This document shows positions 1 to 61,887 of a stretch of DNA of 61,887 nt, piece by piece. Location of the stretch: assembly GCA_043809145.1 (NCBI GenBank), contig JAZDED010000024.1, positions 1 through 61,887 of the forward strand. Reading direction: 5' to 3'. A program made the translations under genes and the position numbers. Positions within the stretch are counted from its first letter, which is position 1. Every line of letters starts with the position of its first letter. Under the pieces are notes generated by a model. That model worked only from the letters and a program-made list of their open reading frames with translations, made no database searches and was not told the origin of the DNA. This DNA comes from Candidatus Omnitrophota bacterium. GTDB taxonomy: Bacteria > Omnitrophota > Gorgyraeia > Gygaellales > Profunditerraquicolaceae.

Positions 1-34
1 AAAAAACGTTCGCTTATAATTACTTTGCGAACGT
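1..34 (-). terminator. Putative intrinsic terminator hairpin downstream of ftsA
   Basis: 8-bp stem ACGTTCGC/GCGAACGT (6-13, 27-34) followed on the minus strand by a T run to the window edge. Confidence 0.5.
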
Positions 35-69
35 CATTGTTAGCCTACTTCATTTCTCTATATAAAAGG

Positions 70-98
70 AGCATAACAGGCAACTACTCTAATGTCAA
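70..98 (-). promoter_or_regulatory. Putative sigma70 promoter
   Basis: Minus strand TTGACA-17 bp-TATGCT with TGn extended -10. Confidence 0.45.
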
Positions 99-112
99 GT
101 AAAATACTTGAG

Positions 113-1366
113 TTAAAAATATTCATGGTATAAACCCTCTAATTTTGAGAGTAATTTCTTAACCGGGTTAGGTTCCAGGATTTTAGTCTTGGAAAAAACT
201 GCTTCCTGGGGCAGTATAGCCTGACAGATAATCCCTAAACAACTGATATATGATATATATTTGTTTCCCGCCAAAACCTCAAAACGGTTAAACAGTCCCG
301 CTAACTCCGGGTTATTGATACGCGCTAGCTTTACCCTAACGCTCAATTCCGTTTCCAATAACTCCAGAAACCCCTCCTGTAACGATGCCCTGCCGCAAAC
401 CAGGATATTCTTAACTTCAACCAACGCAGTTTGTTTTTCAACCCTGGCTCTAATCTCTTTGGCCATGGCCCTGGCTTGGCGGGTAATTATATCGCATATA
501 ACCCTTTGTTTTATCGGCTTGTAAAAAGCTTCTTTTCTTAACAACACCTCTTTTTCATCGCTGATACCGATATTCTCTCCAACCACGCCATAACCAATTT
601 TTATCTCCTCGGCCAAGTCTAAGGGTAAATTTAACTCCTCTGAAAGAGCCCCGGTAATGGTATCGCCGGCAAATGACATAACTTCGATATTCCTCAATAT
701 ACCGTTTTGAAATATAAGTAATTCGGTGACCTGGCTGCCAATATCACAGATGATATTAATCCCGTCATTAAAATCGCGATTTGCTATTGCCCGGGTTGTA
801 GCCAGCCCTGTAAAAAACAAATCTCTTACTTCATAGCCGGCCTGATTCAATACATGCACTAATGTCTGGACAGTTGATAACTTTGCGCAAACCAAAAACA
901 AATCCACTTCCAGCCTGTGCCCATAAAGTCCGAGCGGATTGGTTATATTTGACTTATTATCTACCGTATAGCTAAAAGGTATTTTATGCACCACCTCTTC
1001 ATCTATATTTGATCCCAAAACAAAAGCCTGCTCATTAACTCTATTAAGGTCAGACGACATTATAACCTTATTGCCTCTTTCAGCCAAAGGTATGATAGCA
1101 TGGCTATGTTTAGTAATGATATCCCTTCCAGAAAGATTCGTATAAACAAATCTGATTTTAAACCCTGACCTTTTCTTTAAAGCCTTCAATATTTTAGATA
1201 AAGATTCCATAAGGCTCGCCGGATCTACAATCACGCCATTTTTTATTCCTCTAGATTGGGCACTTTCAAAAAAAAGATTATTAATTCGGCCATTTTTGAC
1301 GACAGCTAAGGCAGCAGAAATCTTACTTGAACCGATATCCATCCCGCAGATATGACTAGTCAGCAT
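113..1366 (-). CDS. ftsA: Cell division protein FtsA
   Basis: N-terminal DIGSSKI and second DIG actin-fold phosphate motifs; follows ftsQ in dcw cluster. Confidence 0.93.
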   Translation of the reverse strand: MLTSHICGMDIGSSKISAALAVVKNGRINNLFFESAQSRGIKNGVIVDPASLMESLSKILKALKKRSGFKIRFVYTNLSGRDIITKHSHAIIPLAERGNKVIMSSDLNRVNEQAFVLGSNIDEEVVHKIPFSYTVDNKSNITNPLGLYGHRLEVDLFLVCAKLSTVQTLVHVLNQAGYEVRDLFFTGLATTRAIANRDFNDGINIICDIGSQVTELLIFQNGILRNIEVMSFAGDTITGALSEELNLPLDLAEEIKIGYGVVGENIGISDEKEVLLRKEAFYKPIKQRVICDIITRQARAMAKEIRARVEKQTALVEVKNILVCGRASLQEGFLELLETELSVRVKLARINNPELAGLFNRFEVLAGNKYISYISCLGIICQAILPQEAVFSKTKILEPNPVKKLLSKLEGLYHEYF

Positions 1367-2150
1367 TTTTAAATTTTATCACTGGTTCCTTAAAACGCAG
1401 GTCAATATATTTTATATTCGCAAAATCCTTAACCCCTTGAGTCAAAACGCTAGCCAGAATACCAACTTTTTCCTTAATCTTATCCGTGCTAAACCTTACC
1501 TCTACGGGAATACCCCGCGCTCTTGCCTGAAGATTATCCTCTGCAATATTCAAGCTGGCAAAAACCAATAAAGAATTAGGGTCTCCGGCATCCAAGCGCT
1601 TTAGCGTTAAAGTATGTAGAGCCTTATTCTGTTTTATTTCCTGAATTAATTCTAAAGACAATTTTAATTCCCGAATATTATAACCCCTAATACCCTTGTG
1701 AACAAACAACTTTTTTTCCAAGCCTGTAACCATGGGTAATTCCAAAGAGACCGGATAATCTAGAGCCGGAAAAATAAACATCTCCCGGTCAATATAATAA
1801 TCTTTGGAAAGCCTCACATAAGCCAAGGGCTGCCTTAATACTGAATCCAGATAAATCTGGTTAGGCAGAATTCTAATTATGCGCGCATTGCGGAATTGCG
1901 GGTTACGCTCCAAGAAAGTTTTGGTTTCAATACTTAAATTCACGGCAAATATATTTTGCCCTTTAAGATGTCCAAGCGAACTGCTATCGGCTTCTTTACT
2001 CAAAATATCCTTTATCTTGAAGTAATCCGTCTTCTTAAAGGCGCTCACTACAAATAATAAGAAAACAAATACTGGGCAAACCAACAGGCAAACGATTAAG
2101 ACTCTGAGGATCAAGACTTTTTTAATTTTAATTTTAGGCACTTTATACAC
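1356..2150 (-). CDS. ftsQ: Cell division protein FtsQ/DivIB
   Basis: Basic N-terminus, one TM helix, POTRA-like region, C-terminal YIDLRF motif; between ddl and ftsA. Confidence 0.85.
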   Translation of the reverse strand: MYKVPKIKIKKVLILRVLIVCLLVCPVFVFLLFVVSAFKKTDYFKIKDILSKEADSSSLGHLKGQNIFAVNLSIETKTFLERNPQFRNARIIRILPNQIYLDSVLRQPLAYVRLSKDYYIDREMFIFPALDYPVSLELPMVTGLEKKLFVHKGIRGYNIRELKLSLELIQEIKQNKALHTLTLKRLDAGDPNSLLVFASLNIAEDNLQARARGIPVEVRFSTDKIKEKVGILASVLTQGVKDFANIKYIDLRFKEPVIKFKNAD

Positions 2151-3078
2151 CCCTCTTAAAAGCTAACTCAATTAACCTAAGGCATAATTGCCCGAATTCA
2201 ATACCCGCTACCTTGGCTGCCTTGGGCAAAAGGCTGGTCGAGGTAAAACCGGGAATACTGTTAACCTCCAAAATGCAGGGAAGGTTCTTCTTGTTTACGA
2301 TTATATCAACCCGGGAACAGCCATAACAATCCAAACATTTATGCGCTAAAAGAGCCGCTTCCTGGACTTTATACCCTAGCGCCTTATCCAATTTTGCCGG
2401 GACCATATAATCCGCCATTCCCGAATGGTATTTAGCATCAAAATCAAAAAATTTATTTTTCGGGATTATTTCAATAATCGGTAAGGTTATTTCTTCTAAT
2501 ATACCAACAGTAAGCTCTCTCCCCGGAATATATTCTTCAATAAGCGCCCTCTCGTCTAAAGATAAGGCTAATTCAACTGCCTGGGTTAATTGTTTGGCCG
2601 AATCAATTATGGAAAGTCCTACACTTGAACCATTATTAACCGGTTTAACTACCACAGGAAATCGCAGTTTTAGACAATCATCGTGTACTTTATCATTACG
2701 GTTTAAAATCTTATATACAGGCACATGCAAGCCTTGCGCTTGAAAGATGCGGCGCGAAGCAACCTTATCCATGGCTAAACAACTGCTCCTAACCCCGGAG
2801 CCGGTATAAGGAATATTCAAATCTTGCAGCAGTTGCTGAATTTGGCCATCTTCACCGAATAATCCATGCATGGCAATAAAGGCGCAATCAAAGCAGGATT
2901 CCTTTAATAATTGCTCTACTTTTTGCAAATCACGGGTGGTAATATCAATTGCGCAAACTTCCAAACCCAGCCCCTTTAAGCTGTCATATACCGCTTTGCC
3001 AGATTTAAGAGAAATTTCTCTTTCTGAAGAATCTCCTCCCATTAATATCCCAACCTTGCCATGCTGGCTTAATCCCAT
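2143..3078 (-). CDS. ddl: D-alanine--D-alanine ligase
   Basis: GGDSSEREISL, HGLFGEDG, GSSVG and LEVNSIPG motifs. Confidence 0.96.
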   Translation of the reverse strand: MGLSQHGKVGILMGGDSSEREISLKSGKAVYDSLKGLGLEVCAIDITTRDLQKVEQLLKESCFDCAFIAMHGLFGEDGQIQQLLQDLNIPYTGSGVRSSCLAMDKVASRRIFQAQGLHVPVYKILNRNDKVHDDCLKLRFPVVVKPVNNGSSVGLSIIDSAKQLTQAVELALSLDERALIEEYIPGRELTVGILEEITLPIIEIIPKNKFFDFDAKYHSGMADYMVPAKLDKALGYKVQEAALLAHKCLDCYGCSRVDIIVNKKNLPCILEVNSIPGFTSTSLLPKAAKVAGIEFGQLCLRLIELAFKRGV

Positions 3079-3950
3079 ATCACTATCTCCGGATAAAGAT
3101 TCACCCTAAACTTACACTTTATTTCCCTCTTAATGCGACGCATTAAAGTTGCCACATCAGTCGAATTTGCGCCGCCCTTATTTATAATAAAGTTGGCATG
3201 TTTATATGATACCTGGGCACCTCCTATATTTAACCCCTTTAATCCGCAAATATCTATTAACTGTCCCGCGCTCTTTCCCGGAGGATTCTTAAAAACACAA
3301 CCTGCGCTGGGATTTCTCCAGTCTTGTTTAAGCCGACGTTCAACTAGATATCTAGCGATCCGGCCTTCTATGGCCTGCCTGCGCCCGGATTTGAACCTGA
3401 ATACCACCGCCAGAATTATATATTTATTTAATCCGGACTCCCGGTAGGAAAAAACAATTTTCTTACGGTCCAATATCATGACATTACCGTTATAATCCAT
3501 GACCCTTATTTTCTCCACTAAATCAGCCATAGATAAATCCTTTATCCCGGCATTCATAAAAACTGCTCCACCTATTGTTCCGGGAATACCCGCCAGAAAC
3601 TCAGCGCCCGTTAGATTATTTTCTTTTGCCTTTTTCACTAACGAGCCTAAACCGGCTCCCGCTCCGGCGATTATGTGTGTTTTTTTAACCAACAACTTTG
3701 TGAAGTTTTTTGCAGCAAGCTTTATTACTATACCATTCCAGGGCTTGTCAGAGCTAAGTATATTACTACCTGCGCCAATGAGGCGAACCTTGAAACTAGC
3801 CTGCTTGGCGAATTTTAAAATTTCGCTTAACTCTCTCTCGTCAAAAGGCTCAATAAAATATTTGGCCTTACCACCAATCCCCAAAGTGGTATGTTTTTTA
3901 ATCGGCTCCTTAATTTTCAGCTTACCTCTTAATTTTTTCCACCAATTCAT
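3069..3950 (-). CDS. murB: UDP-N-acetylenolpyruvoylglucosamine reductase
   Basis: GAGSN, GIPGTIGGAVFMNAG, SAGCVFKNP and HANFIIN motifs. Confidence 0.96.
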   Translation of the reverse strand: MNWWKKLRGKLKIKEPIKKHTTLGIGGKAKYFIEPFDERELSEILKFAKQASFKVRLIGAGSNILSSDKPWNGIVIKLAAKNFTKLLVKKTHIIAGAGAGLGSLVKKAKENNLTGAEFLAGIPGTIGGAVFMNAGIKDLSMADLVEKIRVMDYNGNVMILDRKKIVFSYRESGLNKYIILAVVFRFKSGRRQAIEGRIARYLVERRLKQDWRNPSAGCVFKNPPGKSAGQLIDICGLKGLNIGGAQVSYKHANFIINKGGANSTDVATLMRRIKREIKCKFRVNLYPEIVIWD

Positions 3951-5283
3951 CGCAGACCCTGGTTATATCTCCTGCCCCTAACATTATAAGCGCGTCTCCC
4001 GGCGCAATCTCTTTCATTACAGTACGGCTGATATCGTCTTTTGGAACATAACTCACTGGCTTAGCGGGAGCATTTCTTTTAATCTTATCCACCAAAAGCA
4101 TTGCATCTACCCCTTCAATCATCGGTTCACCTGCAGGGTATATATCGGTAATGATTAAATGGTCTGCTGAATCAAAACAACCGGCAAATTCATCCAGGAG
4201 CAATTTAGTCCTGGTGTAACGATGCGGCTGAAAAACAGCTACCATCCGCTTTGCCTTTAGGTTCCTGACTGCTTCCAGGGTAGCGCGAATTTCAGTAGGA
4301 TGATGCGCGTAGTCATCAATAATGATATAATCTGCATCCTTATATTTGACCTCCAGCCTGCGGCCGGCCCCCTTATATGTAGAAAAGGCATCGCGTATTA
4401 AATCAAGCCGTATGCCCATTTCCAGGCCCAAGGCTATAACCGCCAGAGAATTTACTATATTATGCCTGCCCCCTAAAGGAAGATGAAAATGCCCGAGAAA
4501 ATTGCTACTGCGAAAACAGTCAAATTCCGAACTCAAATCCTTATATAAAATATTTCTGGGGTAAAACTCTGCCTTACTGCTAAAACCAAAAAGTATTTTC
4601 TTTATTTTGAAATCCCGGATGAGATCCATAATATTTTGGTCATCAATGCAGGCAAAAAGACTCCCCTCTTCTTTAGTCTTTAGCATGTACTCTTTGAAAG
4701 CCTTAAGTTCACTCTCAAAATCCAGGTAATAATCCAGGTGTTCACGGTCAATGTTGGTTATTATAGAATATTGCGGGTTATAAAAAATAAATGAGCCGTC
4801 AGATTCATCAGCCTCAGCCACAAAATAATCTCCGCCTCCAAAATAGGCATTACTGTCTATATTTTTAAGGATTCCTCCTATGGCTATTGTGGGTTTTAAC
4901 CCTGCCTTAATCAACATATGAGAAACTAATGATGATGTAGTTGTCTTGCCGTGGCTGCCGGCTACCGTTATTGCAAGTTTATCCTGCATTAGCTCTGCCA
5001 GAATCTGAGCCCTTTTTATAATACGCACGCTTTTGTGTTCTGCGGCCATCAATTCCGGATTATCCTTCTTTACCGCAGAGCTATAGACCAGTATATCTGC
5101 GTCCTTTAAGTTCCCTGCATCATGCCCTATATAAACATTTGCGCCGAGTTCCCTTAATCTCCTGATGGGTTCTGTCTCTTTAAGGTCTGAGCCGCTTACC
5201 TTAAAACCACGTTCCAATAGTATTCGAGCAATTCCGCTCATTCCGATACCACCGATACCTACCAAATGATACTTCCTGCTCAT
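3922..5283 (-). CDS. murC: UDP-N-acetylmuramate--L-alanine ligase
   Basis: GIGGIGMSG, GSHGKTTT, EADESD, DDYAHHPTE, FQPHRY; start placed at ATG 5283 (TAATG overlap with upstream stop). Confidence 0.96.
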   Translation of the reverse strand: MSRKYHLVGIGGIGMSGIARILLERGFKVSGSDLKETEPIRRLRELGANVYIGHDAGNLKDADILVYSSAVKKDNPELMAAEHKSVRIIKRAQILAELMQDKLAITVAGSHGKTTTSSLVSHMLIKAGLKPTIAIGGILKNIDSNAYFGGGDYFVAEADESDGSFIFYNPQYSIITNIDREHLDYYLDFESELKAFKEYMLKTKEEGSLFACIDDQNIMDLIRDFKIKKILFGFSSKAEFYPRNILYKDLSSEFDCFRSSNFLGHFHLPLGGRHNIVNSLAVIALGLEMGIRLDLIRDAFSTYKGAGRRLEVKYKDADYIIIDDYAHHPTEIRATLEAVRNLKAKRMVAVFQPHRYTRTKLLLDEFAGCFDSADHLIITDIYPAGEPMIEGVDAMLLVDKIKRNAPAKPVSYVPKDDISRTVMKEIAPGDALIMLGAGDITRVCDELVEKIKR

Positions 5284-6059
5284 TATCTTAAATACCCTTT
5301 CCAATCTGTTTCTAGCTCACTCAAATCTTTAAAACTATAAACACGCGATAACGCCCTTAAAAAATCCTGTCTTTCCCTGAGATCCCGGCAAAAAGTTACA
5401 AATTTATCCCTCGACATTTTTTTTAATAAATATTCCACGATATTTGCTGCTTGGGCATAATAAATCTCTACCCTCTCCTGGTCCGGGCTAGACGTTGGAT
5501 CAAAATTAGAGAGTTCCTCAAGGCTAAACAACCTGTTTTCCCTAAGAGCCTTACCAAAAACAGCCTGGTGGAAAATATTCAACTGATTCTCCTGATACGT
5601 TGCTAACCCCTCCTCCAACCAGAGCGGAATTGCCGAGTTATTGAAACCTACGAACTCCCTAAAAATGATATGGCCCAATTCATGGGGTAATATTGCAGCA
5701 AAAAAATCCGGCGCTTCAACATAAGTGTGAATAATTTTTTCCCGCGGCAAAGCTAGACCCGCAGACCAATCCGGGCCATGCATACTATCCTGATATTGCT
5801 TTTGGTTATCATAAATATAAATTCTGGCCCGCTTATCCCAAAGCCAGAAGTCATATCGATTATAACCTAAACTTTGAGCGATTTGATTATAATGCTTTTC
5901 TGATTCTCTTACAATCCTGGCGATAAAATCTTTCGGCGCGTTGCGATAATGAACCAGAAAATGCGTACTTTTTTCAACTCTCCAGGCATCAAGTTCGCGG
6001 GCAGGCGCAGATATACAAAAAGAAAGATAAATTAAAAAAAAGAATAAGCTTTTTCGCAT
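5283..6059 (-). CDS. Secreted zinc metallopeptidase, peptidase MA-like (gluzincin)
   Basis: Signal peptide; PHELGH (HEXXH) and downstream WLEEGLA third-ligand motif. Confidence 0.8.
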   Translation of the reverse strand: MRKSLFFFLIYLSFCISAPARELDAWRVEKSTHFLVHYRNAPKDFIARIVRESEKHYNQIAQSLGYNRYDFWLWDKRARIYIYDNQKQYQDSMHGPDWSAGLALPREKIIHTYVEAPDFFAAILPHELGHIIFREFVGFNNSAIPLWLEEGLATYQENQLNIFHQAVFGKALRENRLFSLEELSNFDPTSSPDQERVEIYYAQAANIVEYLLKKMSRDKFVTFCRDLRERQDFLRALSRVYSFKDLSELETDWKGYLR

Positions 6060-7127
6060 TTATAGGCTCAAGAGCGTATCCGCCAGCCTTTGCCTGGCAT
6101 CAAATTGCGGGGCAATTAGCTGGCTCATATCCAAAGGCCTATTCATCATGTCCTGGATACAAATTTGCAAAAGACCCTCATCTAGTTTAGGGTCTTCTAT
6201 GATGCGCGCCAGGCCGCGGGATTCCATAATCGCGGCATTAGCCATTTGATGGTTATAGGCATAAGGATAAGGTATAATTATAGCCGGCTTGTGAAAGTAT
6301 AATAACTCCGCAATAGTTGTAGCTCCAGCCCTGCAAATAACCAAATCGCTGGCTGAATACGCATACTCCATTTCTTTCAAAAAAGGAAATAGACGAAAAT
6401 CAACACCTAACGACCGATATCCTTTTTCTAAAACTGCGTAATCGTCTCCCGTGCCAAGATGTAACACCTGGATTCGGGAAGCGCCGTCTAAACCCGTAAG
6501 CGCTTCTAATATGGCGAGGTTTATCCTCTTGCTCCCCTGGCTTCCGCCAACAACTAAAATCGTAAATTTTCCCTGATTAAGGCCAAAAAAAGCAAAAGCC
6601 TTATCCTTAGCGATTAACCTCATATTTTTACGCAAAGGATTGCCGACTAATTCTACCCTCTGCCTGCAATCATTTATATAAGCTGCCGTCTCCGGAAAAG
6701 ATACGGCGATTACATCTACTATCCTTGCTAAAATCATGTTGGCGCGTCCAGGAATAACATTCTGTTCATGTATAATCGTCTTGATACGCAGCAGCCAGGC
6801 CCAAAAAACAACCGGAACAGAAGTAATAGTGCCAAAACCTACAACTGCCTGGGGCTTAAATTCAATAATTATAAAGAAGCTCTCCAGAAAGGATTTTAAG
6901 AGGCTCCATAAACTCCCGGCCAAGAGTGATACGGATTTAGTAGTCGAGCGGACAAATGTTATATACCTGACCTCAGAAGGCTGTAGGCCTAAACCAAAGC
7001 TATACTTTTTTCTTGGAATAACCAGTAAACATGAACCGCGATTATTTCTTTTGTTTAATTCTTCCAGAAGAGCGATTGCCGGAAAGATATGCCCGCCGCT
7101 TGAACCACTGACTATCAGAACTTTCAT
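6060..7127 (-). CDS. murG: Lipid II GlcNAc transferase MurG
   Basis: GGHIFPA, HEQN, GNPLR, GGSQGS, CRAGATT and HQMANA motifs. Confidence 0.96.
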   Translation of the reverse strand: MKVLIVSGSSGGHIFPAIALLEELNKRNNRGSCLLVIPRKKYSFGLGLQPSEVRYITFVRSTTKSVSLLAGSLWSLLKSFLESFFIIIEFKPQAVVGFGTITSVPVVFWAWLLRIKTIIHEQNVIPGRANMILARIVDVIAVSFPETAAYINDCRQRVELVGNPLRKNMRLIAKDKAFAFFGLNQGKFTILVVGGSQGSKRINLAILEALTGLDGASRIQVLHLGTGDDYAVLEKGYRSLGVDFRLFPFLKEMEYAYSASDLVICRAGATTIAELLYFHKPAIIIPYPYAYNHQMANAAIMESRGLARIIEDPKLDEGLLQICIQDMMNRPLDMSQLIAPQFDARQRLADTLLSL

Positions 7128-7284
7128 CCAGACAAACTCCTCATTCAAAACTCGACGCCTAAATCTTGACGCCAGGCAATGTCATGAAATAAATGGCACG
7201 CTTAACAATTTTACTTTTTTTTGGCAATTATGTTTATTCAATAATTTCTATTTTTTGATGCCGTAATTAAAAGAGATTCTAAGG

Positions 7285-8376
7285 CTAAGGGTACTCTCCC
7301 GTCCGGGCGATATTCAGCAATATACCCACACTCAACAAATCAAAAATAAACGAAGATCCCCCATAACTTATAAAAGGCAGAGGTAACCCCTTTGTCGGCA
7401 ATATGCCGCAAGACACACCAATATTTACTAAAGCCTTGAAACATAACATTAATACCAGCCCCAGGCCTAAAAGATAACCGAATTTATCATTAGTATTCTT
7501 GATAATCTTAAGAGAAAATCGAATGAATAATAGGAATAAAAAGATTACAGCTATTGTTCCCAAAAGCCCTAATTCTTCTCCTATTATTGAGAAAATAAAA
7601 TCTGTATGCGCAGCTGGAAGGTAAAATAATTTCTGACGCGAATGGCCCAGGCCCATACCCCATAAACCTCCGGAACCCAAAGCTAGCTGAGATTGAATAA
7701 TCTGAAAACCAATTCCCTGCGGGTCTGCCCAGGGATTTAAAAAAGCCAAAATACGCCTCTTTCTATAAGGAACGCTGAAAATCAGGATATAGAGAAAAGG
7801 AATAGCGCTTAAAATAATGGTTAATAGATATGCCGGCCGGACTCCGCTTATAAAAAGCATGATAAAAATTACTGAAAACATAGCAATAGAAGTACCCAAG
7901 TCAGGCTGCATTATAATCAAGAGGAGCGTAAATCCGAGCACCAGCAATACCGGCAGAAACCCCTGCCAGGAGCTCCTCACTGAATCATACTTGCGGCTGA
8001 TAAAATCGGCAACATAAATAATTATGGCAATATTTGCCAGCTCCGATGGTTGAAAACTTAAGAATTTAAAACGGAACCAGCGCCGGGCTCCTCCGACCTC
8101 TCTACCTAACCCGGGAATTAAAACCAGGACCAACAGGACCAATGACACAAGCATAAGCGGCTTGGCAATTTTTTTTAATTTTCGGTAATCAAAAAACATG
8201 ACCAGGAGCGTACTGATAAGGCCCACTCCCACAAAAGCCAGGTGTCGTTTTAAGAAAAAAGAAGGATCGCTATATCTCTCCCAGGCATATATGCGCGAGG
8301 CGCTGAAAATCATTATTATACCAATACAGATCAAGATTATGGTTGTGGCAAAAAGATTAATCCTCACATCACGCAT
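7285..8376 (-). CDS. ftsW: SEDS peptidoglycan polymerase FtsW
   Basis: Polytopic; GARRW, FQPSE, QPDLG, LPAAHTDFI, LPFISYGGSS. Confidence 0.96.
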   Translation of the reverse strand: MRDVRINLFATTIILICIGIIMIFSASRIYAWERYSDPSFFLKRHLAFVGVGLISTLLVMFFDYRKLKKIAKPLMLVSLVLLVLVLIPGLGREVGGARRWFRFKFLSFQPSELANIAIIIYVADFISRKYDSVRSSWQGFLPVLLVLGFTLLLIIMQPDLGTSIAMFSVIFIMLFISGVRPAYLLTIILSAIPFLYILIFSVPYRKRRILAFLNPWADPQGIGFQIIQSQLALGSGGLWGMGLGHSRQKLFYLPAAHTDFIFSIIGEELGLLGTIAVIFLFLLFIRFSLKIIKNTNDKFGYLLGLGLVLMLCFKALVNIGVSCGILPTKGLPLPFISYGGSSFIFDLLSVGILLNIARTGEYP

Positions 8377-9646
8377 TTTTTTTATTCTTTCTAATTAAAT
8401 CCGCAACTATCCTCTTGAATGCCCTGCCTCGGGCCTGATAATCAGAGAACATGTCAAAGCTCGAGCACATCGGAGACAGTAATATACAATCCCCTCTGCG
8501 CGCCTGGTCAAAAGCCCGTTTTACCGCTTCACTCAAAGAAGCTGCTTCATAAAAGGGCAGGCAATCACTTAAAGCCTGTTTTATTTTGTTCTTTGCCTCC
8601 CCGACAGCAAAGACTTCCTTAACCTTATTACGGGCATAAGGAAGTATGGCCTTATAATCAATACCCTTATCCCTGCCTCCGGCAATCAGAATAACCGGAC
8701 TAAATAAATTCTTTAGGGCCCAAATTGTCGAAATACCGGTAGTAGATTTGGAATCATTAATAAAGCTCACGCCCCGGCAACTTTCAAGCCTCTCGAAACG
8801 ATGTTGGATACCTTTGAATTCCTTAAACACCTTCAAACAGACATTCTTTCTGATTCCCAATAACGATGCCACACAGAGTACCGCAGCCTGGTTAGGATTA
8901 AATGCCCTGCTCTCTTTGAAGAATAAGGTTTGCGCATTAATCCGGGAAGCTAGATTTTTTACTACTAAGTCATTGGCATTCAAAACCGCAAAACAGCCCT
9001 TGTCCTGATTAATAAATATCCTCTTTTTGGCCTGTACATACTCCTGCATGTCCTTATGTCTATCCAGATGATTTGGACTGATATTAAGCATAACTGCCAC
9101 TTCCGGCTTGAAATGATTAATACCCTCTAACTGAAAAGAACTGACCTCCAGAGACACATAGTCTCCTTCCCGTATCTTATGCACCAGGCTTGTAAATGGC
9201 CGGCCTATATTACCGCAGGTAAATACTCTTTTTTTATCTGCCTCCAGGACATTAGCGATTAAGGTCGTAACCGTGGTCTTGCCGCTGGAACCGGTAACAG
9301 CAATTATCTTGCCGGAACAAAGCAGCCACCCGATTTCTATTTCACTTACTACCGAGATATCAAAAGCCCTAGCCCAGGCAACCGGCCTCGACTGCTGTGT
9401 AACACCTGGGCTGACCACCACTAAATCCGCGCCCCGGATAAAATCACGGGTGTGAGAGCCAAGTTCAAACTTAATCTTCTTGGACTTCAATTTAGAAACA
9501 TTCAGCCTGATTTGAGGATTATCTTTAGCCTCACTCACCCTTACCTTAGCGCCTAAACTAAAAAGTAGATTAGCGCAGGCCAGGCCGCTACGCGCTAGCC
9601 CTATCACAGTAACTAACTTACCTTTAAAAATCAAAGTATTTCTCAT
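8369..9646 (-). CDS. murD: UDP-MurNAc-L-Ala--D-Glu ligase
   Basis: GLARSG, VVSPG, GKTTVT, EVSSFQLE, NDSKST, LLSPMCSSFD. Confidence 0.96.
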   Translation of the reverse strand: MRNTLIFKGKLVTVIGLARSGLACANLLFSLGAKVRVSEAKDNPQIRLNVSKLKSKKIKFELGSHTRDFIRGADLVVVSPGVTQQSRPVAWARAFDISVVSEIEIGWLLCSGKIIAVTGSSGKTTVTTLIANVLEADKKRVFTCGNIGRPFTSLVHKIREGDYVSLEVSSFQLEGINHFKPEVAVMLNISPNHLDRHKDMQEYVQAKKRIFINQDKGCFAVLNANDLVVKNLASRINAQTLFFKESRAFNPNQAAVLCVASLLGIRKNVCLKVFKEFKGIQHRFERLESCRGVSFINDSKSTTGISTIWALKNLFSPVILIAGGRDKGIDYKAILPYARNKVKEVFAVGEAKNKIKQALSDCLPFYEAASLSEAVKRAFDQARRGDCILLSPMCSSFDMFSDYQARGRAFKRIVADLIRKNKKNA

Positions 9647-10738
9647 TTAACGAATTTTTAAAGTAACCAGGGTCAGGAGGGCTAAAAGGCCTGCTATAAT
9701 CCAAAAACGCACTATAACTTTATTCTCCGGCCAATCCAGAAACTGGAAATGATGATGAAGCGGCGCTATTTTAAATATTCTTTTCTTGGTCAACTTAAAT
9801 GAAAAAACCTGCAGTATAACCGATAGCGCCTCCAGAACAAATATTCCACCCACTACAAGCAACAATAGTTCCTTCTTAATTAGTATTGCCACTGTGCCAA
9901 TCGCTCCCCCCAGGGCCAGAGAACCGACATCACCCATAAAGATAGAAGCCGGGTAGGCGTTAAACCACAAAAAGCCCAAACCCGCGCCGATAAGGCTCGA
10001 ACAGAATACCGCTAACTCTCCGCTTCCGCTTATATAAGGCACAAGCAAGTAGCTACTAAGCTTAATGTTGCCGGTAACGTAGCTCAAAACAGTAAAAGCC
10101 AACGCTACCATAACAACGATACCGGCTGCCAATCCATCCAGCCCATCTGTAAGATTAACCGCATTTGATGAGCCTGATATGACTAGAACTACAAAAAATA
10201 TATAAAAAATACCCAAATCCCAGAAAATATCCTTAAAGAAGGGGATGTCTAACCTCGTGCTCGAATCCGGATGCAAATAAATTAAAATCCCCAGGATCAA
10301 ACCTAACAAAACCTGACTAGCTATTTTAGTTAAAGCAGCAAGGCCTTTTGACTGCTTCTTGATATGTTTTAAATAATCGTCTATAAAACCGGTCACTCCC
10401 AGCCATATGGTAGCCAAAGATACCAGTATAATATAACGGTTAAATATATCCGCCCAGAGCAGGACTGAAACGAATATCGATAAGAGGATAAGCACGCCTC
10501 CCATAGTGGGAGTTCCCTGCTTCTTATGTTGCAATTCGTGGAGTCTGTGGCTTTCCGATTGAGGCCTGATATTCTCCCTGAGGTTAAATTTGGCGATCAA
10601 CCTTATTACAGCCGGACCAAAAATAATACTAATCAAAAAAGCAGTCATGGCCGCCATGGCTGCGCGAAATGTAATATAGCGGAATATATTAAAAAAAGTT
10701 AAATGACTACTTAGTGGATAAAGCAGATAGTAAAGCAT
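9647..10738 (-). CDS. mraY: Phospho-N-acetylmuramoyl-pentapeptide transferase
   Basis: GTPTMGG, NAVNLTDGLDGL, FMGDVGS, APLHHHF. Confidence 0.97.
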   Translation of the reverse strand: MLYYLLYPLSSHLTFFNIFRYITFRAAMAAMTAFLISIIFGPAVIRLIAKFNLRENIRPQSESHRLHELQHKKQGTPTMGGVLILLSIFVSVLLWADIFNRYIILVSLATIWLGVTGFIDDYLKHIKKQSKGLAALTKIASQVLLGLILGILIYLHPDSSTRLDIPFFKDIFWDLGIFYIFFVVLVISGSSNAVNLTDGLDGLAAGIVVMVALAFTVLSYVTGNIKLSSYLLVPYISGSGELAVFCSSLIGAGLGFLWFNAYPASIFMGDVGSLALGGAIGTVAILIKKELLLLVVGGIFVLEALSVILQVFSFKLTKKRIFKIAPLHHHFQFLDWPENKVIVRFWIIAGLLALLTLVTLKIR

Positions 10739-10741
10739 GGC

Positions 10742-12097
10742 TTATTTTTTAAAAATACTTTCCAGCCCCATTGCCCGCGAACCTTTAACCAGAACGATAT
10801 CGTTTTGTTTAGGAAGAATTCTTTCAAAAAGCACCTTGGCCGCTTCCTGTGCTGTAAAACAATTTATTATATCATTAATTCTTGATTTATTTAAGCTTGC
10901 ATTTTTAGCCGCAAGCCGCGAATGCCTTCCAACGGTAATTAAAACATCACACACCCTAAGCGCCTGGGAGACGGCATTAAAATGAAACAATTCATTTTCT
11001 TTACCTAGCTCAAGCATATCCCCCATTATAAGTATCTTTTTGCCTTTATTGCCGCAGCTGGCCAAGGTATCTAAGGCTATCTTGAAGGATAGCGGGTTAG
11101 AATTATAAGTATCATCAATAAATTTTATCCCCTGAAATTCAGTCAGCTGCAGCCTCGCAGGAGGAAAAACAAAACTCCGCATTCTCCTGGCACAATCTTC
11201 ATAACTTATACCGAAAATCCTGGCTGCCGCAACTGTAAAAAGCGCATTGTAAACATTATGTTCTCCTATTGCTCCAAGCGTAAACTCTAATCTATAGTTT
11301 ACTGCAAACAAAACCTTGCCCTTGAGCATTCGAATACGCAAAGCATTAAAATCAGCCTGGTTTCTAATACCTACGCTGATGCCGGAAATATTCTTTTTTA
11401 TTAATAACTTTTTAAGATATGGATCATCGGCATTTAATATCGAAAGCGCGGGCCGGTTTAGATATTTGAGTAATGACGTTTTTTCGTCAAAGACACCGTT
11501 CAAATCTTTAAAGAATTCCAAATGCGATGGCCCGATATTTGTGATAACGGCTATATTCGGCCTGGCAATACCGCTTAAATATGAAATCTCCCCAAAATGG
11601 TTAGTCCCTAATTCCACTACTGCAATTTCATAGCTGTTATTAAGCTTTAGCAAAGTCATGGGCAGGCCAATATGGTTATTTTTGGTACCTTCGTTTTTGA
11701 GAACCTTGAATTTAGAGCCTAATACCCAAGCCAGCATATCCTTGGTAGTGGTCTTGCCGTTACTTCCCGTAACGCCAATAACCGGAATAGTAAACTTATT
11801 GCGCCAGAATCTGGCAACATCCCCCAAAGAAAGAACGGTATCCTGGACGTAAATACGGGAAATTCGGGAAGGTATTTTTTTAACGCAGCTTTTAGATAAA
11901 ATTATGCAACTAGAGCCACTCTTGATTGCGGATTCAATATAATCATGGCCGTCAAAGTTATCGCCTTTAATGGCGATAAATACTTCATTTCTCTTTATGG
12001 TGCGAGAATCAATAGATATGCCGCCAAATTTATCACTGCCTGCTTTATAAAATCTACTTGCCTTAGTAGCTAATACTAATTCGCTAAAGTTAAACAT
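10742..12097 (-). CDS. murF: UDP-MurNAc-tripeptide--D-Ala-D-Ala ligase
   Basis: SIDSR, TGSNGKTTTKDM, DDTYNSNP, GDMLELG, LVKGSR. Confidence 0.96.
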   Translation of the reverse strand: MFNFSELVLATKASRFYKAGSDKFGGISIDSRTIKRNEVFIAIKGDNFDGHDYIESAIKSGSSCIILSKSCVKKIPSRISRIYVQDTVLSLGDVARFWRNKFTIPVIGVTGSNGKTTTKDMLAWVLGSKFKVLKNEGTKNNHIGLPMTLLKLNNSYEIAVVELGTNHFGEISYLSGIARPNIAVITNIGPSHLEFFKDLNGVFDEKTSLLKYLNRPALSILNADDPYLKKLLIKKNISGISVGIRNQADFNALRIRMLKGKVLFAVNYRLEFTLGAIGEHNVYNALFTVAAARIFGISYEDCARRMRSFVFPPARLQLTEFQGIKFIDDTYNSNPLSFKIALDTLASCGNKGKKILIMGDMLELGKENELFHFNAVSQALRVCDVLITVGRHSRLAAKNASLNKSRINDIINCFTAQEAAKVLFERILPKQNDIVLVKGSRAMGLESIFKK

Positions 12098-13527
12098 TCT
12101 TTTACCGTCTGACAATCGTTAAAATCAAATACTTTATCCTTTATAATCTGATATCCCTCATGCCCCTTTCCAGCCAGTAAGACAATATCGTGTTTTTTGG
12201 CCAAAAAAAGAGACTTCATAATAGCTTCCTTTCGCTGTGGTATTACCAGATAATTATTCTTCTTAATTCCCTTTTTAATATCCGCGATTATTGCCAATGG
12301 CTCTTCATTGCGGGGATTATCGCTGGTGATAATTGCCAAATCCGCCAATTCCGTGGCTACCTTTCCCATTTTAGGCCTTTTTGACCTGTCACGGTCTCCT
12401 CCACAGCCAAAGACTACGATAATCCTGCCCCTACCCACTTCTCTTAATGCTTGAATCACATTTTTAAGAGCGTCTTCGGTATGGGCATAATCTACAAACA
12501 CCGAGAACCCTCTAGCTGTGTCAACCCTCTCCAGCCTTCCAGGAACATAAGAAAAATTACGTACGGCCAAATCTATCTTACTCCATGGCAAACCCTGGCA
12601 CATCGCCCAGCTGATTGCCGCTAAATAGTTATACACATTGTACCTGCCTATTAAACGCACACTTAAAGGCAACGATAAGGAGGGCGTTTTTAAAATGAAA
12701 TCTGTCCCCTGCAAATCAAATTTTATTTTTTGAGCCATAAAATCTGCTTGATGATCTATGCCATAAGTAACTACCCTGGCCTTAGTCAACCTCCTTAATC
12801 TCCTGGAATACCGGTCATCAGTATTAATTATTGCGCATGCCCCAGTAGAAAGATTTCTAAAAAGCCTGGCCTTGGTTTGAAAATATTCCTCCAGGGTTTT
12901 ATGATAATCCAAATGGTCCTGGGTAAGATTAGTAAAAATGGCTGAGGAAAAATCTATGCCCCGCACCCTATCCTGTTCCAAGGCATGCGAAGAAACCTCC
13001 ATAACCACATATTTGATTTTACCATCACGCATTCGCTTAAAAATAGAATGCAACTGGAGAGGCCCGGGTGTAGTATTATTGGAAGGAATAATTTTATTAT
13101 TAAAGCGGTAATTTACTGTTCCGATTACCCCTGTTTTCTTTCCGGCTTCTTTTAATATATCTTCTGCTAGATAAGCAATGGTCGTTTTTCCATTAGTTCC
13201 GGTAATTCCTATAAACTTTAATTTTTCGCAAGGCCGACCAAAGAAAATAGAAGCCAAATCTCCTGCTGCCTTACGGCAATCTTTAACTACAATCCAGGGA
13301 AGCTTTAGCCCAAAACTATGTTCCTGGGATATAATGGCGCAAGCGCCACGGTCAATGGCCTCCTGAATAAATAAATTTCCGTCTCTTTTGACTCCCTGAA
13401 TAGCAATAAAGATATCACCTTTTTTAGCCTCCTTGGAATTACAGGTTAAACCTTTAACCGAAATACCGGTAACTTTTCCAGTAATCTTAGAAGGCGATAT
13501 TTCTTTAATCAGACGGTTCAACATCAT
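12076..13527 (-). CDS. murE: UDP-MurNAc-dipeptide--meso-diaminopimelate ligase
   Basis: TGTNGKTT, MEVSSH, DHLDYH, VDYAHT, GCGGDRD, DNPR (DAP-specificity motif), AGKGHE. Confidence 0.96.
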   Translation of the reverse strand: MMLNRLIKEISPSKITGKVTGISVKGLTCNSKEAKKGDIFIAIQGVKRDGNLFIQEAIDRGACAIISQEHSFGLKLPWIVVKDCRKAAGDLASIFFGRPCEKLKFIGITGTNGKTTIAYLAEDILKEAGKKTGVIGTVNYRFNNKIIPSNNTTPGPLQLHSIFKRMRDGKIKYVVMEVSSHALEQDRVRGIDFSSAIFTNLTQDHLDYHKTLEEYFQTKARLFRNLSTGACAIINTDDRYSRRLRRLTKARVVTYGIDHQADFMAQKIKFDLQGTDFILKTPSLSLPLSVRLIGRYNVYNYLAAISWAMCQGLPWSKIDLAVRNFSYVPGRLERVDTARGFSVFVDYAHTEDALKNVIQALREVGRGRIIVVFGCGGDRDRSKRPKMGKVATELADLAIITSDNPRNEEPLAIIADIKKGIKKNNYLVIPQRKEAIMKSLFLAKKHDIVLLAGKGHEGYQIIKDKVFDFNDCQTVKECLTLAN

Positions 13528-15229
13528 TGGAAAACGCAACCTCCCGCAACATACTATTTATTTTCATATACTTTAAAACATCATTAGCCACACTCTTAAA
13601 GACCGGAGCAGAAACAACTCCGCCGAAATAAGCCGGATGCGGCTCATCAACGATTACCACAATAGCCACTGCCGGCGCTTCTGCCGGGGCAAAACCAATG
13701 AAACTGGCTATATATTTATCATGAGAGTACGCTCCGCTATTGTCCAGCTTCTGAGCTGTCCCGGTCTTTCCGGCAGCGCTAAAATTCTTCATCCTAGCCA
13801 TCTTTCCGGTTCCATTCTCAATAACTTGCGTCAAAATCTTTTTTACCCTCTGCGCTGTATCTACAGAAATTACCCGGCGCAACATATGGGGTGAAAACTT
13901 GGTTATAACCTCTCCTTCTTTATCCCTGATCTCGCTAACCACATAGGGCCGCATCAATTGGCCATTATTGGCAATAACCGATATGGCCGACGCTAATTGC
14001 AAGGCTGTTACTCCCACCTCATGGCCGATAGGAATAGCCCCTATAGAAGTCTTGGACCAGAAACGCGGCTCCTTGATCATGCCTTTAATTTCACCGGGAA
14101 GATCAACTTCCAGCTTTGAGCCAAAACCAAAAAGTTTAATATAACGATATAATAGATCCGGGCCCAGCCGCTGGGCAATTTTAGTGGTCCCGATATTGCT
14201 GGATTGTTCTATAACCTCCTTAAACGTAAGCAGCCCGTGCGGCCGATGGTCATGCAACACGTGATTTCCTACACGATAAGCCCCGTTCTCGCAAAAAAAC
14301 TTATCCTCTTCGCTTGACTTTTTTTCTTCCAAAGCCGCAGCAGCTGTAACTATTTTAAAGACCGACCCCGGCTCGAATAAATCGCAGATCGAGCGGTTAC
14401 GCCGAACATCATTCTTAACATTATTGTACTCATTCAAATCAAAATTTGGACGGCTGGCCATAGCCAGAATTCTACCAGTAATAGGATCCATAACTATAAT
14501 GCTTGCAGCCTGGGCATGGTGCGTAGTGACAACTTTATCAAGCTCACGCTCAGCGATATACTGAATTACCTCGTCAATAGTCAAAACCAAATCATAACCA
14601 TCGCGCGGCAAAAGAATATCTTCATAAAGATTAAGTTTCTTTTGCCGCGCATCCCTCAAAACCTGCGCCCATCCGAACTGGCCCTTAAGGTATTTATCAA
14701 AACTCATTTCCAACCCCTCCAAGCCGATATTATCCAAACCGGCAAAACCCAAAATATGGCTAGCCAGGTATTTATTAGGGTAACATCGTTTGCTCTCTTT
14801 GATAAAACCAATGCCCTTTAGGTTTAACTTAGCAATATCCTGGCTTTGCTGGGGAGCAATCTTACGCGCCAGCCAGACAAAAGATTTATTTCTCGAAAGC
14901 CTCTCCCTGATAAAAGAGGGGTCTATCTTCAATATAGGCGCCAAAGAAATGACAATCTGCTCCTTATCAGGTTCTTTTAAATCCTGTGGGCATGCATATA
15001 CGGAATCTATGGAAATATTAACTGCCAGGGGCTTAAGATTGGCATCATAAATTACCCCCCTGCGAGGCTCTAATTCCAGCAATTGATTTTGTTGTTTTTT
15101 TGCGATTGAGTAGAGGTATTGCGAACGAAAGGATTGTATAAAAATAAGCCTTATGCCGCAGAAAATAAGAAATAAAAAGAAAAGAAAAAATACCGCTTCG
15201 GTCCTGCGGTTATAATTAGCTATATACAC
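13505..15229 (-). CDS. ftsI: Class B penicillin-binding protein FtsI (no PASTA domains seen)
   Basis: N-terminal TM; RG.IYD; catalytic SVFK, SSN and KTG motifs. Confidence 0.93.
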   Translation of the reverse strand: MYIANYNRRTEAVFFLFFLFLIFCGIRLIFIQSFRSQYLYSIAKKQQNQLLELEPRRGVIYDANLKPLAVNISIDSVYACPQDLKEPDKEQIVISLAPILKIDPSFIRERLSRNKSFVWLARKIAPQQSQDIAKLNLKGIGFIKESKRCYPNKYLASHILGFAGLDNIGLEGLEMSFDKYLKGQFGWAQVLRDARQKKLNLYEDILLPRDGYDLVLTIDEVIQYIAERELDKVVTTHHAQAASIIVMDPITGRILAMASRPNFDLNEYNNVKNDVRRNRSICDLFEPGSVFKIVTAAAALEEKKSSEEDKFFCENGAYRVGNHVLHDHRPHGLLTFKEVIEQSSNIGTTKIAQRLGPDLLYRYIKLFGFGSKLEVDLPGEIKGMIKEPRFWSKTSIGAIPIGHEVGVTALQLASAISVIANNGQLMRPYVVSEIRDKEGEVITKFSPHMLRRVISVDTAQRVKKILTQVIENGTGKMARMKNFSAAGKTGTAQKLDNSGAYSHDKYIASFIGFAPAEAPAVAIVVIVDEPHPAYFGGVVSAPVFKSVANDVLKYMKINSMLREVAFSNDVEPSD

Positions 15230-15286
15230 AATTTACACAAAAGATTGGAATGACGAATTATAATTTTAATGGAGCTGCTATGAAAA

Positions 15287-15658
15287 CTAGGGGCCGATAG
15301 TCTTGGCTTCTACCTGTCTCTTTACACTAAATAACCGAGCAAACAAATTTATATTCTTAGCTATAAAACTCTCACTCCCCTTTGAATTAACGACGGGAGC
15401 CTGAACCTTAACTAATATATATGAATCGGGCATATGAAATTCTTGTGAACCGGATAACGCCTCTCCCATCTGAATCAATGACGTTTCGCTCTTTAGGTTA
15501 TACCTTAATATGGAATTAGCATCCAGTAATTTTTGAAAATCCACGACGTTTTTCTGGTTCACATACCCCAGACGAAAGATTTCCGTCTGCTGCCATACAT
15601 AGAATAATGCGGCACTGGTCACTATAAATGCCAAAAGCAGAAACTTAGATAGTTTCAT
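15287..15658 (-). CDS. ftsL: FtsL-like bitopic division protein
   Basis: TM helix then leucine-rich helix; canonical position between rsmH and ftsI. Confidence 0.6.
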   Translation of the reverse strand: MKLSKFLLLAFIVTSAALFYVWQQTEIFRLGYVNQKNVVDFQKLLDANSILRYNLKSETSLIQMGEALSGSQEFHMPDSYILVKVQAPVVNSKGSESFIAKNINLFARLFSVKRQVEAKTIGP

Positions 15659-16565
15659 TCGTGCACCTCTGGGCAACTCGGAGTTTAGCGCTGCGGCTGG
15701 CGGGATTATCTTGAACCTCCGTTTCGTTGGGCTGCAATGGCTTATCGGTTATTATATCTATTAACCCATTACTTGTCAATCTGCGAAAATTGTGTTTGAC
15801 AATCCGGTCTTCCAAGGAATGAAAGGAGATAACGCATATCCGGCCACCCTTACGCAACAATCCCACGGCCTTACTCAAGGCCGTATCCAATACCTCGAGT
15901 TCGCGGTTTACGGCAATACGCACCGCCTGAAATGTCCGGGTTGCCGGATGAATACGGTAATATCTGTATTTGTAAGGAACAGCACGCAATACTATATCAC
16001 TTAATTCGGCTGTCGTAGATATTGCGTGTTTTTTTCTCTCACTGACCAATAAACGCGCGATACGATTATGCCAGCGTTCCTGTCCAAAAGCCCACAAAAG
16101 GTTAGATATCTCTTCCTCGTTTAGATTATTAATCAGGTCATAAGCGGAAATGTAGCTATTGCGGTCAAGGCGCATATCTAATGGGCCGTCATTACGAAAA
16201 CTAAAACCCCGGGTTGGATCACTTAATTGATACGAGGATACCCCCAAATCAAAAAGTATGCCATCAACTTGCTCGACTCCCAAATTAACAAGCAGGGTAT
16301 CGATTTCGGAAAAATTACCATATATAATATCGTAATTATTGTTCACCGTTAACAATCTCTCCTTTGCAATTTCAAGAGATTCCTGGTCACGGTCTATACC
16401 AATAAGCCTGCCTCCCGGCGCAATAGCTTCCAACATGCCCAGGCTATGGCCTCCTGTCCCTAAGGTAGCATCGACAGCAATATTGCCGGCTCTCAGATTA
16501 AGGTATTCTTTAATTTCCTTGCACATAACCGGAATATGTAATTTGACAACATCCATTGTAAGCAT
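15645..16565 (-). CDS. rsmH: 16S rRNA m4C1402 methyltransferase
   Basis: HIPVM, DATLGTGGHS, DLGVSS, PLDMR, HPATRTFQA, SFHSLEDR, NPASRSAKLR. Confidence 0.97.
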   Translation of the reverse strand: MLTMDVVKLHIPVMCKEIKEYLNLRAGNIAVDATLGTGGHSLGMLEAIAPGGRLIGIDRDQESLEIAKERLLTVNNNYDIIYGNFSEIDTLLVNLGVEQVDGILFDLGVSSYQLSDPTRGFSFRNDGPLDMRLDRNSYISAYDLINNLNEEEISNLLWAFGQERWHNRIARLLVSERKKHAISTTAELSDIVLRAVPYKYRYYRIHPATRTFQAVRIAVNRELEVLDTALSKAVGLLRKGGRICVISFHSLEDRIVKHNFRRLTSNGLIDIITDKPLQPNETEVQDNPASRSAKLRVAQRCTNETI

Positions 16566-17009
16566 TTATACTTTCGAATCTATTAATTTTTCGGCAATCT
16601 CCTCGAATGACTGCTGCCAGTTACCGTAAAATTCATTCCATACTAGTGTTGACCAGATTTCAATCCTATTTGAAACACCAACAATTGTTACATCCTTTTT
16701 AATTTCTGCGAAATCCTTCAGGTACTGCGGAAGAAGAACCCGGCCCTGCCTATCGGGAGCAACCTCGACAGTACCGGAGAAATAAATGCGGTTAAATATG
16801 CGGGATTCCTGCTTGGTAAAAGATACGGACTTGAACTTTTGTTCCTGGGCGCGCCACTCCTCCTCGGGAAACATAAAGAGACACTTATCCAGCCCGCGGG
16901 TAACAAAAAACCTTTCCACAAAATTTCCCTTAGCTGCTTCGCGGAATTTAGAAGGCAATATTAGCCGCCCTTTACGATCTATAGAATGGAGATATTCTCC
17001 GTAAAACAT
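16566..17009 (-). CDS. mraZ: Transcriptional regulator MraZ
   Basis: MFYGEY, duplicated DxKGR/DxQGR motifs, RIEIW. Confidence 0.97.
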   Translation of the reverse strand: MFYGEYLHSIDRKGRLILPSKFREAAKGNFVERFFVTRGLDKCLFMFPEEEWRAQEQKFKSVSFTKQESRIFNRIYFSGTVEVAPDRQGRVLLPQYLKDFAEIKKDVTIVGVSNRIEIWSTLVWNEFYGNWQQSFEEIAEKLIDSKV

Positions 17010-17021
17010 AGCTTAGCTATC

Positions 17022-17050
17022 TCCCACAATAAACCACTTTTAACCACTTT
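17022..17050 (-). promoter_or_regulatory. MraZ operator (three GTGG repeats at 10-bp period)
   Basis: Plus-strand CCAC at 17024, 17034 and 17044 just upstream of mraZ, matching known MraZ binding repeats. Confidence 0.8.
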
Positions 17051-17058
17051 GTATCATA

Positions 17059-17086
17059 AGTATATAATATTTACCCCTTTTGTCAA
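17059..17086 (-). promoter_or_regulatory. dcw operon sigma70 promoter
   Basis: TTGACA-16 bp-TATACT upstream of the MraZ boxes. Confidence 0.6.
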
Positions 17087-17171
17087 GATATAAATTCAAG
17101 GTTTTTATAGATAGCTCAAGATATAGTATAAAGGTACTATTAGGTAGGCACAGGTAGGGGTTTTGTTAACG

Positions 17172-18080
17172 CTAGAGATTGGCCTTTTGGGCGCAAATTA
17201 CATCTTTTTTAATCTGTTTTGCTAATTCCACTGCGGATTTGAATCTTTTATCCTCTCTTATCTTATCAAAAAAATGAATCTCTATTTTCTTACCGTAGAT
17301 ATTTTTATGGAAATTTAATATGTGGACTTCAATATTATTTTTTAATCTCAGGCCCGTATTTTTAAAGGTAGGCCGCTTTCCGATATAACATACTCCCTTA
17401 AATATGCGATTGGCCAAATGAACCTTGACGATATATATTCCGGAAGGAGGTATTATTTCATGATGCGGATCAATGTTAGCTGTAGGAAAGCCTAGAACCT
17501 TACCCAGCGACTCACCCCTAGCGACTTCCCCTAATATATTCACCGGCCGAGAAAGCAATCTGCCGGCTTCATTTAATTTACCTGCCAGGATCAAATTCCG
17601 GATATAGGTGCTGCTTACAGGCCGGGAGCCGATTTTAACAATATCAAATGCCTTCAATTTAAAATTATAGCGCTGGGAAAATTTCTTAAGCAGGTTGAAA
17701 TCACCTTGGGCATTCCTGCCAAAAGTAAAATTCTTGCCTACTAAAAGATAGCGCGGATTTATCCTGCGGTATAAAATCTTAACCATAAAATCACGGGCAG
17801 TAACCTGAGAAAATCTTTTATCGAACCTGATAACAATACAGACATCAAGACCGATCCGGGAAATTAAATTCAAGCGGTGCTCCAAAGAACATATACTATC
17901 CTCACTCTGAGGATGCGGATCAAAGGTCAAAATTATGCTCGTCCCTTTAATCTTTTTAGCGGTAGAGACTGCTTCCTGTAAAATCCTTTTATGGCCCAGA
18001 TGAACGCCGTCAAAAACACCCAATGCCACAACCGGATTAGGAAATTTCCTTATTTTATTTACTCCGTAGATAACTCGCAT
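17172..18080 (-). CDS. ribF: Bifunctional riboflavin kinase/FAD synthetase
   Basis: GVFDGVHLGH, TFDPHP, VSSTYIR, LGFPTAN, IEVH. Confidence 0.96.
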   Translation of the reverse strand: MRVIYGVNKIRKFPNPVVALGVFDGVHLGHKRILQEAVSTAKKIKGTSIILTFDPHPQSEDSICSLEHRLNLISRIGLDVCIVIRFDKRFSQVTARDFMVKILYRRINPRYLLVGKNFTFGRNAQGDFNLLKKFSQRYNFKLKAFDIVKIGSRPVSSTYIRNLILAGKLNEAGRLLSRPVNILGEVARGESLGKVLGFPTANIDPHHEIIPPSGIYIVKVHLANRIFKGVCYIGKRPTFKNTGLRLKNNIEVHILNFHKNIYGKKIEIHFFDKIREDKRFKSAVELAKQIKKDVICAQKANL

Positions 18081-18124
18081 ATGAGCATCAATAAATACCA
18101 ATAACTTTTTTCGCTTGCAGGTAA

Positions 18125-19102
18125 CTATTTCTTGGCAAGGCTTTCTTTTACCTTCTTCAAAACTTTTTGCTGCGCCTGCAGCAGATTACCGCTAACGGTG
18201 CAACTAGAGGCAGACTTATGCCCACCCCCACCAAAAAAACCGGCAATCGTGTTTACGTCAACCTTACCTTGAGAGCGAAAACTTACCTTTACTTCATTTT
18301 TGCCGGCTGAATTCTCTTTAAATAATAAGATTACTTCTACATCTCTAACCTGACGCCCAAAGTTAAGGATGTAATCCGAAAGGTCTACGGATAAATCAGC
18401 TTTTTTTAGAATTTTACCGGGTATCCTAAACCAAACAATTCTTTTCGAACGGTCTGTCTGAATATCGCTCAATAAATTTACCAGAAGTTTAATATCGCCA
18501 AAAGGTATATTTTGGTACAGAGATTGATAAATTTCAGCTACATTAATTTTATGTCGAAGGAGTTCGGCGGTAATACGATGGACAATTTTATTTGTATTAG
18601 AGTAGCGGAACGACCCGGTATCAGTAACAATACCCGAATACAATAAAAGAGCCACCTCTCTACTGATAGGGATTTTTAGCTCCTTATAGAGCCGGTAAAT
18701 CATTTCGCAGCAACAGGAGGCTTGCGAATCTATCCAATTTATTGAACCGAAACCGCTATTACTTATATGGTGATCAATATTTAATATGGCCTTGTTACCA
18801 TCATTGATTTTATAAACTTCTCCGGTGCGTTTTAAATTAGAGCAATCTACGGCAGCAAAAATATCAAATTTCAGCTTTGACGCTCTCCTACTAAGTTTCT
18901 GGACCGCTTCTATACCGGGAAGAAATAAATATTCCTGAGGCGGAAGCTCCTGGTTAAAAATAAATACCTTCTTACCCATTGCCTGCAGCAACATACAAAA
19001 AGAAAGCTCCGAACCCAAGGCATCCCCCTCAACATTAGTATGTGTAGTTATAAAAAAGCTCTTATTTTCTTTTAGGCAGGCGATTACTTTTTTTAGGCTC
19101 AT
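18125..19102 (-). CDS. nrnA: DHH/DHHA1 oligoribonuclease/pAp phosphatase NrnA
   Basis: GDALGS, NIDHH, DTGSF, SFRS, GGGGH motifs; follows rbfA. Confidence 0.88.
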   Translation of the reverse strand: MSLKKVIACLKENKSFFITTHTNVEGDALGSELSFCMLLQAMGKKVFIFNQELPPQEYLFLPGIEAVQKLSRRASKLKFDIFAAVDCSNLKRTGEVYKINDGNKAILNIDHHISNSGFGSINWIDSQASCCCEMIYRLYKELKIPISREVALLLYSGIVTDTGSFRYSNTNKIVHRITAELLRHKINVAEIYQSLYQNIPFGDIKLLVNLLSDIQTDRSKRIVWFRIPGKILKKADLSVDLSDYILNFGRQVRDVEVILLFKENSAGKNEVKVSFRSQGKVDVNTIAGFFGGGGHKSASSCTVSGNLLQAQQKVLKKVKESLAKK

Positions 19103-19554
19103 CCCGCTCTCCCTTTCTTTTTCCAAACGCCCTTATCTTTGCGAAGGCTGGGCTCACCGGCTGTATCCTTTTCCTTTATTATCCTTGTTTGCAAAACAGG
19201 TTCGACAGAGGCCGGTTTTAACTCTTTAATTTCATTCAAGATCTCATCAATCCTGACGCTATATTCTCCTGACTTATCTTCTTTAAATGAAATTTCCGGC
19301 GCAAAGCGCAACTGTAAACGCTCGGCTACTAGCTTTCGGATAAATCCTTGTGCTGACTTCAAAGCTTCATGAGTCTTATTTGTCTCTTCTTCCTTGCCTA
19401 AAACACTATAAAATATCTTGGCGTACTTTAAATCCTGGCTAATCCTTACTTCCGTAATCGTAACAAACCCCATACGTGGGTCATTTAATTCACTCTGGAT
19501 TATCAAGCTCACTTCTTTTTTTATTGCCTCCTGTACCCTATCCTGTCTTGGCAT
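19099..19554 (-). CDS. rbfA: Ribosome-binding factor A with C-terminal extension
   Basis: DPRMGFVTITEV, DLKYAKI, LRFAPEISF. Confidence 0.95.
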   Translation of the reverse strand: MPRQDRVQEAIKKEVSLIIQSELNDPRMGFVTITEVRISQDLKYAKIFYSVLGKEEETNKTHEALKSAQGFIRKLVAERLQLRFAPEISFKEDKSGEYSVRIDEILNEIKELKPASVEPVLQTRIIKEKDTAGEPSLRKDKGVWKKKGRAG

Positions 19555-19591
19555 AATTTACCCCTTGTTCTTTATAAACTCCGGTTCATAG

Positions 19592-20875
19592 TTAATAAAA
19601 TTGCCCCTTCCTTATTATTCTCTTCGCCAGTGTCAACTCCTGGGCTTTTGTGCTTAAATGTGAATTTAATTTAGCGACAAATATAGCATCAAATATCAAT
19701 TTAAATTTCGGGCCAGGCCTCACCCCTAGCCTGCGCAGGTCATCTCCGGTTATATGCAAACGTAGGCCATGATAATAACAAAAAAAATCTTCCATGCGCC
19801 GGCGCAAAATCTTACTTGAGGAATTTGCCCGGATAAAAATAATCATCTCGTAGCTTAACGGTTCAAGAAGGTAAAATATTTTAGCAGGATTAAGAGCTCC
19901 GGACGACAATTCTTTAGAAATTTTGTCTCCCAACTCCTTATAAGCCAGTACTCGCTTTTCTTCACCTTTTCCAAAGACTAATTTTTTTAGCATATCTTTA
20001 GTTTTACTAAGGCTCAAACCCTTGATCAAAGCCATAAAATAAAGGAGCCAGGTATCAATCCCGCGGTGACTGGCACAGGCTCGGTCAAACCATTTTAACT
20101 CTCTCTTTAGTTTAAAGAAAATACGAGACTCAACCAAACTGCCAATACCCGGACTTATGCATTTCAATGCCCCCAGTCTATTTAATCTCCGGATATATTT
20201 AAATGGAACTGCCTCCTTTAATATTAGAATAAGCTCATCTCGCATCCTCTGTGGCTCTGTCTTAGAAAGTAATTGCTTTTCCACTGCCAGCTTTAATAGG
20301 CCATGAGTTAAGGGTTCGATTTTAAAATTGAACCTCTGCTCAAAACGCACTGCCCTGTATATCCGGGTGGGATCATCGATAAAACTTAGATTATGCAATA
20401 CCCTAATACTTTTATTCTTAAGGTCGCTTCTACCTTTAAAATAATCTATCAGATTGCCAAAATCATCAGCATTAATACTTATAGCCATTGCATTAATAGT
20501 AAAGTCCCTGCGGAATAAATCCTCCTTCAAAGACCCCTTTTCTACTACTGGCAGAGCTGCCGGCTGCGCATACGATTCTTTTCTGGCAGTAGCTATATCA
20601 ATCTTCTGCCCGTCTTTGAGCAATAACGTTGCCGTGCCAAAGCGCCTATGCCGCATAACCTTCGTTGCCCCTAACTTGCGGCCAAGCTGTTCGGCAAAAA
20701 TAATCCCCTCTCCTACAACGGTAATATCCAAATCATAATTATCCTCGCCTATAAGCAAGTCGCGCACAAAACCGCCCACCAGATAAGCCCTGACATCCAG
20801 GTCTCTAGCAGTCAAACTGGCCAGCTTAATTATTTTTTTTATTTCCTGCGGTAAATTTTCTAGGTATTTTTTCAT
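19592..20875 (-). CDS. cca: Class II tRNA nucleotidyltransferase (CCA- or A-adding)
   Basis: VGGFVRD, DLD, flexible loop ATARKESY, EDLFRRDFTINA, DDPTR. Confidence 0.85.
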   Translation of the reverse strand: MKKYLENLPQEIKKIIKLASLTARDLDVRAYLVGGFVRDLLIGEDNYDLDITVVGEGIIFAEQLGRKLGATKVMRHRRFGTATLLLKDGQKIDIATARKESYAQPAALPVVEKGSLKEDLFRRDFTINAMAISINADDFGNLIDYFKGRSDLKNKSIRVLHNLSFIDDPTRIYRAVRFEQRFNFKIEPLTHGLLKLAVEKQLLSKTEPQRMRDELILILKEAVPFKYIRRLNRLGALKCISPGIGSLVESRIFFKLKRELKWFDRACASHRGIDTWLLYFMALIKGLSLSKTKDMLKKLVFGKGEEKRVLAYKELGDKISKELSSGALNPAKIFYLLEPLSYEMIIFIRANSSSKILRRRMEDFFCYYHGLRLHITGDDLRRLGVRPGPKFKLIFDAIFVAKLNSHLSTKAQELTLAKRIIRKGQFY

Positions 20876-20897
20876 CTTATTTTCTACTTACCCCTTC

Positions 20898-21785
20898 CTA
20901 CGGACGAGGATGGAATTGCCTATGTATACTCTTTAACCGGTCCTTATTTATATGCGTATATAACTGGGTAGTGGATATGTTTGAATGTCCGAGCATCTCC
21001 TGCACCGAACGTAAATCTGCGCCTCTCTCCAAAAGATGCGTAGCAAAAGAATGCCTAAGGATATGCGGCCGAATGGGCTTTTTAATCCCTGCTTCTTTGG
21101 CGTAACGCTTGATAAGCTTCCAGAGTGACTGACGCGATATCTTAGCGCCAAAGCGATTCAGAAAAAGAAGATCTGATACCTTTTTTTTAGCTAGATGCGG
21201 CCGGCTCAACTCAAGATATCTCTTTATGCTGGTAATAGCTTTACTGCCTAAGGGAATAATGCGCTCTTTGTTGCCCTTACCGATACACCTTAAAAATCCC
21301 ACATCCAGGTTTACGTTATCCGTCTTAAGGCCTACTAATTCTGATGCCCGCATTCCTGTAGCATAAAGAGTCTCTATCATAGCCTTATCTCTTATACCCT
21401 GTTTATCTCTTACATTAGGCTGACTGATAAGCTCTTCTACTTCGTTAAGCGATAATGTCTCGGGAATCTTCTTCCAAAGCTTCGGCGATTCAATAAGGCT
21501 GGAAGGGTCACTCTTTAAGATCCTTTCCCTGACTAAAAAACGATAAAACATCCTGATCGCAGCCAGGCGCCTGGCCACAGAATTAGAATTAATCCCTTTA
21601 TCTTTCTGAAAAAACATAAAATCAGTAATATTATTCCTGGTGGCCTTGGCAAAACTATCAACGGAATGTTTTTTTAGAAAATCGGAATACTTAACCAGGT
21701 CACCCTGATAAGAAATAATAGTATTCTTTGAAAGACCGCGCTCAACCGATAAATAATTCATAAAAGCTTCGATTAATTCAATCAT
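20898..21785 (-). CDS. xerD: Tyrosine recombinase XerD
   Basis: VERGLS.NT, LYATGMRASEL, GKGNKER, HILRHSFATH, VQEMLGH, TQLYTH, HPR. Confidence 0.92.
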   Translation of the reverse strand: MIELIEAFMNYLSVERGLSKNTIISYQGDLVKYSDFLKKHSVDSFAKATRNNITDFMFFQKDKGINSNSVARRLAAIRMFYRFLVRERILKSDPSSLIESPKLWKKIPETLSLNEVEELISQPNVRDKQGIRDKAMIETLYATGMRASELVGLKTDNVNLDVGFLRCIGKGNKERIIPLGSKAITSIKRYLELSRPHLAKKKVSDLLFLNRFGAKISRQSLWKLIKRYAKEAGIKKPIRPHILRHSFATHLLERGADLRSVQEMLGHSNISTTQLYTHINKDRLKSIHRQFHPRP

Positions 21786-21827
21786 ATAAAATATTTTGTA
21801 TTTCTTTACCTCTATCTTTACCTATAT

Positions 21828-22448
21828 CTAGGCCAGGAAAGAGTTATTTTTCTTCTCTGCTCCGATAGTCGAGTCCGGTCCATGCCCAGGATAAAACCGT
21901 ATACCATCGCCTAAACCGAATATACCTTTTTTTATGGAATTAATCAACTGATGTTCGTCACCGTAAGGAAAATCTGTCCTGCCGACACCCTGATAAAAAA
22001 GGCTGTCTCCGGTAAATAAAATATTGTCTTGGGGTTTACGCATTAATAGCGCCATACCTCCCGGAGTATGCCCGGGCATATCAATTACCTGCAATTCTAT
22101 CCCTTCCAGACTAATGATATCTTTATCTTTAACTCCCCTGACATCCGCCTTAAGGGTAAAAGAAATACCCGCAAATCCCGACAAATTCAGGTTAGGGTCG
22201 TTTAAGAAATCGCGTTCCCTGTTATGTATATATACGGGAACAGAAAATTTATGCGCGCTGCCAATATGGTCAAAATGTCCGTGAGTAAGAATAACCAGGC
22301 CCGCGCGCAATTTATGCCTGGATAGAACTGCCCTGATCTTGGGCTCCTCATCACCAGGGTCGATTATTACCGCGCTTTGTGCGAATTTAGCCGCCAATAT
22401 ATAGCAATTGGTTTGCACAAAACCGACAACTACGCACTCTAATATCAT
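21828..22448 (-). CDS. MBL-fold metallo-hydrolase (glyoxalase II-like)
   Basis: THGHFDH, PGHTPG, FTGD, GRTD, PGHG. Confidence 0.9.
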   Translation of the reverse strand: MILECVVVGFVQTNCYILAAKFAQSAVIIDPGDEEPKIRAVLSRHKLRAGLVILTHGHFDHIGSAHKFSVPVYIHNRERDFLNDPNLNLSGFAGISFTLKADVRGVKDKDIISLEGIELQVIDMPGHTPGGMALLMRKPQDNILFTGDSLFYQGVGRTDFPYGDEHQLINSIKKGIFGLGDGIRFYPGHGPDSTIGAEKKNNSFLA

Positions 22449-22954
22449 AAAAAAGACCCCTTAATCTTCTCATAAGAAAAATCTCTTATAATATTCAACT
22501 TTATCTGCTCAGCAGTGAGGCGATTATAGGTAATATAAATTCCATAAGGGTCACGTTTGACCAATGCCTCTAAATCAGCCAATCTTTTAATCTGCCTTTC
22601 TAAAAATACCCTTTTATTCTCCGGCAATAATTTTTTAATTTCATCCAGATATTTAAACGCCTCCTTTAAACAATCTAATTGTTTTTTATGATTCATCATA
22701 GCCTTATCAGTAAGAGAACTGATTAATTCATCATGCCAGCTCTTCCAATAAAGAAAATTTTGGCGGTAAAGTTCGTCCCTGGGTTCTTGAAGCGCCTGAT
22801 ATACTTCCGGTATCAGGACTAATTCAGTTTTTTGATATTTATCTTTTTTAGGCTTGCGGGTAAATTTACGCACAAAGGCCTCACAACCCGTAAGACTGAT
22901 AACCATAAATATAATTAGTACATATTTGATAGTGCTTAGCACGTGCTGCTTCAT
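22445..22954 (-). CDS. Hypothetical lipoprotein
   Basis: Hydrophobic signal ending in LTGC lipobox; AGGAG RBS; 4-bp overlap with next gene. Confidence 0.7.
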   Translation of the reverse strand: MKQHVLSTIKYVLIIFMVISLTGCEAFVRKFTRKPKKDKYQKTELVLIPEVYQALQEPRDELYRQNFLYWKSWHDELISSLTDKAMMNHKKQLDCLKEAFKYLDEIKKLLPENKRVFLERQIKRLADLEALVKRDPYGIYITYNRLTAEQIKLNIIRDFSYEKIKGSFL

Positions 22955-23011
22955 TTGATCATCTCCTTATCCGCTTAAGCCGCTTAAATTTATCGGGTGA
23001 AAATCCCGTCC

Positions 23012-25739
<2,728 letters not shown>

Positions 25740-25742
25740 AGG

Positions 25743-26018
25743 TTATTCGAAACGGATTTCAAAATCTTTATATTCGCCGCTCGCCGCAAGCCACTGACTT
25801 TGCGTATCTTGAATATAACGGCTGAATTGGGTATTTATTTTTACTAAAAAACTTTTGAGGGCATCCTCTTCGGCCTCAGCTACAATTTCAACCCTGCCAT
25901 CACGCAAGTTGGCTACCCAACCACAGATACCGGTTTCGTCAGCAATTTCCCTGGCTGTATACCGAAAACCCACTCCCTGTACCTGGCCGCTAATATATAT
26001 ATGCAGCTGTTTTTTCAT
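25743..26018 (-). CDS. acyP: Acylphosphatase
   Basis: GQVQGVGFR and GWVAN..DGRVE motifs. Confidence 0.93.
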   Translation of the reverse strand: MKKQLHIYISGQVQGVGFRYTAREIADETGICGWVANLRDGRVEIVAEAEEDALKSFLVKINTQFSRYIQDTQSQWLAASGEYKDFEIRFE

Positions 26019-26087
26019 CTAAAACTTAAACATAGTAATTCCGGATAGTATACTCAAACGCCAGAAAAGAAAAACACTACGGGATAA

Positions 26088-26211
26088 ATTTAATCGGGGC
26101 GGACAGACTTGCCCGCCAAACTGCCTTGGCGGGTCCGCCACACTTTGTGGCGGAAACTTTTAAAGGACTTCTCTGTCCGCGTGCATCATTTAATCGGGGC
26201 GGACAGACTTG
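26088..26211. repeat. 24-bp direct repeat of tRNA-Pro 3' end enclosing two GC-rich REP-like hairpins
   Basis: ATTTAATCGGGGCGGACAGACTTG at 26088-26111 and 26188-26211; hairpins CCCGCCAA/TTGGCGGG (26112-26133) and TCCGCCACA/TGTGGCGGA (26134-26154). Confidence 0.85.
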
Positions 26212-26268
26212 AACTGTCGACCTCAACGTCCCGAACGTTGCGCTCTAGCCAAACTGAGCCACGCCCCG
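26194..26268 (-). tRNA. tRNA-Pro (anticodon CGG), CCA not encoded
   Basis: Cloverleaf: acceptor CGGGGCG/CGCCCCG, D arm GCTC/GAGC, anticodon arm CAACG-TTCGGGA-CGTTG, T arm GACAG-TTCAAGT-CTGTC. Confidence 0.96.
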
Positions 26269-26479
26269 TGATTTTCTATATTTTCTAATTACCAAAAAAG
26301 TCATCCCGAGCTTTTTATATAATTATTATTATAAGCAAGGGACAATATCAAACTTACCGGTCAAACACCTTACGTGTCTATTGTAATTACCAGTCAAAAA
26401 CGAAGTATATATTATTTGTTTAGTATAACAGAAAAAGGCGGGAAAAACAAGAATAGAAACTAAGGGAACAGTTCCTATC

Positions 26480-27043
26480 TTACCTTCTCTTGGCCAACAT
26501 ATCAAATTCAATATTGACCTTATGCGATGGGCCTTTGAATCCTAAGGTGGTATTCTTTAAGGTGTGCGGGATAATATAAACAGTAAAACTCGAAGATCTT
26601 TTATCGGCTATAGTCAGGCTAATGCCATCAACGGCAACCGAACCTTTAGGCAAAATGTAACACATGAACTTATTTGGTACAGCTATTTCAAACCCAAGGT
26701 TACCTTGCAGATAATTTTTCTTGCGGATAATTCCCAAGCAATCAACATGCCCGCTGACAAAGTGGCCGGATACCCTGTCTCCAACTTTTAAACTCCGCTC
26801 TAAATTTACCTTATCCCCAAATTTAAGCAAGCCCAGGTTAGTTACCTTGAGTGTCTCAGGAATAGCCTCAAAAGATAAAATCTCTTTCTTGATTATAGTA
26901 AGACACACCCCATTAACCGCAACACTATCGCCTATCTTAACATCTTCGGTTACTTTATCTGCCTTGATCTCAAGGACAGAATTATTTCCTATCCGGGAAA
27001 TCTTCCTGACTTCTCCAAGTTCTTCAATTATCCCCGAAAACAT
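26480..27043 (-). CDS. ribE: Riboflavin synthase (alpha chain)
   Basis: MFSGII N-terminus, GDSVAVNGVCLT, GHFVSGHVD, KGSVAVDGISLT. Confidence 0.96.
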   Translation of the reverse strand: MFSGIIEELGEVRKISRIGNNSVLEIKADKVTEDVKIGDSVAVNGVCLTIIKKEILSFEAIPETLKVTNLGLLKFGDKVNLERSLKVGDRVSGHFVSGHVDCLGIIRKKNYLQGNLGFEIAVPNKFMCYILPKGSVAVDGISLTIADKRSSSFTVYIIPHTLKNTTLGFKGPSHKVNIEFDMLAKRR

Positions 27044-27048
27044 AAGTG

Positions 27049-27347
27049 AGCAGATAACTTATGGAAGCAGCAAAGCTGCGACATAAGTTATAGACCTCCT
27101 CCTTTATTATTATGGCGTCTGCGAACTTATACCGCTCTTTTGGAATGAAGTAAATTTAGTAAATGTCCAAAAGGGCGGTCTTTAATTCAAGCAGATAACT
27201 TATGGAAGCAGCAAAGCTGCGACATAAGTTATAGACCTCCTCCTTTATTATTATGGCGTCTGCGAACTTATCCAGCACCTTTTAAGCATTCAGATATTAA
27301 AAGAATACTTATGAATTTAAATTATTGAGTTATTTAGAAGGTGCTGG
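27049..27347. repeat. Two identical 82-bp structured repeats, each followed by a different long hairpin
   Basis: Identical units 27049-27130 and 27190-27271; hairpins 27131-27179 and 27272-27347. Confidence 0.9.
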
Positions 27348-27348
27348 G

Positions 27349-28449
27349 TTAATTTATCGGATACCCTTCTATTAAAAAATCCTCTCCGAATCGCCTTAAT
27401 TTTATATCCCTTAACTTTATTGCCTGTTCAATGCGCGCTATGCCTTTGCCCATCACCGAGCTGGTAGCCTCTTTTCCTCCGATAATCTTGGGACTGATAA
27501 AAAACATAATCTTATCCACCAGTTTTTCGTCAAACAAAGAGCCGATAAGCGTTCCACCTCCTTCTACGAGTATAGAACTTATCTGGTCTTTAGCCAATTT
27601 TTTAAGCAAATCCTTGAGATTAATTTCTCCTGACTTCTCACTAACCTCTAAAATCCTAGCCTTTTGAGCCAGTATCCCGCGATTTTCAGTCTCTTGGCCA
27701 GGCCTCTTGGCTAAAGTAGCAATAATAACTTTACTTTTTTTATTAAATATATTTCCATCTTCAGGAGTACTCAGCTGACTATCTACCACGATCTTAATAG
27801 GATTCTTTTGGGCAAACCAGGAATCCAGCCTGGGATTATCTCTAAGAATAGTATTCACTCCCACCATAATAGCGTCATATTCACTGCGTAAACGGTGCGA
27901 ATAACCTCGCGATTTATCGGTAGTAATCCACTTGGAGTCACCGGTACGCGTAGCAATCTTGCCATCCAAAGATTGCGCGATTTTAACGGTAACAAAAGGC
28001 AATCTTTTAGTTATATTCTTTATAAATACCTCATTGAGATGGATTAATTCGCGCTCCAAAAAACCTACCTCTACCTTAATCTTCTGACTCCGGAGTATAT
28101 CCACCCCCTTACCATTATTTATGGGATTAGGGTCAAGCATACCTATAATAACTTCTTTAATACCGCTTCTGATAATCGTATCCACGCAGGGCGGAGTCCG
28201 GCCAAAATGCGCGCAAGGCTCCAAGCTCACATAAAGCCTTGAGCCTTTAGCCCTTTTACCAGCATCTTCTAAAGCCATGGCTTCGGCATGAGATGTTCCG
28301 GCTTTTTCGTGAAAACCCTTACCGATAATACGGCTGTCTTTTACTACCAAAGCTCCTACCATGGGATTAGGCATGGTCTTACCTTTGGCCTTAAGAGCCA
28401 GTTTTATACAGAGCCGCATATAAAAATTATGGTCTTTAAGTACACTCAC
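27349..28449 (-). CDS. ribD: Riboflavin biosynthesis deaminase/reductase
   Basis: PNPMVGA, HAE, LEPCAH...PPC, SLDGKIA, EGG. Confidence 0.96.
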   Translation of the reverse strand: MSVLKDHNFYMRLCIKLALKAKGKTMPNPMVGALVVKDSRIIGKGFHEKAGTSHAEAMALEDAGKRAKGSRLYVSLEPCAHFGRTPPCVDTIIRSGIKEVIIGMLDPNPINNGKGVDILRSQKIKVEVGFLERELIHLNEVFIKNITKRLPFVTVKIAQSLDGKIATRTGDSKWITTDKSRGYSHRLRSEYDAIMVGVNTILRDNPRLDSWFAQKNPIKIVVDSQLSTPEDGNIFNKKSKVIIATLAKRPGQETENRGILAQKARILEVSEKSGEINLKDLLKKLAKDQISSILVEGGGTLIGSLFDEKLVDKIMFFISPKIIGGKEATSSVMGKGIARIEQAIKLRDIKLRRFGEDFLIEGYPIN

Positions 28450-29261
28450 CTTCTAGCCTCTCTTATTTTATCCACAAATTTATAGGGAAGCCTTATGTCT
28501 CCTAATTTTACATCCGGCTTAACGCTCCCGTGAAAATCCGAACCTCCGGTAACTAAAAGTTTATTCTTATTAACGATATCCAGGTATTTACTGATCATTG
28601 CAGACGTATGCTCAGGATAATATATCTCTAACCCCATAATTCCAAAACCAATAAAATCCATAATCAGATTATTGTCACGCAATAGGTAGGGATGGGCAAG
28701 GATTGGCACGCCGCCGGCGTCTTTGATTAATTTTATAGCCTCCTGGGCGTTAAAACGAAAATTAAGCACAAAGGCCGGAGCCTTATCACCCAGATATCTA
28801 TCAAATGCCTCCCTTGTCGAACCGACCAAACCCTGAGCAACCATGGCCCGGGCAACATGGGGCCTACCTACGGTGCTGTTAAGCGCCAAATTAAAAACCT
28901 CTTCCACCGCTAAACAAATCCCCAGCCCCTTTAACTTCTCGGCTATTTTATATACGCGCTCGGCACGATTTTTTCTTAAAAATTCCAGTCTTGAAACAAA
29001 CTCCTTATTCTTATAATCAATAAAATATCCCAGGATATGTACTTCCATCTCCTTAAACTCACAACTAAGTTCTACTCCGGGAATGACTTCAATATTCTTC
29101 TGCCGGCCCAGGCTTATACAGGTTTGCAATCCGTCAACATTATCATGATCTACTACGGAGATTCCGGTAAAACCTATACGCGAGGACTCCTGAATCAATT
29201 TTTCCGGAGTATAGGTACTGTCAGAGAATGTCGTATGTAAATGTAAATCCGCAAACTTCAT
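28446..29261 (-). CDS. PHP-domain phosphoesterase (TrpH/YciV-like)
   Basis: DLHLHT..SD, DH, GVE, HILGY, GRPHVA, AHP, GGSDFHG. Confidence 0.9.
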   Translation of the reverse strand: MKFADLHLHTTFSDSTYTPEKLIQESSRIGFTGISVVDHDNVDGLQTCISLGRQKNIEVIPGVELSCEFKEMEVHILGYFIDYKNKEFVSRLEFLRKNRAERVYKIAEKLKGLGICLAVEEVFNLALNSTVGRPHVARAMVAQGLVGSTREAFDRYLGDKAPAFVLNFRFNAQEAIKLIKDAGGVPILAHPYLLRDNNLIMDFIGFGIMGLEIYYPEHTSAMISKYLDIVNKNKLLVTGGSDFHGSVKPDVKLGDIRLPYKFVDKIREARR

Positions 29262-29289
29262 CCCGCACCTTTTGTATATTTATATGGAT

Positions 29290-29709
29290 TTATTTTTTTA
29301 TATCTGATTTAATTTTATCCAAAATCCCGTTTACAAATTTTGCAGCCTGGACATCAGAATATTTCTTAGCCAACTCTACGGCTTCGTTTATGGAGACCTT
29401 AGATGGAATATCCTGGCAGTATATAATTTCGTAGGCAGCCAGGCGCATAATATTACGGTCAACCTTGGCCATTCGGTCCAGCCTCCAATTGGTGGCCAGC
29501 CCGGATATCTTCTTGTCGATTTCAGCCAAATGTCCGATTACCCCCTTAACAAGCCCTTGAGTAAAATCTTTAACTTCCAAGGCTATATCCTCATCAGGCA
29601 ATCGTTGCCAAAAAAACATTATTACCGCATCAATATCACTATCCCGGGTAATATCCAGTTGATAAAGGATCTGTAATGCAAATTCCCTGGACTTGGTCCT
29701 TTTTCTCAT
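29290..29709 (-). CDS. nusB: Transcription antitermination factor NusB
   Basis: Arg-rich N-terminus, [25 protein letters not shown]. Confidence 0.96.
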
Positions 29710-30170
29710 ATCTTATCCACTAAATTAACCATCTCGATAGCGCTCATAGCCGCGTCCTTACCCTTATTGCCGTCCTTGGTTCCGGCTCGTTCAATCGCCT
29801 GTTCAATAGTATCCGCAGTAATAATCCCGAAAATAACCGGCATTCCGGAATTTAAGCACACGCTGGCTACGCCCTTAGCCACTTCAGAAGCAATATAATC
29901 AAAATGCGGAGTAGCCCCTCTTATAACTGTACCCAGGCAAATAATAGCGTCGTACTTCTTGGTATTGGCCATCTTCTGGGCAACAACTGCAATCTCAAAG
30001 GCTCCGGGAACCTTAGCTACGGCCAAATCATTTTCACTTGCGCCGTGCCTGATTAATGTATCTAAGCAACCATTAATGAGTTCTTTGGTGATAAAATCAT
30101 TGAACCGAGAAGCGACTATCCCAAATTTCTTTCCTTTAGCAATCAACTCACCTTCTAGCATTTTAGCCAT
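29706..30170 (-). CDS. ribH: Lumazine synthase
   Basis: [34 protein letters not shown]. Confidence 0.97.
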
Positions 30171-30199
30171 CTTTTTCCCCCATTTTTGTTAATACTGCT

Positions 30200-31411
30200 T
30201 TAGTTTATGTTCAAATTATGGCCAAGCTTTTCTTTCTTGGTCTTTAGATAATTATAATTAAGCCGATGTGGCTCTGTCTCCAACGGCAACGCTTGAGTTA
30301 TCTTCAGCCCGTAACCCTCCAGGCCCACCACTTTCTTGGGATTATTAGTCAATAGCCGGATCTGGCGCATACCTAAATCCACCAGAATCTGCGCTCCTAT
30401 ACCGTAATTCCTTAAGTCAGGTTCATAGCCCAAAGCTGTATTTGCTTCTACAGTATCCAAACCTTTATCCTGCAAGTTATAAGCTCGGATTTTATCTACC
30501 AGCCCTATACCACGGCCTTCTTGAGCCATATACAGGATAACCCCACAACCTTCATTCTTAATAATCTGCATTGCTTTTTTAAGCTGCCTTCCGCAGTCGC
30601 AACGCAGCGACCCCAGGGCATCACCTGTAAGGCATTCTGAATGCACTCTTACTAAAACTGACTCATCTTTCAGATTCCCCATAACCAATGCAGTATGCAC
30701 CTTATTTTCTATTAGATCCCGATAAAGAATAATTCTGTAATTACCGTATTCCGTCGGGAGATCCGCCTCGCATACCCTCTCTACCATTTTTTCTAAACGC
30801 CGGCGGTATTCAATAAGGCTGGCTATAGAACAGATTTTGAGGCTATGAGTTTTAGCAAAATCCATTAACTGCGGAAATCTAGCCATACTGCCGTCATCAT
30901 TCATAATCTCGCATATGACTCCGGCAGGAAATAAACCGGCTAAACGAGCCAGATCCACTGCTGCTTCAGTATGTCCGGCGCGAACTAAAACCCCTCCCTT
31001 ACGCGCTTGCAAAGGAAATATATGACCTGGCCGAATCAAATCTTCAGGTTTAGAGTGTGGATTAATCAAAACCTCGATTGTCCTGGCCCGATCAAAGGCA
31101 GATATTCCGGTAGTAACCATGCTTGCGGCATCTACAGACACAATCCAGGCAGTAGAATAGTGATCACCGCTTCCCTTTTGCTTCATTAGTTCAAGCATAG
31201 GATGTAAATCTAATTGTTGTAACTTATTTTCTTCCATAGGCACGCAAATAAGCCCTCGGCCAAACTTAGCCATAAAATTTATATGTTCAGCATTGGCAAA
31301 GGACGCAGCCATGAGCAGATCGCCTTCGTTCTCACGATCTTGTCCATCAACCACAATTACCATTTTCCCCTTTTTTAAATCTTCTAGAATTTCAGGTATA
31401 TTATTGAGCAT
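30200..31411 (-). CDS. ribBA: DHBP synthase / GTP cyclohydrolase II
   Basis: RENEGD, TGISA.DRA, RPGHIFPL, GHTEA, RVHSECLTGD..GSLRCDC, QEGRGIG. Confidence 0.97.
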   Translation of the reverse strand: MLNNIPEILEDLKKGKMVIVVDGQDRENEGDLLMAASFANAEHINFMAKFGRGLICVPMEENKLQQLDLHPMLELMKQKGSGDHYSTAWIVSVDAASMVTTGISAFDRARTIEVLINPHSKPEDLIRPGHIFPLQARKGGVLVRAGHTEAAVDLARLAGLFPAGVICEIMNDDGSMARFPQLMDFAKTHSLKICSIASLIEYRRRLEKMVERVCEADLPTEYGNYRIILYRDLIENKVHTALVMGNLKDESVLVRVHSECLTGDALGSLRCDCGRQLKKAMQIIKNEGCGVILYMAQEGRGIGLVDKIRAYNLQDKGLDTVEANTALGYEPDLRNYGIGAQILVDLGMRQIRLLTNNPKKVVGLEGYGLKITQALPLETEPHRLNYNYLKTKKEKLGHNLNIN

Positions 31412-31417
31412 AAAATT

Positions 31418-31445
31418 AAAAACCCGAAGTAGTGTCTTCGGGATT
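31418..31445 (-). terminator. Riboswitch expression-platform terminator
   Basis: CCCGAAG-ACACTA-CTTCGGG then TTTTT just before ribBA ATG; its 5' arm is complementary to the aptamer 5' strand TCTTCGGG (antiterminator). Confidence 0.8.
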
Positions 31446-31491
31446 ATATTTTACTGCCTTTTTTTAGGCAAATCACTACACCTTAGTAGCA

Positions 31492-31746
31492 ATAATCTTC
31501 TCTCATCTGGACTATAGAGCAGAAATCACAACAAAAAACTCTGTGTATTTTCTACGCTGCCATCGGCTCTGGAATTTCGCCAGATCATACTTCGCATCAT
31601 ACATACTTCACCCAACGCAAATGTGGAATTGCGCTGGTGTTCGCTTGTGCGAAGCTCGCGGGCTTTTCACCTGGCGTTATTACAAACGCCGGTGTGCGCT
31701 TGTGCGCAACCGCCGGTAAGGAATTTCACCTAACCCCGAAGATTGT
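31492..31746 (-). ncRNA. FMN riboswitch (RFN element) with three large insertions
   Basis: Minus-strand core motifs ATCTTCGGGG..GGTGAAATTCC..ACCGGCGGT, AGCCCGCGA, GATCTGGCGAAATTCCAGAGCCGA, AGTCCAGATGAGAGAAGA; upstream of ribBA. Confidence 0.93.
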
Positions 31747-31751
31747 TTAAA

Positions 31752-31779
31752 AGTATACCATAAATTAATGCCTTGTCAA
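31752..31779 (-). promoter_or_regulatory. rib operon sigma70 promoter
   Basis: TTGACA-16 bp-TATACT with TG extension, ending about 6 nt before the aptamer. Confidence 0.65.
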
Positions 31780-31809
31780 CATAATTAAAAGACACTATAA
31801 TATTCAATT

Positions 31810-32301
31810 ATGCAACATATTGCCAGACAAATAAATAAGCTCCTAATAAAAAAGAATAAAACAGTCGCGGTTGCCGAATCTTGCACCGGAGGTCTAATCT
31901 CATATTTACTGACTTCTATAAGCGGAAGCTCTACTTTCTTTTTGTTAGGCCTGGTCACCTACTCAAACGCTGCCAAAACAAAACTCCTAAACATCCCCTC
32001 CTCTATTATCCTAAAAAACGGGGCCGTCTCTAAAGTTGTAGCTAACCTTATGGCGCAGCGGATCCAGAAAATATCCGGGTCTGATATAGGAATAGGCATA
32101 TCCGGCATTGCAGGACCCAGCGGAGGTACGCCCCAAAAACCTGTAGGAACGATATATATTAGTATAGTTGGTAAAAAAAAGGCGATTAACCGCAGATTTA
32201 TATTTAAAGGAAACCGTAGGCAAATCAGAAAACTTGCCGCAATTAAGGCTTTACAAATCCTAATGACGGTCCTAGTCCATTCTCAGAAATATACCTATTA
32301 A
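31810..32301 (+). CDS. CinA C-terminal domain protein / NMN amidohydrolase (PncC-like)
   Basis: AESCTGG, SGSS, YSN..K, GAVS, GIAGP.GG...KPVG. Confidence 0.92.
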   Translation: MQHIARQINKLLIKKNKTVAVAESCTGGLISYLLTSISGSSTFFLLGLVTYSNAAKTKLLNIPSSIILKNGAVSKVVANLMAQRIQKISGSDIGIGISGIAGPSGGTPQKPVGTIYISIVGKKKAINRRFIFKGNRRQIRKLAAIKALQILMTVLVHSQKYTY

Positions 32302-32310
32302 TAATTAATA

Positions 32311-32387
32311 GGGACAGCGACTATTTTTTAATTAAGAAACACCGGCCACATCATCTATAATTACTCTGGAAAAAATAGTCGCTGTCC
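32311..32387. repeat. REP-like inverted-repeat element, copy 1
   Basis: 18-bp perfect arms GGACAGCGACTATTTTTT/AAAAAATAGTCGCTGTCC; related copy at 44094-44155. Confidence 0.85.
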
Positions 32388-32397
32388 GTAATTGAAT

Positions 32398-32495
32398 CTC
32401 CCCGGACTAAAGTCCTGGGATTCATCCCGAGCAGAAAAAGCACAATTCCATTCATCCTACGGGCTAAAGCCCGGGGATTTCTGCGAGGGATTAAA
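32398..32495. mobile_element. Non-autonomous IS200/IS605-type miniature element (PATE-like)
   Basis: Two CTAAAG-capped imperfect hairpins (CCCCGGACTAAAGTCCTGGG; CCTACGGGCTAAAGCCCGGGG) and repeated ATTCATCC, resembling IS200/IS605 ends; no transposase. Confidence 0.6.
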
Positions 32496-32497
32496 TT

Positions 32498-33058
32498 ATG
32501 CGGACATTTATTGCTGTCGAACTTCCACAAAATATCCAAGAATACCTGGCTCAGGTTCAAGAGAGATTTAAATCGTCCGGAGCAGATATTAAATGGGTTA
32601 AGCCCGATAATTGCCACCTTACACTAAAATTCCTGGGAGAAACCGATTTAACCACCATGGATAGAATCATTTACGTAATGGAAAAAGTAGTTGATAAATA
32701 TGCATACTTTATGGCGCAGACCTCCGGGCTAGGCGCATTCGGCGGCCTTAACTCTCCACGAATTATTTGGATAGGTATTGGGCGCGGAGCACAAGTAGTT
32801 GAACTGATCCAGAAAAAGTTGGATGAAGAATTAAACGCGATTGGAATTCCTGCGGAAACAAGACCATTTAGCTGTCACGTTAGTATAGGAAGAGTCAGGG
32901 GGAAGCTTAACCTAAGGAATTTAAGCGAAAAAATCAGGTATTCTACTTTAGAGCCACAACAATTTCGCGTTGAAAAAATTATCCTTTTTAAAAGCACTCT
33001 TACCCCTAAAGGGCCTATCTATGAACGCGTAAAAGTTGCCAGCCTTAAAGCCACTTGA
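32498..33058 (+). CDS. thpR: RNA 2',3'-cyclic phosphodiesterase
   Basis: MRTFIA, HLTLKFLG and HVS 2H motifs, S.L...GPIY. Confidence 0.93.
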   Translation: MRTFIAVELPQNIQEYLAQVQERFKSSGADIKWVKPDNCHLTLKFLGETDLTTMDRIIYVMEKVVDKYAYFMAQTSGLGAFGGLNSPRIIWIGIGRGAQVVELIQKKLDEELNAIGIPAETRPFSCHVSIGRVRGKLNLRNLSEKIRYSTLEPQQFRVEKIILFKSTLTPKGPIYERVKVASLKAT

Positions 33059-33486
33059 AGAACAATATTAGTGTAAATACCGGCTAGAATATCATCAGCC
33101 ATAACACCTAACCCTTTATTAAGCTTTTCCAATTTAGGAATAGGGTAAGGCTTAATAGCATCAAATAGCCTGAAAAGCATAAAAGCAGCTATAATATTTA
33201 TATAAGATACCGGTATAAATATAAGGCTAAGCAGCATTCCACATACTTCATCAATAACAATACGCGGAGAATCTTTTTGCTTAAAGATAGCTTCGGCCCT
33301 GGAAGAAGATTTTAACCCCACTGCTAAAAGCCCCAAAAGGACAATCGGATAAACTATCCCGCTATCTTTAATAGGTATATAAACAGCTATTCCGGCTAAA
33401 CTGCCGAATGTTCCGGGTATAAAGGGAAAATAACCCACAAAAAAGAAAGTACTTAAGACCTTATAAATAAAGTTTGCGCTCTTCAT
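33019..33486 (-). CDS. pgpA: Phosphatidylglycerophosphatase A
   Basis: PGTFGS, IVIDEV.G, FRLFD..KP.PI, MADDILAG. Confidence 0.95.
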   Translation of the reverse strand: MKSANFIYKVLSTFFFVGYFPFIPGTFGSLAGIAVYIPIKDSGIVYPIVLLGLLAVGLKSSSRAEAIFKQKDSPRIVIDEVCGMLLSLIFIPVSYINIIAAFMLFRLFDAIKPYPIPKLEKLNKGLGVMADDILAGIYTNIVLQVALRLATFTRS

Positions 33487-33494
33487 AAAGGAGA

Positions 33495-34073
33495 TTAAAC
33501 CTTAGTAATGACTTTGCGGTTATCCCAGAGGTATTGCAAACCCGAATACAAGGTCAGCCCTACAGTAACAAGCATTAGTAAGAATATACTGTTACGGAAA
33601 TATTTCTCAAGGGTAGGATTCCAGGTAGAATAGACCAGGCGCACCTCTTTTAAAACCACAAAACCTAGAATATAAAAGATGACCGCCATTTGTGAAGCAG
33701 TTTTATGTTTGCCAGCTTTAGCTGCAGACAGGACTTTGCCTTTATTCAATGCAAAAAGCCGTAAAGACGTTATCAAAATTTCCCTGGCTACGATAATTAC
33801 AAACATCCAGGCCTCAATCAAGCCCAGTTGTACAAAGGCCGCGAATGCTGCCAGGACTAATATTTTATCCGCTATCGGATCCATCAGCTTTCCAAAATCG
33901 GTGATTTGATTCTTCTTCTTGGCAATTCTACCGTCAAGTATATCAGAGAGGGCTGCGCATGAAAATATAACTAAACTAGCAACTTTAGCCCAGAGCCCGG
34001 ATAGAGATAAAGAAAACATAAAAACAAATGTAAAAACAACCCTGAGCATAGTAATGCGATTGGCTAAATTCAT
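33495..34073 (-). CDS. pgsA: Phosphatidylglycerophosphate synthase
   Basis: D..DG.IA...GKLMDPIADK CDP-alcohol phosphotransferase motif. Confidence 0.93.
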   Translation of the reverse strand: MNLANRITMLRVVFTFVFMFSLSLSGLWAKVASLVIFSCAALSDILDGRIAKKKNQITDFGKLMDPIADKILVLAAFAAFVQLGLIEAWMFVIIVAREILITSLRLFALNKGKVLSAAKAGKHKTASQMAVIFYILGFVVLKEVRLVYSTWNPTLEKYFRNSIFLLMLVTVGLTLYSGLQYLWDNRKVITKV

Positions 34074-34091
34074 GTTTTGCTCCTTTAGAAT

Positions 34092-35339
34092 TTATATTAC
34101 GCGGCCCACCAAATCATATTCCAGGCAATCTCTAACTTCTACCCTGACCAAATCCCCCACTTTTAGCTTGTGCCCGGACTGTACATAAACCAATCCGTCA
34201 ACTTCAGGCGCATCAAACCGGCTGCGAGCTATATAATCCCCATTTTTTACTTCATCAATGATTACATCGATAATCTTGCCAAGAAATCGTGAATTAACTT
34301 CGTTAGATACATCCTGCTGAACAGACATAATCTGGCTAAAACGCTCCTGCTTTAGCTTAGCCGAAACCTGCCCCGAAAAATCATAAGCCCTAGTCCCCTC
34401 TTCCCGAGAATAAATAAAAGCTCCAAGCCTATCAAATTTAACCTCTTTGATAAACGAGAGTAATTCCTGGAATTCTTTTTTACTCTCAGAAGGAAACCCT
34501 ACGATTAACGAAGTCCTGATAGCCACATGTGGAATAATCTTTCTGATTTTATCAATAAGCTCGCAAATTAATTTTCTTGAAGTCTTGCGGTTCATCATCT
34601 TTAATATGCGATTATTAATGTGCTGAATAGGAAGATCAACATATTTACATATGCGTTCCTCATCGCGGATCAACTCTAAAAGCTCTGTATCCACCCTTTC
34701 TGGATTTAGATATAACAAGCGAATCCAAGGAATATTTTTAACCTTAATCAATATCTTCCGGATTAACTCCGCAAGCCTTAACTTTCCGTATAAATCCAAC
34801 CCGTATCCGGTAATATCCTGGCCGATAATGTTTAACTCGCGCACGCCCTGGTTATCCAGCAACGAAGCGCGGTTAATCGCAGAACGCATTTGGATACTGG
34901 AAAATTTACCTTTTATCTTGGGAATAATACAATAACTGCAATTATTAATGCAGCTTTCACATATTTTAAGGTAAGCATAATGCCGAGGAGTCAAAGCATA
35001 CCTTACCGGAGAATGGTTTAAAGTAACCCTACCCACCAGAGCATCAATTTCGGGAAGCTCTTTTTTCAACTCCTTGCTGTATCGCTCCACCAAGCAACCA
35101 TAAACAATTATTTTCTTCAGCCTACCATTTTCCTTCAGGCTGATTAAATCCATTATCGCTTCGATTGATTCTTCTTTAGCCTCTTGAATAAACCCGCAGG
35201 TATTAACAATTCCTATCTCGGCATCCTGCATATCCGTAATCTTATGGCCCTTAAGATCTAAACTAGCAAGAATATTTTCTGAATCTACAAGATTACGTGG
35301 ACATCCCAGACTTAGAATTCCAACATTTTTAGGCTTCAT
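34092..35339 (-). CDS. rimO: Ribosomal protein S12 methylthiotransferase
   Basis: SLGCPRNLVDSE, NTCGFI, C.NNCSYC, DAPEVDG, TRAM domain. Confidence 0.92.
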   Translation of the reverse strand: MKPKNVGILSLGCPRNLVDSENILASLDLKGHKITDMQDAEIGIVNTCGFIQEAKEESIEAIMDLISLKENGRLKKIIVYGCLVERYSKELKKELPEIDALVGRVTLNHSPVRYALTPRHYAYLKICESCINNCSYCIIPKIKGKFSSIQMRSAINRASLLDNQGVRELNIIGQDITGYGLDLYGKLRLAELIRKILIKVKNIPWIRLLYLNPERVDTELLELIRDEERICKYVDLPIQHINNRILKMMNRKTSRKLICELIDKIRKIIPHVAIRTSLIVGFPSESKKEFQELLSFIKEVKFDRLGAFIYSREEGTRAYDFSGQVSAKLKQERFSQIMSVQQDVSNEVNSRFLGKIIDVIIDEVKNGDYIARSRFDAPEVDGLVYVQSGHKLKVGDLVRVEVRDCLEYDLVGRVI

Positions 35340-36154
35340 CGAGAAACCTTCAAACCATCTTTGGTTATAATAATACCTTTAATCACCTGCCCTCTCTTGC
35401 CTAGAGACTGCAATGTTTCGCCATTAACCTCCAAACTAACTCCACCGGCATTACCCAGCGAAAGTTCTATTTTTTCCCTGGCCTGCCAGCTCTCAAAGGT
35501 ATCTTTTTTGAGGATATTCCTTAAAATAAGCGAACCATCAATTCTTAATTCCACGTAACAATCTTCCTTAACCCGCATACCGAGCCTGATTCCGGATACA
35601 GTTTTTAGCGTTTGAGGCGTTACAAAAGCTTCCTTAGGCTTAACCGCAGACATTGTTCCGGATGATTTCCTGACAACTTTTTTTAAAGTCTTTTTAGGAA
35701 TAGGATTCTGCGTTTTTTGAATAACTTCCCGGGTTGATGATGAAATACGAATCTTCTTTAGTCCTATCTTTACCGTAAAAAATAAAAGTATTACAATAAC
35801 TAACACAGCTAAAAAAACAAAAATCTTCTTTAGTTTCTTTGGCCTACCCAGCCCGGCTATCTTAATATTGGTTCCCTCGCTAGGTAGGGCTTTTCTCCCT
35901 GACCCCTCCTCGGGAATATAAATTTTTGTAGGATTATCCTTGTAATCCGGAATAAAATCCTTAGTATTAAGCCCAAGATAGTTACAGTAGATCTTAATAA
36001 ACCCTTTAATGTATACCGGATTAACATTTAGAAAACTATCCGATTCAATGGCCTGTAGGATATTTAAATGAATCTTAGTCCCCTTCTGCACATCGTTGAG
36101 GCTCAAACCTCGTTGCAGGCGTATTTTCTTTAATTGGGAGCCAACCTGTTCCAT
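35336..36154 (-). CDS. rodZ: RodZ-like protein (HTH, TM, periplasmic domain)
   Basis: N-terminal HTH with YIKGFIK.YC.YLGL, one TM, C-terminal GNAGGV. Confidence 0.82.
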   Translation of the reverse strand: MEQVGSQLKKIRLQRGLSLNDVQKGTKIHLNILQAIESDSFLNVNPVYIKGFIKIYCNYLGLNTKDFIPDYKDNPTKIYIPEEGSGRKALPSEGTNIKIAGLGRPKKLKKIFVFLAVLVIVILLFFTVKIGLKKIRISSSTREVIQKTQNPIPKKTLKKVVRKSSGTMSAVKPKEAFVTPQTLKTVSGIRLGMRVKEDCYVELRIDGSLILRNILKKDTFESWQAREKIELSLGNAGGVSLEVNGETLQSLGKRGQVIKGIIITKDGLKVSR

Positions 36155-36157
36155 TGT

Positions 36158-38338
36158 CTACTCTCCTTTTACAATATCTTTTTCCAACCAGGCCTTACGG
36201 TCAACCAGAATTTTACGTGGCTTGCTACCTTCAAAAGGCCCAACCAAACCTTCCTGCTCCATAACATCAATGATCCTGGCGGCGCGGGTATAACCTAAGC
36301 GCATCCGGCGCTGCAAAATAGAAACCGAAGCCTGATTACTCTCCATAATAATACATACTGCTTCATCATAAAGATCGTCCTTCTCCCCGTTTGACAAAAC
36401 CGAATGCTGCTGTTCCTTAAGTATCTTATCGTTATAAACCGGTTCAGCCTGAGTCTTTATAAAATCCACTACCCTCTCTATTTCATTATCCATAACCAGG
36501 GTAGCTTGAGCGCGCAAGAGTTTAGCATCCTGAGGCTTCAAAAAAAGCATGTCTCCTTTGCCTAAAAGCTTATCTGCTCCATTCATATCCAAAACAGTCC
36601 GGGAATCCACCTTGGAGGCAACCTTAAAAGATATCCTTGCCGGCAAATTTGCCTTAATAACACCGGTAATTACGTTTACCGAAGGCCTCTGAGTAGCCAA
36701 TATCAGATGGATTCCTACTGCGCGCGATAACTGCGCCAGCCGGGTAATGGCGCTCTCCACCTGTTCACGAACAATCATCATAAGGTCAGCAAACTCATCA
36801 ATAATTACTACAATGTAAGGCAGAAGTTCTTTTTTCTGGTTATAGGCCTCAATGTTACGCACGCCAAGTTCTGCCAAAAGCCTATAGCGCTCCTCCATTT
36901 CATTAACCACCCAATTCAGGGCAACCGCGGCCTTTTTGGCTTCAGTGACTACCGGGCATAATAAATGCGGCAGTCCGTTAAAAGGCGCTAATTCAACCAT
37001 CTTAGGGTCAATCATCAGGAATTTAAGTTCATCAGGGCTAGCTTTGTACAATAATGAAACAATGAGAGAATTAACACAAACAGTCTTTCCGGAACCGGTT
37101 GTGCCTGCTATCAAAAGATGCGGCATCTGTCCTAAATCTGCAATGACTGCCTGCCCGGAGATATCCTTACCTAATGTCAGAGGAAGTTTAGCGTCTGATT
37201 TCTGGAACTCCTGGGATGCTAAGACCTCTTTTAAGTAAACAAAGGTGCTCTGCGAATTCGGAACCTCTACCCCCACCTTACCTTTTCCCGGAATAGGGGC
37301 AACGATTCTTACTGACTGGGCTTTCATTGCCAAAGCAATATCATCATTCAATGCTACAATACGGTTTAACTTTACTCCCGGAGCAGGCTCTAATTCGTAA
37401 CGGGTGATATTCGGGCCGCGCTCAATGTCCGTAACTTTCACCGATATATTAAAATCTCCCAGCGTATCCTCTAAAATTCTTGCATTATTAGCTAAATCAT
37501 CTTTTATCTGCCTGGCCTCCAAAGGAGGCGGCGAATCCAATAGATCCAATGAAGGAAGCTGATAGGTTCCGGACTTCAGATTAACAGTCTTGGGCTTTGA
37601 ATCAACAATCTCCTTAGGTTCCTGGCTTTTTATGTTAACTTTGGATTTAAAAAGCGGAATCTCCAGTTTAAATTTTTCTTTCAAAACAGGCTCTTCATTA
37701 TTTATTTTAGGCGACCTTGCCATATTTTTTTCTCTATCCACGATAAAAGGCTTCTGTGTTTTCTTTCCCTTACTTAAGGGTCTCTTAAAGAAAGAGAATA
37801 ATCCTTCCCAAACCAACTGGAACCTTTCAATAATTCCTGAAGCTGCCGTGGACACTAATATTTCACTGGTTAGGGCAAAGGAGAGGATAATCAGGGTGAT
37901 GAACAATATATAACCACCGAGTTTACCGAAATAGATGGAGATAAAATTAGCGATATTAAAACCGAAGAATCCGGCGTAGCGAAAACTGACAGCGCCAGCC
38001 AGGGGTAGAATTCCCACCAGCGAGCTTGCCGATAAAACCAAAATTGCAATACCGATTATCTTAGGAATGCTAAAATACGGACTCTTCTGCCTGAACAGGT
38101 TCATCCCCAGCCACAATACAAAAAAGGGAAGGATAAAACTGGCCTGACCGAATAAGAAAATACTTATTCCGGACGAATAAGCGCCGAAAGAGCGAATAAG
38201 ATTCTTGGGCGGGTTATTAGGATGTGAGGTGTAAAAGGAAAGGTCGTAAGGTGTATAAGAGATAAGGCTGGCTAAAAAAATTAGCCCGGCTGCAATTAAT
38301 ATGACACCTTTAATCTCATTTATTCTTTTCTCTTTCAC
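36158..38338 (-). CDS. ftsK: DNA translocase FtsK
   Basis: N-terminal TMs, GTTGSGKT, DEFADLM, ATQRPS, gamma domain GYTRAARIID. Confidence 0.96.
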   Translation of the reverse strand: MKEKRINEIKGVILIAAGLIFLASLISYTPYDLSFYTSHPNNPPKNLIRSFGAYSSGISIFLFGQASFILPFFVLWLGMNLFRQKSPYFSIPKIIGIAILVLSASSLVGILPLAGAVSFRYAGFFGFNIANFISIYFGKLGGYILFITLIILSFALTSEILVSTAASGIIERFQLVWEGLFSFFKRPLSKGKKTQKPFIVDREKNMARSPKINNEEPVLKEKFKLEIPLFKSKVNIKSQEPKEIVDSKPKTVNLKSGTYQLPSLDLLDSPPPLEARQIKDDLANNARILEDTLGDFNISVKVTDIERGPNITRYELEPAPGVKLNRIVALNDDIALAMKAQSVRIVAPIPGKGKVGVEVPNSQSTFVYLKEVLASQEFQKSDAKLPLTLGKDISGQAVIADLGQMPHLLIAGTTGSGKTVCVNSLIVSLLYKASPDELKFLMIDPKMVELAPFNGLPHLLCPVVTEAKKAAVALNWVVNEMEERYRLLAELGVRNIEAYNQKKELLPYIVVIIDEFADLMMIVREQVESAITRLAQLSRAVGIHLILATQRPSVNVITGVIKANLPARISFKVASKVDSRTVLDMNGADKLLGKGDMLFLKPQDAKLLRAQATLVMDNEIERVVDFIKTQAEPVYNDKILKEQQHSVLSNGEKDDLYDEAVCIIMESNQASVSILQRRMRLGYTRAARIIDVMEQEGLVGPFEGSKPRKILVDRKAWLEKDIVKGE

Positions 38339-40421
38339 TCTTATTATCTTCTTCTACTTTCTTCTTGCTTAAATTAATTCTGCCTAACTCATCTACGCCG
38401 ATTACCTTAACCTTGATTTCATCTCCAAGCTTGACTACCTCATCAACGCTCTTTACAAAATGATCCGACAATTCCGAAACATGCACCAGCCCTTCTTTGC
38501 CGGGAGCTATTTCACAAAAGGCCCCGAAGTTGGTGATTCTTTTTACCTTAGAATTATAGATTTTACCCACGACCACGTCATCGGTTATTGCCCGAATCAT
38601 CTCAATGGCAGCCTGGGATTTATCGGCTTCGTTAGAAGCAATTAATACCGTCCCGTCGTCTTCTATATCTATAGTAGCCCCGGTCTGGGCAATAATCTTC
38701 TTAATAGTTTTGCCTCCCGGGCCAATTAAGCCACCGATCTTCTCGGTGTCAATTTTAAGCGTCTCAATCCTGGGAGCATAACTCGAAAGCTCTTGCCGAG
38801 GAGCTTGAATCACAGCTTTAATTTTTTCTAGAATATACAACCTGGCTTCTTTAGACTGTTCAAGGCACTGCTTCAGCAATTCTAAATCAATACCCCGGAT
38901 TTTTAAATCCATCTGCACAGCGGTAATTCCGGAAACCGTACCGGCAACCTTAAAATCCATATCTCCGTAATGATCCTCTACTCCGGCAATGTCAGTAAGC
39001 ACTACCGACTTATGGGTATCTTTCACCAATCCCAATGCTACCCCTGCTACCACACCCTTAATAGGTACCCCGGCATCCATAAGTGAAAGACTGGACGCGC
39101 AAACAGTAGCCATACTTGAGGAACCATTTGATTCCAGGATTTCAGAAACAACCCTTATGGTGTAAGGAAAATCTTCTTTGCTTGGCATAACCGGCAATAG
39201 GGCCCGTTCAGCCAGGACGCCATGACCAATCTCTCTTCTACCCGGACCGCGCATAGGTGAAACCTCTCCCACACTAAAAGGAGGAAAACTGTAATGCAGC
39301 ATAAATGTCTTATATCTCTCAGCCTCCAACCCCTCAATAAGCTGCTCGTCATCACCTGTTCCCAGGGTAGTCACAGCCAAGCTTTGAGTCTGGCCTCGAG
39401 TAAACAATCCCGAACCATGAGTGCGCGGCAGAACCGCAATCTCGCAGGATATAGAACGAATATCCTTAAAACCCCTGCCGTCTATGCGCGTCTGCTCATC
39501 GAGTATCTTCTTTCTTACCAGGCTTTTTTCTACTTCTTCAAAAGCCTTTTTAATCTGCTTGGCATCTAACCCATCAGCTGTAAACTTTTCTACTAGCTCT
39601 TTTACTAAAAAAGCGATTTCCTGCTCCCGCCCTTCTTTTTTTCCAATAGAATAAATAGTATTAAGTTTATCCCGAGATGCCTGTTCAATCTTTTTTAGCA
39701 GTTGGGGCTCGGTATTTTTTAAAGACACCTCAGCTTTTACCTTGCCGCACGTTTTAGCAAACTCTGTTTGAAAATGGATAATTTCCTGAAGGCTATCATG
39801 CCCGAATTTGACCGCCTGTAAGAAAACTTCTTCAGATAATTGCTTAACTTTGGATTCCAACATTACCACCCCGTCCGAATTTGCGGCAATTATCAAATCT
39901 AATTCTGAAGATTCTAGCTCTTTATAAGTAGGATTAATAATGAAATCTTCGCCAATCTTGCCTACGCGGCAACAGGCCAGAGGGCCATTAAAAGGAATAT
40001 CTGAAATAGAGAGAACTGCAGAAGCCCCTACAACCGCGATAACATCCGGGTCGTTCTCTCCGTCACTGGAGAGAACTATAGCCACAACCTGGACCTCATT
40101 ATAAAACCCTTCGGGAAATAGCGGCCTAATTGGCCTATCAATCAAGCGGGAGGTGAGTATTTCACTCTCAGAAGGCCTGCCTTCGCGCTTAAAGAATCCT
40201 CCGGGAATTCTTCCTGCGGCATAAGCCTTCTCCTGATATTCCACCATTAGAGGAAAGTAATCCTTGCCCTCCGGCGCTTCCTTAGACATGCATGCCGTAA
40301 CCAAAACAACCGTGCCGCCATAACGCACTACTACCGCGCCATTGGCCTGCTTGGCAATTTTTCCTGTTTCCAGGATTAAATCCTCTTTCCCAAATTTAAT
40401 AGTTCGAGTATATTTATCCAT
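38316..40421 (-). CDS. pnp: Polynucleotide phosphorylase
   Basis: GRIPGGFFKREGRP, FTRGQTQ, RREIGHG, SNGSSSMA, GDMDFKVAG, KH and S1 domains. Confidence 0.98.
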   Translation of the reverse strand: MDKYTRTIKFGKEDLILETGKIAKQANGAVVVRYGGTVVLVTACMSKEAPEGKDYFPLMVEYQEKAYAAGRIPGGFFKREGRPSESEILTSRLIDRPIRPLFPEGFYNEVQVVAIVLSSDGENDPDVIAVVGASAVLSISDIPFNGPLACCRVGKIGEDFIINPTYKELESSELDLIIAANSDGVVMLESKVKQLSEEVFLQAVKFGHDSLQEIIHFQTEFAKTCGKVKAEVSLKNTEPQLLKKIEQASRDKLNTIYSIGKKEGREQEIAFLVKELVEKFTADGLDAKQIKKAFEEVEKSLVRKKILDEQTRIDGRGFKDIRSISCEIAVLPRTHGSGLFTRGQTQSLAVTTLGTGDDEQLIEGLEAERYKTFMLHYSFPPFSVGEVSPMRGPGRREIGHGVLAERALLPVMPSKEDFPYTIRVVSEILESNGSSSMATVCASSLSLMDAGVPIKGVVAGVALGLVKDTHKSVVLTDIAGVEDHYGDMDFKVAGTVSGITAVQMDLKIRGIDLELLKQCLEQSKEARLYILEKIKAVIQAPRQELSSYAPRIETLKIDTEKIGGLIGPGGKTIKKIIAQTGATIDIEDDGTVLIASNEADKSQAAIEMIRAITDDVVVGKIYNSKVKRITNFGAFCEIAPGKEGLVHVSELSDHFVKSVDEVVKLGDEIKVKVIGVDELGRINLSKKKVEEDNKSEREKNK

Positions 40422-40476
40422 ACCTCTTCCTATGTTAATTATTGCTGATTGTTTTTGGCGAGGGACAAAGACGAAC

Positions 40477-40746
40477 CTATTTCCTAAGGTTTAATTTCTC
40501 CAAGACTTGCTCGTATTTCTTAACGTCTTTTTTCTTGAGATAATCTAGTAACCTGCGCCTCTTTCCCACCATGCACAATAGCCCTCTGCGGGAATTATGA
40601 TCTTTTTTATGGCTCTTAAAATGTCCAGTAAGCGAATTTATTCTTTCGGTTAAAAGGGCAATCTGAACCTCTGAAGAACCGGTATCTCTTGAATGCGTCT
40701 TGAAGCCTTCAATAATATTCTGTTTGTTTTTATTAGCTAAAGCCAA
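40477..40746 (-). CDS. rpsO: 30S ribosomal protein S15
   Basis: [24 protein letters not shown]; TTG start with AGGAGG RBS. Confidence 0.97.
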
Positions 40747-40823
40747 CCTACTTCACCTCCTTTATTTTCATATATTGTATCCTTTTTTTTTAGTAAGTCA
40801 ACAGTTTAGAAAAAAATATTAAT

Positions 40824-41585
40824 TTATACGGCTACCGGATTAGCAAGCCTGCCAAGGCCTTCTATTTCTACTTCAATAACATCGCCTACGCGCATTGGCC
40901 CGACCCCGGCAGGAGTGCCGGTAGAAATAATATCTCCAGGCAGAAGCGTCATTACCTGTGAAACAAAAGAAACAATCCTTCTTACCGGAAAAATAAAATT
41001 AGAAGTTGACGAATCCTGCATCAATAAGCCATTAAGATAAGACCTCACCTTGAGATTATCCGGATCGATCCCTGTGGTTAACCATGGCCCAAAGGGACAA
41101 AAAGTATCAAATGACTTTGACCGTGTCCACTGCCCGTCTTTTTTTTGGATATCCCTTGCCGTAACGTCATTCAGGCAACTAAATCCAAGAACATAATCCA
41201 AGGCGCGTGATTCGGGAACATGCTTAGCTTGTTTACCGATAACCAGAGCTAACTCCGCCTCGTAATCAAGCCTTCTGGCAATCTTAGGGTATAAAATTTT
41301 GCCTCCCATCCCAAGCAAGGCTGTTGAAGGCTTAAGAAATATAATCGGCTCACGCGGCAACTTCATTTTCAATTCTCGGGCGTGATCCTTATAGTTAAGA
41401 CCCACCAGGATAATTTTTGAAGGAATTGCTGGCGGAAGAGGCTTGATTTCATCCAGGGCAACTGTCTTATTTATCAAATAGCAATTTCTTTGAAAAGGAG
41501 TTGTTGTATATAAACGTATCCTCACTGGACTAATAAACTTACCCCAATATTCTTTTTTTCGGTAAATAAACCTTACTATACGCAT
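40824..41585 (-). CDS. Fumarylacetoacetate hydrolase family protein
   Basis: GLNY..H, DYEAEL, NDVTARD, KSFDTFCP, GDIISTGTP.GVG. Confidence 0.92.
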   Translation of the reverse strand: MRIVRFIYRKKEYWGKFISPVRIRLYTTTPFQRNCYLINKTVALDEIKPLPPAIPSKIILVGLNYKDHARELKMKLPREPIIFLKPSTALLGMGGKILYPKIARRLDYEAELALVIGKQAKHVPESRALDYVLGFSCLNDVTARDIQKKDGQWTRSKSFDTFCPFGPWLTTGIDPDNLKVRSYLNGLLMQDSSTSNFIFPVRRIVSFVSQVMTLLPGDIISTGTPAGVGPMRVGDVIEVEIEGLGRLANPVAV

Positions 41586-41592
41586 GGATTAT

Positions 41593-41883
41593 TTATGCAA
41601 TAATACTAAGAATCTCTTTTATTGGCTGACCGGGGAAAATACCCAATTGTCTGGCTGAATAAGTTACAGCAGTTGCCTTAGCCTTTAAGACATCTTCTAT
41701 ACAACCAACCCCTGTTACCTTTACAGCCACATCTTTGACCTTGCTTGCAGAGGACAAATTCAAATAACCGCACATAATATACCCTTTTCTTCCCTTAATC
41801 AGAATAAAAAACTTACTCTGAAGTCTAATCTGCCAGGCTTCTAATATCCCGCCTTTAATTCTTATTCTTTTATGTCTGCACAT
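41593..41883 (-). CDS. YunC/DUF1805 family protein
   Basis: KGYIMCGYLN, V.GV, A..LGI..G motifs. Confidence 0.8.
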   Translation of the reverse strand: MCRHKRIRIKGGILEAWQIRLQSKFFILIKGRKGYIMCGYLNLSSASKVKDVAVKVTGVGCIEDVLKAKATAVTYSARQLGIFPGQPIKEILSIIA

Positions 41884-41938
41884 TGAATCATTTAAACAAA
41901 TGTCTGACCGGTTAGTCAAATAGATTTCAAGTTGGGGT

Positions 41939-43918
41939 TTATTTCAATTTCTTGGCAATCCGACAGAAGACATCAACAATATTAGGGTCGAACTGGGTTC
42001 CCGAAGCCATCTTGATTATTTTAATTGCTTCTTCCTTGCTGAATGAATTCTTACGGTATGGCCGATGCGAAATTAACGCCTGATAGACATCGGCAATAGC
42101 GATAATGCGCGCTCCCAGCGGTATCTCTTCTGCTTTTAAGCCGTTAGGATAGCCCTTACCATCCCACCTTTCATGATGATAGAGTATGTACGGTATGATA
42201 CTATGCAGAAATTGAATAGGACGAATTATTTCCACGGCAATCTGCGGATGTTTTTTAATCTCGGCGAATTCGTTCTTGGAAAGCTTATCGGATTTCAAAA
42301 GAATCTTTTCACTAATACCGATTTTGCCCAAGTCATGCAGCATAGCCGCCTGCCTAATACGCTCAACCTCTTCGCGCGAGAGGCCCAAAGCATTGGCTAC
42401 CTCCGTAGCGTAACCTACGGTTCTCTCCACATGCTCTCCGGTATAATGATCTTTCAATTCAATGGTCTTGGCAAAGGCAAAAACCGCCTCAATAAGGCTT
42501 TGATTTGAACGCCTGGTCAATTTTTCTATCTTTTCTTCCAGGATGCTTATATCCTCTACGCTTTTAGCCTTCTTGGTCGAAAGCGATTCCTGAATCTTGA
42601 TATCCATCGAAGAATAAACTTTATTTCCTCCGTATTCCTTTACCTTGCTCAAGATAGAGTCTGCAGAACTAATTAACTCCATCCCAGAAAATATCTTATC
42701 TTCCGGGTAGGAAGATACGGCCATAGAGAGCTTTAGCTTAATCACATGCTGCTTATTTCCGAAATTGTCTAGGTTTAAAGCATCCAATAATCTTTCGCCC
42801 AGATTCACTGCCATAGCCCTATCTGAACCCGGAGAAATAATCACAAATTCTTCCCCGCCCATACGAATAGCAATGTCATATTTACGCACCATTTTCCTCA
42901 ACTGCTGCGCAAGCTGTTTTAGGGTCAGGTCGCCGAATTGATGCCCGTATACGTCATTTACAGATTTAAAGTAATCAATATCCATCATCAGCGCTGAAAT
43001 AGGATGGCCGTAGCGACGGGCGCGATAAAACTCAGCCTCAATAATCTCTTGTAAATATCGATAATTATAAAGCCCGGTATGCGCATCGCATAACGCCAGC
43101 TTCTTCAGGCGCTTATTACTCTTTAATAAATCTTGGTTCAGCCTTTCAATCTTTTCCTGGTCGTGCCTGCGCTCGGAGATATCCCTGACAACAACTAAAT
43201 TGGCGCGTTTTCCTTTATAGACAATCAAACGCGCGCTCAGTTCAACAAAAATATCCTTATTCGACTTGTGACGAATAACAGTAGAATAAATTGCTTCTGT
43301 TCCAGATCCGTTCATACGTTTACGGTAATGCTCATTTATCTTTTTAGCCTCTGACGCACTAAAAATCCTGTTAAAAGACGCCTCAAGCAATTCCCGCTGA
43401 GCATAACCGCATAACTCCGACATCCGAGGATTCAGGTATTTTATCAGCCCATCGCTGACTATTAAAATACCATCATTAGCCCCTTCTACTGTCTGACGAT
43501 ACTTCTCTTCGCTCTCCCGTAAAGCCTTGTCAGAATCCTGGCACCTGGTAATATTTTCATAGATAGCCACAATTCTCTTCTCGCTCAACTTATCACCGAT
43601 AATCGAGGCCGTGACCCGGCAGAGTATATCTTGCCCATCTTTATGGCGGCAATAATACTCTTTGGAATAGTTGTTCTGATTCTCCAATACACGGTAAAAA
43701 TCAATACCAATATCATGAAATTCTTGTTTGCTGCGATAAAGAATCCGGGTACTCTTGCCTACTAATTCCTCAGGCTTATACCCAAAAACATTCTCTACGC
43801 CGCTGTTGGCATAGGTAATATTACGTTCATGTAGGACTAATACCGCGCAGGAAAAGGCATTTAAAGCGGAGAGCTCCACAAACCTGGTATGTTTATTCGT
43901 ATATTTCTTTTCTCTCAT
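41939..43918 (-). CDS. PAS-PAS-GGDEF-HD-GYP c-di-GMP enzyme
   Basis: Two PAS/PAC domains, GGEEF with RxxD I-site (RKYD), LHDLGK and HHERWDGKGYP. Confidence 0.92.
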   Translation of the reverse strand: MREKKYTNKHTRFVELSALNAFSCAVLVLHERNITYANSGVENVFGYKPEELVGKSTRILYRSKQEFHDIGIDFYRVLENQNNYSKEYYCRHKDGQDILCRVTASIIGDKLSEKRIVAIYENITRCQDSDKALRESEEKYRQTVEGANDGILIVSDGLIKYLNPRMSELCGYAQRELLEASFNRIFSASEAKKINEHYRKRMNGSGTEAIYSTVIRHKSNKDIFVELSARLIVYKGKRANLVVVRDISERRHDQEKIERLNQDLLKSNKRLKKLALCDAHTGLYNYRYLQEIIEAEFYRARRYGHPISALMMDIDYFKSVNDVYGHQFGDLTLKQLAQQLRKMVRKYDIAIRMGGEEFVIISPGSDRAMAVNLGERLLDALNLDNFGNKQHVIKLKLSMAVSSYPEDKIFSGMELISSADSILSKVKEYGGNKVYSSMDIKIQESLSTKKAKSVEDISILEEKIEKLTRRSNQSLIEAVFAFAKTIELKDHYTGEHVERTVGYATEVANALGLSREEVERIRQAAMLHDLGKIGISEKILLKSDKLSKNEFAEIKKHPQIAVEIIRPIQFLHSIIPYILYHHERWDGKGYPNGLKAEEIPLGARIIAIADVYQALISHRPYRKNSFSKEEAIKIIKMASGTQFDPNIVDVFCRIAKKLK

Positions 43919-43934
43919 TTTAATTAGATATATA

Positions 43935-43984
43935 TTTAAAATAAAAGGGCAACTTTCCCCTGAAAATTGCCGCACCTTTTATTT
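43935..43984 (-). terminator. Terminator-like hairpin in leader of the GGDEF/HD-GYP gene
   Basis: GGCAATTTTC-AGGG-GAAAGTTGCC then CTTTTATTTT on the minus strand, about 20 nt before ATG 43918. Confidence 0.5.
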
Positions 43985-44093
43985 CTAAGGTTAAATTGCG
44001 CTATTTCCCTAGCCGCAGCGTATTAGGTTATAATTCTAACATATATTCTACTGCTTGTCAAACTCACACAGTCAATCAAACCTCTAATCTTGT

Positions 44094-44155
44094 TATTAGG
44101 GACAGCGACTATTTTTTCCAATATAACTATAGAAAAATAGTCGCTGTCCCTAATA
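44094..44155. repeat. REP-like inverted-repeat element, copy 2
   Basis: 23-bp perfect arms TATTAGGGACAGCGACTATTTTT/AAAAATAGTCGCTGTCCCTAATA directly after the CsgG-family stop codon. Confidence 0.85.
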
Positions 44156-44884
44156 TTAATATTTATAGTAACCTTGTGGTACAGCCTGGGCAATATAGCG
44201 TATTGCTTCTATAATACAAACCCGGATCGCCTTCTCCATTGGAGTATTTGCATAACCCGATAAACCAACACCCAATGACCACTTACTTAAGAATCCAATA
44301 CCGATCCCTCCGGCAATATCACTGGCCTGACCTTGAACGCGCGTAGAAGCAAGAATCTCCGAAGAGGATGTATCGATTATACGAATATCCAACGCCATAT
44401 GCGCCTTATTTAACGAGCCTCCCAGGCCAATACCCAATAATCCTTTGCCGATTTTACTTCCACCACCAATACCTGCAGCTCCACCCGATGCCTGCGGTTC
44501 AAACTCGGTAACTGCCGCGCTAACCATAAGGTCTGCAGTTTTGATATTGCCCCGCTGCGGCCCGCTTCCAGGCTGGGCTGCGCCTGAAGCAGCCAGTTGC
44601 TGCTCCTGCATTACTGCGTTAAGTACCTGGCGTTCCACCACGCTGAAACGGTTACTGTTAACCAATGCCGTTACCAGCATCTCTCTCAGGCCGCTGCCGA
44701 TCTGGTTATCAGCCTTGGCTGCCTTAACATCAAAATCAGCAATGGCTATCCTGGCTTTAGGCCCAGAGTAGTTTGGCAAGGCCTGGGTGCCGGCATTATT
44801 ATCAACTTGGGCCGTAGGCTGCATACCTGCATAGGCTAAAGTTGAACAAAAAATAAACAAAAGAAAAATGATCTGCTGTTTCAT
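44156..44884 (-). CDS. CsgG/HfaB family exported protein
   Basis: Signal peptide, RIAIADF, NRFSVVER, A.TEFE, Gly-rich loops, DIRIIDT..SEI. Confidence 0.82.
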   Translation of the reverse strand: MKQQIIFLLFIFCSTLAYAGMQPTAQVDNNAGTQALPNYSGPKARIAIADFDVKAAKADNQIGSGLREMLVTALVNSNRFSVVERQVLNAVMQEQQLAASGAAQPGSGPQRGNIKTADLMVSAAVTEFEPQASGGAAGIGGGSKIGKGLLGIGLGGSLNKAHMALDIRIIDTSSSEILASTRVQGQASDIAGGIGIGFLSKWSLGVGLSGYANTPMEKAIRVCIIEAIRYIAQAVPQGYYKY

Positions 44885-44898
44885 ACTTTTTCCTTTCT

Positions 44899-45171
44899 TT
44901 AGATTCTATTAAAAAACATCAATATACCAATAATAACAAAAACTGTCCCACCTATGTATTTAATCAGATCGGGTTTAATATATCTACCTAACATAGAACC
45001 CAAAAAAACAGTAATTAATGTAACCAGCATATAGGCAGCAACTGACCCTAGCCATACAGTCCAGGGATGGCCAGACCTGCTAGAAAGGCCCATTCCTACA
45101 ATTTGAGTCTTATCTGCAAGCTCAGCCAGGAATATCGCGCTAAAAGTAGCTACAAAAATCTTCCCAAACAT
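44899..45171 (-). CDS. TMEM165/GDT1 (UPF0016) family, single-repeat form
   Basis: FLAELADKTQ motif, three TM helices, 90 aa. Confidence 0.85.
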   Translation of the reverse strand: MFGKIFVATFSAIFLAELADKTQIVGMGLSSRSGHPWTVWLGSVAAYMLVTLITVFLGSMLGRYIKPDLIKYIGGTVFVIIGILMFFNRI

Positions 45172-45193
45172 ATATCACCTCAATCAAGTTTTA

Positions 45194-48100
45194 TTATTGT
45201 TTCTCTTTTCTTTCTGTGGCGATCTTTTCTGCTAATTCCTTAGGAACCTGAGAATACTTTTTAAATTCCATGGAAGCGCTTGCCCTGCCGCTGCTTAAGG
45301 AGCGAACATTAGTAGTATAGCCAAACATCTCTGAAAGCGGAACCTCGGCAGAAATAACCTTCTGCCCTGACTTAGTCTCCATATTTAAGATTTTACCCCG
45401 GCGTGAACATATATAACCGACAATACTGTTTAATGATTCCTCCGGGGTAGTCACCTCTAAGGCCATGTAAGGCTCAAGCAATACCGGCTCGGCTTTCAGA
45501 AAAGCTTCCTTAAAACCCATGCTAGCAGCAATCTTAAATGCAAGTTCCGAAGAATCAACATCATGAAAAGAACCATCTACCAGGCTTACGCTTACATCCA
45601 CAATTGGATAACCGGCATATGCCCCTTTTTGCATGGCTTCCACTATACCTTTTTCTACCGAGGGTATAAATGATTGCGGTATGGCTCCGCCTTTAATGCT
45701 ATTTATAAATTCAAAACCTTTGCCGGGATTAGAGGATATTTCCAGTACAACATGCCCGTACTGGCCGCGCCCTCCAGTCTGACGCACATACTTGCTCTCG
45801 GCAGAACTAGATTTGAGAATCGTCTCGCGAAAAGCAACCTTAGGCTGTCCGATAACCGCCTCTACTCCAAACTCTTCTTTAAGCCTATCTACTATTATCT
45901 CCAAATGCAATTCCCCCATACCCATAAGAATAGTCTCCTTGGTTTCTTCATCACTCTGCACCAAGAATGTGGGATCCTCTTCGGTTAACTTCGCCAACCC
46001 CTTGGCCATTTTATCCTGTTCTTTGCGGCTCTTGGGGGCAATACTTAAAGAAACTACAGGTATTGGAAATTTAATTGACTCCAATAAGATATGGTTATCC
46101 AGGTCACAGAGAGTATCACCGGTTATTGTATTGGTAAGCCCGATTAATCCCACGATATCTCCAGCAAAGGCATTTTCAATATTCTCCTTCTGGTTAGCAT
46201 GCATCATCACAATCCTGCCAATGCGCTCTCTTTTATTCCGAGTGGAATTAAAAACATAAGAACCGGTACGCAAAACCCCGGAATATACCCGGGTATAAAC
46301 CAACTTACCCATATGTGGATCAGCCTGAATCTTAAAAGCTAAAGCAACCAAAGGTTCTGATGATTCCGGACGGCGCAAAATAACTTTTTCCGAATCCTGA
46401 GGATCATATCCGCGCACAGCGGTTATCTCTAAAGGAGAAGGTAGATAATCAATAACAGCGTCTAAAAGCTTCTGCACTCCCTTGTTCTTAAAAGAAGACC
46501 CGCAGACAACCGGGACTGCCTTATTGGAAACGGTCCCTTTACGTATTGCCGGAATAAGATCCTCTTTGGTTATTGATTCTTCCGATTCCAGGAATTTTTT
46601 AGTCAAATTGTCATCAAAGACAGCCGCCTTCTCAATCATGATATGGCGGTATTCTTGAGCTTTCTCCAGTAAATCCTGCGGAATATCCTCGATAATAAAT
46701 TCCTTGCCCTGGGATTCTTCCTGGTAAATACAAGCTTTCATCTCTACAAGATCAATGATGCCGCGGAATTGACTCTCTGCGCCTAAGGGAATTTCTAGCG
46801 GTATACAATTAGCGCTTAATCTTTCTTCCATCGCCTTAAGCACGCCGTAAAAATCCGCGCCGGCGCGGTCCATTTTATTAATAAAGGCGACTTTAGGCAC
46901 ATGATATTTATCCGACTGACGCCAGACGGTTTCAGATTGCGGCTCAACCCCTCCTACGGCGCAAAATACAGCAATAACCCCATCAAGTACCCTTAAGGAT
47001 CGCTCGACTTCAACGGTAAAATCTACGTGTCCCGGAGTATCGATAATATTAATACGATAGTCTCGCCAATAGCATGTCGTCGCAGCAGAAGTAATGGTAA
47101 TCCCACGTTCCTGTTCCTGTTTCATCCAATCCATTTGCGCCTTACCGTCATGTACCTCTCCTATTTTATAGGAACGCCCTGTATAAAATAATATTCTTTC
47201 AGTTGTAGTAGTCTTTCCGGCATCAATATGTGCAATAATCCCGATATTCCTGACCTTTCCCAACTCAATGCGAGCAACGGGAATGGCTTCTTTTTTAGTA
47301 ACCGGGTGCTTTTTTTCTTTGGGCGTGTTTTTTGTAGTTTTAGTTTCAGAAGATAATTTATCCTTCTCGCCTTGCTCATCTTTTATTTGCGGCTGGCTAA
47401 CAACCTCAGGTATTATTTCCTTATCTTCAATTACTGGTGCGGAAACTGGCTCTGCTACGGAAACCAAATCTGCAGATAGCGGCTCTGCGGGCGATTGCTC
47501 AACAGGTGCTTGTTCTATTTTTAGCTGCTCAAGCGGTTTTTCTACCTCTTGCGCAAGCACCAGATCATCTTTTACAGTTAAATCCTTGGCACTACCAGCT
47601 TCCTTAGTTTTATTCTTTGTTTTTGCTAATTCCTCTAATAATGACCTTAATTTATCTTCCTTAGACTCCAGATCCTTCTCTAGAATAGTATACTCCTCAT
47701 TTAACTGATTGAATTCTTTTTTAAGTTGTACATGCGCGTCTTTGGCTACCCAATCGCTCTTCTCCTGCTTCCTGTTTATCTCAACTATCTCACCTTTGAG
47801 CGCCTGAAGGTCTGTATTTTTTTGCTGCAGGGCCTTGGCATGGCCTTCAAGCTGGTGCTTCAGGCTTTCAATCTCATCTGCCTTCTTCCTATTCTCCTCT
47901 TCTAATTTCTGGCAGGCCTCTTTGGACTCTCGGAACTCTTTATTGGAATTAACATTTTTAGAAAACTCCTCCTCCAACTCTTTCTCTTTAAGGATTAACT
48001 TCTGTTCTAACCCCTTCTTATCCAAGCCTGAACTCTTTAGTATCCCTTCATTATTTTTAATCCACTCATCCCGCTTAGCAAGCTGTTCCTTTAAAATATC

Positions 48101-48322
48101 TTCCCGCTCCTTGGCTTCATTTAACTTGCGCTTTGCAGCTTCATAATCTGCGGTTATCTTCTCCAATTCAAATCTGAGTGGCACACTGGCATCAGGTAAT
48201 TTAACTGTTTCATTAATCACAGGTCCAAGACGGGGCAACTTATCTTTAACCCCGAACATAGACAAGGCGTATACCACCAGGCCTAAACCAGTTATAACTA
48301 AAACAGCAATAATAACCAGCAT
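45194..48322 (-). CDS. fusA: Elongation factor G paralogue with N-terminal TM anchor and coiled coil
   Basis: From about aa 350: [45 protein letters not shown]; aa 1-22 hydrophobic; aa about 50-245 E/K/Q/L-rich; AGGAG RBS. Confidence 0.88.
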
Positions 48323-48351
48323 CTAATTCTCCTGACTCCTACTTGAAATTA

Positions 48352-48771
48352 TCAATCTTCTCTTTCAAAAACAAAATATGGGCCCATCCTCAAATCAATC
48401 CAGGGCAAGATAGTCACACAATCCACATATCCAGCAATTTCAATCTTAGGCACAGGTGTATTTTTTGCCGGTTTAGGCCCGGGTTTTATCTTCTTGAAAC
48501 CTCCTGTCATATCTACTGAACCAGGAATATAAACAATATAACCCAAATAATAAGTAACTAGCCCCTTTTTTATCTCTTGCTTACTATAGCCGTTTCCAAT
48601 AAACCCGACTAACTCCTGATAATTCGCATCCTTTAATTTAGCTATTGTTTCATTGATAATTTTGTTGGCTACCGGAGTTCTCACTCCCGCTTTAATATTT
48701 ATTCCGACAATCAAGCCTATAATAGTTATAATTACCAAAATTAATATAGCAATTTTCATAAAATAAACCAT
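48352..48771 (-). CDS. Hypothetical membrane-anchored or exported protein
   Basis: N-terminal hydrophobic helix; 29 bp upstream of the EF-G fusion. Confidence 0.65.
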   Translation of the reverse strand: MVYFMKIAILILVIITIIGLIVGINIKAGVRTPVANKIINETIAKLKDANYQELVGFIGNGYSKQEIKKGLVTYYLGYIVYIPGSVDMTGGFKKIKPGPKPAKNTPVPKIEIAGYVDCVTILPWIDLRMGPYFVFERED

Positions 48772-48776
48772 GCCTC

Positions 48777-48914
48777 TGGCGTTTATGGATTATTTTACTC
48801 CGCACAATGTGCGGAGTTATTCCCTAAAATTTATCCAGCCTTAATCTTAAGACAGCCTCTGGCTATTTGGCTTAAGATTATCCTGTCCTCCGGACAGGGC
48901 TTGGCGTTTATGGA
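48777..48914. repeat. Multi-hairpin element bounded by 13-bp direct repeats
   Basis: TGGCGTTTATGGA at 48777 and 48902; hairpins ACTCCGCAC/GTGCGGAGT, TAATCTTAAG/CTTAAGATTA, CCTGTCC/GGACAGG. Confidence 0.65.
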
Positions 48915-48944
48915 GTGTTCAAAATGCGGAATTGTAAAAAGCCT

Positions 48945-49370
48945 CTAACCTTTATCTGGAAAAACCCTCTTGATCATCTCTCTTTTTTCGCAGATACGTC
49001 TTTGAGCCTGCGCAAGATTCTTTAAGATGTCTTCTGCCTTAAGCGGTTTAATCAGGTATCCGCAGGCATTATTTTCAATAGCTTCAACACATTTATCCAC
49101 AGTAGAATAGCCAGTTACCATAATTACCTCGGCCTTAATATTGAATTCCCGGAACTTTTTTAAGAATTCAAATCCGTCCATATTGGGCATAACGATATCG
49201 CAATAAACAATATCGATATCATCCGACTTAACCTTATCTAACCCCTCCTGTCCATCACCGGCAGTAAAAACCTGATAGCCCCGGCGTTCCAGTATGCTTT
49301 TTATCCTTTCGCGGACATCCTGTTCATCATCTACTACCAGTATCTTTAATTTACTGCCCAGGATAGCCAA
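48945..49370 (-). CDS. Stand-alone response regulator receiver
   Basis: VVDDE, phospho-Asp in CDIVMP.MDG, TG, KP; TTG start. Confidence 0.92.
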   Translation of the reverse strand: MAILGSKLKILVVDDEQDVRERIKSILERRGYQVFTAGDGQEGLDKVKSDDIDIVYCDIVMPNMDGFEFLKKFREFNIKAEVIMVTGYSTVDKCVEAIENNACGYLIKPLKAEDILKNLAQAQRRICEKREMIKRVFPDKG

Positions 49371-49498
49371 GCTTTACCTCACTTATTAATAAGCTCACCC
49401 TTACGAGCTCAATACCTCTACATAAGTAAATAACAGGCCGCTTTTTTAGAACTAAAAGGGTATTTGCGGTGATCAAAAAGACTTTTCTTAAAAAAGGG

Positions 49499-49936
49499 TT
49501 ACTGTTGCGGCTGCTCTTTGGCTGAAAGCGCCCTCTTTAACATTTCCCTCTTTTGTTCAATACGTCTCTCAGCTTCAGATAGATTTTTGAGGATATCCTC
49601 GACATTCAAAGGCTTAATAAGGTAACCACAGGCATTCTGTTCTATTGATTCAACACAGCGATCCACTGTCGAACAACCGGTAACCATAATAAATTCCGTC
49701 TTAAGGTTAAATTCCTTTACCCTTTTCATAAACTCAATGCCATCCATATTGGGCATGACAATATCGCAGTAAACGATATCCACCTCTTCCTTCTTGAGTA
49801 TATCTAAACCCTCCTGTCCATCACCGGCAGTAAAAACCGTATGGCCCCTGCGCTGCAGGATATTTCTTATTCGCTCCCGAACATCATCCTCATCATCAAT
49901 AATTAATACTTTTAATTTACTTTTATTTTCTTCCAT
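49499..49936 (-). CDS. Stand-alone response regulator receiver (paralogue of previous gene)
   Basis: IIDDE, CDIVMPNMDG, TG, KP. Confidence 0.92.
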   Translation of the reverse strand: MEENKSKLKVLIIDDEDDVRERIRNILQRRGHTVFTAGDGQEGLDILKKEEVDIVYCDIVMPNMDGIEFMKRVKEFNLKTEFIMVTGCSTVDRCVESIEQNACGYLIKPLNVEDILKNLSEAERRIEQKREMLKRALSAKEQPQQ

Positions 49937-50013
49937 ATAGCTCTCCCTTTATTTATTTCTATCAAGTTCAATATATCAGTAAAACCAGGATAATTCAAGT
50001 CTTTTTAAAGCCC

Positions 50014-50529
50014 TCACTTCCTTCGAAGCTTCCTGGAACGGGTAATCAAATCCTGAATGTAGAAGGAAAAAAATCCGGCATATTTCTTTTGCAGAACAGG
50101 ATTCTTCCAATCGTTAGTAGTTATCCTGCCACGGCAGTTCTTTGCTTTACAGCGGCACTTAAAACTATAATTGAAATCCGCATCCGTCATGGCATAATCA
50201 TAGGTTATTTCTTCGCCTCTTTTAATATCACGCATTGCTACCATTAAAATCTGCCCCCTAATCCCGGCATTAGGATTACAGGAATGATTAAAAAAATCGT
50301 CGTCTTCTAACAATCCCATTTTAGAAGAAACCATATAAAATCCATCCGCGACCTTAGTAGCATAGTCGTCTATCTTCTTAAAAGCTGTACGGGACAATTT
50401 ATTATACTCACTCTGGGTAATAATATAACCTCCCCAAACTGCAATTACTTCGTCTTTTTTTATATCTTTAACCGCAAAGACGCCTTTACGGTTTATGCCC
50501 GAATAAGAAACCTTTACCTTATTATTCAT
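50014..50529 (-). CDS. SET-domain N-methyltransferase with post-SET Cys motif
   Basis: KGVFA, NHSCNPN, GEEITYDY, C.C....CRG. Confidence 0.92.
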   Translation of the reverse strand: MNNKVKVSYSGINRKGVFAVKDIKKDEVIAVWGGYIITQSEYNKLSRTAFKKIDDYATKVADGFYMVSSKMGLLEDDDFFNHSCNPNAGIRGQILMVAMRDIKRGEEITYDYAMTDADFNYSFKCRCKAKNCRGRITTNDWKNPVLQKKYAGFFSFYIQDLITRSRKLRRK

Positions 50530-50539
50530 GTATGAATGT

Positions 50540-51547
50540 TTAAGCATCCGCCAACTTTTTCTCAATTGTAATAGAATAATCTTTTAGCCGGTTCAAAATA
50601 TTCTTAAATAAATATTCTTGTTTTCCCAGTTCCTCCATAAACAACAACCCCTGACAGTTGACTTCCCCCTCTAACAGAAGATCCGCTACTACCGCCGGAA
50701 GCGCGCAAGTTACTTTCTGCATAGAGTTCATCGCCTCATTTCTGGAAGAAGAGCTTTTTACCAACCAGCGCACTTTATTGACGCTTGAGCTAAAATTAAG
50801 CTCGGCAAAAGTAATATTATCTGATTTTTTGCTCTCCAATATTCTTTTACTTGTGGCTAGATTTTTCAAACGAAAGAAACCATAGGATTCTAAATATTTA
50901 AAGAAATCCATAAAACCCCGAGGCCTTACTACACGATAGGAGAAATTACGTAACCCTTGATAATCCATAAGGTTCTCGAAGCCGCTTGCGCAATAATAAC
51001 TTTCTGCCTCCTGCCCAAAAAAACTCTCTCTTATATAGCCGGAAAAAGGAAAGCACTTTTTTTTCTTGCCTTTGAAAAACTGCCATGAAGACAATTTATG
51101 ACATAAAACAATATCTTCAAAACACCAAAGAAAAGGATAACAAAATTTACTTTTGGATAAAGAACCAGCCTTGATTTCAATCTCCCTTATATTCTTATTA
51201 TCCGCAAGCTCTCTGCCGATAATCGCATTCACTAAGCCAGGGCTAATACCGCAGCCGGGAATAACCAGGATGCCTTTTTTAGCAATAGCTTTTTCATACC
51301 TAAGATAAAACGGAGGATCGATATCAGATATATCAATTAAATTTTTACGGAATTTTAAAGCGGTTTTTAAACAATTCTCACCCAATGCTCCGGGTAATGC
51401 CCCGATAAGGATATCGTATTTAGAAACATCTTTATCCTCAGGGTAAAATGCTACCCTGCCAATACGGTGATTTTTTAATAAAAATTTAAAGACGCCCCGG
51501 GCAATCCGGCCGTCACCTAGAATAAGAACCTTGGATTTTGTTTTCAT
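50540..51547 (-). CDS. Saccharopine dehydrogenase / lysine 6-dehydrogenase-like oxidoreductase
   Basis: Rossmann LGDGRIA, ALPG, IDIS, GCGISPGL; ATGA overlap with speE. Confidence 0.78.
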   Translation of the reverse strand: MKTKSKVLILGDGRIARGVFKFLLKNHRIGRVAFYPEDKDVSKYDILIGALPGALGENCLKTALKFRKNLIDISDIDPPFYLRYEKAIAKKGILVIPGCGISPGLVNAIIGRELADNKNIREIEIKAGSLSKSKFCYPFLWCFEDIVLCHKLSSWQFFKGKKKKCFPFSGYIRESFFGQEAESYYCASGFENLMDYQGLRNFSYRVVRPRGFMDFFKYLESYGFFRLKNLATSKRILESKKSDNITFAELNFSSSVNKVRWLVKSSSSRNEAMNSMQKVTCALPAVVADLLLEGEVNCQGLLFMEELGKQEYLFKNILNRLKDYSITIEKKLADA

Positions 51548-52437
51548 TTTGCAAGCTGCCACAATTTCGGCATAGCCATACTTGCCTGGTGCATGGAAGG
51601 TGTATAATAACGCAGAGACTTCTCTTTATCGGTCAACCTTAAGCGCAGCCTGCGGGCAATTTCTTTTTCCGGTATAGCTTGAGGATTTATCTTCTTAGAA
51701 ACCATTACAAAACAATATTCGCTTCCGCAGCTGTAAGATGGCATAGGCAGTCTCACAGGATTAACATAGGTAAATAATTCTTTTAATTTACGGCAGGTAG
51801 GCTTAACAATAAGATCGAAATCCAGGAAAGGGCCTAACTGAAAAATCGCTATCCCATCTTTTTTTAAAGCATCGAATACCAACCGATAAAAATCGAGCTG
51901 AAATAATACTTTTCCGGGACCAACAGGATCCGTTGAATCAACCACAATTACATCAAAAAAATTCTTATGCCCCCGGACTAATTTCTTTCCATCAGTAAAG
52001 AATACCTTGACCCTTTTATCGGCAAATACGCCTTGGGAAATAAATGAGAGGTATTTTTTTGCTACCTCCACTACCTGCTTATCAATATCCACAAAATAAA
52101 TTTCTTTTAAAGGGTGCTTGGCAGCCTCACGCAATACCCCTCCGTCTCCTCCTCCGATCACCAGCAAGTGCTTCGGATGCGGATGGCTTAAAAGCGGAAT
52201 GTGGCTTATAACCTCATGATAAATAAATTCGTCAGCTTGAGACAGCTGGATAATTCCATCCAAAGCCAACATCTTGCCAAAACCCGGGCTTTCAAAAATA
52301 TATATATCCTGGAACTTACTTCGGCCTTTATAAATTTCTTTCTGGATACGAAAAGCGTCGGCCTTACACCTGCGCACTCCCGGAAATGATGTTTCCAGAA
52401 ACCACTCTTTCCTGGGAAAAATTATCTCTTCTTTCAT
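51544..52437 (-). CDS. speE: Polyamine aminopropyltransferase
   Basis: SKFQDI, LDG..Q, YHE, IGGGDGG, DSTDP. Confidence 0.93.
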   Translation of the reverse strand: MKEEIIFPRKEWFLETSFPGVRRCKADAFRIQKEIYKGRSKFQDIYIFESPGFGKMLALDGIIQLSQADEFIYHEVISHIPLLSHPHPKHLLVIGGGDGGVLREAAKHPLKEIYFVDIDKQVVEVAKKYLSFISQGVFADKRVKVFFTDGKKLVRGHKNFFDVIVVDSTDPVGPGKVLFQLDFYRLVFDALKKDGIAIFQLGPFLDFDLIVKPTCRKLKELFTYVNPVRLPMPSYSCGSEYCFVMVSKKINPQAIPEKEIARRLRLRLTDKEKSLRYYTPSMHQASMAMPKLWQLAK

Positions 52438-52802
52438 TATTTACCCCTTTTAATCAACATGACTTTAACCTTTTTGGGATTAAACACATCTTTAAGATAC
52501 TCCAGCGCCTCATAAGGTTTGGTCTTTCTGCCGCAGGTGAAGATATCCAATGCCAGATACTCATGTTCCGGCCAGGAATGAATAGCAATGTGGGATTCAG
52601 CTAACAAAACAATGCCAGTTACCCCTTGAACAGGAAATTTATATATCGAGGTTCTTAAAGCCGTATTGTTCGCCACTTTAGCTGCAGTTAATAATATCTT
52701 TCTTATCTTACGCGGATCATCAATACATTTCGGAGACTCAAAATCCGCAATCAGATGAAAAGAATAGGGTTTTTTATGTCGCTTATTATCTTTACATTTC
52801 AT
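52437..52802 (-). CDS. speD: S-adenosylmethionine decarboxylase proenzyme
   Basis: LAESHIAIHSWPE cleavage motif and DIFTCG. Confidence 0.9.
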   Translation of the reverse strand: MKCKDNKRHKKPYSFHLIADFESPKCIDDPRKIRKILLTAAKVANNTALRTSIYKFPVQGVTGIVLLAESHIAIHSWPEHEYLALDIFTCGRKTKPYEALEYLKDVFNPKKVKVMLIKRGK

Positions 52803-52883
52803 ATCTATTATATCCTAAATTGACCCGCATATTTTTATTCTATACATATTTTATAAAAAATCAAACTTAAATATAATATTTTT

Positions 52884-54212
52884 TTAGATATGCCTAAAAA
52901 TCCGTAAAACCTTCTTAGCTGCCTGGGCAGGTGAAGATAGAGACATTTTCAAAAAACGGGCTAAAGAGGCGGGCTTCATCGCAAAATCAAAAAATATGCG
53001 TGAACGCAGGCGCTTAATTTCATCAACAGTAAGAAATTCACTTACCCGGATCTGTGTATCGTCAGGAGAAAAAACCTTCCAGTTGATTATCTGAGGTATA
53101 AATCCCTTCTCCTTGCACCAATCCCATATCTGCGTACCGGGAAAGGGAGTCGCCATACATAACCCGATGCAATCAATATCATTTTCCATGATAAACTTGC
53201 GCGTAAGCTGTATATCTGCTTTGGTTTCATGCGGAAGCCCGAGTATGAAAAAAGCAACACAGATGATTCCCGCCTCTTTACATAGCTCCACCGCCTTTTT
53301 ATTTTCTTCTACCTTTGTTCTCTTTTGCATAATATCCAACATTTTTTGAGAGCCGCTTTCGAACCCAAAAGCAATCTGGCGGCAACCAGCCTGAAAAGCC
53401 TCTTTAAGAATCTGCTCATCAATAGTATTAACTCTGCAATTACAACCCCAGATTATGCCAAGGTTGTCTTCTCGAATCAGTTGAAATATTTTTTTTGCTC
53501 TTTCTTTATTGGCAAAAAAATCATCGTCAAAAACAGTAATAGCCTGCGTCTTATATGTATCAATCAGGTATTTCATATCCCTGACTACCCGTTCCGGAGA
53601 ATTAAATCTAAACGGCATGCCCCTCCAGGTGTTATGGCAGAATATGCAGGAGTAAGGACAACCCCTGCCGGTCAACATTGATGCCACCTTATACCCTTTA
53701 GGAACAAAAATAAGCGCTGTATTATAAGGAGCGCGCTCTCGCGCATTCAAATAAAAATCCATATTCATCAATTGATATGCCGGAGGAGGCAGAGTATCCA
53801 AATCTCTGATATAATCCCGGGTAATAACTTTTTCTCTAGCGCCGCCTGAGACAATATCCAACATAGCCTGCTCTCCCTCGCCTTTAACTACAATATCGGC
53901 ATGCTTTAATGCTTCCTCTGTCATCACCGTAGCATGCACCCCTCCTAAAACAGTGAGAACACCCTGCTGACGGCAAAAATCCGCATGCCGATAAGCATGT
54001 TCTACAAAAGGCGTGGTAGCGGTAATCCCGGCTATATCAGGCTTATAATCTTTAATACCTAACTCGACATTATCCCCGGCAACTTCATCAATAATCTTTA
54101 CCTCAACGCCTTTTTCAATAAGTGAAGAGGCAATAAAACCTAATTGCAAAGGTTCATGGGCATCAAAGCGCCCACCTCTGCCGGGATTAATTAAAGCTAC
54201 TTTTTTTGTCAT
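52884..54212 (-). CDS. Cobalamin-binding radical SAM protein
   Basis: B12-binding N-domain (LGGVHAT, GEGE), RGCPYSCIFC, GFESGS, TPFPGT. Confidence 0.9.
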   Translation of the reverse strand: MTKKVALINPGRGGRFDAHEPLQLGFIASSLIEKGVEVKIIDEVAGDNVELGIKDYKPDIAGITATTPFVEHAYRHADFCRQQGVLTVLGGVHATVMTEEALKHADIVVKGEGEQAMLDIVSGGAREKVITRDYIRDLDTLPPPAYQLMNMDFYLNARERAPYNTALIFVPKGYKVASMLTGRGCPYSCIFCHNTWRGMPFRFNSPERVVRDMKYLIDTYKTQAITVFDDDFFANKERAKKIFQLIREDNLGIIWGCNCRVNTIDEQILKEAFQAGCRQIAFGFESGSQKMLDIMQKRTKVEENKKAVELCKEAGIICVAFFILGLPHETKADIQLTRKFIMENDIDCIGLCMATPFPGTQIWDWCKEKGFIPQIINWKVFSPDDTQIRVSEFLTVDEIKRLRSRIFFDFAMKPASLARFLKMSLSSPAQAAKKVLRIFRHI

Positions 54213-54335
54213 ATTTTAAACTCTATTTATTTTACTAATACTATTAACCGATCTTTTCTTACCCAAATACGACCCGAGGAATATATTCTAGCATAATGAA
54301 TAATAAATGCAATTGCTCCTTCTAGGGCTTAGAGA

Positions 54336-54373
54336 AATACAAGAGGCCCAGTATTTGCTGGGCCTCTTGTATT
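54336..54373 (-). terminator. Strong hairpin, probable terminator
   Basis: AATACAAGAGGCCCAG/CTGGGCCTCTTGTATT perfect 16-bp stem 20 nt after the stop of 54393-55001. Confidence 0.75.
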
Positions 54374-54392
54374 AATTATTATTAAAAAACTT

Positions 54393-55001
54393 CTACCTTT
54401 TGCGCCCCTGGGCACCTGGAGCTTTACCGCCACCTTGGCCACTATCACTTGACCTGCGATTAGGGCTTACTCCGGGGCCACCTTGTGGCCCGGGCTTATT
54501 CTCCCAATTAGTACCTGGCCCACCTTTAGGCCCAGGAGGATTATTGTCCCTGTCTTGAACCCTCTGTCTCCATTGCTGCGCTTCTGTTTGATCAACTATA
54601 CCATCCCTATTCGTATCAGTAGCCCTTTCCCAGCCTCTATCTACAACAGCCCGATCATTCATAAAGTTATCCCCGGGGCCATTTCCTTCTTGCTGTTCAA
54701 GAGATCCGCCGGCATTCCTTTGTCTCCATTGCCTTATTTCTACATCATCCACTACACCGTCTTGATTTGTATCAGCAGCTTTCTCCCACCCCTCATTAAC
54801 CCTGGTTCTTTCTCGAAGATTTTTGGAGCTTGTACCAGGACCGCCTTGTGGCCCGGGCTTATTCTCCCAATTAGTACCTGGCCCACCTTTAGGCCCAGGA
54901 GGATTATTGTTCCTGTCTTGAGCTAAACTAAAAGATATGGTTAGAGTTAAAATAATAAAAAACACAAAAACAACTGCAATAAACTTAACCCCTCTGCACA
55001 T
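54393..55001 (-). CDS. Secreted Pro/Gly-repeat protein with two EF-hand-like loops
   Basis: Signal peptide; 2x NNPPGPKGGPGTNWENKPGPQGGPG; DTNQDGVVDDVE and DTNRDGIVDQTE loops; GGAGG RBS. Confidence 0.8.
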   Translation of the reverse strand: MCRGVKFIAVVFVFFIILTLTISFSLAQDRNNNPPGPKGGPGTNWENKPGPQGGPGTSSKNLRERTRVNEGWEKAADTNQDGVVDDVEIRQWRQRNAGGSLEQQEGNGPGDNFMNDRAVVDRGWERATDTNRDGIVDQTEAQQWRQRVQDRDNNPPGPKGGPGTNWENKPGPQGGPGVSPNRRSSDSGQGGGKAPGAQGRKR

Positions 55002-55095
55002 GCGCTACCTCCCATCACGGTATCTGCATAAACAATCAATCAATAATTATTTTATATGAAAATTCAATAAAGTAAACAAAATATTGGCGAGCCTT

Positions 55096-55413
55096 TTACG
55101 ACCTGATCATTACCAGCATCATCTTAAAACGTTCACCGGCTTTCAGGGAATGCGGTTCATTCGCCGGCATAATAATAAAATCTCCTGCCTGCGCAGTATA
55201 AACTTTGCCTGATATTGTTATATCAGCTCTTCCTTCAGCTATATACACCAAAGCATCAAAAGGCGCTGTATGTTCACTTAAACCCTGCGCCTTATCAAAG
55301 GCAAAAAGAGTGACATTTCCGGTCTTGCCCTTAATAATCTCCTTACTCACCACCGAACTATCTTGATAATCTATAGCTTTACCTAAATTTAAACCCTCTT
55401 TTGTAATTATCAT
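55096..55413 (-). CDS. Cupin domain protein
   Basis: GLSEHTAP.DA, EG, MPA.EPH. Confidence 0.9.
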   Translation of the reverse strand: MIITKEGLNLGKAIDYQDSSVVSKEIIKGKTGNVTLFAFDKAQGLSEHTAPFDALVYIAEGRADITISGKVYTAQAGDFIIMPANEPHSLKAGERFKMMLVMIRS

Positions 55414-55421
55414 TTCTCACC

Positions 55422-56708
55422 TCACTTTAAGATAGCCTCTAAATCCGCATCCGGAGTAGTCACCGGTTTAATATCGAATGTATCTTGTAATACCTTCAAA
55501 ACATTGGGGCTGACGAATGCCGGTAGCGAAGGGCCTAAACGGATGCCTTTAACGCCCAAATGAAGAAGGGTTAAAAGTATAGCCACGGCTTTTTGCTCAA
55601 ACCAGGAAAGCACAAAAGATAAAGGTAATTCATTGACTGAGCAGTTAAAAGCCTTGGCCAGGGCCAAAGCCACCTGAATTGCTGAATATGCGTTATTACA
55701 TTGCCCGATATCAATAAGCCGCGGAATACCGTCAATACTCCCAAAATCAAGCTTGTTAAACCTGTACTTGCCGCAAGCTAATGTGAAAATAACGCAATCT
55801 TTAGGAACCTTCTCGGCAAATTCCGTATAGTAGTTACGGCCCGGCCTTGCTCCATCGCAGCCGCCGATCAAAAAAAATCTTTTAATCTTGCCACTTTTGA
55901 CCGCTGCGATAATTTTATCGGCCAGTCCGAGAATTGCCGTATGATGAAACCCTGTCATAATCTTTTTGCCCGGAGCATCCGGTAATGCAGGGAGACTCTT
56001 GGCTTTTTCAATCACCGCTTTAAAATCCCTATTCTTAAGGTGCGTTGCACCCTCAACCCCGGTTATTCCTATAGTAAACAACCTGTCTAAATAAGTGTTG
56101 GGAGGCGGAATCAATACACAATTAGTCGTAGCCAATAGAGCTCCGGTAAATTTACTAAATTCCTCCTTTTGCTCCTGCCAGGCTCCGCCGTAATTGCCAA
56201 CCAGGTGAGGAAATTGTTTTAATTTAGGATATCCGTGAGCAGGAAGCATCTCGCTATGGGTATAAATATTTACCCCCTTACCTTCAGTCTGTTTAAGCAG
56301 CTCATATAAGTCCAACAGGTCATGCCCGGTAATAAGTATCCCAGGGCCTTTTTTTGTTCCGCTCTCTACCTCTGTCGGTACAGGGTTACCAAAACGCTCG
56401 GTATGCGCCTTATCTAAAAGCTCCATGGTCTTGAGATTCATCTCACCGCATTTAAGCACCAAATCAATATATTGCAGCAAATCAAAACTAACATTTGTAA
56501 CTGTCTTAAAAAGCGCCTCGTGCACAAATCCATCCACATCCTTATCAATACCGCCTAATTCTCTGGCGTGATACGCATATGCCGACATTCCTTTTAACCC
56601 AAACAAGAGAATATCCTGCAAGCTTTGAATATCGGCACTCTTACCGCAAACTCCTGACCGAGTGCATCCCGAACCGCCGGCTGTCTGCTCACACTGATAA
56701 CAAAACAT
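55422..56708 (-). CDS. hcp: Hybrid cluster protein (hydroxylamine reductase), short class III form
   Basis: MFCYQCEQT..C..GVCGK, TGHD, HSEMLPAH, TNC, GCD, GQCN, WFEQKA; 428 aa. Confidence 0.95.
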   Translation of the reverse strand: MFCYQCEQTAGGSGCTRSGVCGKSADIQSLQDILLFGLKGMSAYAYHARELGGIDKDVDGFVHEALFKTVTNVSFDLLQYIDLVLKCGEMNLKTMELLDKAHTERFGNPVPTEVESGTKKGPGILITGHDLLDLYELLKQTEGKGVNIYTHSEMLPAHGYPKLKQFPHLVGNYGGAWQEQKEEFSKFTGALLATTNCVLIPPPNTYLDRLFTIGITGVEGATHLKNRDFKAVIEKAKSLPALPDAPGKKIMTGFHHTAILGLADKIIAAVKSGKIKRFFLIGGCDGARPGRNYYTEFAEKVPKDCVIFTLACGKYRFNKLDFGSIDGIPRLIDIGQCNNAYSAIQVALALAKAFNCSVNELPLSFVLSWFEQKAVAILLTLLHLGVKGIRLGPSLPAFVSPNVLKVLQDTFDIKPVTTPDADLEAILK

Positions 56709-56721
56709 ACTTTACCTCCCT

Positions 56722-57132
56722 TTATTGTTTTTGATTTCTGACTAACCTGCCCAAAGTTATACCTCTAAACTCCTTCTCTACAACTTGCTCCACGCGCCTA
56801 ATCTCTTTGCGTAAGATGCAACGTGCGCGATTAACGCAGAGTCTGCGACGAAACATACACTCTGAAAGCTGCACATTTCCTTGAAATATTTTTATAATAT
56901 CTGTAATACTTACTTTTTTGGGATCCACATTAATCTTAAAACCTCCGTTTATACCCTCGCGTGAGAACACCATATTATTGCGAATAAGTTTCCTCAAAAT
57001 TACCCTTAAAAACTGATAGGGTACGTTTTGCTCCTTCGATATTTGACGCGCTGACAAAAAACACTTCTTGGAGTTGGCCAAGGCTAACATAGCCCTAATC
57101 GCGTAATCAGAATTCTTGGTTATAAGTTTCAC
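56722..57132 (-). CDS. Rrf2 family regulator with three Cys
   Basis: DYAIRA, wHTH wing S.EG.NGG, C-x6-C-x5-C; GTG start with AAGGAG RBS. Confidence 0.9.
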   Translation of the reverse strand: MKLITKNSDYAIRAMLALANSKKCFLSARQISKEQNVPYQFLRVILRKLIRNNMVFSREGINGGFKINVDPKKVSITDIIKIFQGNVQLSECMFRRRLCVNRARCILRKEIRRVEQVVEKEFRGITLGRLVRNQKQ

Positions 57133-57145
57133 AATTTATCCTCCT

Positions 57146-57187
57146 TTATACTGATACTAATATAGTATCAGTATAAGTATTTGTCAA
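57146..57187 (-). promoter_or_regulatory. Promoter with overlapping palindromic operator
   Basis: TTATACTGATACTA-ATA-TAGTATCAGTATAA (57146-57176) overlapping TTGACA-17-TATATT. Confidence 0.75.
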
Positions 57188-57215
57188 GATATTTTTTAAA
57201 TATTTAAAGTAACAC

Positions 57216-58256
57216 CTATTTTGTCTGGTTTAAATATGAGACTAACTGCAGGAGCCGGCCATAATCCCGGCGATTGAATTTCATGATTAGGCGCGGTAAA
57301 TCCGGAAATTCATTCTTCTGCACCTCTTCCGAAGTAGGTGCGCCAGGGCTGATTATTCCATCGGTCAGGATATCTTTGAATTTTTGGTTTAAGAGCCTTA
57401 AGGACTTGCTGGAAAGAGTCTTATTTAATCTTAATATGGTCATATCCCCAACATAACGTATCGAGTGATACACTCTATAAAAATCCTCTATCAAACCTAC
57501 TCCTTTATTTACATCTGTGACAATGTGAAAAAGATTAAGGTCTTCTTTACGAATATATTTATTTTTAACCAGATGTTCCACAACATACCCTTTCCAGGCT
57601 CTCCAATACGTTGAACCTGGTGGCTCCATTAAGAGAATCGGACGCGGGGCAGATTTACCGGTTTGAAGCAGAGTAAGCATTTCGAACCCCTCATCATTGG
57701 TCCCGAATCCACCGGGAAAGAGGGTCGTGGCATCACTCTCTTTTACAAAAATCAGCTTTCTGGTAAAGAAATACTTAAAATTAATCAGCTTTTCTTTCTC
57801 GCTCAGATAGGGATTGGGTTTTTGTTCAAAAGGAAGGCGTATATTCAATGCAAAATCACTTCCCGGCAAAGCACCTTTATTTCCGGCCTCCATAACTCCC
57901 GGTCCACCGCCGGTAATCACCATAAAGCCTTTTTTTGTTATTTTAAAAGCAAACTCTTCGGCCATCTTATACTCCTGCGAACTCTGCTTTGACCTGGCCG
58001 AACCGAATATTATCACTTTTTTAATATTGCGGTAAGGAGAAAATACCTTAAAAGAATAACGCAACTCCTTAAGCACGTTATTTACCAATTTTAGGTCGCC
58101 CTTATCGCGCGATTCCATACCCAGCTTTACGCAGCTAGTAAGTATTTCGTGCAGGAGGCTTTGGGTACTCCCAGAAGCGCATATCTTGAGCAACTCATCT
58201 ATCAAGCCCTGCGCTTGTTTATTACCTACCCGGTATTCCTTCGCTATCCTAACCAT
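57216..58256 (-). CDS. LOG family (TIGR00730-like) nucleotide phosphoribohydrolase, long form
   Basis: [36 protein letters not shown]. Confidence 0.9.
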
Positions 58257-59268
58257 TCTTCTTTCTCAAATAAAGCTCTGTAAATTTTATTATATCATTC
58301 ATCATCGAAACCGCCGGGACCGGATATTTGCCCACGGCCGATTCAGCCGAAAGCATAACAAAATCAGTACCATCAATAATAGCATTGGCCACATCAGTTA
58401 CCTCTGCGCGCGTAGGCCGGATATTCTCAGTCATACTTTCCAGCATCTGCGTCGCAGTAATGACGAATTTACGCGCCTTGTTGCATTTTTTAATGATCAT
58501 TTTCTGGACAATGGGGACTTCGTAAATAGGTATGGATACCCCCATATCTCCGCGGGCAATCATGATACCATCAGAAACTTTGATAATCTCATCTATATTT
58601 TCTATACCCTCCCTGTTTTCGATTTTGGCGATTACCCTGATAGGCGAGTTAACTTTCAGCAACTGGCGCACCTGCTTAACATCAGCCGAGCTACGCACAA
58701 ATGACTGCGCAATATAATCAATTCCCTGACTTTCACAAAAAAGCGCGTCCTCTATGTCCTTTCTATCGATCCCTTTAAATTTAAGCTTAGCCTGCGGGAT
58801 ATTCACCCCCTTATGCTCTTTTAAGACACCTCCTATTATAACCTTGGCCTTGAGTTTATTATTAACGTGTCCGACTATCTCCAGCGCTATATTACCATCG
58901 TCAATAAAAACATGCTGCCCTTTTTTTATGTCTCGTAAAAGCCCTGAATAATCAAATGGGATCACAGTGGCTGAACCCATAATCTTTTTCTGAATAAGAT
59001 AGATTATCTGGCGCTTTTTAAGCTCAACAGGCCGGGTGAGTTCTCCTATTCTTATGCGATGGCCCTGCAAATCTCCGAGAATTCTTAAGTGCCGGCGGTA
59101 TTTTGTATTCAGAGTACGGATAAGTTCTATCCTGCCTGATAGTTCAGCCGCTCGTGCGTGGGAAAAGTTAAGCCGCACAACATCCATCCCGGCAAGCATC
59201 ATTTTCCTGACTACTCCTTCCAAAGAAGTAGCCGGTCCCAAAGTACAAATTATCTTAGTCCTAACCAT
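58249..59268 (-). CDS. pyk: Pyruvate kinase lacking the C-terminal domain
   Basis: [54 protein letters not shown]; only 339 aa. Confidence 0.93.
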
Positions 59269-59353
59269 ATGACACCTCGTTAACTAGCATCTGTTTTGTT
59301 TTCTGATTAAAGCTGATAAAACAATCAGGACGCCATCTTCACTTTACTACTTA

Positions 59354-60370
59354 TTATTGCATAATCAGATCTTCACTTAAACACGCATCCCAAAAATAAC
59401 AGTTAATAAGAAAAGCGCAGGGTATTTTGCATTTCAATATTTTATCAATATATCCGGGCATCTTTTTATTCCACATACTCATAAGACTCTCTTTCCTAAT
59501 ATTGCCCAGTTCTCCGCCTATATCACAAACCGCTATTCCACCATATGGATTAATAGAGATCGGTTTCTGAAAGACAACACAGTTGACTTCTTTGACAAAA
59601 TTGTAAGGGTTTCTGAAATATGCCTTGAATGCCTTAAGCTGAACTACAGAACAACCGATTTTATTTCCAGGAGTATTTTGCGTTTCAAGCCTCATCTCGG
59701 CTATCCTATCCAAAACTGCATCAATTTTTTCAATATCATTGGGCCAAAGATGCCCAAATTCATGCTTTTTAAACCAAAGGCAATCGCTAGAAGAGTTCTG
59801 TGGCTGCATCAAGACTTGAAAACCAATAAACGCAATCTTGGGATTCTTCAAAACCCAATTCGAGAGTTCTAATATATCATCTAGATTTTGTTTAAAAATT
59901 ATCGTATTAATTCCGATTTTCATCTGCGGAAATACCTGTTTAATCTCGTCTATACCGCTCATAATATTATTAAAAAGCCCGGGGCTGCCCCGGAAACTAT
60001 CATGTTTCTTAACATCTAACGTCTCCAGGGAAAATGTTATTGTATCCAACCCCGCATCCGATAAATCTCTTATCATACTAGAAGTTAACCCGCTTCCGCT
60101 AGTGGTGATATAAGATTCAAACCCGTTTTGACGAACAAACTCAACGAGCTCTACGATGCCATCTTTTAGCAATGGCTCCCCACCGGTAAAACTAATCTGA
60201 AAAGGACGTTCTACCCAGTCTCGGATTGATAAAATAAAATCTTTCCATTCGTGGATAGAAAGCTCCTGAGGATCTTTCTGCCTCTTAGAAAGAAAACAAA
60301 ATATGCATTTGTTCAAACAATAATCCGAAACATTAATAACCAGTCCATTGGGTTTCTTAATTTCTAACAT
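59354..60370 (-). CDS. Radical SAM protein with SPASM/twitch-like C-terminus
   Basis: CLNKCIFC, TGGEPLL, C-terminal C..I...G....C...GNI and further Cys. Confidence 0.88.
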   Translation of the reverse strand: MLEIKKPNGLVINVSDYCLNKCIFCFLSKRQKDPQELSIHEWKDFILSIRDWVERPFQISFTGGEPLLKDGIVELVEFVRQNGFESYITTSGSGLTSSMIRDLSDAGLDTITFSLETLDVKKHDSFRGSPGLFNNIMSGIDEIKQVFPQMKIGINTIIFKQNLDDILELSNWVLKNPKIAFIGFQVLMQPQNSSSDCLWFKKHEFGHLWPNDIEKIDAVLDRIAEMRLETQNTPGNKIGCSVVQLKAFKAYFRNPYNFVKEVNCVVFQKPISINPYGGIAVCDIGGELGNIRKESLMSMWNKKMPGYIDKILKCKIPCAFLINCYFWDACLSEDLIMQ

Positions 60371-60382
60371 TTATCGTAATAA

Positions 60383-60993
60383 TTAACTTAACTTGTTTGC
60401 TTTTCTGGCCACCATAATAATCTGACAGCTATCATTATAAGTTTCAACAATCATCCCAAGCTTCACTAGTAACTTCTTCACTGAACTTAAAGGCATTTTA
60501 GAGTCATAATGTTTATGCCCATCCAACCCATGCACTTTTTGCATAATACGTTCACCTCTTTTATTCAAATCCGCAATCACCAGCTTTTCATTAATAACCC
60601 TAAACATCTACTTGATGCATTTGGCTGGATTTCTCGCATGGTGAATAAAATTTACCGAGATTGCAGCATTAAAGTATCTGTCCAGATAAAGTAATCTCTC
60701 AGCATTCATTATTTTAAAAAATGCAAATTTATTAAACCCGGCCTGCTTTAGGGATACCCTGGCTGCTCCTTGCGCTTCTCTATCCATATCGATTGAAATA
60801 AACCTATATCTTTTTTTGCTAAAGCTAATGCCATATGCCCTCGTCCTGTGCCGACTTCTAATAAACTCCCTTTTCTTAGCTTGGCTTTGGCAAAAATTAA
60901 ATTTCTGGCTTTAGGGATATCATAGCCGTATTTCCTGAATAACTTTAATCTATCCCCACTTTCCCTAGCTATTGCGTAACCCATTAAATTCAC
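60383..60993 (-). pseudogene. Class I SAM-dependent methyltransferase, disrupted
   Basis: LLEVGTGRG motif I; -1 shift at A7 run (plus-strand T 60811-60817) restores YRFISID..NAERL..NFIHH; in-frame TAG at 60608-60610 before MFRV..LVIAD. Confidence 0.8.
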
Positions 60994-61416
60994 CTTTTTA
61001 ATTACTCCATCTTCAATCTTTAGTTACTTCTCCAATCTCGCAAAAAACTCAGTCGATGTTTCATTAAGCCTTCTTTCTTTTATAAACGCTTATACTTCAT
61101 CAACCCTATTTTTTCTCCATAAGCGCATCGAGCATAAATAGGCCAACATTGACTAATTACATTTCTATTATTCTACTACAATATTAGGAACTGGTGTCAA
61201 AAAACTTTAATGTGAAAAATATAACTCCTCCCTAATGAATCATAAAGAAACCCCCTGCTAATGACAGGACAGAACTCCCCATATCATGGTAAATAAAAAA
61301 AGGAACTCTCCCCTTAAAAACAGCCTATCTGAAGCTGCCTTTCGGGAACAGTCCCTTATTCAAATAGAATCCCTGATAGAACCGAGCTAATACTTAATCT
61401 TTCCTGTAGGGTTATT

Positions 61417-61887
61417 TTATTTCAGATCCTCCAGGGATTTGAGATATTTGTAATAGTCGCTGTCAGTTGTCAAAATAACCGTAGTTTTCTTATCAATGGT
61501 GTCTTTATAGGTTTCCAGCGTCTTCATAAAGGAATAGAAATCGGGATTCTGACTGTATGCGCCGGCATAAATATTAATTGCCTCGGCGTCCGCTTTACCG
61601 GTTAAAATCTGCGCCTCGCGGTAAGCCTCCGATGTGATAGCCTTTAATTCTTTAGCTACCTTCCCCTCTATCTCAGCGGATTTACCCTGGCCTTCAGAAC
61701 GATATTTCTCCGCGGCCCGCTTTCTTTCGGCGATCATGCGGTCATAGACCTTGTTACGCACATCTTCCACATAACTTATGCGTTTGATGCGCACATCAAC
61801 GATATCAATGCCATACTGAGGGGCGAGCACCTTTGCCTTCTCCAAAATAACCCCCTCCAGCTGATCTCTCCCCACTTCAATACGCTC
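61417..61887 (-). CDS. hflC: Protease modulator HflC, 5' end outside window
   Basis: GIDIVDVRIKR, RMIAER..A..YRSEG, G.ADAEA..IYA.AY..PDFY.F..TLE.Y; frame open to window edge. Confidence 0.92.
   Translation of the reverse strand, partial: ERIEVGRDQLEGVILEKAKVLAPQYGIDIVDVRIKRISYVEDVRNKVYDRMIAERKRAAEKYRSEGQGKSAEIEGKVAKELKAITSEAYREAQILTGKADAEAINIYAGAYSQNPDFYSFMKTLETYKDTIDKKTTVILTTDSDYYKYLKSLEDLK

Follow-up and report, generated by a model that had tools for sequence, protein, structure and literature searches.

The window analyzed here is a stretch of 61,887 nucleotides from a Candidatus Omnitrophota genome, in which the riboflavin genes ribD and ribE are read from the minus strand and separated by 305 nt. 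In the direction of the operon, this gap runs from the ribD stop codon through a first hairpin (hairpin B), an 82-mer, a 10-nt junction, a second hairpin (hairpin A), and a second copy of the 82-mer to the five bases that precede the ribE ATG. Each 82-mer is a member of a covarying family of imperfect palindromes, which we name E. The features of the locus, in operon order, are:

27349..28449, minus strand: ribD, deaminase plus reductase (Pfam RibD_C, 5.6e-51; dCMP_cyt_deam_1, 1.5e-19); hairpin B follows directly after its TAA stop codon.
27272..27348, minus strand: partner hairpin B, of type H1 (CCCAGCAC...GTGCTGGG), with a 14-bp stem and a 48-nt A/T-rich loop; it adjoins the 5' end of E copy 1.
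27190..27271, minus strand: E copy 1, the ribE-distal 82-mer, with the 5' strand of stem P1, an A/T-rich insert containing AAAGGAGGAGG, and the P3 hairpin.
27180..27189, minus strand: junction, TGAATTAAAG on the operon strand, predicted to base-pair with an AGUUC in the 5' portion of one or the other E copy (minimum free energy fold of the whole gap).
27131..27179, minus strand: partner hairpin A, of the CCGCYCTTTTGG/CCAAAAGRGCGG type, with a 14-bp stem and a 21-nt loop.
27039..27132, minus strand: E copy 2, ribE-proximal and complete, as delimited from sequence and predicted fold.
27095..27105, minus strand: Shine-Dalgarno (SD)-like AAAGGAGGAGG inside E, read from the sequence and placed where relatives carry an optional hairpin.
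27028..27084, minus strand: possible 18-codon upstream ORF (MSQLCCFHKLSAHLCFRG), starting 9-10 nt after the internal SD and ending 13 nt inside ribE.
26480..27043, minus strand: ribE, riboflavin synthase (Pfam Lum_binding, 1.1e-47).

The original prediction, made from the letters alone, had described this gap as a repeat-hairpin-repeat-hairpin array, and this is what we find. The two 82-mers (27049-27130 and 27190-27271) are 100% identical over 82 nt, recur with a period of 141 nt, and on the plus strand are each followed by a different hairpin with a 14-bp stem. The self-folding proposed for the repeat is likewise present, with GCAGA/TCTGC around ATAACTTATG/CATAAGTTAT and an inner GCAGC-AAA-GCTGC. 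A 42-nt repeat core, with up to three mismatches allowed, has two matches in the window, and any match at all was seen in 0 of 100 dinucleotide shuffles.

In the predicted fold of E copy 2, the outer part of P1 is AUAAGU/ACUUAU, with 27125-27130 paired to 27042-27047, and the A and U of the ribE AUG pair within it. Inward follow a UC × UC loop, the inner part of P1 (GCAGA/UCUGC), a 28-nt insert, and the 9-bp stem P3; beyond P3 lie a U/C-rich internal loop (5' UC, 3' UUC) and the tip GCAGC-UUU-GCUGC. On the 3' side of E copy 1, a variant closing strand, the junction at 27180-27189, replaces the canonical one. Degenerate internal junctions also occur in a tandem array of another genome (G203).

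The duplication is not an assembly artefact, and the number of units varies between samples sequenced in different studies. Contigs from runs X1 and X4 (two studies) have the two-unit form: an 82-nt piece corresponding to the repeat has a depth of 8.3 and 7.0, against 5.3-5.8 in the flanks, and a 119-nt piece (27101-27219) spans repeat, hairpin A, and repeat. In run X3, from a third study, a 1153-nt contig joins 27048 to 27190, skipping 141 nt and otherwise identical. It is a one-unit allele, in which hairpin B is followed by a single E and ribE, and E copy 1 is missing. Coverage of the locus in a further run, X5, is partial and does not bear on the gap.

By BLAST, the 82-mer occurs in its own genome only as the two copies of the window. 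The first 50 nt of the gap, by contrast, have many matching places in 56 of 61 related genomes (E-value ≤ 1). We describe the family with a covariance-type structure model, R1, built from an alignment of 13 insert-less E copies. In this alignment, 92.5% of cells are paired and both sides change in 15 of 23 pairs, values reached by 0 of 500 shuffles. The seed copies were chosen for four complementary inner-stem bases, a bias confined to those four pairs. R1 adds diverged copies to the search of the window's own genome, with 11 matches (E-value ≤ 1), 9 of them on other contigs. It has 59 matches in the complete 2.0-Mb genome G203, 15 in G199, and 6 in G043 (E-value ≤ 0.01). Across the sampled Omnitrophota, 100 of 151 genomes at least 85% complete have a match (E-value ≤ 0.001), and 0 of 5 genomes from other phyla do, these being a small control reached via ribE loci. 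The window copies themselves score weakly (24.9 bits, E-value 0.0017, for E copy 2, and 22.3 bits for the other) because R1 lacks their 28-nt insert, and R1 undercounts insert-bearing copies everywhere. Since E is scattered between genes throughout Omnitrophota, the array of the window is one instance of a dispersed element and not a special locus.

E is about 55-110 nt long, and each unit, read on the strand of the rib genes, consists of a partner hairpin followed by E. From outside to inside, E has a GG, an A/U outer stem of 5-6 bp, a conserved 2 × 2 UC/UC loop, and a G/C-rich inner stem of 5 bp, after which an insert or hairpin may follow. Next come a stem of 9 bp whose UUA/UAA core is invariant, another UC/UC loop, and a variable tip; the consensus is 5' GGAUWAAUUCG ... 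CUCAUUWAA 3'. The loops are 88-96% conserved over 137 copies, and one natural copy (L021) has Watson-Crick pairs where the inner loop would be. Copies within one genome are strongly diverged, with compensatory changes, which fits long residence better than recent bursts of copying and counts against a DNA-level repeat.

E is previously undescribed: it is new to Rfam and to the literature that we searched. With Rfam 15, the interval 26000-29500 of the window (E-value ≤ 10) returned a tRNA and chance-level matches only; one of the latter, Acido-Lenti-1, scored 15.5 bits where its gathering score is 37. Twelve E-rich loci (E-value ≤ 0.1) returned rRNA, a tRNA, and chance miRNA matches, and nothing for E. 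Searches for intergenic repeats, RNA motifs, or palindromic, MITE, or REP elements of Omnitrophota or Omnitrophica yielded no description of E. The portion of PMC10066038 on Omnitrophota genomics that bears on the subject states that RNA motifs were annotated with Rfam. The original prediction had set its proposal against a dispersed, known REP or MITE with unrelated flanks; in substance the 82-mer is such a dispersed repeat, but it belongs to no known family.

The hairpins next to E are also shared between loci. Hairpins of the B type (CCCAGCAC...GTGCTGGG) recur before E at hisH in the same genome (C10:18410-18457) and, with compensatory differences, before many E copies of G203, which belongs to another order. 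A hairpin nearly identical to A is found in another genus of the same family (L017), where it lies between the two members of a head-to-head E pair and is flipped relative to one of them. More generally, an uninterrupted stem of at least 7 bp ends within 4 nt of the first base of E in 80 of 134 copies, compared with 26 of 134 at control positions 230 nt upstream; for adjoining stems of at least 10 bp, the counts are 26 and 0. Hence the two spacers of the window do differ, as had been claimed, but they are not free cargo, since partner hairpins recur as families.

Copies of E are found singly, as head-to-head pairs, or arrayed in tandem. Read from coordinates, head-to-head pairs around one hairpin number 8 in G203, 5 in G199, and 1 in G043. 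Tandem arrays include one of three units with an 81-nt period in G203 and one of two identical units with a 135-nt period in L137. The proposed arrangement of a scaffold with alternating hairpins thus recurs elsewhere as tandem arrays, and the mini-array of the window is a recurrent arrangement of E.

Alternation of identical repeats with unlike spacers, together with the existence of one-unit and two-unit alleles, could also describe an integron-like (attC) or CRISPR-like cassette array whose units are captured by a dedicated recombinase, and E, as a bulged hairpin with conserved unpaired bases, resembles attC. However, the attC core motifs RYYYAAC and GTTRRRY are absent from the E consensus, ORFs are lacking from the units, and each genome has dozens of loci with a lone E copy. 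CRISPR arrays have repeats of 23-55 nt and unique, non-palindromic spacers, unlike the 82-nt repeat and the hairpin spacers seen here. As originally stated, neither cas genes nor an integron integrase is found among the proteins scanned within 10 kb; Cas domains are absent from the 27 neighboring proteins scanned (15.3-40.4 kb), and within 10 kb there is a single recombinase, 295 aa long and bearing Phage_integrase and SAM_1 domains, which we take to be XerC/D-like. A cassette system of either kind is, in our judgment, so improbable as to deserve hardly any credence.

Another proposal was that the plus strand of the gap encodes an array of small RNAs that are antisense to the rib operon and combine a conserved scaffold with structured cargo that varies. 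It drew on the single mismatch in each hairpin stem, said to form a G-U pair on the plus strand only. The observation stands: in both hairpins, A and B, the one mismatch of the 14-bp stem is T-G on the plus strand and C-A on the minus strand. Folding energies point to the same strand, with a z-score for the 94-nt element of -4.3 on the plus strand and -2.5 on the operon strand, and a whole-gap energy of -103.1 versus -97.9 kcal/mol. In addition, another E copy of the same genome (C34:26043-26130) has a terminator-like hairpin after it. However, the antisense strand of E folds better across the family, in all contexts, by a mean of 3.7 kcal/mol (120 of 135 copies), because the UC/UC loops become tandem G-A on that strand; these family-wide GA/GA loops are the reason why the plus strand of the window looks better folded. 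The flipped hairpin of L017 makes the G-U argument neutral. Taken together, the family-wide antisense fold and the flipped hairpin remove the case for a plus-strand RNA. Furthermore, E members lie in both orientations relative to genes, no plus-strand promoter-like site was found in the gap by scan, and the single plus-strand terminator-like match of that scan lies inside hairpin A. A look for RNA sequencing runs containing the region returned none. We regard a small-RNA array as very unlikely. Separately, TAAAAT or TTGACA boxes in the hairpin arms might be read as promoters; we do not adopt this reading, as the spacing of the boxes is by eye inconsistent between copies.

The composition of the stems speaks to whether E is maintained as DNA or as RNA. 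Over 137 copies, the modeled stems contain 2705 Watson-Crick, 73 G-U, and 52 A-C pairs. The last two counts, compared in order to assign a functional strand, are near parity. By orientation, the ratio of G-U to A-C is 26/20 in start-side copies and 12/16 in stop-side copies, with no clear strand asymmetry; the difference has the direction that an RNA constraint predicts, yet it is small. Stems of almost pure Watson-Crick pairs on both strands, with conserved mismatches, would be expected of a hairpin maintained as DNA, as in REP sequences and IS200-type ends.

To place E relative to genes, we classified 137 distinct copies from about 60 genomes with a crude ORF rule. The 3' end of E adjoins a gene boundary, in either orientation relative to the genes, and its 5' end adjoins the partner hairpin. 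An SD and the start codon of a long ORF follow the 3' end in 33 of the 137 copies. On the opposite strand, the stop codon of a long ORF overlaps the last bases of E in another 33, to which 2 were added by eye from 9 that fitted both classes, and putative tRNA 3' ends, recognized by eye from T-arm-like letters, lie at the E 3' end in 5. The mirrored 5' end, used as a control, gave 1 SD and 1 stop; a control at +150 nt gave 3 SDs, 7 direct ATGs, and 4-6 stops among the 137 copies, and SD counts were 3-6 across offset controls. Start codons within a few bases of the E 3' end and lacking an SD (11 of 137) are, by count, not above background. For a looser "start" class the background is high (45 of 137 at +150), and therefore the stringent counts alone are usable.

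The genes that follow E are diverse; from their N-termini, we presume them to include groES, dapA, ilvC, aroC, clpC, glgA, hisH, folC, rplK, and ribE, and one further copy lies upstream of what reads as an rRNA promoter. In several cases, the first residues of what we take to be HisH, LeuA, FolC, RplK, and RibE (twice) begin 0-4 nt beyond the E stem with no SD; Pfam support among these covers the ribE of the window only. The features that would mark a riboswitch, namely one orientation, a coherent gene set, and retention at orthologous genes, are not those of E.

In the main alternative to a DNA-level repeat, E would act chiefly as RNA, as a cis-acting module where cistrons meet, its spread and duplications being secondary. 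Within a 5' leader, E would expose or hide the SD and AUG or shield the 5' end of the mRNA; in the opposite orientation, its more stable 3' hairpin would protect or end the upstream transcript. The fixed register of SD and start codon after E, far above the mirrored and offset controls, argues for such a module, as do the recognized N-termini close to the stem, the stop codons and putative tRNA 3' ends that fall within or next to the outer stem on the opposite strand, the strong covariation with its conserved loops, and the better antisense fold, which would suit a role at 3' ends. Against it stand the slight excess of G-U over A-C pairs with its small start-side versus stop-side difference, and the 47 of 137 copies that the classifier places at no gene boundary (5 of them at the putative tRNA 3' ends). 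Moreover, E is not kept at orthologous genes: R1 finds it before leuA at 0 of 30 loci, with E at leuA present in four genomes outside that sample, and before ribE at 1 of 26 other loci. The unit-number polymorphism and the flanking direct repeats described below point instead to insertion dynamics. On this evidence, a primary RNA role is possible but, in our view, doubtful.

A comparison of orthologous ribD-ribE gaps had been suggested for unit gain or loss. Gain or loss of a unit is seen in the one-unit allele of run X3. The presence of E at orthologous sites is patchy: at 18 of the 20 closest ribE loci (L023-L042), ribD and ribE overlap, adjoin, or are separated by at most about 3 nt. At L025, the gap holds an unrelated, E-free hairpin. 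At L033, it holds a hairpin and an E copy that has compensatory differences in its stems, and E again ends directly on the ribE ATG.

Some copies have flanking repeats that may mark insertion. Direct repeats of 13-33 nt begin exactly at the 3' end of E and copy the 3' end of the upstream gene. They measure 33 nt in L179, 21-24 nt of ilvC in L007, L013, and L137, and 27 nt at an array in L150; in L014 (24 nt) and L144 (13 nt), the repeated stretch is by eye a putative tRNA from T-loop to 3' end. Such repeats are clear in about 7 of the 134 copies examined, three of these being arrays, and in a control window 350 nt further upstream, a repeat of at least 12 nt was seen in 1 of 135 copies, two array cases aside. 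The functional ilvC end and its relic have diverged in L013, and that insertion is therefore old. A candidate leader peptide, M(M)PWMKK, before leuA was rejected, being the C-terminus of IlvC duplicated beside E. The variable length of the flanking repeats is unlike a classical target-site duplication, and this, with the small number of copies that have them, speaks against the DNA-level reading.

We lean toward the view, on balance a probable one, that E is an intergenic repeat maintained at the level of DNA and prone to insertion, which is co-transcribed and has been locally co-opted. E would be a non-autonomous repeat kept as a DNA hairpin, in the manner of REP/BIME, ERIC, or MITE elements. 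It would insert, or duplicate, in the very short spacers where genes end, and its copies would thereafter be transcribed together with the neighboring genes. We infer this from the near-parity of G-U and A-C pairs in the stems, the patchy presence at orthologous sites, the flanking repeats, and the one-unit allele. Some of its features, namely the conserved unpaired UC/UC loops, the UUA/UAA core, and the fixed SD register, could on the other hand reflect a function of the RNA.

A more specific version, which we put forward tentatively and consider unlikely, is that E units represent a non-autonomous mobile element of a new class, with gene 3' ends as its targets and long duplications of variable length as its product. 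One boundary of the insertion would fall in a tRNA T-loop or, for a protein gene, within its final 13-33 nt, and the stretch from there onward would be duplicated. Some copies would bring their own SD and stop codons, so that tightly packed neighbors stay expressed. The mobilizing enzyme would not be a RAYT, and an RNA intermediate would also fit the variable duplication length together with an intact 3' part and a variable 5' part.

A search for a mobilizing enzyme, in which Y1 transposases were examined, found none, which weighs against the DNA-level reading. Y1_Tnp genes (PF01797) are present in 122 of 151 genomes (E-value ≤ 1e-5), and no Y1 match was obtained in the window's own genome, which is 66% complete. 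None of 8 Y1_Tnp loci has E within 1.5 kb (E-value ≤ 0.1), one match of 15.5 bits and E-value 0.17 having been disregarded. Nor do the two track each other across the 151 genomes: G197 has 18 E copies and no Y1 gene, while G078 and G163 have 6-7 Y1 genes and no E. A RAYT link to E is thus unsupported.

At ribE, insertion of E would have removed the close ribD-ribE junction known from relatives. The AAAGGAGGAGG of E copy 2 is the only SD upstream of ribE, and none lies between E and the ribE ATG. Because the E copy beside ribE carries this SD in its insert, ribE is presumably still translatable, and we envisage two routes. Along the sequence, the SD precedes the ribE AUG by 50 nt. The predicted fold places the SD in an open loop and the AUG at the foot of the outer stem, with about 13 base-pair steps between them, and folded E may bring the two together. 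Alternatively, ribosomes might start at the ATG at 27084, read the 18-codon ORF, and restart at ribE. E copy 1 duplicates the SD (27236-27246) and a 12-codon version of the upstream ORF. This ORF is a local feature because its ATG is not conserved in the family, and a conserved peptide was rejected, the ATG being replaced by ACG, ATA, and others in relatives.

Omnitrophota are uncultured bacteria with small genomes, and almost nothing is known of their gene-expression signals. Here, across the phylum, one structured module is found where genes meet, at dozens of such boundaries in a genome. E should be useful for the annotation of intergenic regions and for typing strains by gain or loss of units, and awareness of it avoids mis-called short ORFs and "leader peptides" such as that before leuA. 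It also opens the question of how streamlined genomes tolerate or use insertions that separate genes whose translation is normally coupled. If the duplications of gene ends do reflect the mechanism of insertion, they would represent an undescribed way of moving bacterial DNA.

Several known systems share features with E. Like REP, BIME, and REPIN sequences, E is an extragenic imperfect palindrome in many copies, present singly, as inverted pairs around a spacer, and in mosaics with short motifs. As with REP and BIME, it lies at gene ends, where it would be co-transcribed, and its stems are almost purely Watson-Crick with conserved mismatches. The REP and BIME properties used for this comparison are those given in the literature, including PMC3184786. 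REP/REPIN, according to a part of PMC3733652, are short (20-40 nt) GC-rich palindromes with a terminal GTAG or CGTC tag. E, in contrast, measures 55-110 nt, has A/U-rich ends, and lacks a terminal GTAG tag; where CGTC and CTAC do appear, in some copies, they bracket the optional inner hairpin only. The search linked E to no RAYT-type Y1 transposase, and E is conserved phylum-wide, whereas REP is conserved within a species group. Of the three options that the original prediction had offered, a composite REP/BIME element is nonetheless the closest, in that E is a dispersed mosaic repeat, although one with neither the REP tag nor the RAYT.

ERIC and Correia/RUP-type MITEs are, like E, intergenic imperfect palindromes of about 100 nt that occur in either orientation, have variants with internal insertions, and are conserved across genera. 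In the relevant portion of PMC3184786, ERIC and MITE sequences are described as co-transcribed, with orientation-dependent effects on mRNA. Unlike them, E lacks a fixed target duplication, of TA or otherwise, a non-exhaustive search identified no full-length IS related to it, and it is coupled to a separate partner hairpin. A MITE has terminal inverted repeats and a target-site duplication of constant length; E is one long inverted repeat, and its flanking direct repeats are those of 13-33 nt in about 7 of 134 copies. The end of E also supplies stop codons or a fixed SD register far more regularly than is known for ERIC.

Two further likenesses concern single traits. The BOX elements of Streptococcus pneumoniae are modular intergenic repeats with a variable number of internal units and a predicted RNA fold; their modules, by description, are unrelated to E in sequence and architecture, which sets them apart. 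The structured 5' leader of phage T4 gene 38 brings a distant SD close to the start codon, and the predicted fold of the E copy of the window, alone among the copies, may do likewise. Overall, E combines features of REP/BIME, ERIC, and MITE elements, and the membership tests that we ran do not assign it to any of them. What characterizes a BIME-like mosaic, repeats combined with other short motifs in extragenic DNA, is present in E as head-to-head pairs around a shared hairpin, tandem arrays, and families of partner hairpins.

In the ilvC-leuA gap of three loci from related genomes (L007, L013 and L137), the last 21-24 nt of ilvC recur directly 3' of a hairpin-E unit, i.e., a partner hairpin followed by the dispersed imperfect-palindrome repeat E. 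The recurring stretch encodes M(M)PWMKK and a stop codon. L137 carries two copies of the entire hairpin-E unit and three of the ilvC end. We considered a tiny conserved ORF between ilvC and leuA and rejected it, as the M(M)PWMKK stretch is the copied end of the ilvC gene. At two further loci (L014 and L144), it is the stretch from the T-loop to the 3' end of a putative tRNA, read by eye, that recurs right 3' of the downstream E unit, and both repeats start at the identical T-loop position.

Gene-end repeats beside E units
L007:60-240, ilvC-end repeat and hairpin-E unit
L013:1400-1575, ilvC-end repeat and hairpin-E unit
L137, about 1440-1800, reverse strand, ilvC-end repeat and hairpin-E unit
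L014:1390-1580, putative tRNA-end repeat of 24 nt (tRNA read by eye)
L144:1715-1880, putative tRNA-end repeat of 13 nt (tRNA read by eye)

E copies also occur in other settings. On another contig of the window's own genome (C34:3057-3447), two copies face each other across 241 nt, flanked by two minus-strand genes. One copy overlaps the stop codon of the upstream gene, on the other strand; the other copy has an SD and lies 12 nt ahead of the start of the next gene. From its C-terminal residues, we take one flanking gene to be a putative clpP-like gene; the other may be clpX-like, a guess based on its size and on where it lies. In the complete 2.0-Mb genome of another Omnitrophota order (G203), a 16S rRNA gene is preceded, at a distance of ~465 nt, by a near-perfectly palindromic copy.

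L165:1-1337 and 1801-1866 (G203), E copy and 16S rRNA gene locus

By eye, a promoter-like TTGACA...TATAAC pair lies just downstream of this copy, which need not belong to the downstream transcript.

Within the window, R1, a covariance model of 13 insert-less E copies, gave weak matches at 46748-46775 (minus strand; 15.7 bits, E-value 0.38) and 43284-43342 (plus strand; 12.2 bits, E-value 2.9). Of the parts of E, both retain just the outer stem and the conserved UC/UC internal loops, which enclose a short interior. These matches could represent degraded or minimal copies, or could be due to chance.

The minus-strand gene order around the ribD-ribE gap is ribBA, ribH, nusB, PHP-domain gene, ribD, gap, ribE. 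The Rfam 15 search, which covered 26000-29500, reported no FMN riboswitch. A tyrosine recombinase gene, presumably XerC/D-like, sits 5 kb from the gap, without any tie to E.

Genes in the window
30203-31411, minus, ribBA
29706-30170, minus, ribH
29290-29709, minus, nusB
28446-29261, minus, PHP-domain gene
20901-21785, minus, tyrosine recombinase of 295 aa with Phage_integrase and SAM_1 domains

Y1 transposase (PF01797) domains gave 1-10 matches in 122 of 151 Omnitrophota genomes, many of them open frames of 160-350 aa, an unusually wide spread given the small size of these genomes.

Follow-up and report, generated by a model that had tools for sequence, protein, structure and literature searches.

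In our study, a four-gene unit was found in a Candidatus Omnitrophota genome, in which the spermidine genes speD and speE were followed by a gene for a dehydrogenase of the lysine-6-dehydrogenase/saccharopine-dehydrogenase fold and a gene for a SET-domain methyltransferase. The core of the unit is speE together with the dehydrogenase gene, and the SET gene is an accessory. The unit is shared by many uncultivated bacteria and points to an undescribed modified polyamine, probably one carrying N-methyl groups. The window, which is the whole stretch of DNA that was analysed (contig JAZDED010000024.1), was 61,887 nucleotides long, and the genome to which it belongs is 66% complete. The unit and the sequence upstream of it contained the following features:

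52837-52864, minus strand: candidate promoter-like hexamers TTGATT-16 nt-TAGAAT (consensus scan, 9/12 matches; weak)
52437-52802, minus strand: speD, 121 aa (AdoMet_dc and TIGR03330 profile matches)
51544-52437, minus strand: speE, 297 aa (TIGR00417 and Spermine_synth profile matches)
50540-51547, minus strand: dehydrogenase of the lysine-6-dehydrogenase/saccharopine-dehydrogenase fold, 335 aa (AF2 model, Foldseek and family profile)
50014-50547, minus strand: SET-domain methyltransferase (Pfam SET; start ATG at 50547: 177 aa; start ATG at 50529: 171 aa)

The initial annotation had placed four ORFs here, and reading of the ORFs confirmed their positions, on the minus strand, and the first two junctions. 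speD and speE overlap by 1 bp, the stop codon TAA and the speE start codon sharing one base (TAATG at 52437), followed by a 4-bp overlap between speE and the dehydrogenase gene, where the speE stop codon and the ATG at 51547 share ATGA. The longest ORF of the dehydrogenase (50540-51562) would begin at the GTG at 51562. The third junction, given as a SET start 10 nt past the dehydrogenase stop, was found to be right for the ATG at 50529, but the likely start is the upstream in-frame ATG at 50547, within the SET ORF of 50014-50565. Translation from that codon gives the N-terminus MLKHSY. Because the orthologues share a conserved M-x-x-H-S-Y start, the SET gene likely begins at 50547, with an overlap of 8 nt onto the end of the dehydrogenase gene. 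Of the 31 orthologous loci bearing this motif, 28 had the SET start spaced from the dehydrogenase stop by anything from an overlap of 8 nt to a gap of 9 nt.

The speD product scored 117.5 bits with Pfam AdoMet_dc and 120.3 with NCBIfam TIGR03330 (cut-off 75.65), which places it among the class 1b S-adenosylmethionine decarboxylase proenzymes. It contained the AESH self-processing motif, and the sequence LLAESHIAIHSWPE was read in its translation; the Glu-Ser in LLAESHIAIHSWPE is presumably the self-processing site. The speE product scored 176.3 bits with Pfam Spermine_synth, 268.4 with TIGR00417 (cut-off 249.55) and 282 bits with PRK00811/NF002010 (cut-off 260), and so belongs to the equivalog of polyamine aminopropyltransferases. 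Its best PDB sequence matches were spermidine synthases (E 3e-55 and weaker), and it was the sole canonical SpeE detected in the 5 genomes searched. As shown by family membership, SpeD forms decarboxylated SAM and SpeE moves its aminopropyl group to an acceptor amine, the product being of the spermidine type. The pair resembles the known spermidine pathway of bacteria and archaea (AdoMetDC plus spermidine synthase): both genes pass equivalog cut-offs and show the translational coupling seen in many bacteria. A single ORF of 413 aa joined speD and speE in one relative, as is the case in some marine bacteria and diatoms according to PMC6356823. The difference lies in what follows, since the pair is always succeeded by a lysine-dehydrogenase-fold gene and usually by a SET gene, and the unit is found in 7 of the 41 relatives only.

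The dehydrogenase scored 28.6 bits with Pfam Sacchrp_dh_C (PF16653), just below the cut-off of 31, and four other family members (P0014, P0073, P0089 and P0064) scored 32-39 bits. No Sacchrp_dh_NADP domain was recognised by Pfam in the window protein or in the family members; the domain is still present in intermediate relatives of the family. The AF2 model (pLDDT 89.8) had two domains, the N-terminal one being a Rossmann domain, and a glycine-rich loop; its top Foldseek match was the L-lysine dehydrogenase 3abi (TMq 0.82, E 2e-27), followed by carboxyspermidine dehydrogenases (TMq 0.74-0.78). The family profile matched 3abi at E 8e-39. The matches to homospermidine synthase were weak (TMq 0.59-0.64, rmsd 6.5-7.0), with targets of 459-475 aa against 335 aa, and an identity as bacterial homospermidine synthase, for which a close match in fold and in length (about 470 aa) was expected, was rejected. 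According to the initial annotation, the enzymes of carboxyspermidine and homospermidine synthesis have the saccharopine-dehydrogenase-type fold in common. This agrees with the Foldseek matches, more weakly for homospermidine synthase, and with PMC13625781, where L-lysine 6-dehydrogenase, carboxyspermidine dehydrogenase and homospermidine synthase are described as structurally related. Carboxyspermidine dehydrogenase has a His-Glu-Glu catalytic triad, as stated in PMC10413350. No gene for a carboxyspermidine decarboxylase partner was found in the module.

The dehydrogenase and PH1688 (3abi) with its relatives (carboxyspermidine dehydrogenase, saccharopine reductase and homospermidine synthase) share the GxGxxG/A loop, the GALPG and PGxGxxPG motifs and the same two-domain fold. 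In contrast, the identity was only 22%, the N-domain of the operon protein was shortened, and the family had invariant motifs of its own (PGCG, FPFLWCFED and NSMQK) besides its strict pairing with speE. The G11, G13 and R14 residues (GxGR motif) were invariant in the family, and cofactor binding is assumed from this motif. Invariant Asp and Glu residues were numerous, and in the profile alignment the W-x-x-(R/E)-D stretch contained Glu in this family but Arg in lysine dehydrogenase. The family comprised about 20 clusters at 50% identity scoring at least 290 bits, with a sharp drop in score below. The dehydrogenase belongs to this family, which is small and distinct and in all cases paired with speE. 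The P0014 protein, with 541 aa, was considered as a dehydrogenase-SET fusion and rejected, as Pfam found Sacchrp_dh_C alone in it.

Conservation of the unit was examined in 401 genomes of the phylum, in a closer set of 41 relatives and in 49 species-representative loci from several phyla. The dehydrogenase and SET orthologues were found in the same 13 of the 401 phylum genomes, distributed over 4 families and 11 genera, and were adjacent in all 13, so the four-gene arrangement is far beyond chance. Among the closer relatives both were present in the same 7 of 41, and the SpeE orthologues (E <= 1e-87) were limited to those same 7 genomes; the whole unit has therefore been gained or lost together. 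The expectation that a SET gene would lie beside speDE elsewhere was borne out in this way, the SET gene being co-inherited with speE and the dehydrogenase gene in other genomes. speE was directly upstream of the dehydrogenase gene in 49/49 loci, speD was upstream in 40/49 and SET was downstream in 37/49. Because SET was absent in 11 of the 48 testable loci, the core can do without it. The module had different flanks in different genomes, which suggests that it is mobile.

The composition of the module was also found to vary. In genomes of the candidate phyla radiation (CPR) it was without SET and contained a BpsA-like aminopropyltransferase (BpsA_C domain) between speD and speE; the BpsA_C domain scored 73, 85 and 68 bits in L058, L094 and L091, respectively. 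A second speE was present in the clusters L044, L054 and L055. SET was found without the dehydrogenase in speD-speE-SET (L090), speE-SET (L093) and BpsA-like-SET-MFS transporter (L094) arrangements, and in L154 the genes after it encoded a deoxyhypusine-synthase homologue, an arginase-family protein (agmatinase homologue) and a GNAT protein. All 18 SETs in polyamine contexts formed one clade (SH-aLRT 87), separate from 22 SETs that had been sampled from other gene contexts; the tree came from a quick search, its clade support is moderate, and L068 and L091 have identical sequence. No polyamine genes were found near more distant SETs at 63 loci (97 flanking ORFs, L096-L160), and the link between SET and polyamines therefore holds for the closer clade only. 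Among 12 long SET matches, no AdoMetDC or aminopropyltransferase domain was fused to SET.

These patterns bear on whether the dehydrogenase and SET could be unrelated passengers on a mobile speDE cassette. The differing flanks would fit such a cassette, and the prediction of a dehydrogenase-SET complex (score 0.01, mark 0.32) speaks neither for nor against binding. Passengers are, however, hardly credible in view of the stop/start codon overlaps conserved across loci, the co-occurrence of the dehydrogenase and SET in 13/13 genomes over 4 families and the adjacency of speE and the dehydrogenase gene in every one of the 49 loci. The fusion of the dehydrogenase to an aminopropyltransferase (Spermine_synth) domain in L063 and P0149 and the recurrence of the SET clade beside other polyamine genes also argue against it.

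The SET protein is, by its sequence and predicted fold, an ordinary protein-lysine methyltransferase. It scored 70.2 bits with Pfam SET (PF00856; cut-off 22.4), which places it in class V, and contained the NHSCNPN and GEEITYDY motifs, the post-SET zinc motif CRCKAKNC and a conserved C-terminal extension. The N81, H82, S83, C84, P86, N87, D111 and Y112 residues were invariant in 18 SET orthologues, as were C125, C127 and C132 of the post-SET CxCx4C motif. We take NHSxxPN to be the cofactor/pseudoknot motif and the Tyr of ELxxDY to be the catalytic residue. The AF2 model (pLDDT 91.9) matched the SET domains of MLL1, MLL4, ASH1L and NSD1 with TMq 0.60-0.68, and a lookup in the ESM Atlas returned generic SET clusters only. 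The orthologues shared the acidic stretches LEDDD, before NHSC, and TDAD, whereas the paralogues contained NTARFINHSC instead.

One explanation is that SET methylates lysines of a pathway protein (SpeE, the BpsA-like protein or the dehydrogenase) or of a polyamine-binding or polyamine-modified protein, and so regulates synthesis. Proteins are, as far as is known, the substrates of nearly every characterised SET enzyme. The operon SET carries every canonical motif of the protein-lysine methyltransferases together with the post-SET zinc motif, and among solved structures it comes closest to those of histone lysine methyltransferases (MLL1/4, ASH1L and NSD). We nevertheless consider a protein target somewhat unlikely. 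The SET clade adjoins three kinds of enzyme, namely SpeE, the BpsA-like protein, and the deoxyhypusine-synthase homologue with the agmatinase homologue, so that one class of small molecules shared by all would be a more economical assumption than one shared protein target. An MFS transporter lies beside SET in L094 and is fused to it in P0127. There is also a precedent in BurB of Burkholderia thailandensis (9l4t), which, according to PMC12542666, is a small bacterial SET enzyme of a biosynthetic gene cluster that methylates a free metabolite, methionine. The BurB sequence matched the operon SET at E 1.5e-7 over query residues 80-152, reaching into the C-terminal extension. The two differ in that BurB methylates the sulfur of methionine, whereas N-methylation of an amine is proposed for the operon SET; their identity is low, and BurB was absent among the best 50 Foldseek matches listed for the operon SET.

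The reading that we prefer is that the four genes form a self-contained, horizontally mobile module producing a tailored polyamine, with a dehydrogenase step at a C-N bond and N-methylation by SET, and we rate it at about an even chance. With decarboxylated SAM from SpeD, SpeE adds an aminopropyl group to an amine acceptor. The dehydrogenase would then carry out an NAD(P)-dependent step at a C-N bond of this polyamine. A terminal -CH2-NH2 group could undergo oxidation or reductive amination, or the enzyme could catalyse a saccharopine/homospermidine-synthase-type condensation or transfer. With SAM as the methyl donor, SET would methylate the nitrogen of a terminal amine of the aminobutyl or aminopropyl kind, a mimic of the side chain of lysine, and the module would yield a polyamine that is N-methylated and possibly rearranged. 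SET would be an optional tailoring step added to the obligatory speE-dehydrogenase core, and in CPR the BpsA-like branching aminopropyltransferase would fill the accessory place. The substrates of SET and the dehydrogenase are predicted from the gene neighbours only.

The source of the amine acceptor bears on another explanation. In the window's genome, no gene was found that would supply a diamine acceptor, and the arginase family was absent in 5/5 genomes searched. A single Orn_Arg_deC_N protein was found, encoded within a dapB-dapA-dapF-lysA operon. Decarboxylase paralogues derived from SpeD are known in Omnitrophota, according to PMC10407285; a divergent SpeD paralogue was considered as the missing ornithine decarboxylase and rejected, as it was present in 12 of the 41 relatives yet in only 1 of the 7 module genomes. 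The genome makes lysine through this operon, and at 66% completeness shows no diamine source, which would suit a lysine-centred pathway, where the dehydrogenase, SET and SpeE all act at the epsilon-amine of lysine, either free or as a derivative, and give an aminopropylated and/or methylated lysine-type compound. L-lysine 6-dehydrogenase is the nearest characterised relative of the dehydrogenase, and the chemistry of SET enzymes is epsilon-N-methylation of lysine. Such a pathway is nonetheless very unlikely. SpeE scores above the equivalog cut-offs for ordinary polyamine aminopropyltransferases, the dehydrogenase family contains Glu in the place of the Arg of lysine dehydrogenase in W-x-x-(R/E)-D, and its many invariant acidic residues would fit a polycation better than an amino acid. 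The core is also kept by CPR genomes of about 0.6 Mb.

The tailored-polyamine reading may have a eukaryotic parallel. Michael reportedly described in FEBS Lett in 2011 that diatoms have AdoMetDC-aminopropyltransferase fusions, some of them with a histone-type N-methyltransferase (SET) domain. The same activities are predicted in the operon, namely supply of decarboxylated SAM, aminopropyl transfer and a SET-type methyltransferase, and the operon dehydrogenase might, speculatively, stand in for a deoxyhypusine-synthase-like transfer. The operon genes differ in being separate, the sole exception being the speD-speE fusion of one relative. It is doubtful, though conceivable, that the long-chain-polyamine machinery proposed for diatoms has its bacterial counterpart, or even its source, in the unit. 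Rounds of aminopropyl transfer would then be repeated, some loci having an additional SpeE or BpsA-like protein, SET would methylate the nitrogens of the growing chain, and the dehydrogenase, in the manner of homospermidine or deoxyhypusine synthase, would use NAD to cut a polyamine and pass part of it to another amine or to a protein lysine. The products would be polyamines with N-methyl groups and long or branched chains, either free or bound to protein. The CPR modules resemble the clusters of BpsA, the branched-chain polyamine synthase, in hyperthermophiles in carrying a protein with a BpsA_C domain. However, the window operon is without a BpsA-like gene, and the BpsA-like proteins of the modules, with about 375-385 aa, match the C-terminal domain only.

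In the literature searched, no description of a SET or lysine-dehydrogenase-like gene beside bacterial speE was found. If the proposed pathway is true, this would be the first SET-domain enzyme shown to act on a polyamine, BurB being the only precedent found for a SET enzyme of a free metabolite. The dehydrogenase would be a new family of the lysine-dehydrogenase fold, obligatorily coupled to spermidine synthase, and would add a new step to polyamine chemistry. Being small, unfused and easy to express, the bacterial unit would lend itself to studying how N-methylated or otherwise tailored polyamines arise, and the same question is still open for the silica-forming polyamines of diatoms. It would also bear on the physiology of Omnitrophota and CPR, whose small genomes keep the unit and pass it on as a block.

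The gap upstream of speD was 81 nt and contained the hexamer pair TTGATT-16 nt-TAGAAT. The consensus scan found 19 promoter-type sites in the region against a shuffle mean of 20.3, and since this is no excess, the hexamers are a candidate promoter. The terminator scan of the region gave a result no better than that of shuffles. Contigs of a groundwater RNA library covered only three short pieces of the region, among them 52530-52756 within speD and 50120-50281 within the SET gene, at low depth and possibly from carried-over DNA. The gene for a B12-binding radical SAM protein upstream (52884-54212) was considered as a fifth member and rejected, as weak paralogues (24-28% identity) lay near the module in only 5 of the 49 loci. 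Four of these five loci belonged to one clade, and paralogues were also found near the module in three metagenome loci.

The four genes of the module were found head-to-tail on the minus strand of contig C24, which belongs to a genome of 0.96 Mb (66% complete).

Genes of the speD-speE-dehydrogenase-SET module
52437–52802, minus strand: speD; AdoMet_dc 117.5 bits, TIGR03330 120.3 bits (cut-off 75.65)
51544–52437, minus strand: speE; TIGR00417 268.4 bits (cut-off 249.55)
50540–51547, minus strand: dehydrogenase of 335 aa; Sacchrp_dh_C 28.6 bits, slightly below the cut-off of 31
50014–50547, minus strand: SET protein; PF00856 70.2 bits

The overlaps given in the initial annotation, one base between speD and speE and four bases between speE and the dehydrogenase gene, were confirmed at the junctions (TAATG and ATGA, respectively). 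The SET gene had been placed 10 nt past the dehydrogenase stop, which holds for the ATG at 50529; the likelier start is the in-frame ATG at 50547, which overlaps the stop by 8 nt and gives the N-terminus MLKHSY conserved among orthologues. Of the 31 orthologous loci that had the N-terminal motif, 28 had a SET start that ranged from overlapping the dehydrogenase stop by 8 nt to following it by 9 nt.

The four genes were tightly coupled and co-inherited. Among 41 genomes (40 relatives and the genome of the window), SET was found in seven and the dehydrogenase in the identical seven, and SpeE orthologues (E ≤ 1e-87) were confined to the same genomes; the four genes therefore occur all together or not at all. 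Distant SpeEs were found in two further genomes, 18 contained SpeE matches solely inside ORFs of 384–810 aa (at least 701 aa in 17 of the 18), and a SpeE match at 1e-10 was absent from 14. The gene order was the same in all six related loci, one of which contained two tandem speE genes on a contig beginning within the first, and the sequence flanking the module varied from genome to genome. In an even sample of 401 genomes across the phylum, a dehydrogenase match of any strength was found in 17 and a strong match (E ≤ 1e-86) in 13, while 57 contained some SET and 13 a close SET (E ≤ 1e-52, 51–67% identity). The strong dehydrogenase and the close SET were present in the same 13 genomes, which span 11 genera in 4 families. 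With the dehydrogenase alignment as the query of a pattern scan, 49 species-representative loci were obtained, including the six relatives. The speE gene was directly 5' of the dehydrogenase in all 49, and speD was upstream in 40, missing from six having 4 kb of upstream DNA; three loci were cut. The neighbourhood of SET and speD/speE, on which the initial annotation had built its proposal, held elsewhere: SET adjoined the dehydrogenase in all 13 phylum-sample genomes, and an orthologue was found 3' in 37 of the 49 loci, eleven having none in at least 2.2 kb of downstream DNA and one being cut. Mere hitch-hiking of the genes is a highly improbable explanation of this arrangement. The speE-dehydrogenase pair was obligatory across several phyla.

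The loci without SET were mostly from the candidate phyla radiation (CPR; Nealsonbacteria and Paceibacterota, with Saccharibacteria in some record titles), together with a Nannocystaceae MAG and a Saprospiraceae MAG. The CPR loci contained a protein of about 375 aa with a BpsA_C domain (73 bits in locus L058) between speD and speE; BpsA is branched-chain polyamine synthase. A tandem speE pair was present in three Omnitrophota loci. In the Nannocystaceae MAG (locus L063, 4010–5977), the dehydrogenase domain and a C-terminal Spermine_synth domain formed a single protein of 655 aa, with two more aminopropyltransferase genes nearby, and the same architecture was found in a 641-aa cluster representative (P0149). 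These variants indicate an invariant core of aminopropyltransferase and dehydrogenase, with SET, the BpsA-like gene and the extra SpeE as accessories. One CPR locus (L064, 5112–5924) had a SAM hydroxide adenosyltransferase gene (SAM_HAT_N/C) directly 3' of the dehydrogenase, and two metagenome loci (L132, 4015–4815; L140, 1935–2783) had one 3' of a distant SET.

The AF2 model of the dehydrogenase, built from 14 family members, had a pLDDT of 89.8. Its top Foldseek PDB match was 3abi, the L-lysine dehydrogenase of Pyrococcus horikoshii (TMq 0.82, 22% identity, E 2e-27), followed by carboxyspermidine dehydrogenases, the saccharopine-dehydrogenase domain of human AASS and saccharopine reductase. 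The family profile matched 3abi at E 8e-39 and all other solved proteins at 1.8e-5 or weaker. Homospermidine synthase, carboxyspermidine dehydrogenase, lysine 6-dehydrogenase and saccharopine dehydrogenase are described as one structural family in PMC13625781 and PMC10413350. Homospermidine synthases gave a much weaker fold match to our model (TMq about 0.6). In a relative (locus L020, 5498–6739, on a contig shared with L060), speD-speE was one 413-aa ORF with AdoMet_dc and Spermine_synth Pfam domains, a bacterial example of the fusions that have been discussed in marine bacteria and diatoms. On the boldest reading, the module would be a bacterial counterpart of the diatom long-chain-polyamine machinery and the dehydrogenase a homospermidine-synthase-like transfer enzyme; this is quite unlikely.

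Searched against 1.84 billion representatives, the dehydrogenase profile retrieved 1512 proteins at E ≤ 1e-3 and just 31 at E ≤ 1e-30, with about 20 clusters at 290 bits or above and a steep score drop below. Judged by sequence, the family is small and distinct; its named members were mostly Omnitrophota hypothetical proteins. The N-domain was shortened and gave no match to the Pfam NADP-binding model, whereas intermediate relatives still contained that domain. The GxGR loop, PGCGxxPG, FPFLWCFED, NSMQK and numerous acidic residues were invariant. In the profile alignment, W-C-F-E-D in the family stood against W-S-P-R-D in lysine dehydrogenase, and a glutamate in place of the arginine would fit a cationic substrate better than one that bears a carboxylate. 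A small-molecule pathway centred on lysine is a very doubtful reading.

The module SET is an ordinary SET domain by membership, with the motifs NHSCNPN, GEEITYDY and post-SET CRCKAKNC. Its model (pLDDT 91.9) matched the SET domains of MLL4, MLL1, ASH1L and NSD1 at TMq 0.60–0.68. Methylation of a protein connected with the pathway is an unlikely but serious alternative. When compared with other Omnitrophota SETs (paralogues, 30–40% identity), the orthologues were set apart by a TDAD stretch and a C-terminal extension, DWKxPxLQxKYxGYFSWY, and conserved an acidic LEDDD(F/Y)FNHSC where the paralogues contained NTARFINHSC. BurB (9l4t) was among the PDB sequence matches (E 1.5e-7), with an alignment extending into the C-terminal extension. 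According to PMC12542666, BurB is a SET enzyme which methylates free methionine in the first stage of a biosynthetic pathway; there is therefore precedent for a small molecule as SET substrate. The chances are about even that the dehydrogenase would act with NAD(P) at a C-N bond of a polyamine and that SET would N-methylate a terminal amine of a polyamine.

Of 547 related loci in a metagenome scan with the SET alignment, 80 were kept, and seventeen of these 80 had at least 48% identity to the window SET, three of them cut at its 5' side. The dehydrogenase was directly 5' of SET in 11 of the 14 uncut close loci; speE was visible in nine of these, and the other two contigs ended within the dehydrogenase. 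Locus L090 contained speD-speE-SET without the dehydrogenase, L093 contained speE-SET, and L094 contained a BpsA-like gene, SET and an MFS transporter gene in this order, the first two overlapping by 4 nt. A SET-MFS fusion protein (P0127) was also found. Downstream of SET in locus L154, which was cut on the 5' side, lay genes for a deoxyhypusine-synthase homologue (262 bits) and for an arginase-family protein (237 bits), together with a GNAT gene; the first two resemble the homospermidine cluster of a deoxyhypusine-synthase homologue (SpeY) and an agmatinase homologue described in PMC13625781. A quick maximum-likelihood tree was made of 45 SETs (the window, 11 module, 6 variant-context and 22 of 63 distant metagenome SETs, with 5 paralogues as outgroup), the identical L068 and L091 SETs being counted once. 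One clade united all 18 polyamine-context SETs (SH-aLRT 87) and contained no other SET. The SET clade recurs beside three kinds of polyamine enzyme. The neighbours of the distant SETs were mixed (RsmB-type methyltransferases, metallo-beta-lactamases, EamA transporters, kinases and more SETs), and no polyamine genes were found in their 97 flanking ORFs (L096–L160) apart from L154. The more distant relatives included tandem SET-SET proteins (P0121–P0123, 360–365 aa), adjoining SET gene pairs (L125, L129, L148) and a single ATP-grasp-SET fusion (P0132).

The module can be classed as a gene cluster for polyamine biosynthesis in which two enzymes, both uncharacterised, would have tailoring roles. 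A SET or lysine-dehydrogenase-like gene beside bacterial speE was not found described in the literature searched, which took in few subscription journals. No clear source of the amine acceptor was found in the genomes searched. The arginase family was absent from all five (the genome of the window, three module-bearing Omnitrophota and a complete 0.6-Mb Nealsonbacteria), and the sole Orn_Arg_deC_N protein in the genome of the window, encoded within a dapB-dapA-dapF-lysA operon, is most likely diaminopimelate decarboxylase. One candidate for the SpeD-derived ornithine decarboxylase described for Omnitrophota in PMC10407285 is a divergent SpeD paralogue; it was present in 12 of the 41 genomes, yet in one of the seven with the module. 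The acceptor may be imported, or made with the help of the dehydrogenase. In genome G000, contig C29 (3886 nt) repeated argH, a small secreted protein and the lysA start of contig C14 (38–43 kb) with diverged sequence; this suggests heterogeneous strains, or a second population within the bin.

Parts of the window were found in eight public runs from five studies (groundwater, subsurface and biofilm metagenomes), three of which contained half or more of its words. One groundwater RNA library gave three contigs of at least 99% identity at a depth of about 2.5, at 50120–50281 (SET), 52530–52756 (speD) and 52921–53071 (radical SAM gene). This is a weak hint of transcription, since DNA carry-over is possible.

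Other features around the module
45194–48322, minus strand: EF-G-like protein, 1042 aa
48945–49370 and 49499–49936, minus strand: two tandem, mutually similar receiver-only response regulators, just 3' of SET
52884–54212, minus strand: B12-binding radical SAM protein, 81 nt 5' of speD on the same strand
54336–54373: perfect hairpin with a 17-bp stem, 3' of the gene for the 202-aa protein
54393–55001, minus strand: 202-aa protein

From its translation only, the EF-G-like protein contained about 340 residues before the GTPase part, comprising an N-terminal hydrophobic segment, a Lys/Glu-rich stretch and a Pro/Glu/Val-rich linker. The long Lys/Glu-rich stretch looks like a coiled coil, and the protein is an unusual, apparently membrane-anchored EF-G homologue. 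In 12 of the 49 related loci, matching receiver genes were found no more than 4 kb from the module; the regulators may control the module or may merely be a common gene type. The best NCBIfam rows of the radical SAM protein were HpnJ, BchE and P- or C-methyltransferase families, all well under the cut-offs, and weak paralogue matches were found near the module in 5 of the 49 loci and in a further 3 loci from metagenomes. The protein may act as an additional tailoring enzyme but is poorly conserved with the module. The 202-aa protein had a hydrophobic segment at the N-terminus, duplicated NNPPGPKGGPGTNWENKPGPQGGPG blocks and a pair of D-x-N-x-D-G motifs resembling those of EF-hands or dockerins; none of these reached the Pfam cut-offs.
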